From contig NC_086108.1 of the NCBI RefSeq assembly GCF_963921235.1, forward strand, positions 89,158,001-89,222,000: a stretch of 64,000 nt of DNA. The letters run 5' to 3'. This DNA is from Mobula hypostoma. Taxonomy: Eukaryota. Shown one piece after another: positions 1 to 64,000 of this stretch (within the stretch, counting starts at the first letter, position 1; every line of letters begins with the position of its first letter). Both the position numbers and the translations under genes were made by a program. Below the pieces are notes generated by a model, which did not search any database, was not told the DNA's origin, and saw nothing but the letters and a program-made list of their open reading frames with translations.

Positions 1-2262
1 GGCTAAGGACTTGGTGTAGGAGGGAGGGCATAAAATTTTTGGATCATTGGGCTCTCAACCAGGGAAGGTAGGACCTGTACAGAAGGGTCATTTTGTATCT
101 GAACTAGAGAGGGTCTAATATCCTCGAGGGCAGGTTTGTTAATGCTGCATAGTGCATTTTAAACTAGAGTTGCAGGGGGATGGGGACCAGAATGCCAGAA
201 CAGTTAGAGGGGATTTTGTGGAGGCAGATGTTGTTAAGACCTCAGAGAGAGTCAGGAATCAAAAGGTTGAGCAGGGTGCAACTAATGTCCTGAGCTGTGT
301 ATATTTCAATGCAAGAAGTTTTGCAGGAGAGGACGATGCTAGTGCTGAAGAAGAGGTAGGTGGTTTACAAACAGAGGCAATCTGAAATGTGGAGAGGTTG
401 ATGATAGGGTAAAATTGCGGTGAACGGGATGAGTTGTAACCCAAAAGCTGGTCAAAATCAAAAAGGGTGAATGTGCTACCTATTTGAATGTGTGCATATA
501 CAAAATAACTTGCAGCACATTTGCAGATTGGCAGGTATGATGTTGTAGGCATCGCTGAATCATGGCTCAAAGAAGATTATAGCTGGGAGCTCAGTGTCCA
601 AGGATATACATCGTATCAAAGGGACAGGCAGGAATGCAGAGGGGCTGGTGCTGTTCTGTTGGCAAAAATGAAATTAATTCATTAGAAAAACGTGACATAG
701 GGTCGAAAGCTGTTAAATCACTGTGGATAGAGCTAAGGAACTGCAAGGGTAAAAAGACCCTGATGGGAGTTGTATACAGACTCCCAAAAAGTAAGAAGGG
801 TGTGGTTTACAAATTACAGTGAGAGACCGAAAATGCATGCCAGAAGGACAAAGTTACAATAGTCATTGGGGATTTCAATATGAAGGTAGACTGGGAAAAT
901 TATGGTACTGGATTCCAGGAAGGGAAATTTATAGATTGCCCATTGAATGGCTGTTTAGAGCAGCTAGTCGTTCAGCCCACTAGGGGATTGGCAATTCTGG
1001 ATTGGGTGTGGTGCAATGAACTGGTATTGATTAGAGAGCTTAAGGTAAAAGCACCTTTAGGGATCATAATATGATCAAATTCACACTGAAATTTGAGAAG
1101 AAGAAGCTAAAGTCAGATGTATCTGTATTATCAGTGGAGTAAAGGGAATTACAGAGCCATGAGAGAGGAGTTGGCCAGAACTGACTGGAAAAGAACACTG
1201 GCAGGGATGATGGCAGAGGTGTAATGGCTGGAATTTCTGGAAGCAATTTGGAAGGCACAAAATATATACATCCCGAAGAGGAAAAGTATTCTAAAGGAAA
1301 GATGACACAACCATGGTTAACAACAGAAGTCAAAGCCAACATAAAAACCAAAGGGAGGACATATAAGAGAGCAAAAATTAATGGGAATTCAGAGGACTGG
1401 GACACTTTTAAAAACCAACAGCAGCAAATGAAACACTTATTAAGAAGGTAAAGATGAAATATGAAAGTAAGTTCGCCAATAATACTAAAGAGGATACCAA
1501 AAGTTTCTTCAGATACATAAAGAGGCAAGCATGAATATCAGACCGCTAGAAAATAAAGTTCCAGGTGCCAGGGGGCATGAGGTGTGTGAAGTTACCATAA
1601 CTAGAGAAGGTTCTTGGAATACTGAGAGATCTGAAGGTAGATAGGTCACTTGGACCAGATGGTTCTGAAGATTGTGGAGGCATTAGTAACGATTTTTCAA
1701 GGATCACAAGATTCTGGAATGGTTTCAGCAGACCGGAAAATTGAAAATGTCACTCCACTTTCAAGAAGGGAGAGAGGCAGAAGTAAAGAAACTGTAGGCC
1801 AGTTAGTCTGACATCAGTGGTTGGGAAGTTCATTAATAAGGATGAGCTCTCAGGGTACTTGGAGGGGCATGATAAAATAGCCCTTAGTCAGCATGGTTTC
1901 CTCAAGGGAAAACCTTGCCTAACAAATCTTCTGGAATTCTTTGTAGAAGTAACAAGCAGAATAGACAAAAGAAAATCTGTTGGTGTTGTGAACTTGGATT
2001 TTCAGAAGGCCTTTGACAAGCTGCCACACATGAGGTTGCTTAACATGTGGTATGACGGGCAAGATTCCGGCATGAATAAAAGCATTGCTAATTGGCAGCA
2101 GGCAAAGATTGGGAATAAAGGGAGACTTTTCTGGTTAGCTGACGATGAATAGTGGTGTTCCACTGTGTTGGGACAGACACTTTTTAGGTTATATGTCAAT
2201 GATTTGGATAATGGAATTGATGGCTTAAATGAAAAGTTTGCAGATGATATGAAGATGGGTCT
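1..2262 (+). mobile_element. Degraded CR1 LINE: end of ORF1, APE endonuclease, RT N-terminal part; internally deleted and truncated
   Basis: Broken frames give CR1 motifs LSCVYFNARS, LWIELRNCKGKKTLMGVVYR, QPTRGLAILDWV, QHGFLKGKPCLTNLLEFF and LDFQKAFDKLPH, with many stops and frameshifts. Confidence 0.9.
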
Positions 2263-2334
2263 GGGATATGAGACATTACACCTCTGAACTTGGGCCTTTG
2301 AACCACATTTGAAACACAGGTGTGATAATGCCTC

Positions 2335-2445
2335 ATACACAAAATGCTGAGGAACTTAGCAGGTCATGCAGCGTGTACGGAGATGAATAAAATGTCGATG
2401 TTTTGGGCCAAGGCCTAACTACAGGACTGGAAAAGAAAGGGAAAG
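2335..2445 (-). mobile_element. PLE pseudo-LTR fragment with decayed hammerhead motif
   Basis: Resembles the reverse complement of the PLE 3' end at 7640-7740 (acacaaaatgctgaggaacttagcagg...caggactgg). Confidence 0.75.
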
Positions 2446-2509
2446 TCACCAGCAACTCCAGGAAAAGTCTGGAGCAGAGTGCTTGTGGCAAAGTCTCAGT
2501 ACTGCCAGT

Positions 2510-2625
2510 AGGGAGTTTCTCCATTCTCCCCATAATCACATGAGTGTCTTCCCACTGTCTGAAGACATACCAGCTGGTAGGTTAGTTGGTCATTGTAAAA
2601 CGTCCTGTGATTAGATTAGGATTTT
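2510..2625 (+). mobile_element. V-SINE/HE1-like SINE core fragment
   Basis: ggtaggttagttggtcattgtaaa...gattagattagg is shared with the fuller SINE copies at 20425-20690 and 61755-62150. Confidence 0.55.
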
Positions 2626-2710
2626 TTTTTAAAAAGATGAAATATGAAAGCTAGCTAGCAAGCAATATCAAAGTGGATAGTAAAAGCTTTTTCAAGTATG
2701 TAAAAAAATA

Positions 2711-3127
2711 CACTGGAATTTAAAAGGATGAGAGGGGATCTGATTGAAACATATAAGATTATTAAGGGATTAGACATGCTAGAAGCAGGAAACATGTTCC
2801 TGATGTTGGGGGAGTCCAGAACCAGAGGCCACAATTTGAGAATAAGTGGTAGGCCATTTAGAACGGAGCTGAGGAAAAACTTTTTCACCCAGAGAGTTGT
2901 GGATCAGTGGAATGCTCTGCCTCAGAAGGCAGTGGAGGCCAATTCTCTGAATGCTTTCAAGAAAGACTTAGATAGAGCTCTTAATGATAGTGCAGTCAAG
3001 GGATATGGGGAGAAGGCAGGAACGGGGTACTGATTGTGGATGATCAGCAATGATCACAGTGATTGGCGGTGCTGGCTTGAAGGGCCGAATGGCCTACTCT
3101 TGCACCTATTGTCTATTGTTTATTGTC
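2711..3127 (+). mobile_element. 5'-truncated CR1 3' end nested in the older CR1
   Basis: ORF 2728-3033 (MRGDLIETYKII...RTRGHNLRI...FFTQRVVDQWNALP), 3'UTR and (ctattgt)n tail. Host text taaaaaaata|aaagagagatg is split by it. Confidence 0.9.
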
Positions 3128-3700
3128 TAAAAGAGAGATGAGAGTTGATATAGGACCGCAAGAAAATGGGCCGGAGAAATAATAATGGGGGCCAAGGAGA
3201 TGGCAGATGAACTAAATATTTTGCATCAGTTTTCACTGTGGATGACACAAGCATTGTACCAGATGTTGAAAGGTGTGAGGGAAGAGAAGTGAGTGCAGTT
3301 ACTATTACAAGGGAGAAGGTGCTCAAAAAGTTGAAACACCTAAGGGTATATAAGTCACCCGGACCAGATGAACTGCACCCTTGGGTTCTGAAAGAGGTAG
3401 CGGTAAAGATTGTGGAGACATTAGTAATGATCTTTCAAAAATCATTACTGGAAAATTGCTAATGTCACTCCACTCTTTAAGAAAGGAGGAAGGCAGCAGA
3501 AAAGAAATTATAGAACAATTAGCCTTACCTCAGTGCTTGGGAAGATGTTGGAGTCAATTGTTAAGGATGAGGATATGGAAAACTTGCAGACACAGGACAG
3601 GATAGGACAAAGTTAGCATGGTTTCCTTCAGGAAAAATCTTGCCTGATGAACCTGTTGGAAATCTTTAAGGAGATTACATGTAAAATGGATTAAGGGGAT

Positions 3701-4565
3701 TGTGACGAGAATACACATAAAATTAAGATGTTTGCTGGCCTGGGTTAGCATCAGTGACATCAGCAAGTGGTCTGCCACCTGCCCTCAGGGGAAGGAGAGA
3801 TAAGGAACAATGGAGCAGCGTCTGGAGATGTGTAATGAAGGGACGTGGGAGAGAGAGCTGTCTGGAGTGGCTCCCCCCTTTGAACCCTGAACTGTTTGAA
3901 GTGATGGACAGGCGATACCCCAGCAGGGGGATAAAAAGGGACCGGTTCGCTAAGGCAGGACACACACACGCCACCCGAGGTAACGAGACCCTGGAAGCGA
4001 TACGCTTCTCACGAGTGGGTGAGAAGTACCAGAAAACGCCCAGGGTGGAAAGGTACGATCAGCGGGAACCCGGTGTGTGTCCGCCCTTGCCTGGGTGCCG
4101 GGTTCACTGCAGAGGATCGACCGCATCTGGAGGAGGGGTCACAGTCGGTGACCTCAGGTGACATCACCAAGGACCCACCCAAAAGCTGCTTGTGAGCCAT
4201 CTCGCCGGTCTGTGAGTGAAGCCGTTCTGAATGATCAGTTGTTCCCGTTCTATCTCTCTCTTCCCCCCACGTTGTCCATCGCCAGGGCAACGATTACTGC
4301 GAACTGAACTACCAAACTGGACAGAACTTTGAGTCACTTTTAAATTTGGTCATTTACCCCTAGACAACGATAGAGCTTGATTGATGCTGTTATCTTAATT
4401 CTGTGCACATGTGTGTTTATCATCGCTGAACTGTTGCATCCATTATCCTTTCGATTACTGTGTTGCTTGTTTCTTTAATAAAACTTTCTTAGTTCTAGTA
4501 CTCCAGACTCCAACTGAGTGATCCATTTCTGCTGGTTTGGCAACCCAGTTACGGGGTACGTAACA
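3701..4565 (+). mobile_element. Solo LTR (Gypsy-type), 865 bp
   Basis: TGTGACG...CGTAACA inverted termini; 4-bp TSD GGAT at 3697-3700 and 4566-4569; ATAAAAA at 3931; AATAAA at 4477. It splits a CR1 RT coding stretch. Confidence 0.92.
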
Positions 4566-6802
4566 GGATATAGTGGAAGTTGTATATTTGGATTTTCAGA
4601 AGGTCTTTGACGAGGTGCCACACATGAGGCTTCCTACCAAGATAAGACTCATGGTATTACAGGAAAGTTACTGGCCTATTCAGAGCATAGGCTAATTGGT
4701 AGGAGGCAGCAAGTGGGAAGAAGATGATCCTTTTCTGGTTGGCTGCCAGTGAATAGTGGTATTCTGCAGGGATCGGTGTTGGGACCCCTTCTTTTTATGT
4801 TGTATATCAACGATTTAGATGATGGAATAAATAGCTTTGTTGCCAAGTTTTCAGATGATACAAAGATTGGTGGAGGAGCAGGTAATGCTGAGGAAACAGG
4901 TAGGCTGCAGAAGGACTTGGGTTAGGAGAATGGGCAAGAGAGTGCCAAATGAAATACAATGTTGGAAAATGCGTGGTCATGCACTTTTGTAGTAGAAAAA
5001 AATGTGCAGACAATGTTCTAGACGGGGAGAAAATCCAAAAAATCTGAGATGCAAAGGGTCGTGTGAGTTGTTGAGTAGAACAACCTAAAGGTCAACTTGC
5101 AGATAGAATTGGTGGTGAGGAAGGCAAATGCAATTTTAGCATTAATTTCACGAATTCTAGAATACAAGAGCAGGGATGTGATGCTGAGACTTTATGAGGC
5201 AGTGGTGAGGCCTCACCTTGATTATTGTGAACAGTCTTAGTCTCTTCATCTGAGAAAAGATCTCCTGGCATTGGAGAGGGTTCAGAGGAGGTTCACAAGG
5301 ATGATTCCAGGAATGAAAGGGTTATCATACCAGGAACGTTTGATAGCTCTGGGTCTGTACTCGCTGGAATTTAGAAGGATGGGGGGATCTTATTGAAACC
5401 TTTCGAATGTTGAAAGACCTAAACGGAGTAGACGTGGAAAGGATGTTTCCCATGGTGGGGGAGTTTAGGACAAGAGGGCACAGCCTCAGGATTGAGGTCG
5501 TCCATTCTAAAACAAGATGCGGAGAAATTTCTGTAGTCAGAGAATAGTGAATTTGTAGAATTTATTACCACAGGCAGCTGTGGAGGCTTTGTTATTGGGT
5601 GTATTTAACGCAGAGCTTGATAGGTTCTTGATCTGACATGGCATCAAAAGTTATGGGGAGAAGGCCAGGGAGTTGGACTGAGGGGAAAAACGGATCAGCT
5701 ATGATTGAATGGCGGAGCAGATTCGATGGGCCCAATGTTTTATGGTCTTATGGTCTTAACTGAGGTGATTGCTGGGTGGCATGGTTCAAAGGGCCGGAAG
5801 GTTTCATTCTGCTTTGTAGTCAATAAATAAATAAATAAATGTCAATGAGAAAGTGCCACTTAAAGCACTATTGAAAATATCTTCCACAATTCCATGAATG
5901 ATAGAAAATGTAACTGCATTGGACTTGTCCTGCATTTTGTGGATTCTTAACAAGATTATCTCTGCAATTAACAACCCATTATCACCTCTGAACTGTTAGT
6001 ATGCTAAAATTATAAACATTTACTGCGCAGAAGAGATCATTAAGCTTATCAAATCCGTGCCAGCTCTTTTCTACTGCCGTTTAAAATTATCTCACTGCTC
6101 TTTATGGTGTTTACATTTCCATTATTCAAAGCAAAGCTTGCAAGTAAAATGTTTGAAGAAAAAGCCAGGGAATCACTTTTTCACAGACTTTATTTGTCTT
6201 TATTAATAATGGATTTGACATTTTTTAACAGTTTTATGGTGCTCCCCCAGAAGAAACTCCACATGATAATATGTCTCCAGATCCTGTGATTTTACTTTCC
6301 TTGCTTATGTGGGAAGTTGATTTCTACAATACCTCATGATTTACTCTAATTATAGTGGTTATCGTGCCTTACACCAAGTAGCTAATTAACATTGTTTTGA
6401 GCTATCAGCCTCAAGTTTGATTCATTATTTTTTGTTACAATCTAGGCTAATTTTAGTTATCAAACCCTCAAAACTTTTAGGTCCATTATTGCTTAAACTA
6501 ATGAATTTTTACTATTCTATATTTAAACTCGTGTGTATTGTATAGGTGCAACATGTTTGAACTTAGTTCCAATCTAATATTGAGATATAATAACAACTAA
6601 CAATAATATTAAGTACTTTATTGATCACAAATGGGAAATTATTTCGTTACAGCAGCAACATTTAAAACATATTTAGCAAATAATAATGATAACTAATAAA
6701 GTACAGAATAATAATATACACAATAATAATTTACCAATGCGCAATAAGCTGCCAAAATTATGTACAAAATAATAAAACAGACTTCCCATTCCCATTCTGA
6801 CA

Positions 6803-7348
6803 CTCCAACGGGATTCCACCACTAAGCACATCTTTTCCTCCCTCCCTCTCTCTGCATTCCGCAGGGATCGCTCCCTACACAACTCCCTTGTCCATTCGTC
6901 CCCCCCATCCCTCCCCACTGATCTCCCTCCTGGCACTTATCCGTGTAAGCGGAACAAGTGCTACACATGCCCTTACACTTCCTCCCTTACCACCATTCAG
7001 GGCCCCAAACAGTCCTTCCAGGTGAGGCATCACTTCACCTGTGAGTCGACTGGGGTGATATACTGCGTCCGGTGCTCCCGATGTGGCCTTTTATATATTG
7101 GTGAGACCCGACGCAGACTGGGAGACCGCTTTGCTGAACATCTACGCTCTGTCCGCCAGAGAAAGCAGGATCTCCCAGTGGCCACACATTTTAATTCCAC
7201 ATCCCATTCCCATTCTGACATGTCTATCCACGGCCTCCTCTACTGTAAAGATGAAGCCACACTCAGGTTGGAGGAACAACACCTTATATTCCGTCTGGGT
7301 AGCCTCCAACCTGATGGCATGAACATTGACTTCTCTAACTTCCGCTAG
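6803..7348 (+). pseudogene. PLE GIY-YIG endonuclease domain, stop-free but 5'-truncated
   Basis: AFRRDRSLHNSLV...PCKRNKCYTC...FTCESTGVIYCVRCSRCGLLYIGETRRRLGDRFAEH...VATHFN...LEEQHLIFRLGSLQPDGMN shows the VIY-YIG and Cys/His motifs typical of PLEs. Confidence 0.93.
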
Positions 7349-7640
7349 GCCCCACCTCCCCCTCGTACCCCATCTGTTACTCATTTTTATGCACACATTC
7401 TTTCTCTCACTCTCCTTTTTCTCCCTCTGTCCCTCTGAATATACCTCTTGCCCATCCTCTGGGTCACCCCCCCCCGTCTTTCTTCCCGGACCTCCTGTCC
7501 CATGATCCTCTCGTATCCCCTTTTGCTTATCACCTGTCCAGCTCTCGGCTCCATCCCTCCCCCTCCTGTCTTCTCCTATCATTTTGCATCTCCCCCTCCC
7601 CCTCCAGCTTTCAAATCCCTTACTCACTCTTCCTTCAGTT

Positions 7641-7676
7641 AGTCCTGACGAAGGGTCTCGGCCTGAAACGTCGACT
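7641..7676 (+). ncRNA. Minimal type I hammerhead ribozyme (PLE pseudo-LTR), intact core
   Basis: AGTC-CTGACGA-agggtctcggcct-GAAA-CG-TC^GACT. Stem I is AGTC/GACT, both core boxes are present, stem III is the palindrome ACGT, and the GUC cleavage triplet ends at 7672. Confidence 0.8.
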
Positions 7677-8919
7677 GCACCTCTTCCTATAGATGCTGCC
7701 TGGCCTGCTGCGTTCACCAGCAACTTTGATGTGTGTTGCTTGAATTTCCAGCATCTGCAGAATTCCTGTTGTTTGCGTTTACTGTACTATGATATGTGTT
7801 CTCCTGTTGCACAGAGATGAATTGTTGTATATGCCTCTTACATTTAGTAGGAAAGATTTTCTGTAACGATCTTTGCGACCGTGAAGCTGAATGAGCCTGT
7901 TCGAAAGGGTGTTCCACTGCTTATTCAGTAGGTCATGGAGATGATGTGCCCCATTACCATCATGGATAACAGTTTGTTTAATGACCTCCTCTCATCACTA
8001 ACTCAAAAGAGTTCATGGAGGAGATGTGAAATGTACCTAACAACACCTGCTTATCCAGTTGTGGTTCCTTTTATTCAGGTATTATTGATGGAACCTCATT
8101 GATATTTTAGTTTTTGATACTTGATACAATATAAATTGCTTGTGATAACAGCAAAAATAAGATTTTCTCAACATGTCATTCTGATAAAGGAGGCAACTGG
8201 GAAAAATGTTTCTTTCTGGTAAGATTATCTGACCCATATGCTTGATGAACTGAATTCATGTACTGTACATTCTACTTAAAAGTTAATTGTTTCTTCATAA
8301 CCCCAATGGTAATTTAGACCTCTTTCCTATATCACTTGGTCCAGTTCTTCTTTTAGCAGCCTTCCATATTCCCAGAATTATTGATGTTCACCACATTAAC
8401 CTATCCAGACATAAAAAGCAGCACTTATACTTGGCAATATAAATTGAAAGAGAGCTGTGACCTATTTCACGGTCTCTTGAGTTGTACTTTTTGATGAGTT
8501 CTTATCCTGACGTACAAATTAAGTTTTACTGAAAATAATACAAATTAATTAGGCCTTACTCAAACAATTCAGTAACAAAGAATTTTTATGCAAGCTGATA
8601 AAAAATAAGATAAAGGAAATATATGGAATTAGTTAGTGCAAATAGTAAAGATTTTGAGGTACATACAGTGCAGGTTTAGATCTCCAGTAGGTATATTTCT
8701 ATACCATACCAATTATCGTACAATAATGGCTGTCTAATATTTGGAAAGTAAAAGTTCATTTTAGAAAAAAAATTCTGGTGTACGTATCTTATGTAATTAA
8801 AATTCCAATTAATAGCAAGTACTTGAATTACTGGTTCAAACGTGATTTCCGAAACAGAGGAGTTTTTGGTGCTTGTGTCATGGTTCCATTCATGAAATAT
8901 GATCAGATTAAAGTCATTC

Positions 8920-8983
8920 TGGTTCCTCCAGCATTTTATGTGTGTTGCTTCGATTTCCAGCACCTGCAGATTTTCTCTTGTTT
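8920..8983 (+). mobile_element. PLE extreme 3' end fragment
   Basis: gttcctccagcattttatgtgtgttgcttcgatttccagcacctgcagattttctcttgttt matches the other PLE termini and is flanked by gtcatt on both sides. Confidence 0.75.
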
Positions 8984-9109
8984 GTCATTATAACTAATCC
9001 TTTCTTTTTTGCATTGGGCTTGGTAATCCACAAAGCACTGGGGCAATGTAGGAGGAGGGATATATTGGAAAGAGAGGTTATAGTTGTGTGATGTTGAGAA
9101 GATTACCGG

Positions 9110-9410
9110 TCATACAGTCCATTGGGTCCACATGACCATTAATCTCCCAGTTGGAATGACCCTACATTGATCCCATTTTTATCCTCCCTACATTCTCTGC
9201 AGGTTTCTCCAGATTTTGCCACTCACATACAAACTCAGAGCAATTTAGAGTGGCTAATTAACCCACCAATGTGGAATGTGGGAGGAGACCAGTTCAACAG
9301 GAAGAAACCTATGCATTTATAAGAAACAAACAAATTCCACACCACACTGATAGGACCCAGGGTCAGGATCTGGAGCTGTGAGACAGCAGCCCTACTAGCT
9401 GCACAGCTAG
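9110..9410 (-). mobile_element. Old tRNA-derived V-SINE-like element
   Basis: caatttagagtggctaattaacc...ggaatgtgggaggagacc...gaaacctatgca is the reverse complement of the SINE core. Confidence 0.55.
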
Positions 9411-9466
9411 ACCATCTGAACGTGAGGGGTAAGAACTGGATAAAGGAACAGGAAGAGGTAACAAGA

Positions 9467-10045
9467 GAACACACACAAAATTATGGAGGTACTCAGCAGG
9501 TCAGGCAGCATCTATGGAAATGAATAAATAGTCGATGTTTCGAGCTGAGACCATTGTTTAGGGCTGAAAAGGATGGCGGAAGATGCCAGAATGAAAATAT
9601 AGGGGGAGGGGAAAGAGAATAGCTAAAAGGTGATAGGTGAAGGCAGGTGGGTAGAAAATGTAATGGGGTGATGAGGAAGAGATCGGACCAAGGGAGAAAA
9701 GGAAAGAGGTGGGGACCCAGGGGAGGTGATAAGCAGGTGAGAAGAGTTAAGAGGCCAGAGTGGGGAATAAAAGAGGGGAGGGGGCAGGGAAATTTTTTTA
9801 TACCGGAAGGAGAAATCAATATTCATGCTATCTGGTTGGATGCTACCCAGACGGAATATGAACGATTACTCCTTTACCCTGAGAACCAACATGTCGGAAT
9901 GGGAATAGGAATGGGAATTAAAATGTTTGGCAATTGGGAAGTTCTGTTTTTGGCAGTTAACGTGGAGGTGCTTGACGAAGAGGTACAGTACCCCAATTTG
10001 TGTTGGATCTCACCAGTGTAGAGGAGACTTCATTGGAAGCACCAG
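9467..10045 (-). mobile_element. PLE 3' fragment (EN C-terminus and pseudo-LTR)
   Basis: Homologous to 7080-7740 on the minus strand; reads MNIDFSFR; decayed hammerhead at ~9530-9566. Confidence 0.85.
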
Positions 10046-10456
10046 AAAAAGTATTTAATGAATGCTTTGTGCAAAAGGCACAGAGGTTGCTTAACAAAAT
10101 AAGGTGATGTGGTGAAAATAAAGTATTTAATGGAATCATGAACAACTGTGGTTCTGAATTCCAGTGAAGATTTGGCCTGGTTTCCTGATATAATTGTGGT
10201 GTAAAGTGATTGTTACTTATTAATCTGGGTTCTCCAAGAGTCCCACTGAGTTTCCATTGAAGGTAGTGCATGATGTCTGGAAATCTCCTTGGAAATTTCA
10301 ACCCCTATCTTTTCAACAATGTAGACAGTGAGGAGTTGACTTATTGTGGCTAATTATATGAGTGGGTTCTGCGATTGGAGAAATGGGGGCAATACAGGTT
10401 CAAACTTACAAACTCTGTCTCTCCACAGGTGAAAGAAACTTCTGAAGCTAGGGAGC

Positions 10457-11605
10457 AACACACACAAAGTGCTTGACAAACTGAGGAGTTCAGGCAGCAT
10501 CTACGAAAAGAATAAACAGTCAACATTTTGGGCTGAGACCGCTCATCGGGATTGGAGAAGAAGGGCAAAGCCATCAGAATAAAAAGGTGGAGGGACGGGA
10601 GGAATGAGAAGCTAGAAAAAAGATAGGAGAAGCCAAGTGGGTGGGGGGGGGTGATAAGGTAAGAAGGTGGAAAGTGATAGGTGGAAAAGGCAAAGGGCAG
10701 GAGAAGAAAGAATGTGATAGGAGAGGAGAGACAACCATAGAGGGAAGGGAATAAGGTGAGGCACCAAGAGGAGGTGTGATAGGCAGGAGATTAGAAGAGA
10801 TAAGAATGTGGAACAGAAGAAGAGAGAGGGGAGGGAAAAATATATGAGATGGAGAAACTGTTGGTCACACCATCAGGTTGGAGGCTACAGCACCTAGATG
10901 GAATATCAGGTGTTGCTCCTCCTTCCTGAGAATGGCCTCATCATGGCAGTAGATGAAGACGTGGACTAATATGTCTGAACGGGAATGGGGATAGGAATTA
11001 AAATGGTTGACCTTCGAGAAATTCCACAGTTTGCAGATGGAGTGGAAGTGCTTGACAAAGCAGACCCCCAATTCAAATCAGATCTCACCAGTACAGGAAG
11101 CATATCAGGAGCATCGGTACAATAGACAAACCCAACAGATTTGCAGGATCCACCTGGAAGGACGGTTTGGGGCCGCTGAATGGAGGTGAGGTAGTAGGAG
11201 ATTGGGTAGCTGTAGTATTCTACAGCTTGTAGGGATACATGCCTGGTGGGAGGTTAGTGGGAAAGGATGAATGGACAATGGAATCACAGAGAGAGTGATC
11301 CCTGTGGAAAGCTGAAAGTGGGGTTGCTGGGGGTGTGGGACATAACAATGTGTTTGATGGTCGTATCCTGTTCAAGATGGCTAAAGTTGTGGAGAATAAA
11401 GTGTTGGATGCACAGGCTAATGAAGTGGTAGGTGAGGACTAGGGGAAGACTATCTCTAAGGTGGTGGAAAGATGGTGTGAACCGTGGATGACCCAGGAAG
11501 TGGAGCAGATGTGGGTGAGGAGAGCATCAATGCTGGAGGATGGGAAAAGTTGTTCATTGAAGAAGATATCTCTGATATCCTAGAAAGGCAAAACTAATCC
11601 TGGAA
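10457..11605 (-). mobile_element. PLE 3' fragment, older
   Basis: Minus-strand HFNSYPHSRSDI...EEQHLIFHLG...NLMV; pseudo-LTR with decayed hammerhead at ~10517-10552. Confidence 0.85.
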
Positions 11606-12149
11606 CTATATTTGAAGATTTGGCCTGGGATTGCCATCTACTACCAGATCATGTCTGGCATCAAATCCATGCCAAGTTCAGTGCCATTGGATTTTAATAA
11701 ACCTTGAGTCAAAAAAAACCTAGCTTCAATACCCATGAAAATATTCCATTATTGTAAAAATTCACCTATCTCCATCTCGGAAGAAATTGTGTCATTCTTC
11801 CCTGTGTGTGACTGCTGACCAACAGTGCTGTGGTTGCCTCCTAAATGCCCCATTAAAAAGCCCTTCAAGATACTCAGATTAGGGACTTTTGGAGATGGAC
11901 AATAATGCTGCTCTTGCCAATTACACTCACATGCTGTGAATTAATAAATGAAATCTCATCACTCTCTACAAAGCATTTTGTATTTTATCTTAATTCTGTC
12001 TTGTGACTTTTCTTCTATCTGTCCATGCCATCTCCATTTGAGTCCCTCATTTTCTGTTGGAATCACAGTGGTTTGTACCCACTGGCCAGCTGGCTGCTAT
12101 AATCAGTAACATCAAGTGCTATCAGATGTGTAAAACTGTTGCTGAATAG

Positions 12150-12770
12150 ACCATAAGACATAGGAGCAGAATTAGCCCATTGAGTCTGCTCCGCCATTCC
12201 ATCATGGCTGATACTGGATACGACTTAACCCCATATCTCCATATCCTTTGATATCCTGACCGATCAGGCCTTAAATATACCCATGGACTTAGCCTCCATA
12301 GCAGTCTGTGACATAACATTCCACAGATTCACCAATTTCTGACTAAAAAAAAAATTCTTACCTCTGACCTAAAAGGTTGCCCCTCAATTTGGAGGCTGTG
12401 CCCTCTAGTTCTGGATGCACCCACCACAGGAAACATCCTCTCCTCATCATCCACCCTATCTAGTCCTTTCAACATTCGGTAGGTTTCAATAAGAATCCCC
12501 CCCCCCCCCCAACACCGCATTCTTCTAAATTCCAGTGAGCCAGTGAGTACAGGCCTAAAGTTGTCAAATGTTCATCATGCATTAACCCCTTCGTTCCCGG
12601 AATCAACCTCTTGAACCTCATCTGGGCTCTCTCCAACAACAGCAGATCCTTTCCTACAGAAGTGGGAAAGTGCAGCCTGAGTAGTATCTTATAAAGGCAC
12701 AGCATTATCTCTCTGCTTTTATATTCTATTCCTCTTGAAATACCAACATTGCATTTGCCTTCTTTCCCAC
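12150..12770 (-). mobile_element. CR1 3' fragment
   Basis: Minus-strand LIETYRMLKGLDRV...SRTRGHSL; tail accataagacatagg. Confidence 0.85.
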
Positions 12771-13779
12771 AGAATGACCGTTCAGTGGTTCTATTTGTGC
12801 CATTTGCTTGATTGAAACCATCAGCACATTAAAAAAAATGCTGCTTAACTTAAATAGATCTAATTAGTTCACAATCCCAATGTGAATAAAACATCTCAGC
12901 TTCTGCGCACAATGACCAGATATGTAGCATCCAGCAGTCAATGGCTGAAATAGGAGCATATTAGTGCCCTGCATTGACGCACACTGCTATTTTAGTTACT
13001 TAAACTCAGGCACCACACTCTTGGGCTCTTCATGATATTGGCTGGGCTTGTGTCATTGTGGTTTGTGAGATTCAAAAGCACTGTTTGCGTTAGTTTTCCT
13101 GAGATCACATTTCCCAAATCCTTTATTGGTGATGGAGAACTTTGTGAAATAAATAAGGACAAGAAGAAAGTGTAATACTTTTAATTCAGGTGAGTGAGGG
13201 ATGTCCAGAGGTGTGAAAGAGAGGGGCCAAATGGATTCTATTTCAGACAAATAGTGCAGTATTTGCTCACATATCCAAGTGACTTGGTTTCCTAATGGAT
13301 AATAATATAAAACAACAAAAGTTTAAAATAACTGCACGATTTAATTTTTTTTTATCACGTGCAATCATGAACAATAGCCAGATCAGAAATGCTGATCAAG
13401 TCAACTAGTTCCAAAGAGAACTCTGATAGGCAATCAGATGGTTCACTGCTGCTCAGCGATAGAACACAAAAAAATCATATGTACAATTAAGAAACATTAA
13501 AGAATAGTAGAAATACTGGAGTCATGATGATCATGATGAAGTCTGCCGGAGAGAGACATTTATACACATACTGTCCTCCGTAATGCAAAAAGATTGAAGG
13601 ATAAGGTTGCAGGGTGACAAAACGTGGCAGGAGCACTTGGAACTAAAAACTAATCCCTACCGGGAGAAAACAATACCTATTCTTACTGCACTGTTCTCCA
13701 GCAGTTTAAGTCCAGCTGGAACATAACTCACAAGTGCTCTTGAAAGTCAGGTATTAACCCTACCTACCAACAACCAAGC

Positions 13780-14588
13780 ATTGCCATCCTGGTCCCCTTC
13801 ATGATAGCATATGAAGAAGCATGTGACTTCCCTCCCAGAGATGATAGATATTTGTGCACTGGACTCTTGAAGGCTTGGACCCCCATCGTCGCAGATGTTT
13901 CCAACCACAGCATCTGGAAGGCTGCTCCAAATTCTGATAGCACAGTGAAGGAAGCTTCTATCCAGTGAGTAGGTTCTCGCATCAGGCATAGAAACAGCAT
14001 GAGCAGGCATAGATAAACTTGATCGTGTGGTACGCCATCTCTCATAAGATGAAGGCAGCATGGCGCGAAGGTCTACAGGGCTGTGGCTGGAGTGCATTTT
14101 GTATAGCACAGTAGCTGCAGCAACCTGTCGTCTGTGGTGTAAGCTACTGATGTCTTGCTTCTCATGAGCTGCAGCTTCATCTACACCTATAATCCTGAGA
14201 GCCTTACTTTGAATGGAATCAAGCTGGCTGAGAACACACTGTGAGGCATTCATCCATGATAAGCAGGCATACTCCATTATACTTCATACCTGGGCTTTGT
14301 AAACAGTGGCCCTGCCCTCTTTGTCTAGTTTGGATGCTATTTTCCGCAGAGCTCCAAGCCTTTGTCCAGCCTTGTTTGAAATAGTGGAAAGGTATTTATC
14401 CCACGCCAACTTGCTGTCAATATTAACACCAAGGATTACTACCTCCTTCTTTAAATCCAGCTTGAAGTTCCCAAAATACAAGTCGGGGTTAGATGGATTC
14501 CTCTTCCTAGACATCACCGTCGCCTTGCACTTAGTAGGCTCAAAGGTGACATCCCAGTCATCTGCCCAGGCTTTCATCCTTTGCAACA
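13780..14588 (-). mobile_element. CR1/L2-group (Crack/Daphne-like) LINE ORF2 C-terminal fragment
   Basis: WADDWDVTFEPTKCK...LGVNIDSKLAW...YKAQV*SIMEYACLSW...SLHHRRQVAA...RSFLHCAIRIWSSLP. This RT-thumb/C-terminal pattern differs from the abundant CR1 here; the clade call is tentative. Confidence 0.75.
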
Positions 14589-14589
14589 G

Positions 14590-15180
14590 AATACACACGA
14601 AATACTGCAGGAACTCATCAGGTCCCAAGCATCCATGGAAATGAACAAACAGTTGAGCTTTTGGGCCGAGACCTTTCATCAGGACTGGAACAGTAGAGGG
14701 AAGATGCCAGAAGAAGTAGGTGAGGGGAAGGGAAGGAAGAGAAGCTAGAAAGTGATAGGTGAAGCCATATGGGTGGGGAAAGGGCATGAAGTATCAAGCT
14801 GGGAGGTGATAGGTGGAGAAAGTAAAGGAAGTAAAGGGGTGGAGAAATTAGGAGAGGAGAATGGACAATGGGAGATAGAAAAGCAGAAGGGGAACCAGAG
14901 AGGTGATGGGCAGGTGAGGAGAAGAGGCCAGAGTAGAGAATAGACAAAGCGGGAGGGGGGAGGAAAAATAATTATGTAGAGATAGCTGCATCAAGAGCAC
15001 CAGATACAGCAGATGATTTCGACAAATTGGACAGTGATGTGTTGCTTCACCTGGAAGCTCTGTTTGGGGCTCTGAATGGAGATGAGGGAGGAGGTGAATA
15101 AGCAGTTGTAGCACTTTGGCCACTTGTAGGGATAAGTGCCAGAAGGGAGTTTAGTGAGGAGGGAATCAAGGAGGGAGCAA
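14590..15180 (-). mobile_element. PLE 3' fragment with internal deletion
   Basis: Pseudo-LTR with hammerhead remnant CTGATGA...(14650-14687), followed by EN-region pieces. Confidence 0.8.
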
Positions 15181-15281
15181 TTCTCCCTCCATGCATGATT
15201 ATTTGCATTTATAGTGCAATGTATTTGACAACACTATGAATTATATATTCACAAACCAAAAATCAGATGCCCTGAAAGATA

Positions 15282-16220
15282 CGGTGTCTATAAAAAGTAT
15301 TCACCAACTCCTCCTCTTGAAAGTTCTTATGTTTTGTTGTTTTACAACTATGAATCACAGTGGATTTAATTTGGCTTTTTTGACACTGATCAACAGAAAA
15401 AGATTCAGATGTCAAAGTGAAAACAGATCTCCACAAAATGATCTAAATTAATTACAAATATAAAACAGAAAATAATTGACTTCATAGGTGTTCACCCCTT
15501 TCAAGTCAATATTTAGTAAATACAACTTTGGCAGAAATTACAGATTTGAGTCTGTGTGGATAGATCTCTATAAGATTTTCACATTTGGACACTGTAATTT
15601 TCCCCATTCTTCTTTACAGATCTGCTCAAACTCTATCAGATTGCATAGGGATTGTGAGTGAACAGCCCTTTTCAAGTCCAGCCACAAATTCTCAGTTAGA
15701 TTGAGGTCTGGACTCTGACTTGGCCACTCCAGGACATTAACTTCATTGTTTTTAAGCCATTTCTGTGCAGTTTTGGCCTTATGCTTGGGGTCATTGTCTT
15801 GCTCGAAAACAAATCTCCTCCCAAGTCGCAGTTCTCTTGCAGACTGCATCAGGTTTTCCTCCAGGATTTCCCTGTATTTTGCTGCATTCATTTTACCCTC
15901 TACCTTCACAAACCCTCCAGAGCCTACTGCAGTGAAGCATCCCCACAGCATGGTGCACACCATGCTTCACGGTAGGGATGGTATATTTTTGATGATGTGC
16001 AGTGTTTGGTTAATGGCAAACATAGTGTTTAGTCTGATAGCTAAAACACTCAATTTTGGTTTTGTCAGACCATAGAACCTTCTCCCTGCTGACTTCAGAG
16101 TCTCCCACTTGCCTTCTGGCAAACTCTAGCCAAGATTTCATGTGAGTTTTTTCAACAGTGGCTTTCCCTTTGCCACTCTCCCATAAAGCTGTGACTGGTG
16201 AAGCACAAGATCAACAGATT
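15282..16220 (-). mobile_element. Tc1-family DNA transposon (DD34E), 3' half with one TIR
   Basis: TA then cggtgtctataaaaagtattcacc TIR, with an inner direct repeat near 15485. ORF 15568-15963 has MLWGCF, VFEQDNDPKH and WPSQSPDLNLTENLW, with 34 residues between D and E. Confidence 0.92.
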
Positions 16221-16277
16221 GACAGCTGGATGCTTTGACCACTATGATCAAAAAAGAAGCTAGCATTTCATCTGGAC

Positions 16278-16356
16278 CAGGATTCCCAACCTTGTTTATG
16301 CCATGGATCCTTACTATTAATTGAAGAGTCTGTGGACCCCAGGTTGGAAACCACTC
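16278..16356. mobile_element. Tiny hAT (Charlie-like) MITE
   Basis: CAGGATTCCCAACC...GGTTGGAAACCACT inverted ends resemble the TIRs at 44438/45059. No clear TSD. Confidence 0.55.
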
Positions 16357-16371
16357 CTTCAAACCTCATAC

Positions 16372-18812
16372 AATACTGTTAGGGGTCTAGATGGTTTAGA
16401 GTTTGTAAAATGTGTTCAGGAAAGTTTTCTAAATCAATATATAGAGGTACCAACTAGAGGGGATGCAATATTGGATCTCCTGTTAGAAAACGAGTTAGGA
16501 CAAGTGACGGAAGTGTGTGTAGGGGAGCACTTTGGTTCCAGTGATCATAACACCATTAGTTTCAACTTGATCATGGACAAGGATAGATCTGGTCCTAGGG
16601 TTGAGGTTCTGAACTGGAAGAAGGCCAAATTTGAAGAAATGAGAAAGGGTCTAAAAAGCATGGATTGGGACAGGTTGTTCTCTGGCAAGGATGTGATCGG
16701 TAAGTGGGAAGCCTTCAAAGGAGAAATTCTGAGAGTGCAGAGCTTGTATGTTCCTGTCAGGATTAAGGCAAAGTGAATAGGAATAAGGAACCTTGGTTCT
16801 CAAGGGATATTGCAACTCTGATAAAGAAGAAGAGAGAGTTGTATGACACGTATAGGAAACAGGGAGTAAATAAGGTGCTTGAGGAATATAAAAAGTGCAA
16901 GAAAATACTTAAGAAGGAAATCAGGAGGGCTAAAAGAAGACATGAGGTTGCCTTGGCAGTCAAAGTGAAGGATAATCCAAAGAGCTTTTACAGGTATATT
17001 GAGAGTAAAAGGATTATAAGGGATAAAATTGGTCCTCTTGAAGATCACAGTGGTCGGCTATGTGCAGAACCAAAAGAAATGGGGGGGATCTTAAATGGGT
17101 TTTTTGCATCTGTATTTACTAAGGAAACTGGCATGAAGTCTATGGAATTAGGGGAAACAAGTAGTGAGATCATGGAAACTGCACAGATTGAAAAGGAGGA
17201 GGTGCTTGCTATCTTGAGGCAAATTAAAGTGGATAAACCCCCAGGACCTGACAGGGTATTCCCTCGGACCTTGAAGGAGACTAGTGTTGAAATTGCAGGG
17301 GCCCTGGCAGATATATTTAAAATGTCGGTGTCTACGGGTGAGGTGCCGGATGATTCGAGAATGGTTCAAGTTGTTCCGTTTTTTGAAAAAGGATCGAACA
17401 GAAATCTGGGAAATTATAGGCCGGTAAGTTTGACGTCGCTAGTGGGTAAGTTATTGGAGGGATTTCTAAGAGACAGAATCTACAAGCATTTGGATATACA
17501 GGGACTTATTAGGGAGAGTCAACATGGCTTTGTGCGTGGTAGGTCATGTTTGACCAATCTATTGGAGTTTTTTGAGGAGGTTACCAGGAAAGTAGATGAA
17601 GGGAAGTCAGTGGATGTTGTCTACATGGACTTCAGTAAGGTCTTTGACAAGGTCCCACATGGGAGGTTAGTTAGGAAAATTCAGTTGCTAGGTGTACATG
17701 GAGAGGTGGTAAATTGGATTAGACATTGGCTCAATGGAAGAAGCCAAAGAGTGGTAGTAGAGAATTGCTTCTCCGAGTGGAGGCCTGTAACTAGTGGTGT
17801 GCCACAGGGATCATTGCTGGGTCCATTGTTATTTGTCATCTATATCAATGATCTGGATGATAATATGGTAAATTGGATCAGCAAATTTGCTGATGATACA
17901 AAAATTGGAGGTGTAGTGGACAGTGAAGAAGGTTTTCAAAGCCTGCAGAGGGACTTGGACCAGCTGGAAAAATGGGCTAAAAAATGGCAGATGGAGTTTA
18001 ATACAGACAAGTGTGAGGTATTGCACTTTGGAAGGACAAACCAAGGTAGAACATACAGAGTAAATGGTAAGGCACTGAAGAGTGCAGTAGAACAGAGGGA
18101 TCTGGGAATACAGATATAAAATTCCGTAAAAGTGGCGTCACAGGTAGATAGGGTTGTAAAGAGAGCTTTTGGTACATTGGCCTTTATTAATCAAAGTATT
18201 GAGTATAAGAGCTGGAATGTTATGATGAGGTTGTATAAAGCATTGGTGAGGCCGAATCTGGAGTATTGTGTTCAGTTTTGGTCACCAAATTACAGGAAGG
18301 ATATAAATAAGGTTGAAAGAGTGCAGAGAAGGTTTACAAGGATGTTGCCGGGACTTGAGAAACTCAGTTACAGAGAAAGGTTGAATAGGTTAGGACTTTA
18401 TTCCCTGGAGCGTAGAAGAACGAGGGGAGATTTGATAGAGGTATATAAAATTATGATGGGTATAGATAGAGTAAATACAAGCAGGCTTTTTCCACTGAGG
18501 CAAGGGGAGAAAAAAACCAGAGGACATGGGTTAAGGGTGAGGGGGGAAAAGTTTAAAGGGAACATTAGAGGGGACTTCTTCACACAGAGAGTGGTGGGAG
18601 TATGGAATGAGCTGCCAGACTAGGTAGTAAATGCGGGTTCTTTTTTAACATTTAAGATTAAATTGGACAGATACATGGATGGGCGGTGTATGGAAGGATA
18701 TGGTCCATGTGCAGGTCAGTGGGACTAGGCATAAAATGGTTCTGCACAGCCAAGAAGGGCCAAAGGGCCTGTTTCTGTGCTGTAGTTTTCCTATGGTTTC
18801 GATGGTTTTCTA
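16372..18812 (+). mobile_element. Young 5'-truncated CR1 LINE with near-continuous ORF2
   Basis: ORFs 16321-16776, 16773-18119 (NYRPVSLTS, QHGFVRGRSCLTNL, YMDFSKVFDKVPH, SGVPQGSLLGPLLF, KFADDTK) and 18132-18623; one frameshift and two stops; (ttctatgg)n-like tail. Confidence 0.95.
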
Positions 18813-19319
18813 ATCTCATTCAGCAACCACCCATGGAGAGAGGAATTTCAAGTGTTGTGATAACTCCATTTCAAAAGATGAAATCAGGGCCCAAATATTA
18901 TTATTTTGTTTCACTTTTATTTTGAACATAGTAGATTCTGATTATCTGTCATAGAAGTGTTGTGGTGAGATATTTTATAGAGAACATAAAATATTCAACT
19001 AGATAGTGTTAGTGAGAATTCTCATTACAGGTGAATGATAGAATATTGCATTACTTGACTGATGTGCCATTTTATAAGGTAGTAGATATAATAAATGAGT
19101 GAATAATAATGAATGCTTTAAGACAGCCACCTCTTTATAACTTATGTGATGTGACTAACAGTTCATAGATCTGCAGCAATATTTATTGAAAGTTCCATAG
19201 GCTGTGAAGGACCATTGAATAATTTTGAACCGCATTGCTTGAGCTCCTTAGGCCTCATCTGTACCAGTGTATGCATCCTGCAACAGACTTAGCTCGAAGC
19301 TGAGAACTCAGAGTGCACA

Positions 19320-19980
19320 ACCCTTGCACTGTTGACAATGGCAATATGAAGTACAGAGGTCGCAGGAAGCCATTTGTCTGCTTGTTCCTGCTCCACCACA
19401 AGTAAGGTAATACTGATTTTTATCTCAGGGATCACTTCCATTGATTTCTTTAATATCTGAAAACGTATCAGTAACTGTCTTGAACATACTCAGCAAATAG
19501 TCTCCATCGTACTCTGGGTGAATAAATTTCTTCTCACCTCTTTATTGAATGGCCTACCTCCTTGGAGCTAGATTTTGCTGCCAGTTAAACATTGTTTCTA
19601 TATTTACCCTATCAAGCGCTGGAGGGATATGACGTATTTCAGTGAGACCACATCACTTTCTTCTAACATCATGAGAGGGTGCCCCAGTTTGGACAACACA
19701 GCAAACTGGACAGTCCAGGAATCAACCCAGAGAATCTTCGTGCATTCACTCTATCCCTTCATTAAGTGGAAAGTTTAAACCTGTATACAGTATTCCAGAT
19801 AGTCTCATCAGGGCCTAATATAAGTGGAGCATAATGTCTCTAATGTATATTGAAAACCTCGCACATACCACTTACTTTCTTAATTGCTTGAAATAACTGT
19901 ATTTAACTCACAGGGAGTCTTGTATAAGGACACCCAGGGTGCTACTTAACACCAACACCTTTCAGTTTCTAACTGCTTAA
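19320..19980 (-). mobile_element. Ancient CR1 3' fragment
   Basis: Weak similarity to the reverse complement of CR1 C-terminal regions (aaatttcttctcacctc; acagtattccagat...tctcatcagggcc). Confidence 0.5.
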
Positions 19981-20424
19981 AAATCAGAGCTGTAAAAAGT
20001 AGTAAAGTTGTTGAAAATACTGAGTGAGTCTGAGAAGCTGCTGGTGTGGACTTCAGCACAAAGTGGCAAGTCCAGTGTACCTGTCAGAATAGAAGTTAGT
20101 GCAAAGTAACTGCAGTACCCAGACTGGTTACATTGGATACACGGGTAGTTACAACAAAGCACAGAAATCCTTTAATCCATACATTAACTGGATAAAATAT
20201 TTAAGCATTAATAGCATAATTAAAGTAGAGGATGAGGCCAAAACTATTCAAATACAGATATCTCACTGAGGTAGGCTAAATGAATTAAAGTGGCAAGAAG
20301 GTATCAGAGTGACTGGGTGACACTGGCTCTGCAGAGATTGTAAAGTTGAATGGTGGATGGGAAACAGTTCCTTCTGTTTATTACAAGCTTTGAATGCTAA
20401 ATTGACAACTCTTCAATATTCATT

Positions 20425-20690
20425 TATTAAGATACCGTATGGAATAGGTTCTTCTGCCTTTCAAGCCACGTTGCCCAGCAACCCCCGATTTAATCCAAGC
20501 CTAATCATTGGATAATTTACAATGACCAATTAACCTACCAATGGATATACAGTATCTTTGGAATGTGGGAGTAAACTGGAGCACCCAGAGGAAACCCACA
20601 TGGTCAGGAGAAGAATATACTCTGGCGGGAATTGAACCCAGGTTGCCTGTACTGTAAGGCATTGTGCTAGCCACTACACTACCGTGGCAC
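20425..20690 (-). mobile_element. tRNA-derived V-SINE/HE1-like SINE, near full length
   Basis: Minus strand: A box TAGTGTAGTGG, B box GGTTCAATTCC, core gtgggtttcctctgggtgctccagtttactcccacattccaaaga, LINE-like tail ending aataaatgaat. Confidence 0.8.
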
Positions 20691-20936
20691 TATAGATCTC
20701 TCCTATGTACAATTTCAGCCTAATGTTGAGGAAGAAAACAAACATTATTTGATAATTAATTCCCACAAGAAGTTACATTTATAGTCAAGCTCTTTATGCG
20801 TTAGGGTTAGAAATAGTTAAAATCATCACAGAAGACATTCTGGATGACCATTAATAGCTTGCTGTAGGTGGTCAAGTGTTGTTTGTGCAATTAGAATGAC
20901 AGTCTAATTGCAACAACCACAGAGGAGGAAACAATT

Positions 20937-21560
20937 AGGTTGTTGAAGATGCTTTGGAAGTCCTCTCCAAGGCCCTCCATTGCTCAGAGTCAACAATGGA
21001 TGTTGCTTTCTAGTTCTCTACGTTATATGCAAGCCTGGGCATATGATATGGAGAGCAAGCTATTGGCCATGCCATAGACTCTCACTCTCCAAGCAGCTCA
21101 TGAATCCAAAGAACAGCTGAGACTGATACAATTCGGCACCGGCAGCATCACAGTAGTTTAAAGTCAGCATTGAACACAACATAGGACTGCCTTAGGGACT
21201 CCAGCTCCAAATTTTTCCTTGGATTTCACTTCCAAAGCCTTCCTCATGAGTGGGTATAGCCACAAGGTAGCAGAGGTTTGAGATCAGAGTTTTCCTTCTC
21301 CAAGGTGAACTGCCAACCATAGCTGATGAACCACATCTGCATGAAGCAACTGGTTTTCAGCTGCTAGTAACCCATCCTAGCCCTTTTCTCCTGTCTGTAG
21401 AAATTTTTCCACTGTACTTAGTAGATAAGTCATACATGAAGTCCAGGAGTTGGATTTGGTTGTCAGAGTATGCTTGGGACGCATGCCATTAGGAGCATTT
21501 AATAGGTAGTGGGAGCTTATCCCCGCTACCTCCCATAGCCATAACAACCTTAAGGAACCA
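20937..21560 (-). mobile_element. Non-coding RTE/Vingi-like retroposon (5'UTR-type sequence with short tail)
   Basis: Minus strand contains ggcagttcaccttggagaaggaaaactctgatctcaaacc, which I recognise as an RTE-group 5'UTR-like motif; 5' hairpin GGTAGCGGGGA-TAAG-CTCCCACTACC; no RT coding sequence. Confidence 0.55.
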
Positions 21561-21654
21561 GAAGGTTGATGTCTCATCGACATAATATCAAGCTTTAAAA
21601 TGGAAGTTGACCAATTTAAGGGTTTTGTCATATGGCCAGCAGTGTGTAAGAAAC

Positions 21655-21884
21655 AATAATAAACCATTGGAAGAATTCAATGTGTCAAGCAGCATTTGTA
21701 GATGTAAAGGGTATGTTTCAGGTCTCCACCTGAAACATTGACCATTGCTTTGTGAATACGGATACTGGGTCTCAACCTGAAATGTCAACCATCCCTTTGT
21801 TTCCACAATTTGAATCACTAAGTCTTTCAACAGTTTACTCTTTGTTCCAGATTCCAGTCGCTGCAGTTTCCTGTGTCTCTAGTT
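21655..21884. mobile_element. Fold-back PLE pseudo-LTR mini-element (divergent family)
   Basis: Inverted pseudo-LTR pieces; stem ATGTTTCAGGT/ACCTGAAACAT; TSD TGTAAGAAAC at 21645-21654 and 21885-21894. Confidence 0.7.
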
Positions 21885-22544
21885 TGTAAGAAACCCCTGA
21901 ATTAAGTAAACCCAGTCTGAGACAAGCCAGATTGATTTCATCTGTGGCTGAACTAGCACAAGGTAAGGAACTACTGCATACTTGTTCTTGCAGAAACATG
22001 GCTCCAGCACAACATCCCATGCAACATCAATCTTCAGGCTATGTCACTCAGGGGCATGTGCTAATATTATTTTTAGTTGACTATGTGCTATCATAACTAC
22101 ATGTGCTATGTACTGTGTGCTGAGTGTGACTGTATGTACAATCTTTTATACTTTGACCCTGGAGGAATGATGTTCTGCTTAGCTGTATACATGTGTATGG
22201 ATGAATGACAATGAAACTTGAACTTGAACTCCTCATGTCTCTTGTATGACAACAGTCTGTATGCTCAGCAATAGACTTTACTCGAAATTAAGGGCTGGCT
22301 GAATGAATACATACCTTTTACATTAGGACGCAACTTTTCCTATATGTATTCCATGTGGAGGGCTTTCAAATATACTAAGGATGTCTGCACCAATTGAAGA
22401 GGGTGAATAGTGTTAATGAGGAAAGTTGAATTCAAATAAGCTGAGACATCCAAATAGGACAAGCGCTGAGTAGATGGAGAAGCCCGATGCATAGTCTGAA
22501 AGTAGGCACAGACAGGACCATTCACCAGATAATATTGTTCACAG

Positions 22545-22765
22545 TTTATTCCCATGGTCTTTGCAGTTTTACCCTATCAGAAATATCCAATCTCACTTCC
22601 TCTCCCTCCAGTTTAACAAGCTACTTCTGTCTCCTTCCCAGCTCTGAGCAAACTTATTTATCCCGAACATTAGCCATGTTTCCCTTACCAGTGATATGGC
22701 AGAGTAACTCCACATTTTTTGCTATTTTTATTTCAAAATTCCAACATCTGCAGCGATCTTTTTTT
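22545..22765 (+). mobile_element. Old PLE pseudo-LTR fragment
   Basis: Ends cacattttttgctatttttatttcaaaattccaacatctgcag, like the other PLE termini. Confidence 0.5.
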
Positions 22766-24936
22766 AACTTCACTGGCCTGAAGTAAGAATGTAGAGTTCA
22801 ACTGAGAAACCTAAAGAAGAAATATAATATTAAAATTATTAACTTAATTTATTTTTCATCTGAAAACTAATCCTTACTTATTGTTTGACCGTACAATGTC
22901 AGGGTCACCTTATATACAGACACTCCTGTGCCTAATGTCTCTTTATGGACATGCAGTCAATCTTTGTATATAAGCTATTTTATTTGTTTTTAGTGTGTTT
23001 TATTTTAAATTATCATTGTACTACTTATCTTATTTTTTGTGCTGCATCAGATCTGGAATAACAATTATTTTGTTCCCCTTTACATCTGTGCACTGAAAAT
23101 GACATTAAACAATCTTGAATCTCAGCATTTCCTTATCCTTACAATTTGCACTCAATACCCTAAACAGCTCATTACTGAAATGTCACTAACGAGCTAGCTT
23201 TAATAGATCCCAAGTGATTAAAGACTTCACTTTGCTGACACACTTTACTGTATCTGTGAAGATGCAGATTTTTAAAAATTTTCCCAAGTTCTGATTTTCT
23301 AATATAAGTACAACTTCTGCCAGCAAAATTATAATTTTTGCTAAACATCAAAAATCATGAGCAGCAGATACCAGCTGTCACCCTCCCAGCAAGTGCTCTA
23401 AAAGATATATAAACCTTAATTTTCAATATTATAAAAGCTATGTTTCAATCCAGTGTTCTTCTCCTCATAAGACCATAAGACCATAAGGAACTGAATTAGG
23501 TCATTTGGCCCACCGAGTCTGCCATTTCATCATGGCTGATCCATTTCCCTCTGAAACCCCATTCTCCTGCCTTTTTCCTGTAACCTTTCATACCTTCACT
23601 TAAACGAAAGCCTATCAAGCTCTGCCTTAAGTATACTTAATGAACTGGCCTCCACAGCCACCTTTGGCAATGAATTCCACTGATTCACCATCCCCTGGCA
23701 AAAGAAGTTCCTTCTCATCTCCATTCTAAATGAATGTCCCTCTATTCTGAGGCTGTGCTCTCTAGTGTAGACTCTCCCACTAAAGAAAACATCCTCATCT
23801 CATCCACTCTATGTAGGCCTTTCAACATTCGATAGTTTTCAAAGAGAGCATCCCCGTTCTTCTAAATTCCAGTGAGTACAAACCTAGAGCCATCAAATGC
23901 TACTCATATGATAACGCTTTCATTCCTGGAATCATTATTGCAAACCTCCTCTGAGCCCTCCTCAATTTCATCACATCCTTTCCTAGATAAAGGACCCAAA
24001 ACTCCTCACAATACTCCAAGTGAGACCTCACCAGTGCCTTATAAAGATTTAGCATTACATCCTTGCTTTTATGTTCTAGTCTTCTCCAAATTGATGCTAA
24101 CATTGCATTTACCTTCCTCACAACTGACTCAACCTGCAAGTTAACCTTTAGGGAAACTTGCATGGTGACTCACAAGTCCCTTCGAACCTCATATTTTAGA
24201 AAACAATTTAAGCTTTTTCTCCTTCTGCCAAAGTGTTTGACCATACACTTCCGAACACTGTATACCATCTGCCACATCTTTGCCTATCTGCCTAATCTGT
24301 CTAACTTCTGTAGCTTCTCTGCTTCCTCAAAACTACTTGCTTCTCTACCAGTCTTTGTATTGTCCACAAAATTGGCTACAAACCCTTCAAATTCCTCATC
24401 TAAGTCATTGGTATACAACATAAATAGCAGTCCCAACACTGACTCCTATGGAACATCACTAGCCACAAACAATCAGAGAAGACTCCTTTTAGTCCCTCTC
24501 TTTGCTTCCTGCCAATCAGACAATGCTCTATCCATGTCAGAATCTTTCCTGTAATACCACGGTCTCTTATCTTGCTAAGCAGTCTCATGTGCGGCAGCTT
24601 GTCAAAGGCCTTTTGAAATCCAAGTACACAATATCCACCAATTCTGCTTTGTCAACCCTGCTTGTCATTTCCTCAAAGAATTCCAACAGATCTCTCAGGT
24701 AAGATTTTCCATGAAGGAAATTCTGCTGACTTTGGTCTATTTTATCATGTGGCTCCAAATACCCTAAAATCTTATCCTTAGCAACACCTTCCCAACCACT
24801 GAGGTTATGCTAACAGGCTTGTAACTTCCTTTCTTCTGCTTCCTCTCTCTTCTTGAAGAATTGGGTGAGATTGGAATTTCCCCAGCCCTCCAGATCCATG
24901 GCAAAATCTACTGATTCTAGAAAGATCACTAATAAT

Positions 24937-26623
24937 CTTAACATATTCTACGCAAGATTCGAACAGAAGAGGAGCATCCCGCTCCCTCGGGATGAACTGC
25001 ACCCGGAGGCATCGAGATTCATCGTCACCGAGGAGGAGATTAGAAGGGCCTTCCTGAAGATAAATCCAAGGAAGGCGACGGCCCCAGATGGCGCCCCAGG
25101 ATGGGTTCTCCGGGTCTGTGCAACCGAGCGAGCTGGAGTGTTTGCTGGCATTCTCAGCTGCTCTTTGCTTCAGTCTAAGTTCCCCTCATGTTTTAAGAAG
25201 GCAATGATAATCCCGATGCCGAAGAAGAGCAAGGTGGCATGCCTGAATGACTATCGACCTGTGGCTCTGACATCAATTGCTATGAAGTGCTTCGAGAGAT
25301 TGATTATGGCACACATCAACTACAGCCTACCGGTCAACCTCGACGCTTTGCAATTCACCTACCGGAGCAACAGGTCAACAGCAGATGCCATCTCTCTGGC
25401 TCTACATTCCTCCTTAGAACAGCTGGAGAACAAAGACGCATATGTAAAGCTCCTTTTCATTGACTACAGTTCTGCCTTTAATACCATCTTTCCAAATAAA
25501 CTGATTCCTAAGCTCCGAAACCTGGGCCTTAGCACTCAGATCTGCTGCTGTATCTTCAACTTCCTCACAGACAGGAGCCAGGCTGTAAAAATAGGGGACA
25601 AGCTCTCCTCTACAATCATTCTGAGCACCGGTGCCCCACAAGGCTGTGTACTCAGCCCCCTGCTGTACTCACTGTACACCCATGATTGTGTAATCAAGTT
25701 TCCATCGAACTCAACATATAAGTTTACTAACGACACAACAATTGTAGGCAGTATCTCGGGTAATGATGAGTTTGAGTACAGAGAGGAAATTAAGAACCGG
25801 GTGGCATGGTGTGAAGACAATAACCTATCCCTCAACGTCAGCAAGACGAAGGAATTGGTTGTTGACTTCAGAAGGAGTAGCAGACAGCACGACCCAATTT
25901 ACATCGGTGGTGCGCAAGTGGAACAGGTCAAAAGCTTTAAGTTCCTCGGGGCCAATATCACAAATGACCTGACTTTGTCCAACCAAACAGAGTCCACTGC
26001 CAAGAAGGCCCACCAGTGCCTTTACTTCCTGACAAATCTTCAAAAATTTGGCCTGTCCCCTAAAACCCTCACTAATTTTTATAGATGCACCGTAGAAAGC
26101 ATTCTTCTTGGGTGCATCACAACCTGGTATGGAAGTTGTCCCGTCCAAGACTGGAAGAAGCTGCAGAAGATCGTGAACATGGCGCAGCACATCACACAAA
26201 CCAATCTTCCGTCCTTGGACTCACTTTACACCGCATGCTGTCGGAGCAGTGCTGCCAGGATAATCAAGGACACGACCCACCCAGCCAACACACTTTTCAT
26301 CTCTCTTCCCTCCGGGAGAAGGTTCAGGAGCTTGAAGACTCGTACGGCCAGATTTGGGAACAGCTTCCTTCCAACTGTGATAAGACTGCTGAATGGATCC
26401 TGACCCATATCTGGGCCGTAAGCTCCAAATATCCGGAACCGCATCTCGTTTTTTTTGCACTACCTTACTTTCCATTTTTCTATTTTCTATTTATGGTTTT
26501 TAATTGAAATTTTTAATATTTACTATCAATTTGTAATCCAGGGAGCAGGAAGAGCAGAATCAAAAATCGCTATGATGATTGTACGTTCTAGTATCAATTG
26601 TTTGGTGATAATAAAGTATAAAG
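24937..26623 (+). mobile_element. Rex1/Babar LINE, 5'-truncated, open RT frame
   Basis: LNDYRPVALTSIAMKCFERL, LQFTYRSNRSTADAI, LFIDYSSAFNTI, GAPQGCVLSPLLYSLYT, LNVSKTKELVVDFR and SFLPTVIRLLN; tail ataaagtataaagt. The first ~28 aa of track ORF 24853 are antisense CR1 sequence. Confidence 0.93.
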
Positions 26624-26667
26624 TAATGCCTCTATAATCTCTTCTCTTACCTCTCTTTTACTATTAA

Positions 26668-27282
26668 TGAGGGGTGATTGATAAGTTCATGGCCCAAGGT
26701 AGAATGAGTCAAGTTTAGAAAACCTAGCATATTTATTTTTGAACACTGTCCCCTCCTACATTTACACACTTAGCCCAACGGTCGTGGAATAGACGGATCT
26801 TGGACCTCCAGAAAGTGCCCACAGCAGAGGTGATTGATAAGTTTCTGGCCTAAGGTAGAAGGAGATGAGTTATACAGCTCTTGTTACATGCACATGCAGT
26901 TCAACTCTTTGAGTGATTACACAGAAAGTTTGAAGTTAATAACTCATCTCCTTCTACCGTAGGCCACAAACTTATCAATCACCCCCCCCGCGATAATAAC
27001 TGATGAGTTATTAACTTCAAACTTTCTGCATAATCACTCAAAGAGTTGACCTGCATGTGCATGTAATGAGAACTGTGTAACTCATCTCCTTCTACCGTAG
27101 GCCACGAACCTATCAATCACCCTTGCTGTGGGCACTTTCTGGAGGTCCAAGATCCGTATGCTCCAGGACCACTGGACTAAGTGTGTAAATGTAGTAGGGG
27201 ACGATGTTGAAAAATAAATGTGCTAGGTTTTCTAACATTGACTCCTTCTACCTTAGGCCACAAACTTATCAATCACCCCTTG
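26668..27282. mobile_element. Palindromic mariner-derived MITE
   Basis: TIR (t)gaggggtgattgataagtt...ggcc(t/c)aaggtagaa; arms ~26668-26948 and 27002-27282 are inverted copies; TA at 27283-27284; mariner C-terminus IRMLQDHWTKCVNVVGDDVEK* at 27152-27217. Confidence 0.9.
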
Positions 27283-27930
27283 TATGTATCTGAAAAACAC
27301 ATTTGGTATGCTCTTTGGTATTACCAGGTACCTTACTTTCATATTTCAGCTTTTCCCTCCTTATGTCCTTTTTAGTTACCTCCTGTTGTTTTTTCAAGAT
27401 TCCCAGTCCTCTAACTTCCCACTAATTGTTGCTCTATTATAACTCTCTTTTGCTTTTATGTTAGCACTGATTTCTCTTGTCACTCACAGATGCTTCATAC
27501 TGCCTTTAGAATACTTCTTCTTTGGGATGTATCTATCCTGCACCTTCCGAATTGCTCCCAGCTCCAGCAATTGCTGCTCTTCTGTCATCCCTACCAGTTG
27601 CTCTTTTCCAATCAACTTTGGCCAGTTCCTTTCACACGCCACTGTAATTCCTTTTACTCCACTGTAAATCAGATATATCTGACTTTAGCTTTTCCCTCTT
27701 AAATTTCAGGGTGAATTCTATCATACTTTAATCACTGTCTCCTAAGGGTTCTTTTAACTTAAGCCTCCTAATCATATCTGGGTCAGTACATAATACTCAA
27801 TGCAGAATTGCCGTTCCCGTAGGGGGCTCAACCTCAAGCTGCTCGACAACTCGTAGGCATTCTACAAATTTTCTCTCTTGGGATCCACCACCTGCCTAAT
27901 ATTCCCAATTATCCGCATATTAAAATCCTC

Positions 27931-30900
27931 CATAGAACATAGAACATAGAATAGTACAGTACAGTACAGACCGCTCGGCCCACAATGTTGTGCTGACCCT
28001 TAAACCCTGCCTCCCATATAACCCCCCCACCTTAAATTCCTCCACATACCTGTCTAGTAGTCTCTTAAATTTCACTAGTGTATCTGCCTCCACCACTGAC
28101 TCAGGCAGTGCATTCCACGCACCAACCACTCTCTGAGTAAAAAACCTTCCTCTAATATCCCCCTTGAACTTCCCACCCCTTCCCTTAAAGCCATGTCCTC
28201 TAGTACTGAGCAGTGGTGCCCTGGGGAAGAGGTGCTGACTGTCCACTCTATCTATTCCCCTTAATATCATGTATATCTGTATCATGTCTCCTCTCAGTCT
28301 CCTAAGGGTAAAGCCCTAGCTCCCTTAACCTCTGATGATAATGCATACCCTCTAAACCAGGCAGCATCCTGGTAAATCTCCTCTGTACCCTTTCCAATGC
28401 TTCCACTTCCTTCCTATAGTGATGCGACCAGAACTGGACACAGTACTCTATGTGTGGCCTAACCAGAGTTTTATAGAGCTGCATCATTACCTCGCAACTC
28501 TTAAACTCTATCCTTCGAGTTATGAAAGCTAACACCCCATAAGCTTTCTTAACTACCCTATCTACCTGTGAGGCAACTTTCAGGGATCTGTGAGCATGTA
28601 CCCCCAGATCCCTCTGATCCTCCACACTACCAAGTATCCTGCCATTTACTTTGTACTCTGCCTTGGAGTTAGTCCTTCCAAAGTGTACCACCTCACACTG
28701 CTCCGGGTTGAACTCCATCTGCCACTTCTCAGCCCATTTCTGCATCCTATCAATGTCCCTCTGCAATCTTTGACAATCCTCTACACTATCCACAACATCA
28801 CCAACCTTTGTGTCATCTGCAAACTTGCCAACCCACCCTTCTACCCCGACATCCAGGTCATTAATAAAAATCATGAAAAGTAGAGGTCCCAGTACTGATC
28901 CTTGTGGGACACCACTAGTCACAATCCTCTAATCCGAATGTACTCCCTCCGCCACGACCTTCTGTTTTCTGCAGGCAAGCCAATTCTGAATCCACCTGGC
29001 CTTCTGACTTTCTGAATAAGCCTACCATGTGGAACCTTGTCAAATGCCTTACTAAAATCCATGTAGATCACATCCACTGCACTACCCTCATCTATATGCC
29101 TGGTCACCTCCTCAAAGAACTCTATCAGGCTTGTTAGACATGATCTGCCCTTCACAAAGCCATGCTGACTGTCCCTGATCAGACCATGATTCTCTAAATG
29201 CCCATAGATCCTATCTCTAAGAATCTTTTCCAACAGCTTTCCCACCACAGACATAAGGCTCACTGGTCTATAATTACCCGGACTATCCCCACTAACTTTT
29301 ATGAACAGGGGGACAACATTCGCCTCCCTCCAACCCACAGACAACATTCCCGTGGACAATGAGGACATAAAGATCCTCGCCAAAGGCTCAGCAATCTCTT
29401 CCCTCACCTCGTGGAGCAGCCTGGGGAATATTCTGTCAGGCCCCGGGGATTTATCTGCCTTAATGTATTATAACAACTCCAACACCTCCTCTCCCTTAAT
29501 ATCAACATGCTCCAGAACATCAACCTCGCTCATATTGTCCTCACCGTCATAAATTCCCTCACATTGTTGAATACCGAAGAGAAGTATTCATTGAGGACCC
29601 CACTCACTTCCACAGCCTCCAGGCACATCTTCCCACATTTATCTCTAATTGGTCCTACCTTCACTTCTGTCATGCTTTTGTTCTTCACATAATTGAGGAA
29701 TGCCTTGGGGTTTTCCTTTACCCTACTCGCCAAGGCCTTCTCATGCCCCTTTCTTGCTCTCCTCAGCCCCTTCTTAAGCTCCTTTCTTGCTACTCTATAT
29801 TTCTCAATAGACCCATCTGATCCTTGCTTCCTAAACGTCACGTATGCTGCCTTCTTCCACCTGACTAGATTTTCCACCTCACTTGTCATCCATGGTTCCT
29901 TCACCCTACCATTCTTTATCTTCCTCACCGGGACAAATTTATCCCTAACATCCTGCAAGAGATCCCTAAATATTGACCATATGTCCATAGTACATTTCCC
30001 TGCAAACACATCATCCCAATTCACACCTGCAAGTTCTAGCCTTATAGCCTCATAATTTGTCCTTCCCCAATTAAAAATTTTCCTGTCCTCTTTGATTCTA
30101 TCCTTTTCCATGATAATGTTAAAGGCCAGGGAGCAGTGGTCACTGTCCCACAGATGCTCACCCACTGAGAAATCTGTGACCTGACCCAATTCGTTACCTA
30201 ATACTAGATCTAGTATGACATTCCCCCTAGTCGGCCTGTCAACATACTGTGACAGGAATCCATCCTGGATACACTTAACAAACTCTGCCCCATCTAAACC
30301 ATTGTAACTAATCAGGTGCCAATCAATATTAGGGAAGTTAAAGTCACCCATGATAACATCCGTTATTTTTGCACCTTTCCAAACTCTGCCTCCCAATCTG
30401 CTCCTTGGTATCTCTGCTGCTACCAGGGGGCTTATCGAATGCTCCCAAAAGAGGAACTGCTCCCTTCCTGTTCCTGACTTCCACCCATACTGACTCAAAA
30501 GAGGATCCTGCTACATTACCCATCCTTTCTGTAGCTGTAATAGTCTCCCTGACCAGTAATGCCACCCCTCCTCCCGTTTTTCCGCCCTCTCTATCCCTTT
30601 TAAAGCACTGAAATCCAGGCATATTGAGAATCCATTCCTGCTCTGGTGCCAGCCAAGTCTCTGTAATGGCCACTACATCATGATTCCATGTATGTATCCA
30701 AGCTCTCAGTTCATCACCTTTGTTCCTGATGCTTCTTGCATTGAAGTACACACACTTTAGCCCTTCTACCTTCCTACTTTTACACCCTTTATTCTGCTTC
30801 CCTGTCCTCAAAGCCTCTTTATATATTAGATCTGGCTTTACTCCACGCACTAAACTTGCAGTTCTCGCATGACCTTTATCCTCCTCCACCTCACTATCTG

Positions 30901-32058
30901 CTCTAACACTCTGGTTCCCCTCCCCCTTCAAATCTAGTTTAAACCCCTCGGAGCAGCACTAGCAAACCATCCCGCAAGGATGTTAGTCCCCCTCCAGTTC
31001 AGGTGCAACCCGTCCCATCGGAACAGGTCCCACCTTCCCTGGAACAAGGCCCAATTGTCCAGAAACATGAAGCCCTCCCTCCTGCACCAACTCCTTAGCC
31101 ACGTATTTAGCTGCATTATCTTCCTACTTCTAGCCTCACTAGCACATGGCACGGGTAGAAATCCTCAGACTGCAACTCTAGAGGACCTGTCCTTCAACTT
31201 TGCACCTTACTCTCTAAACTCTCTTTGCAGGACCTCCTCCTCCTTCCTATACACGTCATTGTTCCCTACATGGACCACAACATCTGGGTGCTCACCCTCC
31301 TTCCTGAGAATACTTAGAACTCGATCTGAGATATCACAGACTCAGGCGCCAGGGAGGCAACAGGCCATCCGGGATTTTCGATCTCTCCCACAGAACCTCT
31401 TATCTGTCCCCCTAACTATCGAATCCGCTATCACTAATGCTCTCCTCTTTTCCCTCCTTCTTTTCTGAGCTGAGGGTCCAGTCTCAGTGCCAGAGATGCG
31501 ACCACTGCAACTTGTCCCTGGTAGGTCATCCCCACCAATAGTATCCAAAACAGTATACTTATTGTTGATGGAAACGGCCACAGGGGTGCTCTGCTCTTTC
31601 TGTCTATTCCCCTTCCCTCTCCTGATAGTCATCCAGCTACCTGCCTCCTGACTTTTAGGGGTGACTGACTCCCTGAAACTCCTGTCTATTTCTGCCTCTG
31701 CCTCACAAATGATCCGAAGTGCATCCAGCTCCAGCTCCAGCCCCAGTTTCCTAACTTTGTTTGTCAGGAGCTGCAGCTGGATGCACCTTTTACAGGTGGA
31801 GTCATCAGGGACAATTGTGCTCGCCCTGACTTCCCACATACTGCAAACGGAGAACCCGACTGACCTAACTGCTGCCTCCACTACCTACTTCTAAGTTAAT
31901 TAGATTAATTAAAGGAGCTTGCCTGGCCTTACCTCACTGGGAGCAAGCTCGTCCTCAGCCTCTGCTCGCGGAAGCCTCTCAAGCCAAAGCCTTCCTACTC
32001 TGTCTCCCACTACTCCGTCGCCTGCTCCGTTAATCTGCTCGCTTTTTAAACTCTCCTG
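27931..32058 (-). mobile_element. Full-length CR1 LINE (5'UTR, ORF1, ORF2, tail), few disablements
   Basis: ORF1 ~31881-30934; ORF2 pieces 30931-27920 with APE (CVYFNARSIRNK, VAITETWL, GDFNFPNIDW) and RT (KFADDTK); tail (ttctatg)n at 27931-27950. Confidence 0.95.
30934..31881 (-). pseudogene. CR1 ORF1: Cys motif, coiled coil and SGNH esterase domain
   Basis: CSMWEV...CKRCIQLQLL...LELELDALRII, then VIADSIVRG (GDS-like block), CCLPGA, HVGTN and DGLHLN. Confidence 0.85.
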
Positions 32059-33226
32059 CTATCATAACATTGCTTTTTTTGACTATCATAACATTGCTTT
32101 TTTGACATACCTTTTCTATCTCCCATTATAATTTGTAGCCCACATTCTGGCCACTGTTCGCAGACCTGTATATAACTCCAGTCAAGGTCTTTTTCCCCTT
32201 TCTTAACTCTACTCATATCTATTCTACATCTCCGGATCCTATGTCATCTCTTTCTAAGGATTTGATTTCTTTTATTTTATCAACAGAGCCATGCCACCCC
32301 CTCTGCCTGTCCTTTCGATACAGTGATGATAAGCTTCCAACTATGATCTCCATTCAGCCATGACTCACTGATGTCCACAACATCATACCTGCTGATTTCT
32401 ACCTTATTCTGCATGCATTCAAATATAACAACTTCAGTCCTGTATTCATCACCCTTTTCAATTTTGTCCCCCATTGCACTACAACTTTTCCCACTGACTG
32501 CAATTTAGCCCTGTCTGCCTGTCCTTTCTGACAGTCTCACTGCACACTGTCTCTGCTTGTATACCTACTGCCACAATATCAGCCCTATCACTCCCTTTCC
32601 CATCCCCCGCCAAATTAATTTAAACCTTCCCCAACAGTTCTAGCAAACCTGTCCGCAAGGATATTAATCTCCCTTGGGTTCAGTTGTGACCCATTGCTTT
32701 TGCACAGGTCATGCATCCACACAGTGGAGATCACAATGATCCAGAAATCTGAAGCCCTTCTCTCTGCACCAGTTCCACTGCCACACATTCATCTGCCAAT
32801 CATGCTATTCTTACCCTCAATTGCAGGTGGCACAGACAGCAATCCAGAGGCTATCTGAGGTCCTGCTTTCCAGCTTTCTACCAAGATCCCCAAGTTCTCT
32901 CTTCAGTTCTTCCTCTATTTTCCTACCTATATCATTAGTCATAAGAAGTGAGTTAACTGGGCCCTATTAAATATTTGCATGTTGTGTATTTAATATTCCA
33001 GTTGTATTTGAGTAATATTGTAAATATATGGTTTGATTGTGTTCTTGTTCACTTAAATAACTAATTATGGGTTGTATGTAAAAATATGTGAATTTCATAT
33101 GTCATGAAGCTACCATGTGATTTGTGTGCACATTTTTTAAATTAAAAAACTAAGTTAGTGTTGCATTTTGGACTCTCAATCTTTTCCTTTAAATCAGTTT
33201 AATTTTTTGGAGTTACAAAACAACAA

Positions 33227-33238
33227 TGGCAATGAGGA
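33227..33238 (+). promoter_or_regulatory. Primer-binding site, tRNA-Ser(GCU) type
   Basis: TGGCAATGAGGA equals TGGCGACGAGGA (complement of the tRNA-Ser(GCU) 3' end) with two CpG-decay changes; it lies 1 nt after the LTR. Confidence 0.7.
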
Positions 33239-34302
33239 AGTTTTAAACAAAACTGAGATGACTACCTACCTGTTGAAGTGCAGTGAGATGTTCAAGATTT
33301 TAAAAAACTGCATTACAGCACATTTCAGAAGGGAAGACATGATTGAGTTAAACAAAAGGCAGAAAATGGAAGAAATAATCATGGGTTCAGAAATAGTGAG
33401 TTCTGGGTAAATGTACTCATAAAAAAATGAGCAGAAGTGGCTGGCTACATCGGAAAGATAGATGTGTTTGATAGCACAAGAGACAACTGGATTTTGTATA
33501 CTGAATGTATTGAGCAGTGTTTTAAAGCAAATGGAACAGCCAACGAGAAACAAATACCTGTTTTGCTAAGTGCATTGGCTGGAAAAGCATACAATTTGTT
33601 TAGGAGTTTGACTATTTCAACCATACTAGTTGATGTTGTGAAAGTAATCCTTTAGAACTGAAACCACTGTTGATTGCAGAACACTTTAGGTTTCATGAAA
33701 GGGGAGTCAAATTCAGCATATGTGGCTGAGTTGAAGAGACTGAGCATTGTCAGTTCAATGATGGTCTTAATGCTGCACTGAGAGATTGTTTAATTTGTGG
33801 AATCTTACAAAAAAGCATTCAAGAACAACTCCTGACTGAGACACAACTTACATTTAAAAGAGCAGTTGAAATAGCTGCATCAATGGAAACAGCAGAGAGA
33901 GATGCAACTGAATTGCAGTCAGAAATGAATGTCAGCATGAATAAAATTGTAGCATCTAGATGGAGTCCTGTCTGGCTGAACAGATTATGTTACCATTGTG
34001 GCAGGGCTCACATACTTCAGACAAATGCAGGTTTAAAGGTGAATTTTTTTGAAAATGCAACAAAGCAGGACACAGAGAGAGAGTATGTCAGGCAGACAAA
34101 AATAAATGAAAGATAAAAAGTCAATTTTCAGTTTCATGGAGAGCACTAAACTGTTTACTGTCGATGAAAATTCTGATAATGATGAGACTAATACAGGATT
34201 GCATAGCCCTGCGATTTACAATGTGAAAACTAACAATAGGTAAGCAATATGGTTTACTCTAGAAGTGAACGGCAAATTAATTAAAATGGAATTGGACACT
34301 GG

Positions 34303-34773
34303 ATCGAGTCCTCAGATTTCACCATGATCAACTCTGGTTGCTATGACCCTGGGTGCCTCAAATAAAAAACCTCCAGTCTGATGGCATGAACATTGATTTA
34401 TCTTTCTGGTTAAAAAAAATCATCTCTCCCATCCACTCTTCTTCAATTCCCCACTCTGGCCTCTTACTTATTCTCATCTACCTATCATCTTACTCTGGGT
34501 CCCTCCTCCTTCCCTGTCTCCTATGGTTCACTCTCCTCTCATCTCAGATTCCTTCCTTTACAGCTCTTTCCCTTTCCCACCCATAGGTGAAAGGTCTTCA
34601 CCTATCACCTTTTAGCTCTCCTCCTTCCCCTCCCTCCACCTTTTTATTCTGTCATCTTCCTCCTTCCTTTTCAGTCCTGAAGAAGGGTCTTGGCCAAAAC
34701 ATTGACTGTTTATTCATTTCCATGGATGTTGCCTAACTTGGTGATTTCCTCCAGCATTTTGTGTGTGTTGCTC
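34303..34773 (+). mobile_element. PLE 3' fragment inserted in the Gypsy protease motif
   Basis: LQSDGMNIDLS plus pseudo-LTR; flanked by TGGACACTGG at 34293-34302 and 34774-34783. Confidence 0.85.
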
Positions 34774-35156
34774 TGGACACTGGCTTGGCTGTTTCAGTCA
34801 CTCCACAAAATGAGTTTGAGCAACATTTCAAATAGACTATATGAAGCTTGCAGATATCCAACAGAGGACTTATGCTGGAGAAAAGATAACTCCTGGGGGA
34901 ATGACATTCGTAGCAGTGATATACAACAAACAACAAACTACATTAGGCTTGCATGTCGTAAAAACAGGAGGGCCAGCATTGTAGGTCACGAGTGGCTAAG
35001 ACAACCACAACTTGATTGGAGATCCATTCATCATTTGCATGCCACATATCTTGTAATAGAGTCAACTGAAAGCAAATTTAAAAAGGTACTGGATGATACC
35101 ACAGCGGTATTCAAAGATGGCAGTGGAAAACACAAACATATCAATGGTAAAATGGT

Positions 35157-35377
35157 AGTAACACACACTAAATTCTGGAGGAACTCAGCAACCAGGCAGC
35201 ATCTATGGAAAGATTAAACAGTCAACGTTTCAGCTGAGACCCTTCATCAGAACTTGGTCAGAAATGTCGATTGTTTACTCTTTTCCACAGATGCTGCCTG
35301 GCCTGCTGAGTTCCTCCTGCATTTTGTGTGTATTACTTTGATTTCCAGCATCTGTAGATTTTCTCTTACTTTTGAAA
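35157..35377. mobile_element. Fold-back PLE mini-element
   Basis: Inverted pseudo-LTR arms; TSD GGTAAAAT(G/A)GT at 35146-35156 and 35378-35388; minus-strand hammerhead at 35220-35254. Confidence 0.82.
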
Positions 35378-36182
35378 GGTAAAATAGTGCCAAATGGAAA
35401 TGTCACACCCAAGTTTTGCAAAACCCATTCAGTTGCTTATACCATTGGTGATAAAATAACCAGAGAGCTTGATCGCATGGAGGCTGAGGAATTCTTTCCA
35501 AGATTAACTGGAGCCCATGGGTAACAGCAGTGGTCGCAATAGGCAAGAAGTACAAATTCTTTAAACCAAGCATCACTTACTGTGTTCACACCATATGACA
35601 CTCAAGTATTGCACAAGTGTGCTGAGAAAATTCGGGCAGTGATGGATGCGCCAAGACCAAAGGATGTGTCACAGTTCCAGTCCTCTTTAGGATTTGTCAA
35701 TTTGTAACAGGTTCCTGCCAAACCTGGCTAGTGTTCCACCTCTTGAACTTATCAATACAGATCAAGAAGAACTGGCAATGGAAAAGCAGTGTGAGGTGGC
35801 CTTCAGAAGGAAGTGGTGATGTCAGACAATGTACTCACTAATTATGATCCACATCATCCTGTGAAGCTTGCCATGCCCTATTCAGGATGCCAACCCAGAA
35901 GAAAGGTGTCCAGAGCTGACAAAGCCACTTCCTGCAGTCCCAGAATCAACTCCGATGACCGTCACAGAGGAGGCACCAGAACCTGAGATTGTTTCATAGC
36001 CACAGATCTCTCCGGCCATTGTCAGGAAGGACGTTAACCTACAAGAGTAAGAAATCCTCCACAGCAATTAAATATTTAGCTTCGATGGAACAATTTAAAA
36101 TTTACTATGCTGTGGATATCTGTATTATAGAGAATACTGTGTATACAGTTGAGATGCGTTCTATATTGAGTTGGAGTTTATA

Positions 36183-36967
36183 CAGTGGCATGCAAAAGTT
36201 TGGACACCCCGGTCAAAATTTCTGTTCCTGTGAATAGCTAAGTGAGTAAAAGATGACCTGATTTCTAAAAGGCATAAAGTTAAAGATAGAACAGTGCACC
36301 ACCACTCCAGAGTCTGATAAATCTTCCAGAAGGTCTTTTGCAGTCAAACGGGGGTTTTGATTTGCCTTTCTAACAATCCTACGAATAGTTCTCTCAGAAA
36401 ATTTTCTTGGTCTTCCAGACCTCAACTTGACCTCCACCATTCCTGCTAACTGCCATTTCTTAATTACATTACGAACTGAGGAAATGGCTACCTGAAAACA
36501 CTTTGCTATCTTCTTATAGCCTTTCCTGCTTTGTGGGCATCAATTATTTTAATTTTAGAGTGCTAGGCAGCTGCTTAGAGGAGCCCATGGCTACTGATTG
36601 TTGGGACAAGGTTTGAGAAGTCAGCGTATTTATAAAGCTTTGAAATTTGCATAACCTGGCCTTTCTTAACGATGACTGTGGACTAGCCATAGCCCCAACA
36701 AGCTAATTAAGGTCTGAGACCTTGGTAAAAGTTATCTGAGAGCTCAAATTTCTTGGGGTGCCCAAACCTTTGCATGGTGCTCCTTTCCTTTTTTTTGCTC
36801 TAAAATTGTATAAAACAAAAATAATACACTAATCTTGCTTAAAATGTTGAAGAGAATGTTTCATCTTTAACTTTATGACTCTTGGAGATCAGTTCATCCT
36901 CTACTCACTTAACTACTCACAGTAACAGAAATTTTGACCGGGGTGCCCAAACCTTTGCATACCACTT
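36183..36967 (-). mobile_element. Internally deleted Tc1 element with IR/DR ends
   Basis: TA-CAGTGGCATGCAAAAGTTTGGACACCCCGG...GGGGTGCCCAAACCTTTGCATACCACTT-TA; inner DR at ~36755-36775; transposase N-terminus from ATG at 36588 (MGSSKQL...RSGRPRK). Confidence 0.92.
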
Positions 36968-37169
36968 TAGCTAAGCAGGAAGGAGTGTTGTGCATTTAAT
37001 ATTTCAAGTAGCATTTGAGTAATATTATAAATATATTGTTTAATTAAGCATTCTTGTTCATTAAGTAATTCATTATGGATCATATATAAAATTAAGAGAA
37101 TTGCATACATCATGGCGGTACCACATGATATATGCACACCTCGCTAAAAGTAAAAAAACTAAGTTAGAC

Positions 37170-37354
37170 AAGTAACACACATAAAAGTTGCTGGTGAAAG
37201 CAGCGGGCCAGGCAGCATTTCTAGGAAGAGATACAATCGACGTTTTGGGCCGAGTACCTCTTCCTAGAGATGCTGCCTGGCCTGCTGCGTTCACCAGCAA
37301 CTTCTATGTGTTTTGCTTGAAATTCCAGCATCTGCAGATTTCCTCGTGTTTGAG
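37170..37354. mobile_element. Fold-back PLE mini-element inside the Gypsy 3' LTR
   Basis: Roughly 55-bp inverted arms; 14-bp TSD AAACTAAGTTAGAC at 37156-37169 and 37355-37368. Confidence 0.88.
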
Positions 37355-37737
37355 AAACTAAGTTAGACTCACATTTTGGACTTACTGTCTTTTCTTTGAA
37401 ATTTCTTTAATATTTCGGAGTTACAAAACTTAACACGTTCAATTAGTTGGTATTGGTTTGTATCAAGATATGAATAATTCTTGGCAGAGTACATTACTTT
37501 TGATTTCCAGTTTGCATGTTTGAAGCTTTATTTGTTTCATGTTCATGAATCACATTAACATTCAGCTGCATTTCCACCTACTACAATCCGCAATTTTTTT
37601 TTATCACTTCAGTCCCCTGCTGATTTTAGTTTTTGCAGCCCTAACAGAATAGGGTTAGATGACACACCTTGCATGTAGACTGATGCTATATTTGATTCTG
37701 ATATTTCTGTTATACAACAGAAGCTAAGGAGATTCAT

Positions 37738-37987
37738 AAACGCAAACATGAGGAATCTGCAGATGCTGGAAATCCAAGCAACATACACAAAATTCTGGTG
37801 GAACGCTGCAGGCCAGGCAGCAACTATAGGAAGAAGTACAGTCGACATTTCCGGCCAAGACCCTTCGTCAGGACTAACTGAAAGAAGAGATAGTCCTGAC
37901 AAAGGGTCTTGGCCCAAAATGTTGACTGTACTTCTTCCTATAGATGCTCCCTGGCCTGCTGTGTTCCACCAGCATTTTGTGGGTGTT
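37738..37987. mobile_element. Fold-back PLE mini-element with two divergent hammerheads
   Basis: Roughly 100-bp inverted arms around loop 37877-37890; 15-bp TSD GCTAAGGAGATTCAT at 37723-37737 and 37988-38002. Confidence 0.9.
37840..37875 (-). ncRNA. Minimal hammerhead ribozyme, core boxes intact
   Basis: Reverse complement AGTC-CTGACGA-agggtcttggccg-GAAA-TG-TC^GACT. Confidence 0.6.
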
Positions 37988-38114
37988 GCTAAGGAGATTC
38001 ATGTCTCCTTACAGGTTCTCTTTCATTGTGTGTCTTTTTTCACTATCATCCTTAACGTAAATACATTTTAGAAGAAAGTTGAAGGCACACAATATACTTT
38101 CACATGTTTTACTG

Positions 38115-38462
38115 TATCAGGTTCAGGAACAACCTCAGCCTCATCCTCAGCCTTGAACCTCAGGCTCCTGGGCCAGGATGGATAACTTCATTCATCTCAA
38201 CACTGAACTCATTCCACAACCTATGGACCAACTTTCAAGGACTCTACAATTCAGGTTCTCACTATCATTTATTTACTTTTTTTTAGTATTTTCAGTTCGT
38301 CATTTTTTTGCATACTGGTTTTTTGCAGTCTTCATTTGTGTGTAATTTTTCATTGATTCTACTGGATTTCTTTAAGCCACTATGAATGCCTGCAAGGAAA
38401 TGAAGCTCAGGGTAAGGTATAGTGATGTATATATACCTTGATAGTATATTTACTTTGAACTT
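38115..38462 (+). mobile_element. Rex1-like LINE 3' end
   Basis: aggttcaggaac...; 3'UTR shared with 51180-51500 and 52660-53150; tail tttactttgaacttt. Confidence 0.65.
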
Positions 38463-38784
38463 TGGTACAGCTCAATGAAGGATCAATGCAATTGGGATGA
38501 AATGAAGTTGCACTAACGGGATCTCTCAAATGCTGAGTGCAAGAGTGAATAGGACAGTATACTTAGCTCATGTGTGGGAGGTGGTGGAAATTCGAGCTTT
38601 CATTCATTTACCTAAGCCTGTTCCTGTCTCAATTTAGCGTAAGATTCTTGTTGAATGGATAGTTGTCTATGCGATTACATTGTGTCTCTTATTTAGTTAA
38701 TTAATATAGATCCTCTTCTCTGAATTTAGTGTTCAGGAAGCATCCATAAGTTATATAAATGAATAATGATGTTCCTCACAGGGC

Positions 38785-39150
38785 TTTAGATTTAGATTTA
38801 GATCCAACTTTATTGTCATTGTGCCGAGTACAGATACAAAGCCAATGAAATGTATTTAGCATCTGATCAGAAATGCAAAGAAAAGTGTTATTTACAAAAT
38901 AACTGCGAATAAAAAAAGTGCTACAGCACACAAATATAAAGGTACTGAGACTGTACAATATGGATGCAATACTGCTTAGCACTGTGATGAGAGGTTCAGC
39001 AGGGTCACAGCCTCAGGGAAGAAGCTCTTCCTGTGCCTACTGGTGCGGGAGCGGAGGCTCCTGTAGCGCCTACCGGATGGGAGGAGAGTTAAAAAGTCCA
39101 TGGTTAGGGTGAGGTGCATCCCTGATAATGCATTTCACCCTGCCCAGGCA
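38785..39150 (-). mobile_element. Rex1-like LINE 3' end
   Basis: Minus strand LLPSGRRYRSLRSRTSRHRKSFFPEAVTLLN; tail (aatcta)n. Confidence 0.85.
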
Positions 39151-40089
39151 AGTATTCCTCTGACACGTCTGTGTACTTTAATACCTCTTTACCTGCGAGC
39201 ATTACTGAGTGGATTTTCATTACTCTTCGCCTTCCACACTCCAACCCCCACCATTACTGTAAAGTTGATTTTCTGTCCCTCCAATCAGAAGGATGCAAAT
39301 GGCAGCCTGGGAATTATATTAATATAAAACTTAGAGGGAAGAATTGACCTGGCTTCCTCCTGAGAGAAAAACCAGAACACACAGTTTGCATCTAAAATAT
39401 AAATAAATCCCATGAGTGAATTAGAGTTCAAAACTTCAAGTGGTAAAGTTAATACAGAAAGTTAGTTTCATGGTTTAAGCTAAAAAGAATCTTACAGGTA
39501 AGGTGTTTGATTATCAAAAATCATTGCATTTATGTATTTGGCTGTCTGTTGCACTACATTTAACACTTTTAATGGCTATCGGCTTACCTTCCAGTGTGTG
39601 TCAAGCCAATTGATACTAAAGTCCAACATCATCAACATGCTGAAGATCAAAGGATCATGAATGATAGTCCATCTGGACGGCTCTATGGAAGTGAATTCAA
39701 AAAAATCATCATTTTCAGGAAGATTTAACTTTAATTCATCAATATTAAACTGCATTTTTTCTTTGAGATTTAATTTTCAGTTGTAGTTATCTAATGTTGT
39801 CAACTTGTCTTGAGTTTGAGCCAAGGTTAGCTGATATTTCTGTTTAATGATGGAAAAGATCAACCTTCCAGAGAGACTTTGCAAGACTTTATGATCATGC
39901 TTTCAGGCTTAATCTCTGTCTTTTCATCCAAGATAAAAAGTAACAAAGAACGCTGTTGATATTCATAGTTTTTGAGTTGATTCTACTTTGGGAAATAAAA
40001 TTCTACTTTTGTGCGAGCCTTTACAGAGCTTGGATTCCAGCTGAATGAGATCCAGATGCAGCACAGTAATCCAACTCAGAGTTATCTTC

Positions 40090-43000
40090 AAAATGGCAGT
40101 GCGTCCAGTCGTAGCAGCACTCCAGCTCCAACTAATGGTTCGTCCTTTACATATTTCTTATGATCACAAGAAGGATATTAAGGACACCAAGTTCTGCAAA
40201 TTCACCTCACCAGCGAGTTGTTAGATAGCAGATGAGCCCCACAGCATGGGCTTTCTGTGGACTGTGCCATTGCCAGCTACGGCCACCTAGGGGAGATGTC
40301 GTCTGAAATGGTGTGCAAGGAAGTAAAGCACGGAAAGCATGCTGGCAAGTTCTCTCATCGATTCTGCTTTCAAACGCATGATCACTAGAAAATGAACTAG
40401 ACTAGCTGCATCTGAGACCGAATCAGCCGAGAGAAGAAGGACAGTTGCGGGCTCATCCGGAAGGAATCACGGCTCCACGATTCCACTCCTGAGGCGGCCA
40501 TTCCAGCTAGAGGGTTTCATCTCTCTTCAGACTGACAGAATTCCCATGACCTTTGTTAAGATCCTCAGTATGTATCTATGCTATGTTATTAAGAACTTGT
40601 GTGTGAACACTTTGGTAGTGACAACTTATTGTTCGCCTCTGGTGGAGTTTTTAACGGTGAAGTGCAGGCCCTTCTATTTATCCAGGAAATTGCTGCTATT
40701 GTGATTGTGGCTGTATACATCCCTCCCTGTGCTAATGCTGGGGAAACTCTGTGTGAGCTCTACAGCACAACCAGTGACCTGCAAACCAAACGCCCCGTTG
40801 GCTTTCTTTATTATTGCTGGCGACTTCAACCATGCTAACTTAAAAATAGTCCTGCCTAAATTCAATCAGCATGTTGACTTGCTACTAGAGGTGAGAATAC
40901 ATTAGACCTGATTTACACCAACATCCCTGGTGCATACAAAGCTGCTGCCCGCCCTCACCTAGGTTTCTCTGACCACTTATCTGCTATGCTAATTCCTGCA
41001 TACCTACCAATTAAACATGTCAAACCAGTTCAAAGAGAGATAAAGACCTGGTCAGAAGGAGCAATCACTGCATTACAGGACTGTTTTGAAAACACGGACT
41101 GGAGCATGTTCAGGGAGGCAGCTACCTATGACCATCAGCTTAATATTGATGAATATGTGAGATCCGTGATAGGATACATGGAGAAGCACATCCATTAAAC
41201 ATATATGAGGGCAAATCAGGAGCCATGGTTGACAGCAGAGGTCTGGGCACAGATGAGAGAATGGGATTACCTTCAGATCGAATGATAAAACAGCTCTCAG
41301 GTCAGAAAGAGCTGCACTTTCCTGTGCTCCTGGTGCGGCCTCCTCTACATCCGTGAAACCCGACGCAGATTGGGGGACCGCTTCATCGAGCACCTCCGCT
41401 CCTTCCGCCAAAACAGACAGGATCTCCCAGTAGCCACCCACTTCAACTCTACTTCCCACTCCGATTCGGATATGTCCATACATGGCCTCCTCTACTGCCA
41501 TGATGAGGCTAAACTCAGGTTGGAGGAGCAACACCTCATATACCGCCTAGGTAGTCTGCAGCCCCTTGGTATGAACATAGAATTCTGCAACTTCCGGTAA
41601 TTCCCTCCTCCTCCCTACCCCTATCCCTATGTCACTCAGTCCCTTCCCCCAGCTGTCTATCACCTCCCTCATGGTTCCGCCTCCTTCTATTACCCATTGT
41701 GTTTTCCCCTATTCCTTCTTCACCTTTCCTGCCTATCACCTCCCTGCCTCCCCTCCCCCACCCCTTTATCTTTCCCCTTACTGGTTTTTCACCTGGAACC
41801 TACCAGCCTTCTCCTTCCCACTCTCCCCCCACCTTCTTTATAGGGCCTCTGCCCCTTCCCTCTACAGTCCTGACAAAGGGTTCCGGCCCGAAACGTCGAC
41901 CGATCTTTTCCACGGATGCTGCCCGACCTGCTGAGTTCCTCCAGCGTGCTGTGAGTGTTGCTCCTTCCTGTACCATCAGAAAGGCAAAATGGGATTATTC
42001 ACAGAGAATATAGAGACATTTGTGTGACACCAGAGACACGAAGCATATATAGCAGGGCATTCAGATCATAACAGACTACAAGCCAACCCTGCACATCAAT
42101 GACAGTGACGCTTCTCTTCCTGATAGGCTGAATGTCTTTTATGCTTGATTTGATGCCTAGAATGAAGGGCCGGAGAGGAAGGACCTCCTTCCCCTCAAGG
42201 AGCAGGGACTCCATCTGAGTGCAGCGGATGTGAGGAAGACCCTAGCCAGTGTCAGCCCATGTAAAGCTGTGGGGTCTGATAACATACCTAGCTGGGTGCT
42301 GAGGGACTGTGCAGCCTAGTTTACAGGAGTTCTAGCAGACATGCTCAACATCTCTCTGGAGCAGTCCATTGTCCCCTCAAGCTTCAAGACAGCCACCATC
42401 ATCCCAGTGCCCAAAAGGGTGACAGTAACCTGCTTCAGTGATTATACACTGACACAACAATGAATTGCTTTGAATGGCTGGTTATAGATTAGATTAAATC
42501 CCATCTTCCAGCTTCATTGGATCCTTTCTAATTCATTCATCACTCAAATCAATCCACTGATGATGCCATGGCTTCTGTACTCCACTCTGCCCTGCCCCAA
42601 TGGGAAAATGGTGCCTCATACGCCAGGATGATATTTACCACTTTCAGCTCAGTGTTTAATATGGTCCTCCCTCAGAAGCTGGTGAGTAAACTCTCCTCAC
42701 TGGGTCTCAATTCCTCTCTCTGTAACTGAACCCTGGATTTCGTCAGTCTGTGTTGGCAGAAGCATTTCTAGCTCCATCACGCTGCGCACTGGTACTCCCC
42801 AGGGCTGCGTACTCAGCCAGCTGCTGTTCACACGACTGACGCATAACTGCACTGCTACATCCAGTTCAAACTGAATCATCAAGTTCGCTGATGACTCAAC
42901 AATATCTGGCCTCACCAGCAATGACTAGGAGACAGTGAACAGGAAGGATGTAAAAGTGGCTGTTAGGATGGTGCGAGCACGATAAATTGAGTCACAACAT

Positions 43001-43760
43001 GGACAAGACCAAAGAGATGATTGTGGGCTTTAGGAAGGTACAGGCTAACAGCTCCTCATTGCACATACATGGCTCCTCTGTGAAGAGCAATAGCAACACC
43101 AAGTTTCTGGGAGAGCACATGACAGGCGATCTCACCTCAACACGACATCTTTGATTAAGAAATCAGCAGCATTGTGTCTCCATTTCCTGGGGAGAATAAG
43201 GCAAAGAGTCTTCCCCCACATCCTCCCACCCCAATTCTAACCAACTTTTGCAAGACCACCACCAAGAGTAAGTGAATTGCAAGGCATCTGATTGCAAGTT
43301 CCGACAATAGATTGTGAGGACTGCTGAGAAGATCATCGGGTCACTATTCCACCAATCAGAGATATTTATCCGGAGTACTATGAACGTTGAGCCTTTAGCA
43401 TTGTCAATGAACCCTCTCATCCGTTCAACAATCTCTTTGATCCCCTACCATCAGGCAGAAGCTACCGTAGCATTAGGGCTAAAACTGTTAAGATGAGAAA
43501 CAGCTTCTTCCCCCAGGGTATAAGACTACTGAACTCCCTTCCACCACCCAGGTCTCATCACTTATGAAGTACCAGTTGCATTATACTGGTTACTTTTTAA
43601 CGTGTGTTGTAAATGCACCTTATTATTTGTTAATTTATTTTGTGGTAATGTTTGTTTGAGTTATATGTACTGTGTTGTGTACTTTGATCCAGAAGGACGT
43701 TGCTTCATTTGGCGATATACATGTGTATGGTTGATTGACAATAAACTGAACTTGACTTGA
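40090..43760 (+). mobile_element. Near full-length degraded Rex1/Babar LINE (APE and RT)
   Basis: [51 protein letters not shown] and SFFPQGIRLLN; tail ataaactgaacttgacttga. Confidence 0.88.
41326..41964 (+). mobile_element. PLE 3' fragment nested in Rex1
   Basis: LGDRFIEHLRS...LEEQHLIYRLGSLQPLGMNIEF; hammerhead with CTGACAA at ~41866-41901; TSD TTCCTGT at 41319-41325 and 41965-41971. Confidence 0.9.
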
Positions 43761-43789
43761 CATAATGTTCGGCCGATTCAGCCATGAAG

Positions 43790-44008
43790 AGCCATCTAGC
43801 TGCCACACACACCTGCTGCTGCCAGGCCAGCCACTGGGGAGCTGTGTCTGTCCAGCTGAGATCTGCCTCTGCACATTGATTCCTGCAAGCCTTTGCCCTA
43901 GTTCATTGGTCGCTCCAAAATTACCCATCGCATCAATCTAGTCACTCACTATCTCCAGATGCCACAGCCCTGAGGATCACACCTACATATCCTGCCACAA
44001 GCCCATTG
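43790..44008 (+). mobile_element. Gypsy integrase C-terminal (GPY/F) remnant directly upstream of the 5' LTR
   Basis: Colinear with ~47985-48770 once the solo LTR is removed (agatctgcc..tgcaca..caagc..cattggtc..attacccat.gcatcaatc.agtca..ggatcacacct). Confidence 0.75.
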
Positions 44009-44437
44009 TGTCAGTTCTGTGCAGGCTGGCACGTCCCATTCTCAACCCAACTAACAGGAATCATCTGCCACTTTTTTCCAACTCATCACCTGCAACCTAT
44101 TTAAACCCAGCTCTCATCCACAACCCTTGTTCACTCATTGAAACAGCCAGCCTCAAGCATTTGCTCCTAGCCTTCAGTTACCTTGTTGCCTGTTGTGTTT
44201 AGTGTCTGTTCTCTCTTGTGGCCCTTCGCGGCTTGTTACTTTGCAGTTTATTAGCAAAGTATCGTTTACCACTAAATTGTCCCTGCTGCTCTGCTTTGGG
44301 GTTAAGCGTCTTCTACATTTCCTGACAGAATGTGTGAACCAGCAATTGACCCAACAGAGCTTGCTTGCCTAAAGGAACTCATCCATTGACATAAGCACAC
44401 AAACCAGAAGCAGCAGGAAACTATCGAACATTTACTT

Positions 44438-45059
44438 CAGGGTTCCCCAACCTTTTGTGCACCGCGGACCGGTTTAATATTGACAATGTTCTTGTGGACC
44501 GGCCGACCTGGGGTGGTGGTGGGGGGGGTTGTTCAACTAGGGATAAACTCACCTCAATATGTCTTTTACAGTTAAGTTTGGCTTCATCTTCCCGACTATA
44601 CTGTACATACATTATTTCTACTTTATATAGGCTGTGTATTTATCATATCATTCCTGCTTTTACTATATGTTAGTGTTATTTTCGGTTTTATGTGTTATTT
44701 GGTATGATTTTGTAGGTTTTTTTTGGGTCTGGGAATGCTCAAAAATTTTTGCCATATAAATTAATGGTAATTGCTTCTTCACTTTACGCCATTTTGGCAC
44801 GAAAGGTTTCATAGGAATGCTCTACCTTAGTGGGGGAAATACGGGACAAGGGCTGTCCCGTATGGGACAAACCAATTTAGCCCAATGTATGGGATGTCCC
44901 GGCTAATACGGGACAGTTGGCAACCCTATGTTCAAGTTCAACAGTACGTGACAGGGAATGAGGAAAGGTGCAGCTGGCTCATTATTGTTTCTTCGCAGCC
45001 CGGTAGCACATGCTTTGCAGCCCGGTACTGGTCGATGGCCCAGTGGTTAGGGACTGCTG
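44438..45059. mobile_element. Composite hAT MITE inserted in gag
   Basis: TIRs CAGGGTTCCCCAACC and GGTTAGGGACTGCTG; perfect 8-bp TSD ATTTACTT at 44430-44437 and 45060-45067. Confidence 0.92.
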
Positions 45060-45086
45060 ATTTACTTGCTCTTCTCAACCAGCTTT

Positions 45087-45552
45087 CTGTCCCAATACAG
45101 CAACCTTGTGCCAATACAGTAACCCTGTCCCAATACAGCAACCCTGTCCCAGTACAGCAACCCTGTCCCAATACAGCAACCCTGTCCCAGTACAGCAACC
45201 CTGTCCCAGTACAGCAACCCTGTGCCAATACAGCAACCCTGTCCCAGTACAGCAACCCTGTCCCAGTACAGCAACCCTGTCCCAATACAGCAACCCTGTC
45301 CCAGTACAGCAACCCTGTCCCAGTACAGCAACCCTGTCCCAATACAGCAACCCTGTCCCAGTACAGCAACCCTGTCCCAGTACAGCAACCCTGTCCCAAT
45401 ACAGCAACCCTGTGCCAGTACAGCAACCCTGTGCCAGTACAGCAACCCTGTCCCAATACAGCAATCCTGTCCCAGTACAGCAACCCTGTCCCAGTACAGC
45501 AACCCTGTGCCAATACAGCAACCCTGTCCCAATACAGCAACCCTGTGCCAGT
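45087..45552 (+). repeat. 19-bp minisatellite, ~24.5 copies
   Basis: Unit CTGT(C/G)CCA(A/G)TACAGCAACC in tandem with no spacers. Confidence 0.97.
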
Positions 45553-48136
45553 CAACCTCCTCCCTCAGAGCCCCAGATTCTGGTGCCTGAATGTTTCAAT
45601 GGATCCCCAACCCAATGCTGCAACATCCTGTCCCAGTGTGTCTTGCATTTCGAGCACCAGCCATCTCTGTCCTTTATGGAAAGAGGCAAGATGGCCTTTG
45701 TCATCCTCTCTTGACTGGGCATGCTCTGACCTCGGCCACCTCTAACTGGACGATAATACCTCCATTTGGAATAGATATGAGGATTTCACCAGTGAGATGC
45801 ACAAGTGTCTGGAAGGGGAAGTGAGGCAGCAGATCAAAGGCTTTGCCCGTGTCAAGTCTTATGCTCAGTGCTGGATTACACTGTGGAATTCAGGATCATC
45901 GCGGCAGGGTGAGGTAGGAATGTGGAAGAACTGCTGGCCACTTACCATTACAGCCTCTTGGAGCACATGAAATATGAGCTGTTTACTCAGGAGATGCTCA
46001 CCAACTTCAAAAGCCTCACTCTGGCCCTCCATACTGACAAGCATCTTATGGAATGACCCTCCAGATCATTTACCAGACCCACAGTTCCATTCTCTGAACC
46101 ATTTCAGACTGCAATAACACTCCTCAGCAATGCCTGCAGAAGTGGCAGCTAAGGAGAGCTCCCTTAACGCCCCAAGAGTGGAAGTGTTGAAGGAGAAATA
46201 ACTTGTGTTCCTACTGCGGAGCAGCTGACCACTGACGCATCAAATACCCACTGCTTCCAGGAAGTAGCATCAACATGAGGGGATTCTCTCTGTAAGCTCC
46301 CCCTGGCCTCTCATTCCAACACCATAGCCCAACCTCACTCTCACCACACCCTTGTGCACAGGAGGCTCTGGTAGATTCCAGCGCAGCAGGCAATCTTTCT
46401 GGACTGAACTCTGTGTAAGCAGCTTGGACTTCCTACCAAGCCTATCTCTAACCTCCTTCTGCATCATAGCTATTGAAAAGCACACCTAAAGGTTTGGGAT
46501 GGTCAGAGTGCTCACGGCCTGTCCATCCAGTTCCTCCTGATCGACTCACCCAAACTCCTCTCATCTTGGGTTACCTCTGGCTCTCTATTCATGACTCCTA
46601 TTTCACCTGGTCACCTGGCTCACTGCCTAGTTGGGGACCCAGCTGCCCGGCCACCTGCCTGTAACCTCAGGTGACTTCCCCCCTTAAATCTATGGAGATG
46701 GAGGAAACCCTCAACATCACCAAACTCCCACAGGAATACCCCAGCCATTGCAGGGTTCTTCTTTGTCAAAAAGAAAGATGGGATCTTCATCCCTGCATCA
46801 ACTACCATGGACTCAACAATACTATTATAAAGAACCGTTACCCTCTCAGTTACCATTGCCATTATCCAGAAGATGGATAGTGTATTTGAAACACTCCACA
46901 GGCCCAGATCTTCTCCAAACTGGATCTACGGGGTGTGTACAACCTGATCCGCATCTGCCAGGGCATGAGTGGAAGACAGTGTTTATAGCACCCACTGGCC
47001 AATACAAATACTTGGTGATACCATTCAGAGTTTCCAACAATCCAACCTTTTTCCAAGCCTTCATTCACAAAATGGTAGACATTCATTTACATCGATGACA
47101 TCCTTATCTTTTCCAAGGATCTTCAGGACCATGTCTGCTACATCCATTCAGTCCCTCAGCATCTCCTCAAATAATAACTGTACTGCAAGTTAGAAAAATG
47201 CCAGTTCCACATGCTGGTCATTGCTTCTTGGATTACATCTTTTCACTCCAAGGCATAGCCATGGCCATAGAGAAAGTGCACACCATCATTCAATGGCTTC
47301 GACCACATTCCCTCAAATAGCTATAGTGCTTCTTGGGTTTCAACTTCTATTGTTGTTTCATCTGAAATTACAGCCAAATTGCTGCTGGTCCCACCTCCCT
47401 CACTGAATCACCTACCTCATGACAGTTCTCCAAAGTGGCCCACATCACTGCCCTCCCCAGACGTCCATCAGTCACTAAGACAGCGGTCCTGGTTCTCCAA
47501 CGTGTGCCATAGTTCGACTCCATGGTTTTCCTCGGTACATTGTGTCAGACCAGGGCCCACAATTTGCCTCACACTTCTGGTGAGCCTTCTGTTCCCTCCT
47601 CCGCACCTCAGTGAGTTTCTTCTCTGGCTTTCATCGTGGACCAGCAGGCAGTCACAAAGAGCCAATCAGCAATTGGAGAAGTTCCAGCAATGCTTCCCCC
47701 TCTCTTACTCTTCCACATGGAAGAAATATCCGCTCTTGTGTGCATTTGGATGGATAGAGGGCTATGGTAACCCTAGGTAATTTCTAAGTAAGTGCATGTT
47801 CCGCACAGCATTGTGGGCCAAAGTGCCTGTTTATTGTGTTGTAGACTTTCTATGTCTTCATTGTTTTATGTTTTACTGTGATAGTTTAAGATCTGATCTG
47901 TATGTGTTCCCTTGTGATAAATGGATGTTTCTAAAGTGCTCTCTGTGTTTGCAAATGGATTGCCAAGATTGGAGAACAGTTACTGCTGACAGGCCAACCA
48001 CCAGTGGTGCCCAGCTGGACTACTCTGGCCTGGGCCCTGGGGACCATGTCTGTTCATCCAAGATCTGCCCCTGCACACTGACCCCCGCAAGCTCTTGCCC
48101 CAGTACATTGGTCCCCTCAAGATTACCCATTGCATC

Positions 48137-48696
48137 TGTACCTCTCGCTTCGGCTAGTGGCTTAATATAGGGGGTGATCGTCTCCGGTCTGGCCAAACTT
48201 AAGAAATCTCATTTGGGTGGACGCTGCGCGATGAGTCCCCTATTACAAATCAGTACCCTGAAATAACAAACGGTACTCAATATGCGATTAAATAATTGAG
48301 CTTTATCATTCTTAATTTGACTATATGATTAGTAAAGGAAACAAAAAAAAGAAAAGGGGTCCATTCTCATGAAATAGTCTAAAGCACAAACGTTGGAGCT
48401 CACTGTTAAGCCGTTCGTCCACCATCGACCTCCTCCGATTGTCGCTAACCTTCAGACCCTCACTCCAAGTCCTCTCCATCCGGTGGTCTACCAACTCTTT
48501 CCATTCCTGTCTTCTCTCCTCATCTCTCCCTGGCAAAAGGCTGTGAAAATCTCTCTTCCAGACACACAACAAAGAACAACATTTCTCTCAATGGATGGCC
48601 CCAGCATTCCAAACCCCATTATCTCTAATCATAACCCAAACATTGTTGCTACAGAGAAACCATTACATTAGCAGTGAAACCTCACAGCATGTTACA
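48137..48696. mobile_element. Solo LTR, 560 bp, inserted in the Gypsy integrase tail
   Basis: TGTA...TACA termini; 4-bp TSD CATC at 48133-48136 and 48697-48700. Confidence 0.9.
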
Positions 48697-49169
48697 CATC
48701 AATCCAGTCATTCACTGTCTGCAGCTGCCACCGTCCATCAGGATCACACCTCTCTACATGTCCCACAATGTATCAGGCCTGTACAGGCACCTCCCATTCT
48801 CTATCCTGCTGACAGGAATCATCTGCATCTGCCATTCATTTCCTACTCATCAACTGCTGCCTATTTAAACCCATCTCTCATCTATAGACCTCGTTCACTG
48901 ATTGAACCAGCCATCCTCAACCATCTGCTCCTAGCCTTCAGTTACCTTGTTGCCTGTTAAGTCTAGTATCTGTTTTTTTTTTGTATATTGTAGCCCCTCG
49001 TGGCTTGAAATTTTGCAGCTTAGAAGTAAAATCTTTTTCACTGCTAAATCAAATCTACTGCTCAGCTTTTGGGTCAACTTTTCTCTACATTTCCTGACAC
49101 TCAGAAATTCAGATTCAATCTTAATCTATGTGGGATTTAAATATTCACCTTCTTGTTACATTGACTTTG

Positions 49170-49530
49170 TTTCTTTGGGTGCTCTAGTTTCCTCCCACAT
49201 CCTGAAGATGTCTATAGATTAATTGGCTGCTGTAAATTGCCTCTGCTGTGCAGGTGAGCGGCGAAATCTAGAATTGGTGATAATGAGGAGATGTATTAAA
49301 AATGGGATTAAAGTATGACACTTATAAGACATTTAGGCAGGTACCACATATGCAAAGGAAACGCTTAGAGGGATACAGACCAAATATCGGAAATTGGACT
49401 AGCTCAAGTAGACACCTTTGTGGACAAGGATGAGTTGGTTGAAAGAGCCCCTCTAAGGGTCCCATGCTGTACAACTCTATGACTCTCAGATAAATGGGTG
49501 GTTGATGGTTGTCACAAGCTCCATGTGCCA
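49170..49530 (+). mobile_element. V-SINE-like core with an embedded CR1 3' tail
   Basis: gggtgctctagtttcctcccacatcctgaaga...attaattggctgctgtaaattgcc; CR1-type tail ending ctgtacaactctatgactct. Confidence 0.55.
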
Positions 49531-50524
49531 AAGTTCCTTTTTCCAACCTGATCTTTCTTTAACTCTATGTCTTATGCACAACTCTTGCATTTAACATGGC
49601 TAAATGTCGCTGCTCATCAGAACAAAATGATACCAGGAGATGCAAGTTTCCATTGTGGGGTTAAGAGACCTACTGTAGATTAGGCAGGGTAAAGACAAGG
49701 GTTGTCCTAACGTCCTTAAAGGTTTCAGTTGTATGCAACATTGATGAAATGAGTTATACTAAATAAGAAGGCCCTGAAGAAAGGCAATTGAGAAGGGGGA
49801 TTGACGCTTAGAAGGGATTAGTCCAGAACTGAAAACCACAGAGGGCATGAGCAGCTGAATAGAATCAGAATCTCTTAAAAGGAGAACGGGGGAACATAAA
49901 AACTTAACAAAAATGCTGACTCCTTTTTATCTACAATTGCTGATTTTTTTCTTTTTGTTCTGGCCATCCTTTTATTTTAGATTTCCTGCATTTTCAGTTT
50001 CCTTTTTTATCAGGTGTGTGGTTTTGTTTTATTAGTATGCCAACACAGTTTGCCATAACAAATGACTAAGAAAGAAACTATCAATCCCTTCTTTGACAAA
50101 TGGTAAATTACTTTGAAATGATAGCGGCTAAATAATTTACATCTGCTGCAGCAGCAAATTAAACTCTTTACAATCACAGGGGTTTATTTTTCTATGCCAT
50201 AGTGCATTCATGTTTGCTTTCCAAAGCAGCATTAACACTTTGACAGGCAACCAATCCAGAGATCAGGAACTTGACTCAGGTATGCCGACCGAGTAAAAAA
50301 GGCAGCAACTCGCAACAGTTTTTTGGAACTCTGACCAGCAGCCAATCTGCGTTTGGGATTGATTGGCAAGAACAAACTAAAGGAAAGCAGGGGCAACCAC
50401 AGCAGCCAATGTTGGACTAGACAGAATTAAAGTGGTGATATTGAGGCTTCAGTCAGAGAAGGCGAAACAGAAACTCTGGAAGTCGAGTTTTCTCCTCCTC
50501 CTTTCTTTACATTTGTTAATTTTG

Positions 50525-50870
50525 GACAGTAAAGATACCAGGCAGGAGAGATTAAAGGAGGAGGGGTGGTGTTACTAGTCGGGGAAAATGTGATGGCAGT
50601 GCTCCGTCAGGACAGACCAGAGAACTGGACTAGTGAGGTGTTACAGGAGAGAATGAGAAATAAGAAAAGTATGATCACATTAATAGGGCTATATTAGAGA
50701 CCACCCAAAAGTCCTAGTGATTCAGTGGAACAAAATGTAGAGAGATCGCAGGCTGTTGCAAGAAACACAAGGTTGTTATAGTAGGTGATTTTAACTTTTC
50801 ACATATTGACTGGGAATCCCATACTGTAATAGGTATAGATGGGGTAGAGTTTGTTAAATATGTCGGTTAT
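50525..50870 (+). mobile_element. CR1 endonuclease fragment
   Basis: KGGGVVLLVGE and VVIVGDFNFSHIDWE motifs. Confidence 0.8.
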
Positions 50871-51034
50871 AATCGATATCTGCACCTGGCTGGAAGCCCA
50901 AGAAAAGTTCTTCGTCATACATGTCTGGAAGGCACTAGATCCTTTTTCAAGATTTTTGATGTTTAAATCAATATAGGCACTACATAATCAAATGGTAGAA
51001 ATTTCAGAGTTATAACAAAAGCCTATCATTCACA

Positions 51035-51580
51035 GAAAACATGAAATGCTGTCATAGGAAAGCAGCATCCATCATCAGAGGTCCCCACCAGCCAGGTCAT
51101 GCTCTCTTCTCATTACTGCCGTCAGATAGGAGGTACAAGAGCCTCGGAACTCACACAACCAGGTTAAAGAAGAGTTACTACCCCTCAACCATCAGGTTCC
51201 AGGATAAAAGGGGACAACTGTACTCATTTGCTCCATTATTGAAATGTTCCTCCAACCAATAATCTTACTTTAAGGAACACACACAAAGTGCTGGAGGAAT
51301 TCAGCAGGCCAGGCAGCATCTATGGAAAAAAGTACAGTCGATGTTTCGGGCCAAGACCCTTCAGCAGGACTTTACCATAAGGGCTCTTTATCTCATTATC
51401 TAATACTCTCATTATTTATTGCTATTTGTTTATATTTGTAGTTGCATAGTTTGTTGTCTTCCACACTCTGGTTGCTCTTTCATTGGTCCTGTTATATTTA
51501 CTTGGTCTGGAGGAATGTTGTTTCATTTGGCGGTATACATGTGCACATTTGAACAGCAATCAAACTGAATTTGACCTTGA
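51035..51580 (+). mobile_element. Rex1-like 3' end with an inserted PLE pseudo-LTR (51276-51372, minus)
   Basis: KAASIIRGPHQPGHALFSLLPSDRRYKSL...KSYYPSTIR; PLE piece with hammerhead remnant CTGCTGA. Confidence 0.82.
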
Positions 51581-52479
51581 TACATTGGTGCAGTTTTGAC
51601 CAATATGATTTAGCTGTTCTTCCAGCTTCATTCAGATGGCCTTGAAAATTTTGTCATTTAAGGCCTTGTTTTTTCTCTGGAAGTTGTCACATTGCTTCAA
51701 CAGTCGCACACAATTTGTTGTAATTAGGCATGAGGGAGGAACTGCTTCCACCGAGACTGAGCATTTCCTGTACAGTCCAGGCAATACACTTTACTGTACT
51801 GTTGTGGCAGGAAGGTATAATTTTCCCGAGTGTCTCCAAATTTAAGAGCAGCTTAAGTACCAGCTGCATAAAGTAACTAACTGTTGATTTAATAAAGTTT
51901 TGTCCATTGTATAGCATGGCACCAACTGAAATAAGAGCAAGGGTATATTGTCACAGTAAGTAGGGCAAGAATAATTGTTACTTTCACGGCAAAGTAACTT
52001 CTTAATCTTCTTAATTCATTAATTTCTTTATTGGTGTCACACAGCTCCCACCTGAAAATAATCTTTCAAATTGTCATGTCTTTATCTTTAGAATCAAATA
52101 CCCAGGTGGATGGCTTGTTGGGAATGAGCCTCAGCAGGATACAGAAGCACTACATAATTCTACCGCAATAGAAAGTTACAAATGACTTACATTTGCCTAC
52201 AATAGTTACAATAGCCTACATTATTCCTGGCAAAATAGTAAGAAGGATAGCACCATAGTTAGGCCACAAGACATGAGAGCTATAAATTAAGAGTAGGACA
52301 TCTGGCCCATTGAACCTGCTCTGCTATCCAATATGACCATGGTCAATCCAACTTTTCTGAAGTCAACTTTTACCATAACTCTCAATCCCTTCATTGCTTA
52401 AAAATTGATCACGGCTTTGAAAGTATTCAAGGATTCAACGTCCACAGCTTTCTGGAGCAAGGAATTCCAAAGACACTGT

Positions 52480-52660
52480 ATTGGATTTCAGTAAGGCATT
52501 TGATAAGGTTCCCCATGCAAGGATCCTTCAGAAAGTAAGGAGGCATTGGATCCAAGGAGATCTTGCTTTGTGGATCCAGAAATTGCTTGCCCACAGAAGG
52601 CAAAGGGTGGTTATAGATGGTTCATATTCTGCATGGAGTTCGGTGACCAGTGGTGTTCCG
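52480..52660 (+). mobile_element. CR1 RT fragment
   Basis: DFSKAFDKVPHARILQKV...RRQRVVIDG...VTSGVP. Confidence 0.88.
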
Positions 52661-53150
52661 CCAAGTTCAGGAACAGTTACTACCCCTCAACCATCAGGCT
52701 ACTGAACTAGAAGGGATAACATAATTCATTTTCACTTGCCCCATTAATAACCTGTTCCCACAACCTAAGGACTCACTTTCAAGGACTCTTCATCTCATGT
52801 TCTTGCTAATTATTGCTTATTTCTTTATTTTTATTTTTTTTCTTTGTTTTTATATTGTATCTGCACACTTCATTGTTGTTTTGCACTCTGGTAGACTGCC
52901 CATTGGGTGCAGTATTTCATTGATTCTATTTTGGTTATTAGATTTATTGAGTAACCATATAACAATAACATATAACCATATAACAATTGCAGCATGGAAA
53001 CAGGCCATCACAGCCCTTCTAGTGCGTGCCGAACTCTTACTCTCACCTAGTCCCACCGACCTGCACTCAGCCCACAAGAAATTGAATCTCAGTGTTGTAT
53101 GTGGTGACATACATGTACATTGATAAAAAATTTACTTTGAACTTCAAGTG
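52661..53150 (+). mobile_element. Rex1-like 3' end with an inserted minus-strand CR1-type tail (~52953-53068)
   Basis: ttcaggaacagttactacccctcaaccatcagg; 3'UTR ending aaatttactttgaactt; (taaccata)n tail inside. Confidence 0.7.
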
Positions 53151-53184
53151 TGCATTGGAGGAGAGCTCCAGGGGTATGGGTTCT

Positions 53185-53960
53185 GTGAAACTGGAAAATT
53201 CAGTGTTCAAGACTTTGGGTTGTAAATGTTCCAAATGAAAAATGAGAAAATTTTCTTCTAATTTGCATTGTTCCTCTCCAGAGAAATAGAGAAGGCCGAG
53301 AACAGAGGAGTTGGAGTAGGAAGGAGAGTTAAACTGACATACAACTAAAAGCTCAAGATGAATATTGTGGGCAGTGAGTAGGTGCTCTGCAAAATGGTCA
53401 CCCTTTCTATACATGATTTCACTAATGTAGAGGAGGTCACATCATGAGCACTGAATGCAGAAGACCAGGTTGACAAAGGTGCAAGTGAACATTTGCCTGA
53501 CTTGGAAGGTCTCTTTAGTACCCTAGATGGTGATGAGGGACAGGTGTTGCATTTGATTGCAGGGATGGGGACCAGTGAGTGGGGAAGGTTGAGTGGACTT
53601 GGGAGTCTGAAAGAGATTGTTCTCTGTGGAAAGCAGAATGGAGGTAGAGGAGAAGGTTTGACTGGTGAGATCATGTTGGAATTGATAGAAATGGGTTGAA
53701 TGTAGATGCTAGCAGAATGGAAGGAGAGGACCAACTATCAATGTTTTGTCCACGGTGAATGCAGCCTAGAGTAGAAATGTGGGAAATGGAGGAAATGCAT
53801 GTGTGGACTCCATTGACTATGGCAGGGGGGAAGCTATGTTTCAGGAAGAAAGAGGACGTTTCAGAATAGAAGGCCTTGAGAACAAATGTAGCGGAGATGG
53901 AGAAACTGAGGAAAAGGGGATGCCATCCTTACATGAAGCAGGATGTGAGGAGACACAGTT
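53185..53960 (-). mobile_element. Old PLE endonuclease fragment
   Basis: Minus strand GDHFAEHL...CQFNSPS...KLEENFLIFHLEHLQPKVLNTEFS. Confidence 0.8.
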
Positions 53961-54344
53961 GAGGCAGCTGGCAGCAGGTGGTAAAGGTAACAAGATTGAT
54001 GGGTTCTGCATGAGTGCAGGAAGCAGCATTAATTCAGTTACTGATGTCATGGAGAAACAGTTGTGGGGTGCGAGGTGCCTGGAAAGACTTAAAACAAGGC
54101 AGACCCCCTCAGATACTCTCAAACTTACTGCCTTACTTTAAATTTTTTTCTACCTCTAAAATGAGGAAAGGTTTCCTGTAGTCTATTCTATTTGCTTTCC
54201 TAAGTAATGATGCCACTCAACCCCCTTCATGCTAGGGTGAACAGACCTTGCTTCTGCATTCTTCACTCATAAATGAACTGCTCCACCCCTGGTGGCATCC
54301 TTTGTGCCTTATACTGAGAAATTACATTCATTCTTTGTTTTTTT

Positions 54345-54560
54345 TATTTAGAGATACAGCACGGTAACAGGCCCTTCTTGCCCACGAGCCAGTGCCACTC
54401 ACTTATACCTATGTGACCAATTAACGTACTAATCCATACATCTTTGGAATGTGGGTGGAACCAAAGCACTTTGAGGAAACCCATAGAGTCACAGGGAGAA
54501 CAGACAAACTCCTTGTGAATTTGCTACCATGCCACCCACAATTTTGATCACTATGCTTTC
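54345..54560 (-). mobile_element. V-SINE-like SINE
   Basis: gtgaccaattaac...tctttggaatgtgggtggaaccaaagcac...gaggaaacccat; tail aaataaa on the minus strand. Confidence 0.7.
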
Positions 54561-54900
54561 TATAGCACAGTACTCCAGATGACCAAGATAATATTAAGTT
54601 GGAGCATAGCTTCTCTAATTCTGTATGAAATGCCCCAAAATAACAAGACAAGTATTCTATCTACCTTCATAATCACATTACCTACCTGTGTTGCCACCTT
54701 CAAGGAACTGTGGACTTGTACTCAAAGATTCCTTGTTTCCTCAAACTCCTTAAGAACTTACTATTCATACTGAGTGTTCTAGCCTCATTAATACACCCAT
54801 TATATATCACCTCACATTTGTCTGAATTAACCTTTACCTGCCACTTTTCAGTCAATTTCACCAACACATCAATATCTTTCAGCAGCCTAAGTCAACCTTC
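54560..54900 (-). mobile_element. Ancient CR1 fragment
   Basis: Weak similarity (gcacagtactccagat; ctacctgtgttgccaccttcaaggaactgtggac). Confidence 0.55.
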
Positions 54901-55984
54901 CACAAGATGAATGATGTAGTCTTAGAGCATGAAATGTTAAATATACAGTCAACATAAGTAAGTAATTTGTGATGTGTTCTTTATTGTCAGGGATAAAATT
55001 GATGCACAGTATCAATTTCAATTTGACAGGACTAGTATGGACTCAGATCAGTGTAGCTGTTGATTCTATTGTCAAATTCATAGACACTTCTTTGTGTTCA
55101 AGGTAAGTGTTCTTCACAAGGACTGCTGAGTTTCTAAGTGAATAAATATGGAGCATAATATTTCTTGAAAAGGACTCACCTTACTTAAATTTTAAAATTT
55201 CTGGTACTGGAAGCAGGGAAATATACATTTGTCTGAAGAAATTTCTTATAATTCTAAAAGGGGATACATTTAACTCCATAGCCTGACATGATAGCCTGAC
55301 ATCTCCACCCTTCAATAAATTGCTTTGAACCTACCTAATGTCTTTGCATATGCTGCATTTACTTGGCTTTGGATCTGCTTCCAGTGATACTCATTCATAG
55401 CAAGGCACACAGAGTATTCATTCTTGTAAATTGCAGGAGGGAAAGTCAAACTTAGGGGCTAATACAAATGTTAGAGTCAGACCAGTAGACAAAGCTCTGG
55501 ATCTCCTGGCAGGAATAAGTGAGGCTAAAAGAGCTTACTGTTGTGGAGTTAATTGGACAGCAACATCTGGAGTCTGGGTGAAAGCATGATTAAAACTGAA
55601 ATTAGGAAGTTTAAGTACAAGTTATCCTCTGATCCACAGACTATGCTGCCCAAACACAATACCAATAGCCTTGTATTAAAAGCCATTTCAATTCTGTGAT
55701 GTAATTTGTGCTAATTAAGTTCATAAACACTGAAAAGTTAATGTTACATTTCCAGCATTGAGATTTTCAGGATGATTTCTTTTTAAGACAAACCATTTCC
55801 TTCTATCAGTACATGCAAATTCATATTTCCTGGTTTATATTTATTATGCCTCCTTGACAAAAGCTCTGACCACATTTCCATATCATCCCTACCTACCTGC
55901 ATCTCCACAAAGGTCTTGGTTGCAGCTCATCTTAGACCTAGAACAACCTCCTAGACTATCCATAATTCAACCAACCTATAGTGT

Positions 55985-56285
55985 AGGCTGGTGCTGTTGT
56001 GGATAGTGAAGAAGTTTGTCATAGTTTACAACAAGACTATGATAGGATGCAGAGCTGGGCTTATAAGTGGCAGATGGAGTTCCATCTAGAAAAGTCTGAG
56101 GAGCTACACTCTGGAAGGTCAAACTTGAAGGCAGCATACAGGGTTAATGACAGAATTTAGAGCAGTGTGGAGGAGCAGTGGGATCTTGGGGTCCATGTAC
56201 ATAGGTTCTCCAAGTTGCTGCACAAGTTGAAAGGTTGCCTAAGAAGGTGTATGTTGTGTTGGCCTTCATTAGTCAGGGATTGAAT
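55985..56285 (+). mobile_element. CR1 RT C-terminal fragment
   Basis: VVDSEEVCHSLQQDYDRMQSWAYKWQMEF...DLGVHV. Confidence 0.85.
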
Positions 56286-56904
56286 TCAAGCTTTAAAGAG
56301 GGTGCAAAGTGGATTTATCGGATACCACCGACACCACCGACGTTCCTATTAAGCAATGTCTTAATTTTAGAAATACTCCTTAATCTGAAATCAATCCTGC
56401 TCTTTTCATTGGTTTCATTTTCTCATTTCATTGATTGTTTCCTCAAGCCCTACAATTCTCCAAGGTACTTACATTTCTGTATCTCTGGCCTTTCAAGTGA
56501 GTTTTAATTGGCTCACCTTTGGTGACGTGGTTTTCAATTGCCACATCCTAGACTCTAGAATTCACATCATCTCTCAAATATCCTATCCTTCTTCAACTTA
56601 ACTTTAAATCCAATTACATTGTCTATGATTTTGGTCCAAGATAGAGAATGAGATTTTAATGACTTGACTCATTCTGTGGTAGAAAGTAGGTAGACTCTCA
56701 GTTTTAAATTCAATTTGAGATTTTTGTCTATTGAGAAAGAAGACCAAATTGGAATAATTATTACCAAACTCTAAAACTAAATTTAATTGACAATTTAACA
56801 ATCAAAAGTGACAGGTTATTCAGTATTTTGATACAGATTTTTAACTGAACTGGTGTCAAGTAAAAACAGTAATAAACTCTAACTGGAGTACAACTTCCAT
56901 ATCT

Positions 56905-57890
56905 CAAACGAGAAAAAATCTGCAAATGCTGGAAATCCAAGCAACACACACAAAATGCTGGAGGAACTCAGCAGGCCAGACAGCATCTATGGAAAAAAAT
57001 ACAGTTGATGTTTCAGGCCGAGACCCTTCAACAGGACTGGAGAAAAAAAAGATGAATATATTTTAAAGGTGGGGGAGGGGAGAGAAAAAGATAAGATGAT
57101 AGGCAAAACTGGGAGGTGGGGGACGAAGTAAAGAACTGGGAAGTTGATTGGTGAAATGGATACACTGGGTAAGGAGGTGTCTGATAGGAGAGGACAGAAG
57201 GCCATGGAAGAAAGAAAAGGGGGAGGAGAACCAAAGGGAGGCGATGGGCAGGTAAGGAGATAAGGTGAGAGAGGGAAACGGGTGGGCGGGAATGGTGAGG
57301 GGTGGGATCATTTCTAAAAGTTTGAGAGATTGATCTTCATGCCATCAGGTTGGAGGCTACCTAGATGGAACATAAGGCATTGTTCCTCCAACCTGAGTGC
57401 GGCCTCATCGCGACAGTAGAGGAGGTCATGGATTGGCATATCAGAATGGGAATGGGAAGTGGAATTAAAATGGTTGGCCACTGGGAGATTCTGCTTCTCC
57501 TGGCAAAGGAGCATAGGTGTTCGGCGAAGCAGTCTCCCAGCCTACGTGGTCTCACCGATATACAGGAGGCCACACCAGGAGCACCAGACACAATATATGA
57601 TCCCAACAGACTCAGAGGTGAAGTGTCACCTCTCCTGGAGGGACTGTTTGTGGCCCTGTATGGTTGTGAGGGAGGAAATGGAGAGCAGGTGTGGGAGGGG
57701 CAGGTGTAGCACTTGTTCTGTTTGCAAGGATATTGGGTAGGAGGTAGAAATGGGAGGTGCGGGGTGCAGGAACTATGAGGTTGGTGGCAATGGATGGGAG
57801 ATCCCCGGAGCTAATAAGGTCAGTGATGGTGTGGGAGTCAATGGCCTGCTGGTCCTTTGTGGGATCCTGTCCGAAGGGTAAGTAAGAAGA
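56905..57890 (-). mobile_element. PLE with an RT N-terminal remnant joined to EN by deletion, plus pseudo-LTR
   Basis: YLPFGQDPTKD...FYLLPNI (57725-57890), then the EN domain (LPVANHFNSTSHSHSDM...LQPDGMKI) and hammerhead remnant CTGTTGA at ~57002-57039. Confidence 0.88.
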
Positions 57891-58234
57891 CTTCAATATC
57901 ATTGACTTAAATGGGAAAGATTTGGATGTGACTGACAATAAATTGTGTGATTTTGTCATCATGGTTAATCCCTCATGCAAGGAGTTTGAAACCATTTACT
58001 TCCCTGTGGTATGAATGGTACTGGGGAGAAGCTATCGGCAATGATACCACTGAGAAATAGGTTGGAGATACTGACTGACAATAATGCAAATATACAGCAC
58101 AGTGCTGCAACAGGGAGTGAAATAATGACTGCTCACCTCTAGTGCCTCCATCTTGAACTTAATTTGCAAAAAATAGCATTGCTGACAGTAAAGCATCTTT
58201 CCAGATGGTAGGAAGTAAATCATCATCATTGCCC

Positions 58235-58930
58235 CTGATGTGCAGGATTCCCTAAAGGTTAATTTGCAGGTTGAGTTGATGGTGAGGAAAGCAAATACAA
58301 TGATAGCATTTATTTCAAGAGGACTAGAATATAAAATAAGGACGTAAAGTTGAGGCTTTATAAAGGCACTGATGAGGCCTCACTTGGAGTATGATGAGCA
58401 GTTCTGGGCCCCTTATCTAAGAAAGGATGTGCTGGCATTGGAGAGGGTTCAAAAGAAGTTCACAAAAAAGGATTCCGGGATTGAATGGCTTGTCATATGA
58501 AGAGCCTTTGATGGCTCTGGGCCTGGAATTCAGAAGAGTAAGGGATGACTTCATTGAAACCTATCGAATGTTGAAAGGCCTCAACAGAGTGGATGTTGAG
58601 AGGATGTTTCCTGTGGTGGGGGAGTCTAGAACCAGAGGACACAGCCTCTGAAAAGAGGGGTGTCCTTTTAGAATGGAGATGAAGAGGAACTTCTCTCGCC
58701 AGTGAGTAGTGAATTTGTGGAACTTGTTGCCACAGGTGGCTGTGGAGGCTGAGTCTTCGAATACTGTATATTTAAGGCAGAGGTTGAGAGATTATTGATT
58801 AGTCAGGGCATGAAGGGTTATGAGGAAAAGGCAGGAGATTAGGGCTAAGAGAGAAAATGGATCAGCCTTGAAATGACAGAGCAGACTGGATGGACCAAAA
58901 AGCCTAATTCTACTCTTATGATCTTATGAT
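58235..58930 (+). mobile_element. CR1 3' fragment
   Basis: IPGLNGLSYEEPL...FIETYRMLKGLNRVDVERMFP...SRTRGHSL; tail (cttatgat)n. Confidence 0.88.
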
Positions 58931-59969
58931 AAAAAAGCCATGTCTTTTGAAGGATAGTCAAGACATAAATGCGTGAAAAATAGACAGAACTGAATAGAGT
59001 GTATTTAAAAATTATAAAACAGTAAGGAATATTTCACTGAAATTGGGAGATTCTCAGGATATATTTACTGTATTTGCAAAATAACTCCACATTCAAGTGA
59101 TTTATTTTAAGCTTAAAGGCTCTGGGAAGAAAACAAGAGGGATAATAGCACTGAAAGGTCATGTAAATTTCTGAGTAATTCTGCTGAAGTCGATTGATCT
59201 AGCTTATAGCTTTAACGGTTACCATGGTTACACAACGAGGGCACTAGATCTGACCAAACTAAAGCAAATGAATTATATTACTTTTAGTTGCTATGGGAAA
59301 CAAGAGACGGTGTTTCTATAAATCCAAGTTTGGAACTGATGTAAGATTCATTGTTCAATGAACTGAAACTGAAGAAAAGCATACTTGTGAAAATATATTT
59401 ATAGTTTACTAATCTTTACAGCATGAAGTTGCAAAGAAAATAGTTTCTTTCAAACTAATTTTCAGCCTCCAGTGTGGTATTCAACTTGAGTGATTCAAAC
59501 TGTCCATTACTTTTTCTGTTGAGACATCCTGGGTGTTTTGTTCAAAGAAAGGAATACATTAATCTGAGTTCAATTGATTGCCTCTTTCTTCTTCACAACA
59601 CATTGTGCACCTTTCTCTTTATTTTTTTCTTCAAGTGTAATTCTGCTTCCATTATTACACACTTCCAGTATATAAAACATCCAGTGTTTAAGGGATTTGA
59701 GAAAACTGGCTAGTCCCAGACCATTGTGATACTGTTATTTCTCAAACAGCAGAAAATGTAGAATAGTAATAAGTGTCTACCCTCCTTAATTTCCTTTCTT
59801 CCTGAGGATGGTGCTTGAACATTTCTGCAGCATGGTTACATTTGGGAGCTCAATAAGAAATAATGCTTCCCACCTTCTTCAAACCTCTGAGTTTCAGCTT
59901 ATCTAGTTGGCCTCAATATTCTGGGCAGTGACTTTGAAACCATTTAATACCTTAATCAAACATATTTCT

Positions 59970-60780
59970 ATTGGTATTGGTATTGGTTTATTGTTGTCAC
60001 AATAAAAATTGTCACTAAGATACAGTGAAAAGCTTGCCTTGTATGCTCTTTACACTGATCCATTCATTACAAAGTGGACTGAACTAGAATAAAGTAAAAC
60101 GATATATATAAAGCGTAAAAGCTACTGAAAAAGTATAATACAGGTATTGTAAATGATAAAATTCAAGATCATAATGAGGGAGATTGTGAGGTCAAGAGTC
60201 CATCTTATCATACAAGAGGTCCATTTGAGAGTCCGACAACAGACGCTTACAGTTGCTCCCTGTTCTTCTATTTTTGCCCTGACTAATGGACAATGCATGC
60301 TTCGTGCCTTCTCAACTGCATTATTTTAATTTACTGTTGCCTCCTGTGTGATCTTTGGATTCCTATCCCAATGTCCTTTCCTTCTTCACTGCCCCCTATC
60401 GTATTACCACCCATTGCAAGCATCCCAGCTTTACCATCCTCATAGAATGCATCACCTCACATTTTTTAGGTCTATATTCCATCTGCTTACACTGTGCCCA
60501 TCCCACCAATATCATTCTGCAGCTGAGAGTTATTCTCTTTGCGATCAGCATCATCAGTTTTTGTGTCATCTGCAAGCAATAACCTTACCTCCTACATTCA
60601 CATGTAATTCAATAACATATCTATAAAAACCATTATACATGTATATATATATAGAGAGCAAACAACTGTTGATCATCATCCGCTTCCTTACAATTTCTGA
60701 CACAATTTGCCAACTTCCTCTGGATCCCGTGGGCTCTTACCAGTCCTTTATGTGCAACCTTGACATTAGCTTTACTGAAG
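59970..60780 (-). mobile_element. Old LINE remnants (Rex1-like 3' end, then CR1 fragment)
   Basis: (tattgg)n-tttatt tail; later tttttgtgtcatctgcaagc, the reverse complement of ADDTK. Confidence 0.5.
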
Positions 60781-61249
60781 TAAAATGCATGTTTCTGAGT
60801 GATTTGAATATCAAAGCATTTATGTCATGATCTTGACTGAACAGTGGCAAGCGTTGAAGTTTCGGCGCTCCAGTTCCCAGAGTGTGGTTAGCTGCTGCTG
60901 TCCCTTTATGACTCAGACTGCTAACTACTGCCTACCACATTTTTTCATGGAAAGTTTGTACTTAAAGGTCTCGTGCTGAGCACTCGATGCTCAATCATAG
61001 GAGATCTATTTCTAGTACTATTGCTTGTGATTTCACCATTGGATTTCATTTGTGTTGTCTTGTTTATTTCAAGTCCAAATTAATTTGAGACCTTACTCTG
61101 TACTTCAGTTCACCACCATCCATAACTCCCTCATTTATAAGCAAATGAAATATTTATAAACTGCTTAAAAATTAAAACATAGTTTCATAAAAATTAATAA
61201 TATATTAATTTAAGAAAATATATAATTTGGGACAAACTTCAGAATAGCT

Positions 61250-61560
61250 TGCTTCTCAGCTCCAGAAAAAAGGATTTGATCCTGATGTCTGACACTGTCA
61301 GTATGGAGTTTGCACATTCTCCCTGTAAATGCACAGCTTTCCTCTGAATGTCTTCATTTCCTTGCTCATGTATTAATTAGCTACTAATAAATGTCCCTAA
61401 CGTATAGGTAGCAGTAGAATCGGGGTGGGTGGAATTGATGGGAATGTGGACAGAATGAAATGAGTTAGCTGGGATCAGTATAAAAATGGGTACTTGATGG
61501 CCAGCACATGATGGCCAAAGGACCTTCTTCCATATAGTTTCTCTGTGCCTCTATGGATAT
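61250..61560 (+). mobile_element. Old V-SINE-like SINE
   Basis: gtatggagtttgcacattctccctgt core; ggccaaaggaccttcttcc tail. Confidence 0.6.
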
Positions 61561-61754
61561 GGGTAGAAGAGATTGCAGGGAAAATGACTGGGTAATGCTG
61601 TTGCTTTGTGAGCTGGCATGCACTTGCTGGGATGAGTAGCCTCCTCCTATGAAAATATTAGAGTTAAGCTTCAAAAAAATATTCAATTTATGTTTTCAAA
61701 GTCATTAAAATATTGATTAGAGAGAAGAAAAACTGAACCCTTCAGTATTATTTG

Positions 61755-62150
61755 GGGCAGCACCATAGAGTAACGGTTAGTGTAATCCTATTACAGCGCC
61801 AGCAACCCCAGTTCATTTCCATCACTGTCTGTGAGGAGGTAGTACCCTCCCCCCGTGACTACATGAGTTTCCTCCGGGTGCACTGCTTTCCTTGCACATT
61901 CCAAACATTTACCATTTAGTAGGTTAATTGGTCACAAACGAGAGAAAATCTGCAGATGCTGGAAATCCAAGCAACACACACAAAACTGTGGAGGAACTCA
62001 GCAGGGCAGGCAGCATCTATGAAAAGAGTAGTCAACATTTCGGGCCGAAACCCTTTGGCAGGACTGGAGATCACATTAGTGTAATTAGGCAATGCAGGCT
62101 CGTTGGGCCAGAAAGGCCTGTTATCTTGCTGTATATCTATTTAAATAAAT
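61755..62150 (+). mobile_element. V-SINE-like SINE interrupted by a PLE pseudo-LTR (61936-62069, minus)
   Basis: A box TAGAGTAACGG, B box AGTTCATTTCC, core tttcctccgggtgcactgctttcc; resumes after the PLE with gggccagaaaggcctgtt; flanks GGTCACA/GATCACA. Confidence 0.78.
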
Positions 62151-62329
62151 TTACCTTTTCTATACAGATTACAGTCTTCATTGAAAGGTCACCCTTTGAC
62201 CTACCATGGTTGGCATGGACACACCGGGCTGTATTACTCTGGGACTCTAAATGATCCACTGGAGATCCAAGATATAAGAGTGGTGAATCATTGCCACAGG
62301 TCGCTGCGGCAGCCAAGTCTTTACATATA

Positions 62330-62500
62330 TTTACTGCAGAGGTCAATGGATTCTTGATTAGTCAGGGCATGAAGTAATTATGGGGGATTGGAGCTCAGCG
62401 GGAATATGGATCAGCCAGCGATGATGAAATGGTGGAGCAGACTCGATTGGCCAAATGGCTTAATTCTGCGCCTATATCTCATGGTCTAACTGGTCTTATG
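62330..62500 (+). mobile_element. CR1 extreme 3' end
   Basis: ttcttgattagtcagggcatgaag...ggagcagactcgattggccaaatggcttaattctgc...tggtctt tail. Confidence 0.8.
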
Positions 62501-63514
62501 TTTCTGGTGTAAAGGGACCAGGTATCAAGTGTATCTGACCACCAATTTCAGTACCTGAAACCTGCTTTGAACTTATTACTGAATCCAAGTGCCCAGCGAG
62601 AACCTCAGTATATTCTGTATTTATGTACAATGTATAAATGTGGGGTTAAGATTATGATCTAGCTGGCGTCCCCAGACTACACCCCTCCTTCAAACAGCTA
62701 CGTCAATGAAACCCAGCTCACTGTTTCCAGCATTATTTCTCTGACTTTGATGATAAGGTCTGATAAAAACAAATCACCACAGAGCTATACACAGTTAACT
62801 ATATTGCTTTAACACTTCAATACTTTGTCCAAACTCAGTTCAACTTTAATCTATTAATTAATTAAATACAAACCACAATGAAGCAGCTATCTATTAATGC
62901 TCTCCTCCCTTCCTGATATGCTTATTGAGTAATTTATTTCTCTATCAGCCTCTCAAGTGAAATCCATGAAACTACTGTTTGTGCTCAGCATGTCGTTTAT
63001 TCCTGAGCCAACCTGTTCTCATGACTGGTGCTAAATAGTCCTGGCATGGCCCTGTTTCTCAGAAGGTACGGATAACTTCTACAGGGAATTGATTTCAAAG
63101 TTAACTCTTTACTGCAACAGATGATAGATGCTAACCCTTCTGAAGGTAAGGTGATTTTTTTTGTTCCAGATAAATACATGTATATTTATGTTACAGCCGA
63201 TGCCTAGAAATTGGATTACACGTTTTAAATCACAAGGATACAGAAGTATTCCTGAATGTAGTGCTACTGGAAAGCTGGGACCCCCTCAGAAATGCCAGAA
63301 AGCAAATTAGCTAGAAACAAATGTGCAGCAGAGTTAGATTGTTTTGTGCTAACATGCTGTATAAAATTATGAGAAGCAAAGCTAAGCTGGATGGTCGTAG
63401 TCTCTTTCCTAGGGTAGGGGAGTCTAAAACTAGAAGACATAGCTGTAAGTAAGAGACAAATCATTTAAAAATACCCAGGGGCCAACCTTTTAACACTGTA
63501 TGTGGTGGACATTT

Positions 63515-64000
63515 AGAACATAGAACTTAGAACAGTACAGTACAGGGACAGACCATTTGGCCAACAATTTTGTGCTGTACCAGCTAGGAAGCAAATCAGA
63601 GATACCTAAATTCTAATCCCTCGTACCTACACAATGTTCATATCCCTCCATTGTACTTACGTCTATGTGTCTGCCCAAACGTCTCTTAAAAGCCTCGAGT
63701 GGATTTGCCTCTTCCACCATAAATGGCAGCGCATTCCACACATTCACCATTCTGAGTAAAAAACTTAGCCCTCACGTCTCTTTGAACCTACCCCCTTCAC
63801 CTTCAATGCATGCCCTCTGGTATTAGACATTTCAACCCGGGGAAACAGATACTCCCGTCTGCTCTATTCATGCCTCTCATAATTTTATAAACCTCTATTA
63901 AATATCCACTCAGCCTCCTGTGCTCCAGAGAAAGCCCAGTCTTTCATGATAGCACATGCCCTCTAAACCAGGAAGCATCCTGGTGATTCTCATCTGCACC
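63515..64000 (-). mobile_element. CR1 3' fragment running off the window end
   Basis: tagaacatagaac tail and reverse complement of the CR1 C-terminus (ccctctaaaccaggaagcatcctgg). Confidence 0.85.

Follow-up and report, generated by a model that had tools for sequence, protein, structure and literature searches.

The window, by which we mean the whole stretch of DNA analysed here, comprises 64,000 nt of Mobula hypostoma (GCF_963921235.1, NC_086108.1:89,158,001-89,222,000, forward strand). Three fold-back insertions made of the ends of Penelope-like retroelements (PLEs) lie within 3 kb of one another and none is found elsewhere in the 64 kb: the one at the centre of this study, named E1 (37738-37987), and two companions, E2 (37156-37368) and E3 (35143-35388). 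These features, together with a parent-type PLE that served as the coordinate reference, are collected in Table 1. LINE-type frames are abundant in the window, and a Pfam scan for host genes, covering 70 of the 89 frames of at least 75 aa at 30-64 kb and liable to miss short exons, matched four of the 70, all of mobile-element type. Long, partly broken reverse transcriptase frames occur at 16321-18623, 24814-26403 and 28302-31884, which we take from their motifs to be LINE-type; a GDSL-esterase-like match lies upstream of the last of them. An MITE-like element at 26670-27280 has 279-nt inverted arms (89%) that are 53 nt apart, internal copies of its end motif and ends that we presume to be Tc1/mariner-like. 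Closer to E1, at 36181-36969, lies an internally deleted Tc1-type transposon whose inverted ends measure 113 nt, with a 21-nt direct repeat in the right one and weak matches to Sleeping Beauty/Tc3 HTH domains on the minus strand. Finally, the tandem array at 44900-45600 has a unit of ~57 nt, in which several frames are open on both strands.

Table 1. Positions in the window of the three fold-back insertions, their parts and the reference element.
Feature	Position	Strand	Description
Parent-type PLE	6776-7780	+	5'-truncated; GIY-YIG frame, 3' UTR, hammerhead motif and tail; coordinate reference
E3 (older)	35143-35388		~218-nt insert; 14-bp TSD with 2 mismatches; tail on right arm; 14-nt loop; 2-nt microhomology
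E2	37156-37368		185-nt insert; perfect 14-bp TSD; tail on right arm; 19-nt loop; 1-nt microhomology
E1 left TSD copy	37723-37737		15 bp; single copy in the empty allele of organism B
E1 left arm	37738-37894	-	5'-truncated PLE 3' end, 157 nt, 3' end leftward
PLE tail	37738-37776	-	39 nt, on left arm only, from alignment
Minimal type-I hammerhead motif	37840-37875	-	Core boxes intact; predicted cut between 37844 and 37843
E1 inversion junction	37873-37894		4-nt inverted match (37873-37876/37891-37894) around 14-nt loop (37877-37890)
E1 right arm	37891-37990	+	5'-truncated, tail-less PLE 3' end, 100 nt
Decayed hammerhead motif	37892-37927	+	G8 and G12 to A at CpG sites; cleavage triplet altered
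E1 right TSD copy	37988-38002		15 bp

The E1 insert is 250 nt long and is framed by the two copies of its target-site duplication (TSD), an exact 15-nt direct repeat, as the sequence-only reading of this DNA had proposed. When the local 3 kb was resampled 2000 times under a Markov-1 model, only 7 of the resulting sequences contained any exact 15-mer repeat within 400 nt. The inverted repeat extends over 103 nt (37777-37879 and 37888-37990) at 88% identity, and 11 of 100 positions differ when 37777-37876 and 37891-37990 are compared without gaps. That reading had described two inverted arms of about 100 bp separated by a loop at 37877-37890. The inverted repeat is indeed present; however, the arms are not equal, since the left one bears a 39-nt tail that the right one lacks, and the loop is not a spacer, as it consists of PLE sequence that belongs to the left arm, which reaches 37894 and so extends 4 nt into the right arm. 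Contigs of other copies stay aligned up to 37894 and beyond it continue into upstream PLE sequence, while copies of the right arm start at 37891-37892. Microhomology of at least 4 nt is expected at 1.5% (0.015) of random breakpoint pairs in the E1 sequence. At the opposite end, the right arm shares its last 3 nt with the start of the right TSD copy. The two strands of E1 fold at -179.6 and -177.3 kcal/mol (z = -20.7 and -18.7), stabilities that none of 200 shuffles equalled for either strand; folding thus supports the expectation of a long hairpin in read-through transcripts from either strand.

The left arm matches 16 places in the window, itself included, the best other match being the PLE end at 6776-7780. 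Identity to that end (7627-7781) is 89% over 156 nt (86-89% across comparisons), and the right arm is 84% identical to the same end over 105 nt. The frame of the parent-type element (6776-7348, with a stop at 7348) encodes a CX4CX2C linker ahead of a GIY-YIG domain (PF01541, E = 7.7e-5 in Pfam). As the arms match the 3' end of a GIY-YIG element, both are PLE 3' ends that point outward, which bears out the suggestion that E1 arose by retrotransposition in spite of its resemblance to a MITE. A CX2-5CxxC linker upstream of the GIY-YIG core, with two cysteines within the core, characterizes the Neptune and Nematis clades (Craig et al., PMC8557442), and the parent-type frame carries both a linker of this form and the two core cysteines. 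No PLE reverse transcriptase (RT) core was recovered from the 64-kb window. We take vertebrate PLEs with the CX2-5CxxC linker to be Neptune, and the label "Neptune-type" used here is based on this linker. E1 displays the features of an EN+ PLE insertion: the 3' end of a GIY-YIG element, a head-to-head inverted copy, a one-sided 39-nt tail, and a TSD with an empty site (see below). A tail of 30-40 bp is an optional part of PLEs (PMC8557442, PMC11167929). Taken together, these data make it very probable that E1 is a single, dead and strongly 5'-truncated insertion of a Neptune-type PLE.

Whether the arms arrived together was addressed by comparing region 36950-38450 with contigs from 4 of the 24 runs listed, each allele being represented by a single contig from a single run. 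In the contig of organism B, 37722 is joined to 37988 without any letter between them, leaving one copy of the target and no insert; in that of organism C, 37732 is joined to 38016, which is also an empty site with 18 more nt missing. Because organisms B and C carry the empty site, both arms arrived together, and the proposal of one insertion event is upheld by the joint absence of the arms. In organism D, the contig continues from the left flank into the tail for 44 nt, so that at least the left junction is present, and the right flank is uncovered. Two separate PLE insertions, with the later one placed at the truncated end of the earlier, would account for the unequal decay of the arms, as all four CpG transitions that distinguish them (4/4) fall on the right arm of E1, and would agree with organism D, where only the left junction is seen and the right flank has no cover. 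However, a single TSD frames both arms and none lies at their junction, the arms are absent together in organisms B and C, and the same build is repeated three times in 3 kb. We therefore consider two insertions very unlikely.

The two companions share this build. One tailed arm and one arm that ends tail-less are found in 3/3 fold-backs of the window, with TSDs of 14-15 bp. The tails of E2 and E3 are on the plus arm; tail and loop belong to the same arm in E1 and to different arms in E2 and E3. The loops of E1, E2 and E3 measure 14, 19 and 14 nt and the microhomologies 4, 1 and 2 nt. When expressed in positions of the reference element, the junctions are 7622|7640 in E1, 7657|7677 in E2 and 7641|7657 in E3, and all differ. 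E2 is absent from organism B, which has 71 letters where the window has 263. The remaining 10 of the 16 PLE termini in the window are unpaired. One solo tail-less PLE end on the minus strand (51265-51382, ~100 nt) starts exactly at hammerhead helix I and has a possible 11-bp TSD with 2 mismatches. The subfamily to which E2 belongs (bin 37154-37204) is nearly absent from organism C (depth 421) and very deep in organisms A, B and D, a contrast which indicates that PLE subfamilies expanded in some lineages only. A base shared by both E2 arms at 37221 was considered as a sign of a single template and discarded, as most of the X1 and X8 depth carries it.

These comparisons also bear on transposase-driven movement of a MITE or fold-back DNA transposon, which E1 resembles in being short, non-coding and TSD-flanked with long inverted repeats. 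However, the inverted repeats are not terminal, as 39 extra nt lie on one side, the sequence is that of a retroelement 3' end, the TSD length varies among the three fold-backs (14, 14 and 15) and their junctions are not shared. Transposase-mediated movement is accordingly given almost no weight.

E1 carries two back-to-back hammerhead motifs. At gathering scores, Rfam gave no match across the 64-kb window; the motifs are therefore called hammerheads by comparison with those of Cervera and De la Pena 2014 (PMC4209133). The minus-strand motif keeps its core boxes and the extra base after position 9. Its position and core boxes were correctly given in the sequence-only reading, but its description as intact was overstated, since the G10.1-C11.1 pair has become G-G and the helix-III palindrome (15.2-16.2) has changed from CG to UG. 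The CG palindrome is needed for the dimer fold of the hammerhead, and minimal hammerheads do not cleave as monomers in vitro in the assays described there (PMC4209133). The plus-strand motif was rightly placed and rightly called decayed, both of its core boxes being mutated. Both core boxes are kept in 3 of the 12 termini that cover the core. In the folded read-through transcript of E1 the hammerhead core is unpaired with a probability of at most 0.01, and imposing the hammerhead helices costs 57 kcal/mol; folded alone, the 44-45-nt motifs were no better than shuffles (z = 0.63, -1.43 and -0.36). Both ribozymes of E1 thus look dead, and the modelled hairpin would bury them.

The hammerheads are passengers in E1. 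Because the motif sits 60-100 nt inside the tail-less PLE end, any arm that is long enough carries it, and E1 has two since its arms are long enough to include the motif. E2 has no complete motif and E3 has one; paired ribozymes are therefore not part of the build, and a class of elements defined by two hammerheads finds no support in the companions. Cleavage by the ribozyme is dispensable for insertion by the anole PLE protein (PMC11167929). A turn at the ribozyme cut site was rejected for E1, in which the junction lies 30-50 nt from the predicted cut. Just upstream of helix I, a pyrimidine tract ending in CAG (7630-7641, in termini of several subfamilies) resembles a splice acceptor; in the Penelope element of D. 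virilis, an intron ends at helix I of the hammerhead (PMC4209133).

The sequence-only reading regarded E1 as its best candidate for an undescribed class of small elements, and proposed that a junction shared between copies would distinguish a self-propagating family from independent events. The architecture has been published (PMC3846280, PMC8557442, PMC4209133), and the junctions, examined in the three fold-backs of the window and in contig pieces, lean against a family: 3/3 differ, and none of the 32 pieces listed (of 256,608) spans 37891-37894. In a self-propagating, non-autonomous mini-family, the PLE protein would insert complete transcripts of an older fold-back, and all copies would have one junction. 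Old-looking arms within a perfect TSD are what the copying of an aged fold-back should give. In addition, a turn at helix I recurs at a depth of 192 in X8 and at least 130 in X1, compared with about 8-10 for single-copy flank. However, helix I is itself an inverted repeat, and independent turns there are therefore expected; in the joint table, a small family cannot be told apart from repeated turns. The recurrent helix-I junction occurs in organisms A and D, through repeated use of the microhomology or as a small family.

Several further observations speak against propagation of E1 as such a unit. Behind 37894 the alignment is left by at least 263 contigs in X1, 67 in X5 and 181 in X8, and before 37892 by 185 in X5 and 375 in X6, other copies continuing into ordinary PLE sequence on both sides. 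The best-supported joints among those listed reach a depth of 211, against 10^5-10^6 on the arms and about 8-15 on unique flank. Moreover, the far end of E1 is the canonical tail-less end, which the RNA of a fold-back would present only as antisense. As contig depth is not copy number, joints were judged among those listed and contigs break in repeats, this junction evidence is moderate. The E1 junction pattern and the arm pattern each gave no match in metagenome contigs, and the arm pattern matched one locus (L001) in viral contigs, these collections being unlikely to hold the DNA of this animal, so that the blanks carry no weight. The literature covered contains no description that we could find of a palindromic PLE mini-family, although supplements and Repbase/Dfam, which lie outside that coverage, may list such families. 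On balance, we regard a mini-family as improbable; E1 is probably a tidy case of the known PLE insertion pattern and not a new kind of element.

How, then, are two outward-pointing copies of the same 3' end inserted at once? We lean, by a modest degree, towards a route in which both target nicks are primed and the two cDNAs are then joined. The GIY-YIG endonuclease would nick the two target strands 15 nt apart, the spacing given by the TSD and the empty site. The 3' end of the top strand would then prime reverse transcription at the tail end of the PLE RNA, which is where the tailed arm ends, and the 3' end of the bottom strand would prime at an internal, tail-less site, helped by the 3-nt match found at the end of the other arm. 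Both cDNAs would be short, ending after 100-160 nt. The longer would anneal by its 3' end to its sister through the 4 nt seen at the junction, and each would be copied back to the target, so that a palindrome with head-to-head halves and a loop of 14 nt results. Two distinct RNA copies may have served as templates, and the arms would then be unlike from birth, as a statistically weak excess of divergence suggests (see below). In support of such a route, the purified PAc protein, of the Poseidon clade, cuts both strands of the target and extends them in vitro; its reverse transcription begins at two neighbouring positions on the RNA, one at each edge of the tail, and the protein is a predicted dimer (Frangieh et al. 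2024, PMC11167929).

The main alternative, less probable, is a snap-back in which a single cDNA folds through the 4-nt inverted match and copies itself, the endonuclease later trimming one end at the tail boundary, either ahead of its joining to the target or in the course of it; the fold-back would be a one-off by-product. This explains directly why a stem of exactly 4 bp and a loop of 14 nt make up the E1 junction, why the loops of the three elements are as short as 14, 19 and 14 nt, and why subfamily traits are common to the two arms of each element. Self-priming has been invoked for palindromes where inverted PLE copies meet (Arkhipova et al. 2013, PMC3846280), and the tail has been ascribed to resolution by the endonuclease (Craig et al. 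2021, PMC8557442). The position of the tail argues for two primers, as in E2 and E3 it is carried by the arm that would be the self-copy. A cDNA begun at the tail-less site cannot gain a tail by copying itself, so the placement of the tail in E2 and E3 favours priming at both nicks, and a snap-back requires an extra trimming step. Stems of only 1-2 nt in E2 and E3 also sit poorly with it. On the other side, the stop points of the two arms are 14-19 nt apart in 3/3 fold-backs, which a snap-back predicts directly and which two cDNAs would produce only if the polymerases move in step.

Divergence of the arms was used to ask whether they were identical at birth. This test is post hoc, and it excludes E3 because that element has no dated empty site. 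Within E1 (37777-37990) and E2 (37169-37319) taken together, the paired arms differ at 18 of 164 sites; for the flanks against the allele of organism B that lacks the insert, the figure is 28 of 632 (Fisher P = 0.004). When CpG transitions are left out, the count for the arms is 14/164 (P = 0.048). The TSD pairs of E1 and E2 show no difference over 29 positions (0/29, P = 0.08). Arms identical at birth, as a snap-back would make them, fit these figures poorly. However, the excess fades if arms mutate faster than flanks: at 1.5 times the rate, P is 0.03 for all sites and 0.21 without CpG transitions, and at 1.5-2 times it spans 0.03 to 0.21 for all sites. The G+C content is 48-49% in the arms and 31-41% in the flanks. 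Against priming at both nicks, the arms of E1 are mutual nearest neighbours among 15 termini (0.89, the next being at 0.82-0.85); this may reflect a single template or, alternatively, a shared subfamily. Private non-CpG changes number 5 on the arm that carries the loop and 2 on its partner, in E1 as in E2. Editing of the template from A to I was rejected as a source of the differences, since no A-to-G change relative to the reference is present in any arm of E1 or E2. The preference for priming at both nicks rests on three elements and on in vitro work with a protein of another PLE clade.

Similar arrangements have been described in other systems. L1 twin priming, reportedly described by Ostertag and Kazazian in 2001, is said to involve priming at both target nicks, inversion at microhomology and a single TSD, as proposed here for E1; its inverted part is, however, said to be upstream, non-overlapping sequence, whereas the arms of E1 are the same 3' end. 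Among PLEs, an inverted pseudo-LTR with a one-sided tail and a TSD is the typical structure (PMC8557442, PMC3846280, PMC8969392), and the statement that PLE insertions often carry an inverted partial pseudo-LTR is correct as published (PMC3846280, PMC8557442). The closest likeness is with Pen2a/Pen2 of Adineta vaga (PMC3846280; scheme in the legend to Fig. 2 of PMC8557442), which have head-to-head ends, a tail on one side, one TSD and a short offset at the junction. E1 differs from them in that nothing is inserted but two ends of 100-160 nt and that both arms include the hammerhead; in addition, its TSD is 15 bp long, compared with 8-10 bp in rotifer PLEs (PMC3846280). E1 represents the shortest form of such inverted insertions.

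The motifs of E1 resemble the minimal type-I hammerheads of metazoan PLEs in their core boxes, the extra base after position 9 and the lack of a helix-III loop (PMC4209133). Dual minimal hammerheads on opposite strands, ~100-700 bp apart, are reported from Schistosoma mansoni in a text that is silent, in its available part, on flanks and TSDs (PMC4209133); those of E1 are 16 nt apart and both depart from conserved features. PAc fits the one tailed and one tail-less end of E1 by its action on two strands, its two start sites and its predicted dimer (PMC11167929), but it belongs to the Poseidon clade, whereas the parent of E1 has the Neptune/Nematis linker, and inverted products are no part of the PAc results in the available text. 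Finally, the non-LTR retrozymes (bioRxiv 10.64898/2026.07.22.740005) are, like E1, short, non-coding and PLE-derived with a type-I hammerhead. They are, as described in the accessible part of that preprint, head-to-tail tandems with complete ribozymes on the same strand; in contrast, the copies in E1 are inverted, mutually antisense and mutated, which sets E1 apart from retrozymes.

Taken alone, E1 matters little, being a dead scrap of a very abundant retroelement, and scraps of this kind can be mistaken for MITEs in repeat annotation. There is a slim chance that some fold-backs, E1 included, were copied whole from older ones and form a low-copy, palindromic, MITE-like class with a fixed junction that yields long dsRNA. 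If such a family is real, whole-copying would have left its mark in the perfect TSD that encloses arms more divergent than expected, and a shared-junction family would add a new type to the non-autonomous retroelements and would also be a source of long RNA hairpins. The value of E1 lies in its being a clean record of PLE integration, the mechanism of which is called unresolved in the literature (PMC8557442, PMC11167929). Genome-wide counts of which arm bears the tail, of the distance between the arm stops and of the likeness of the arms at birth could separate snap-back from priming at both target nicks.
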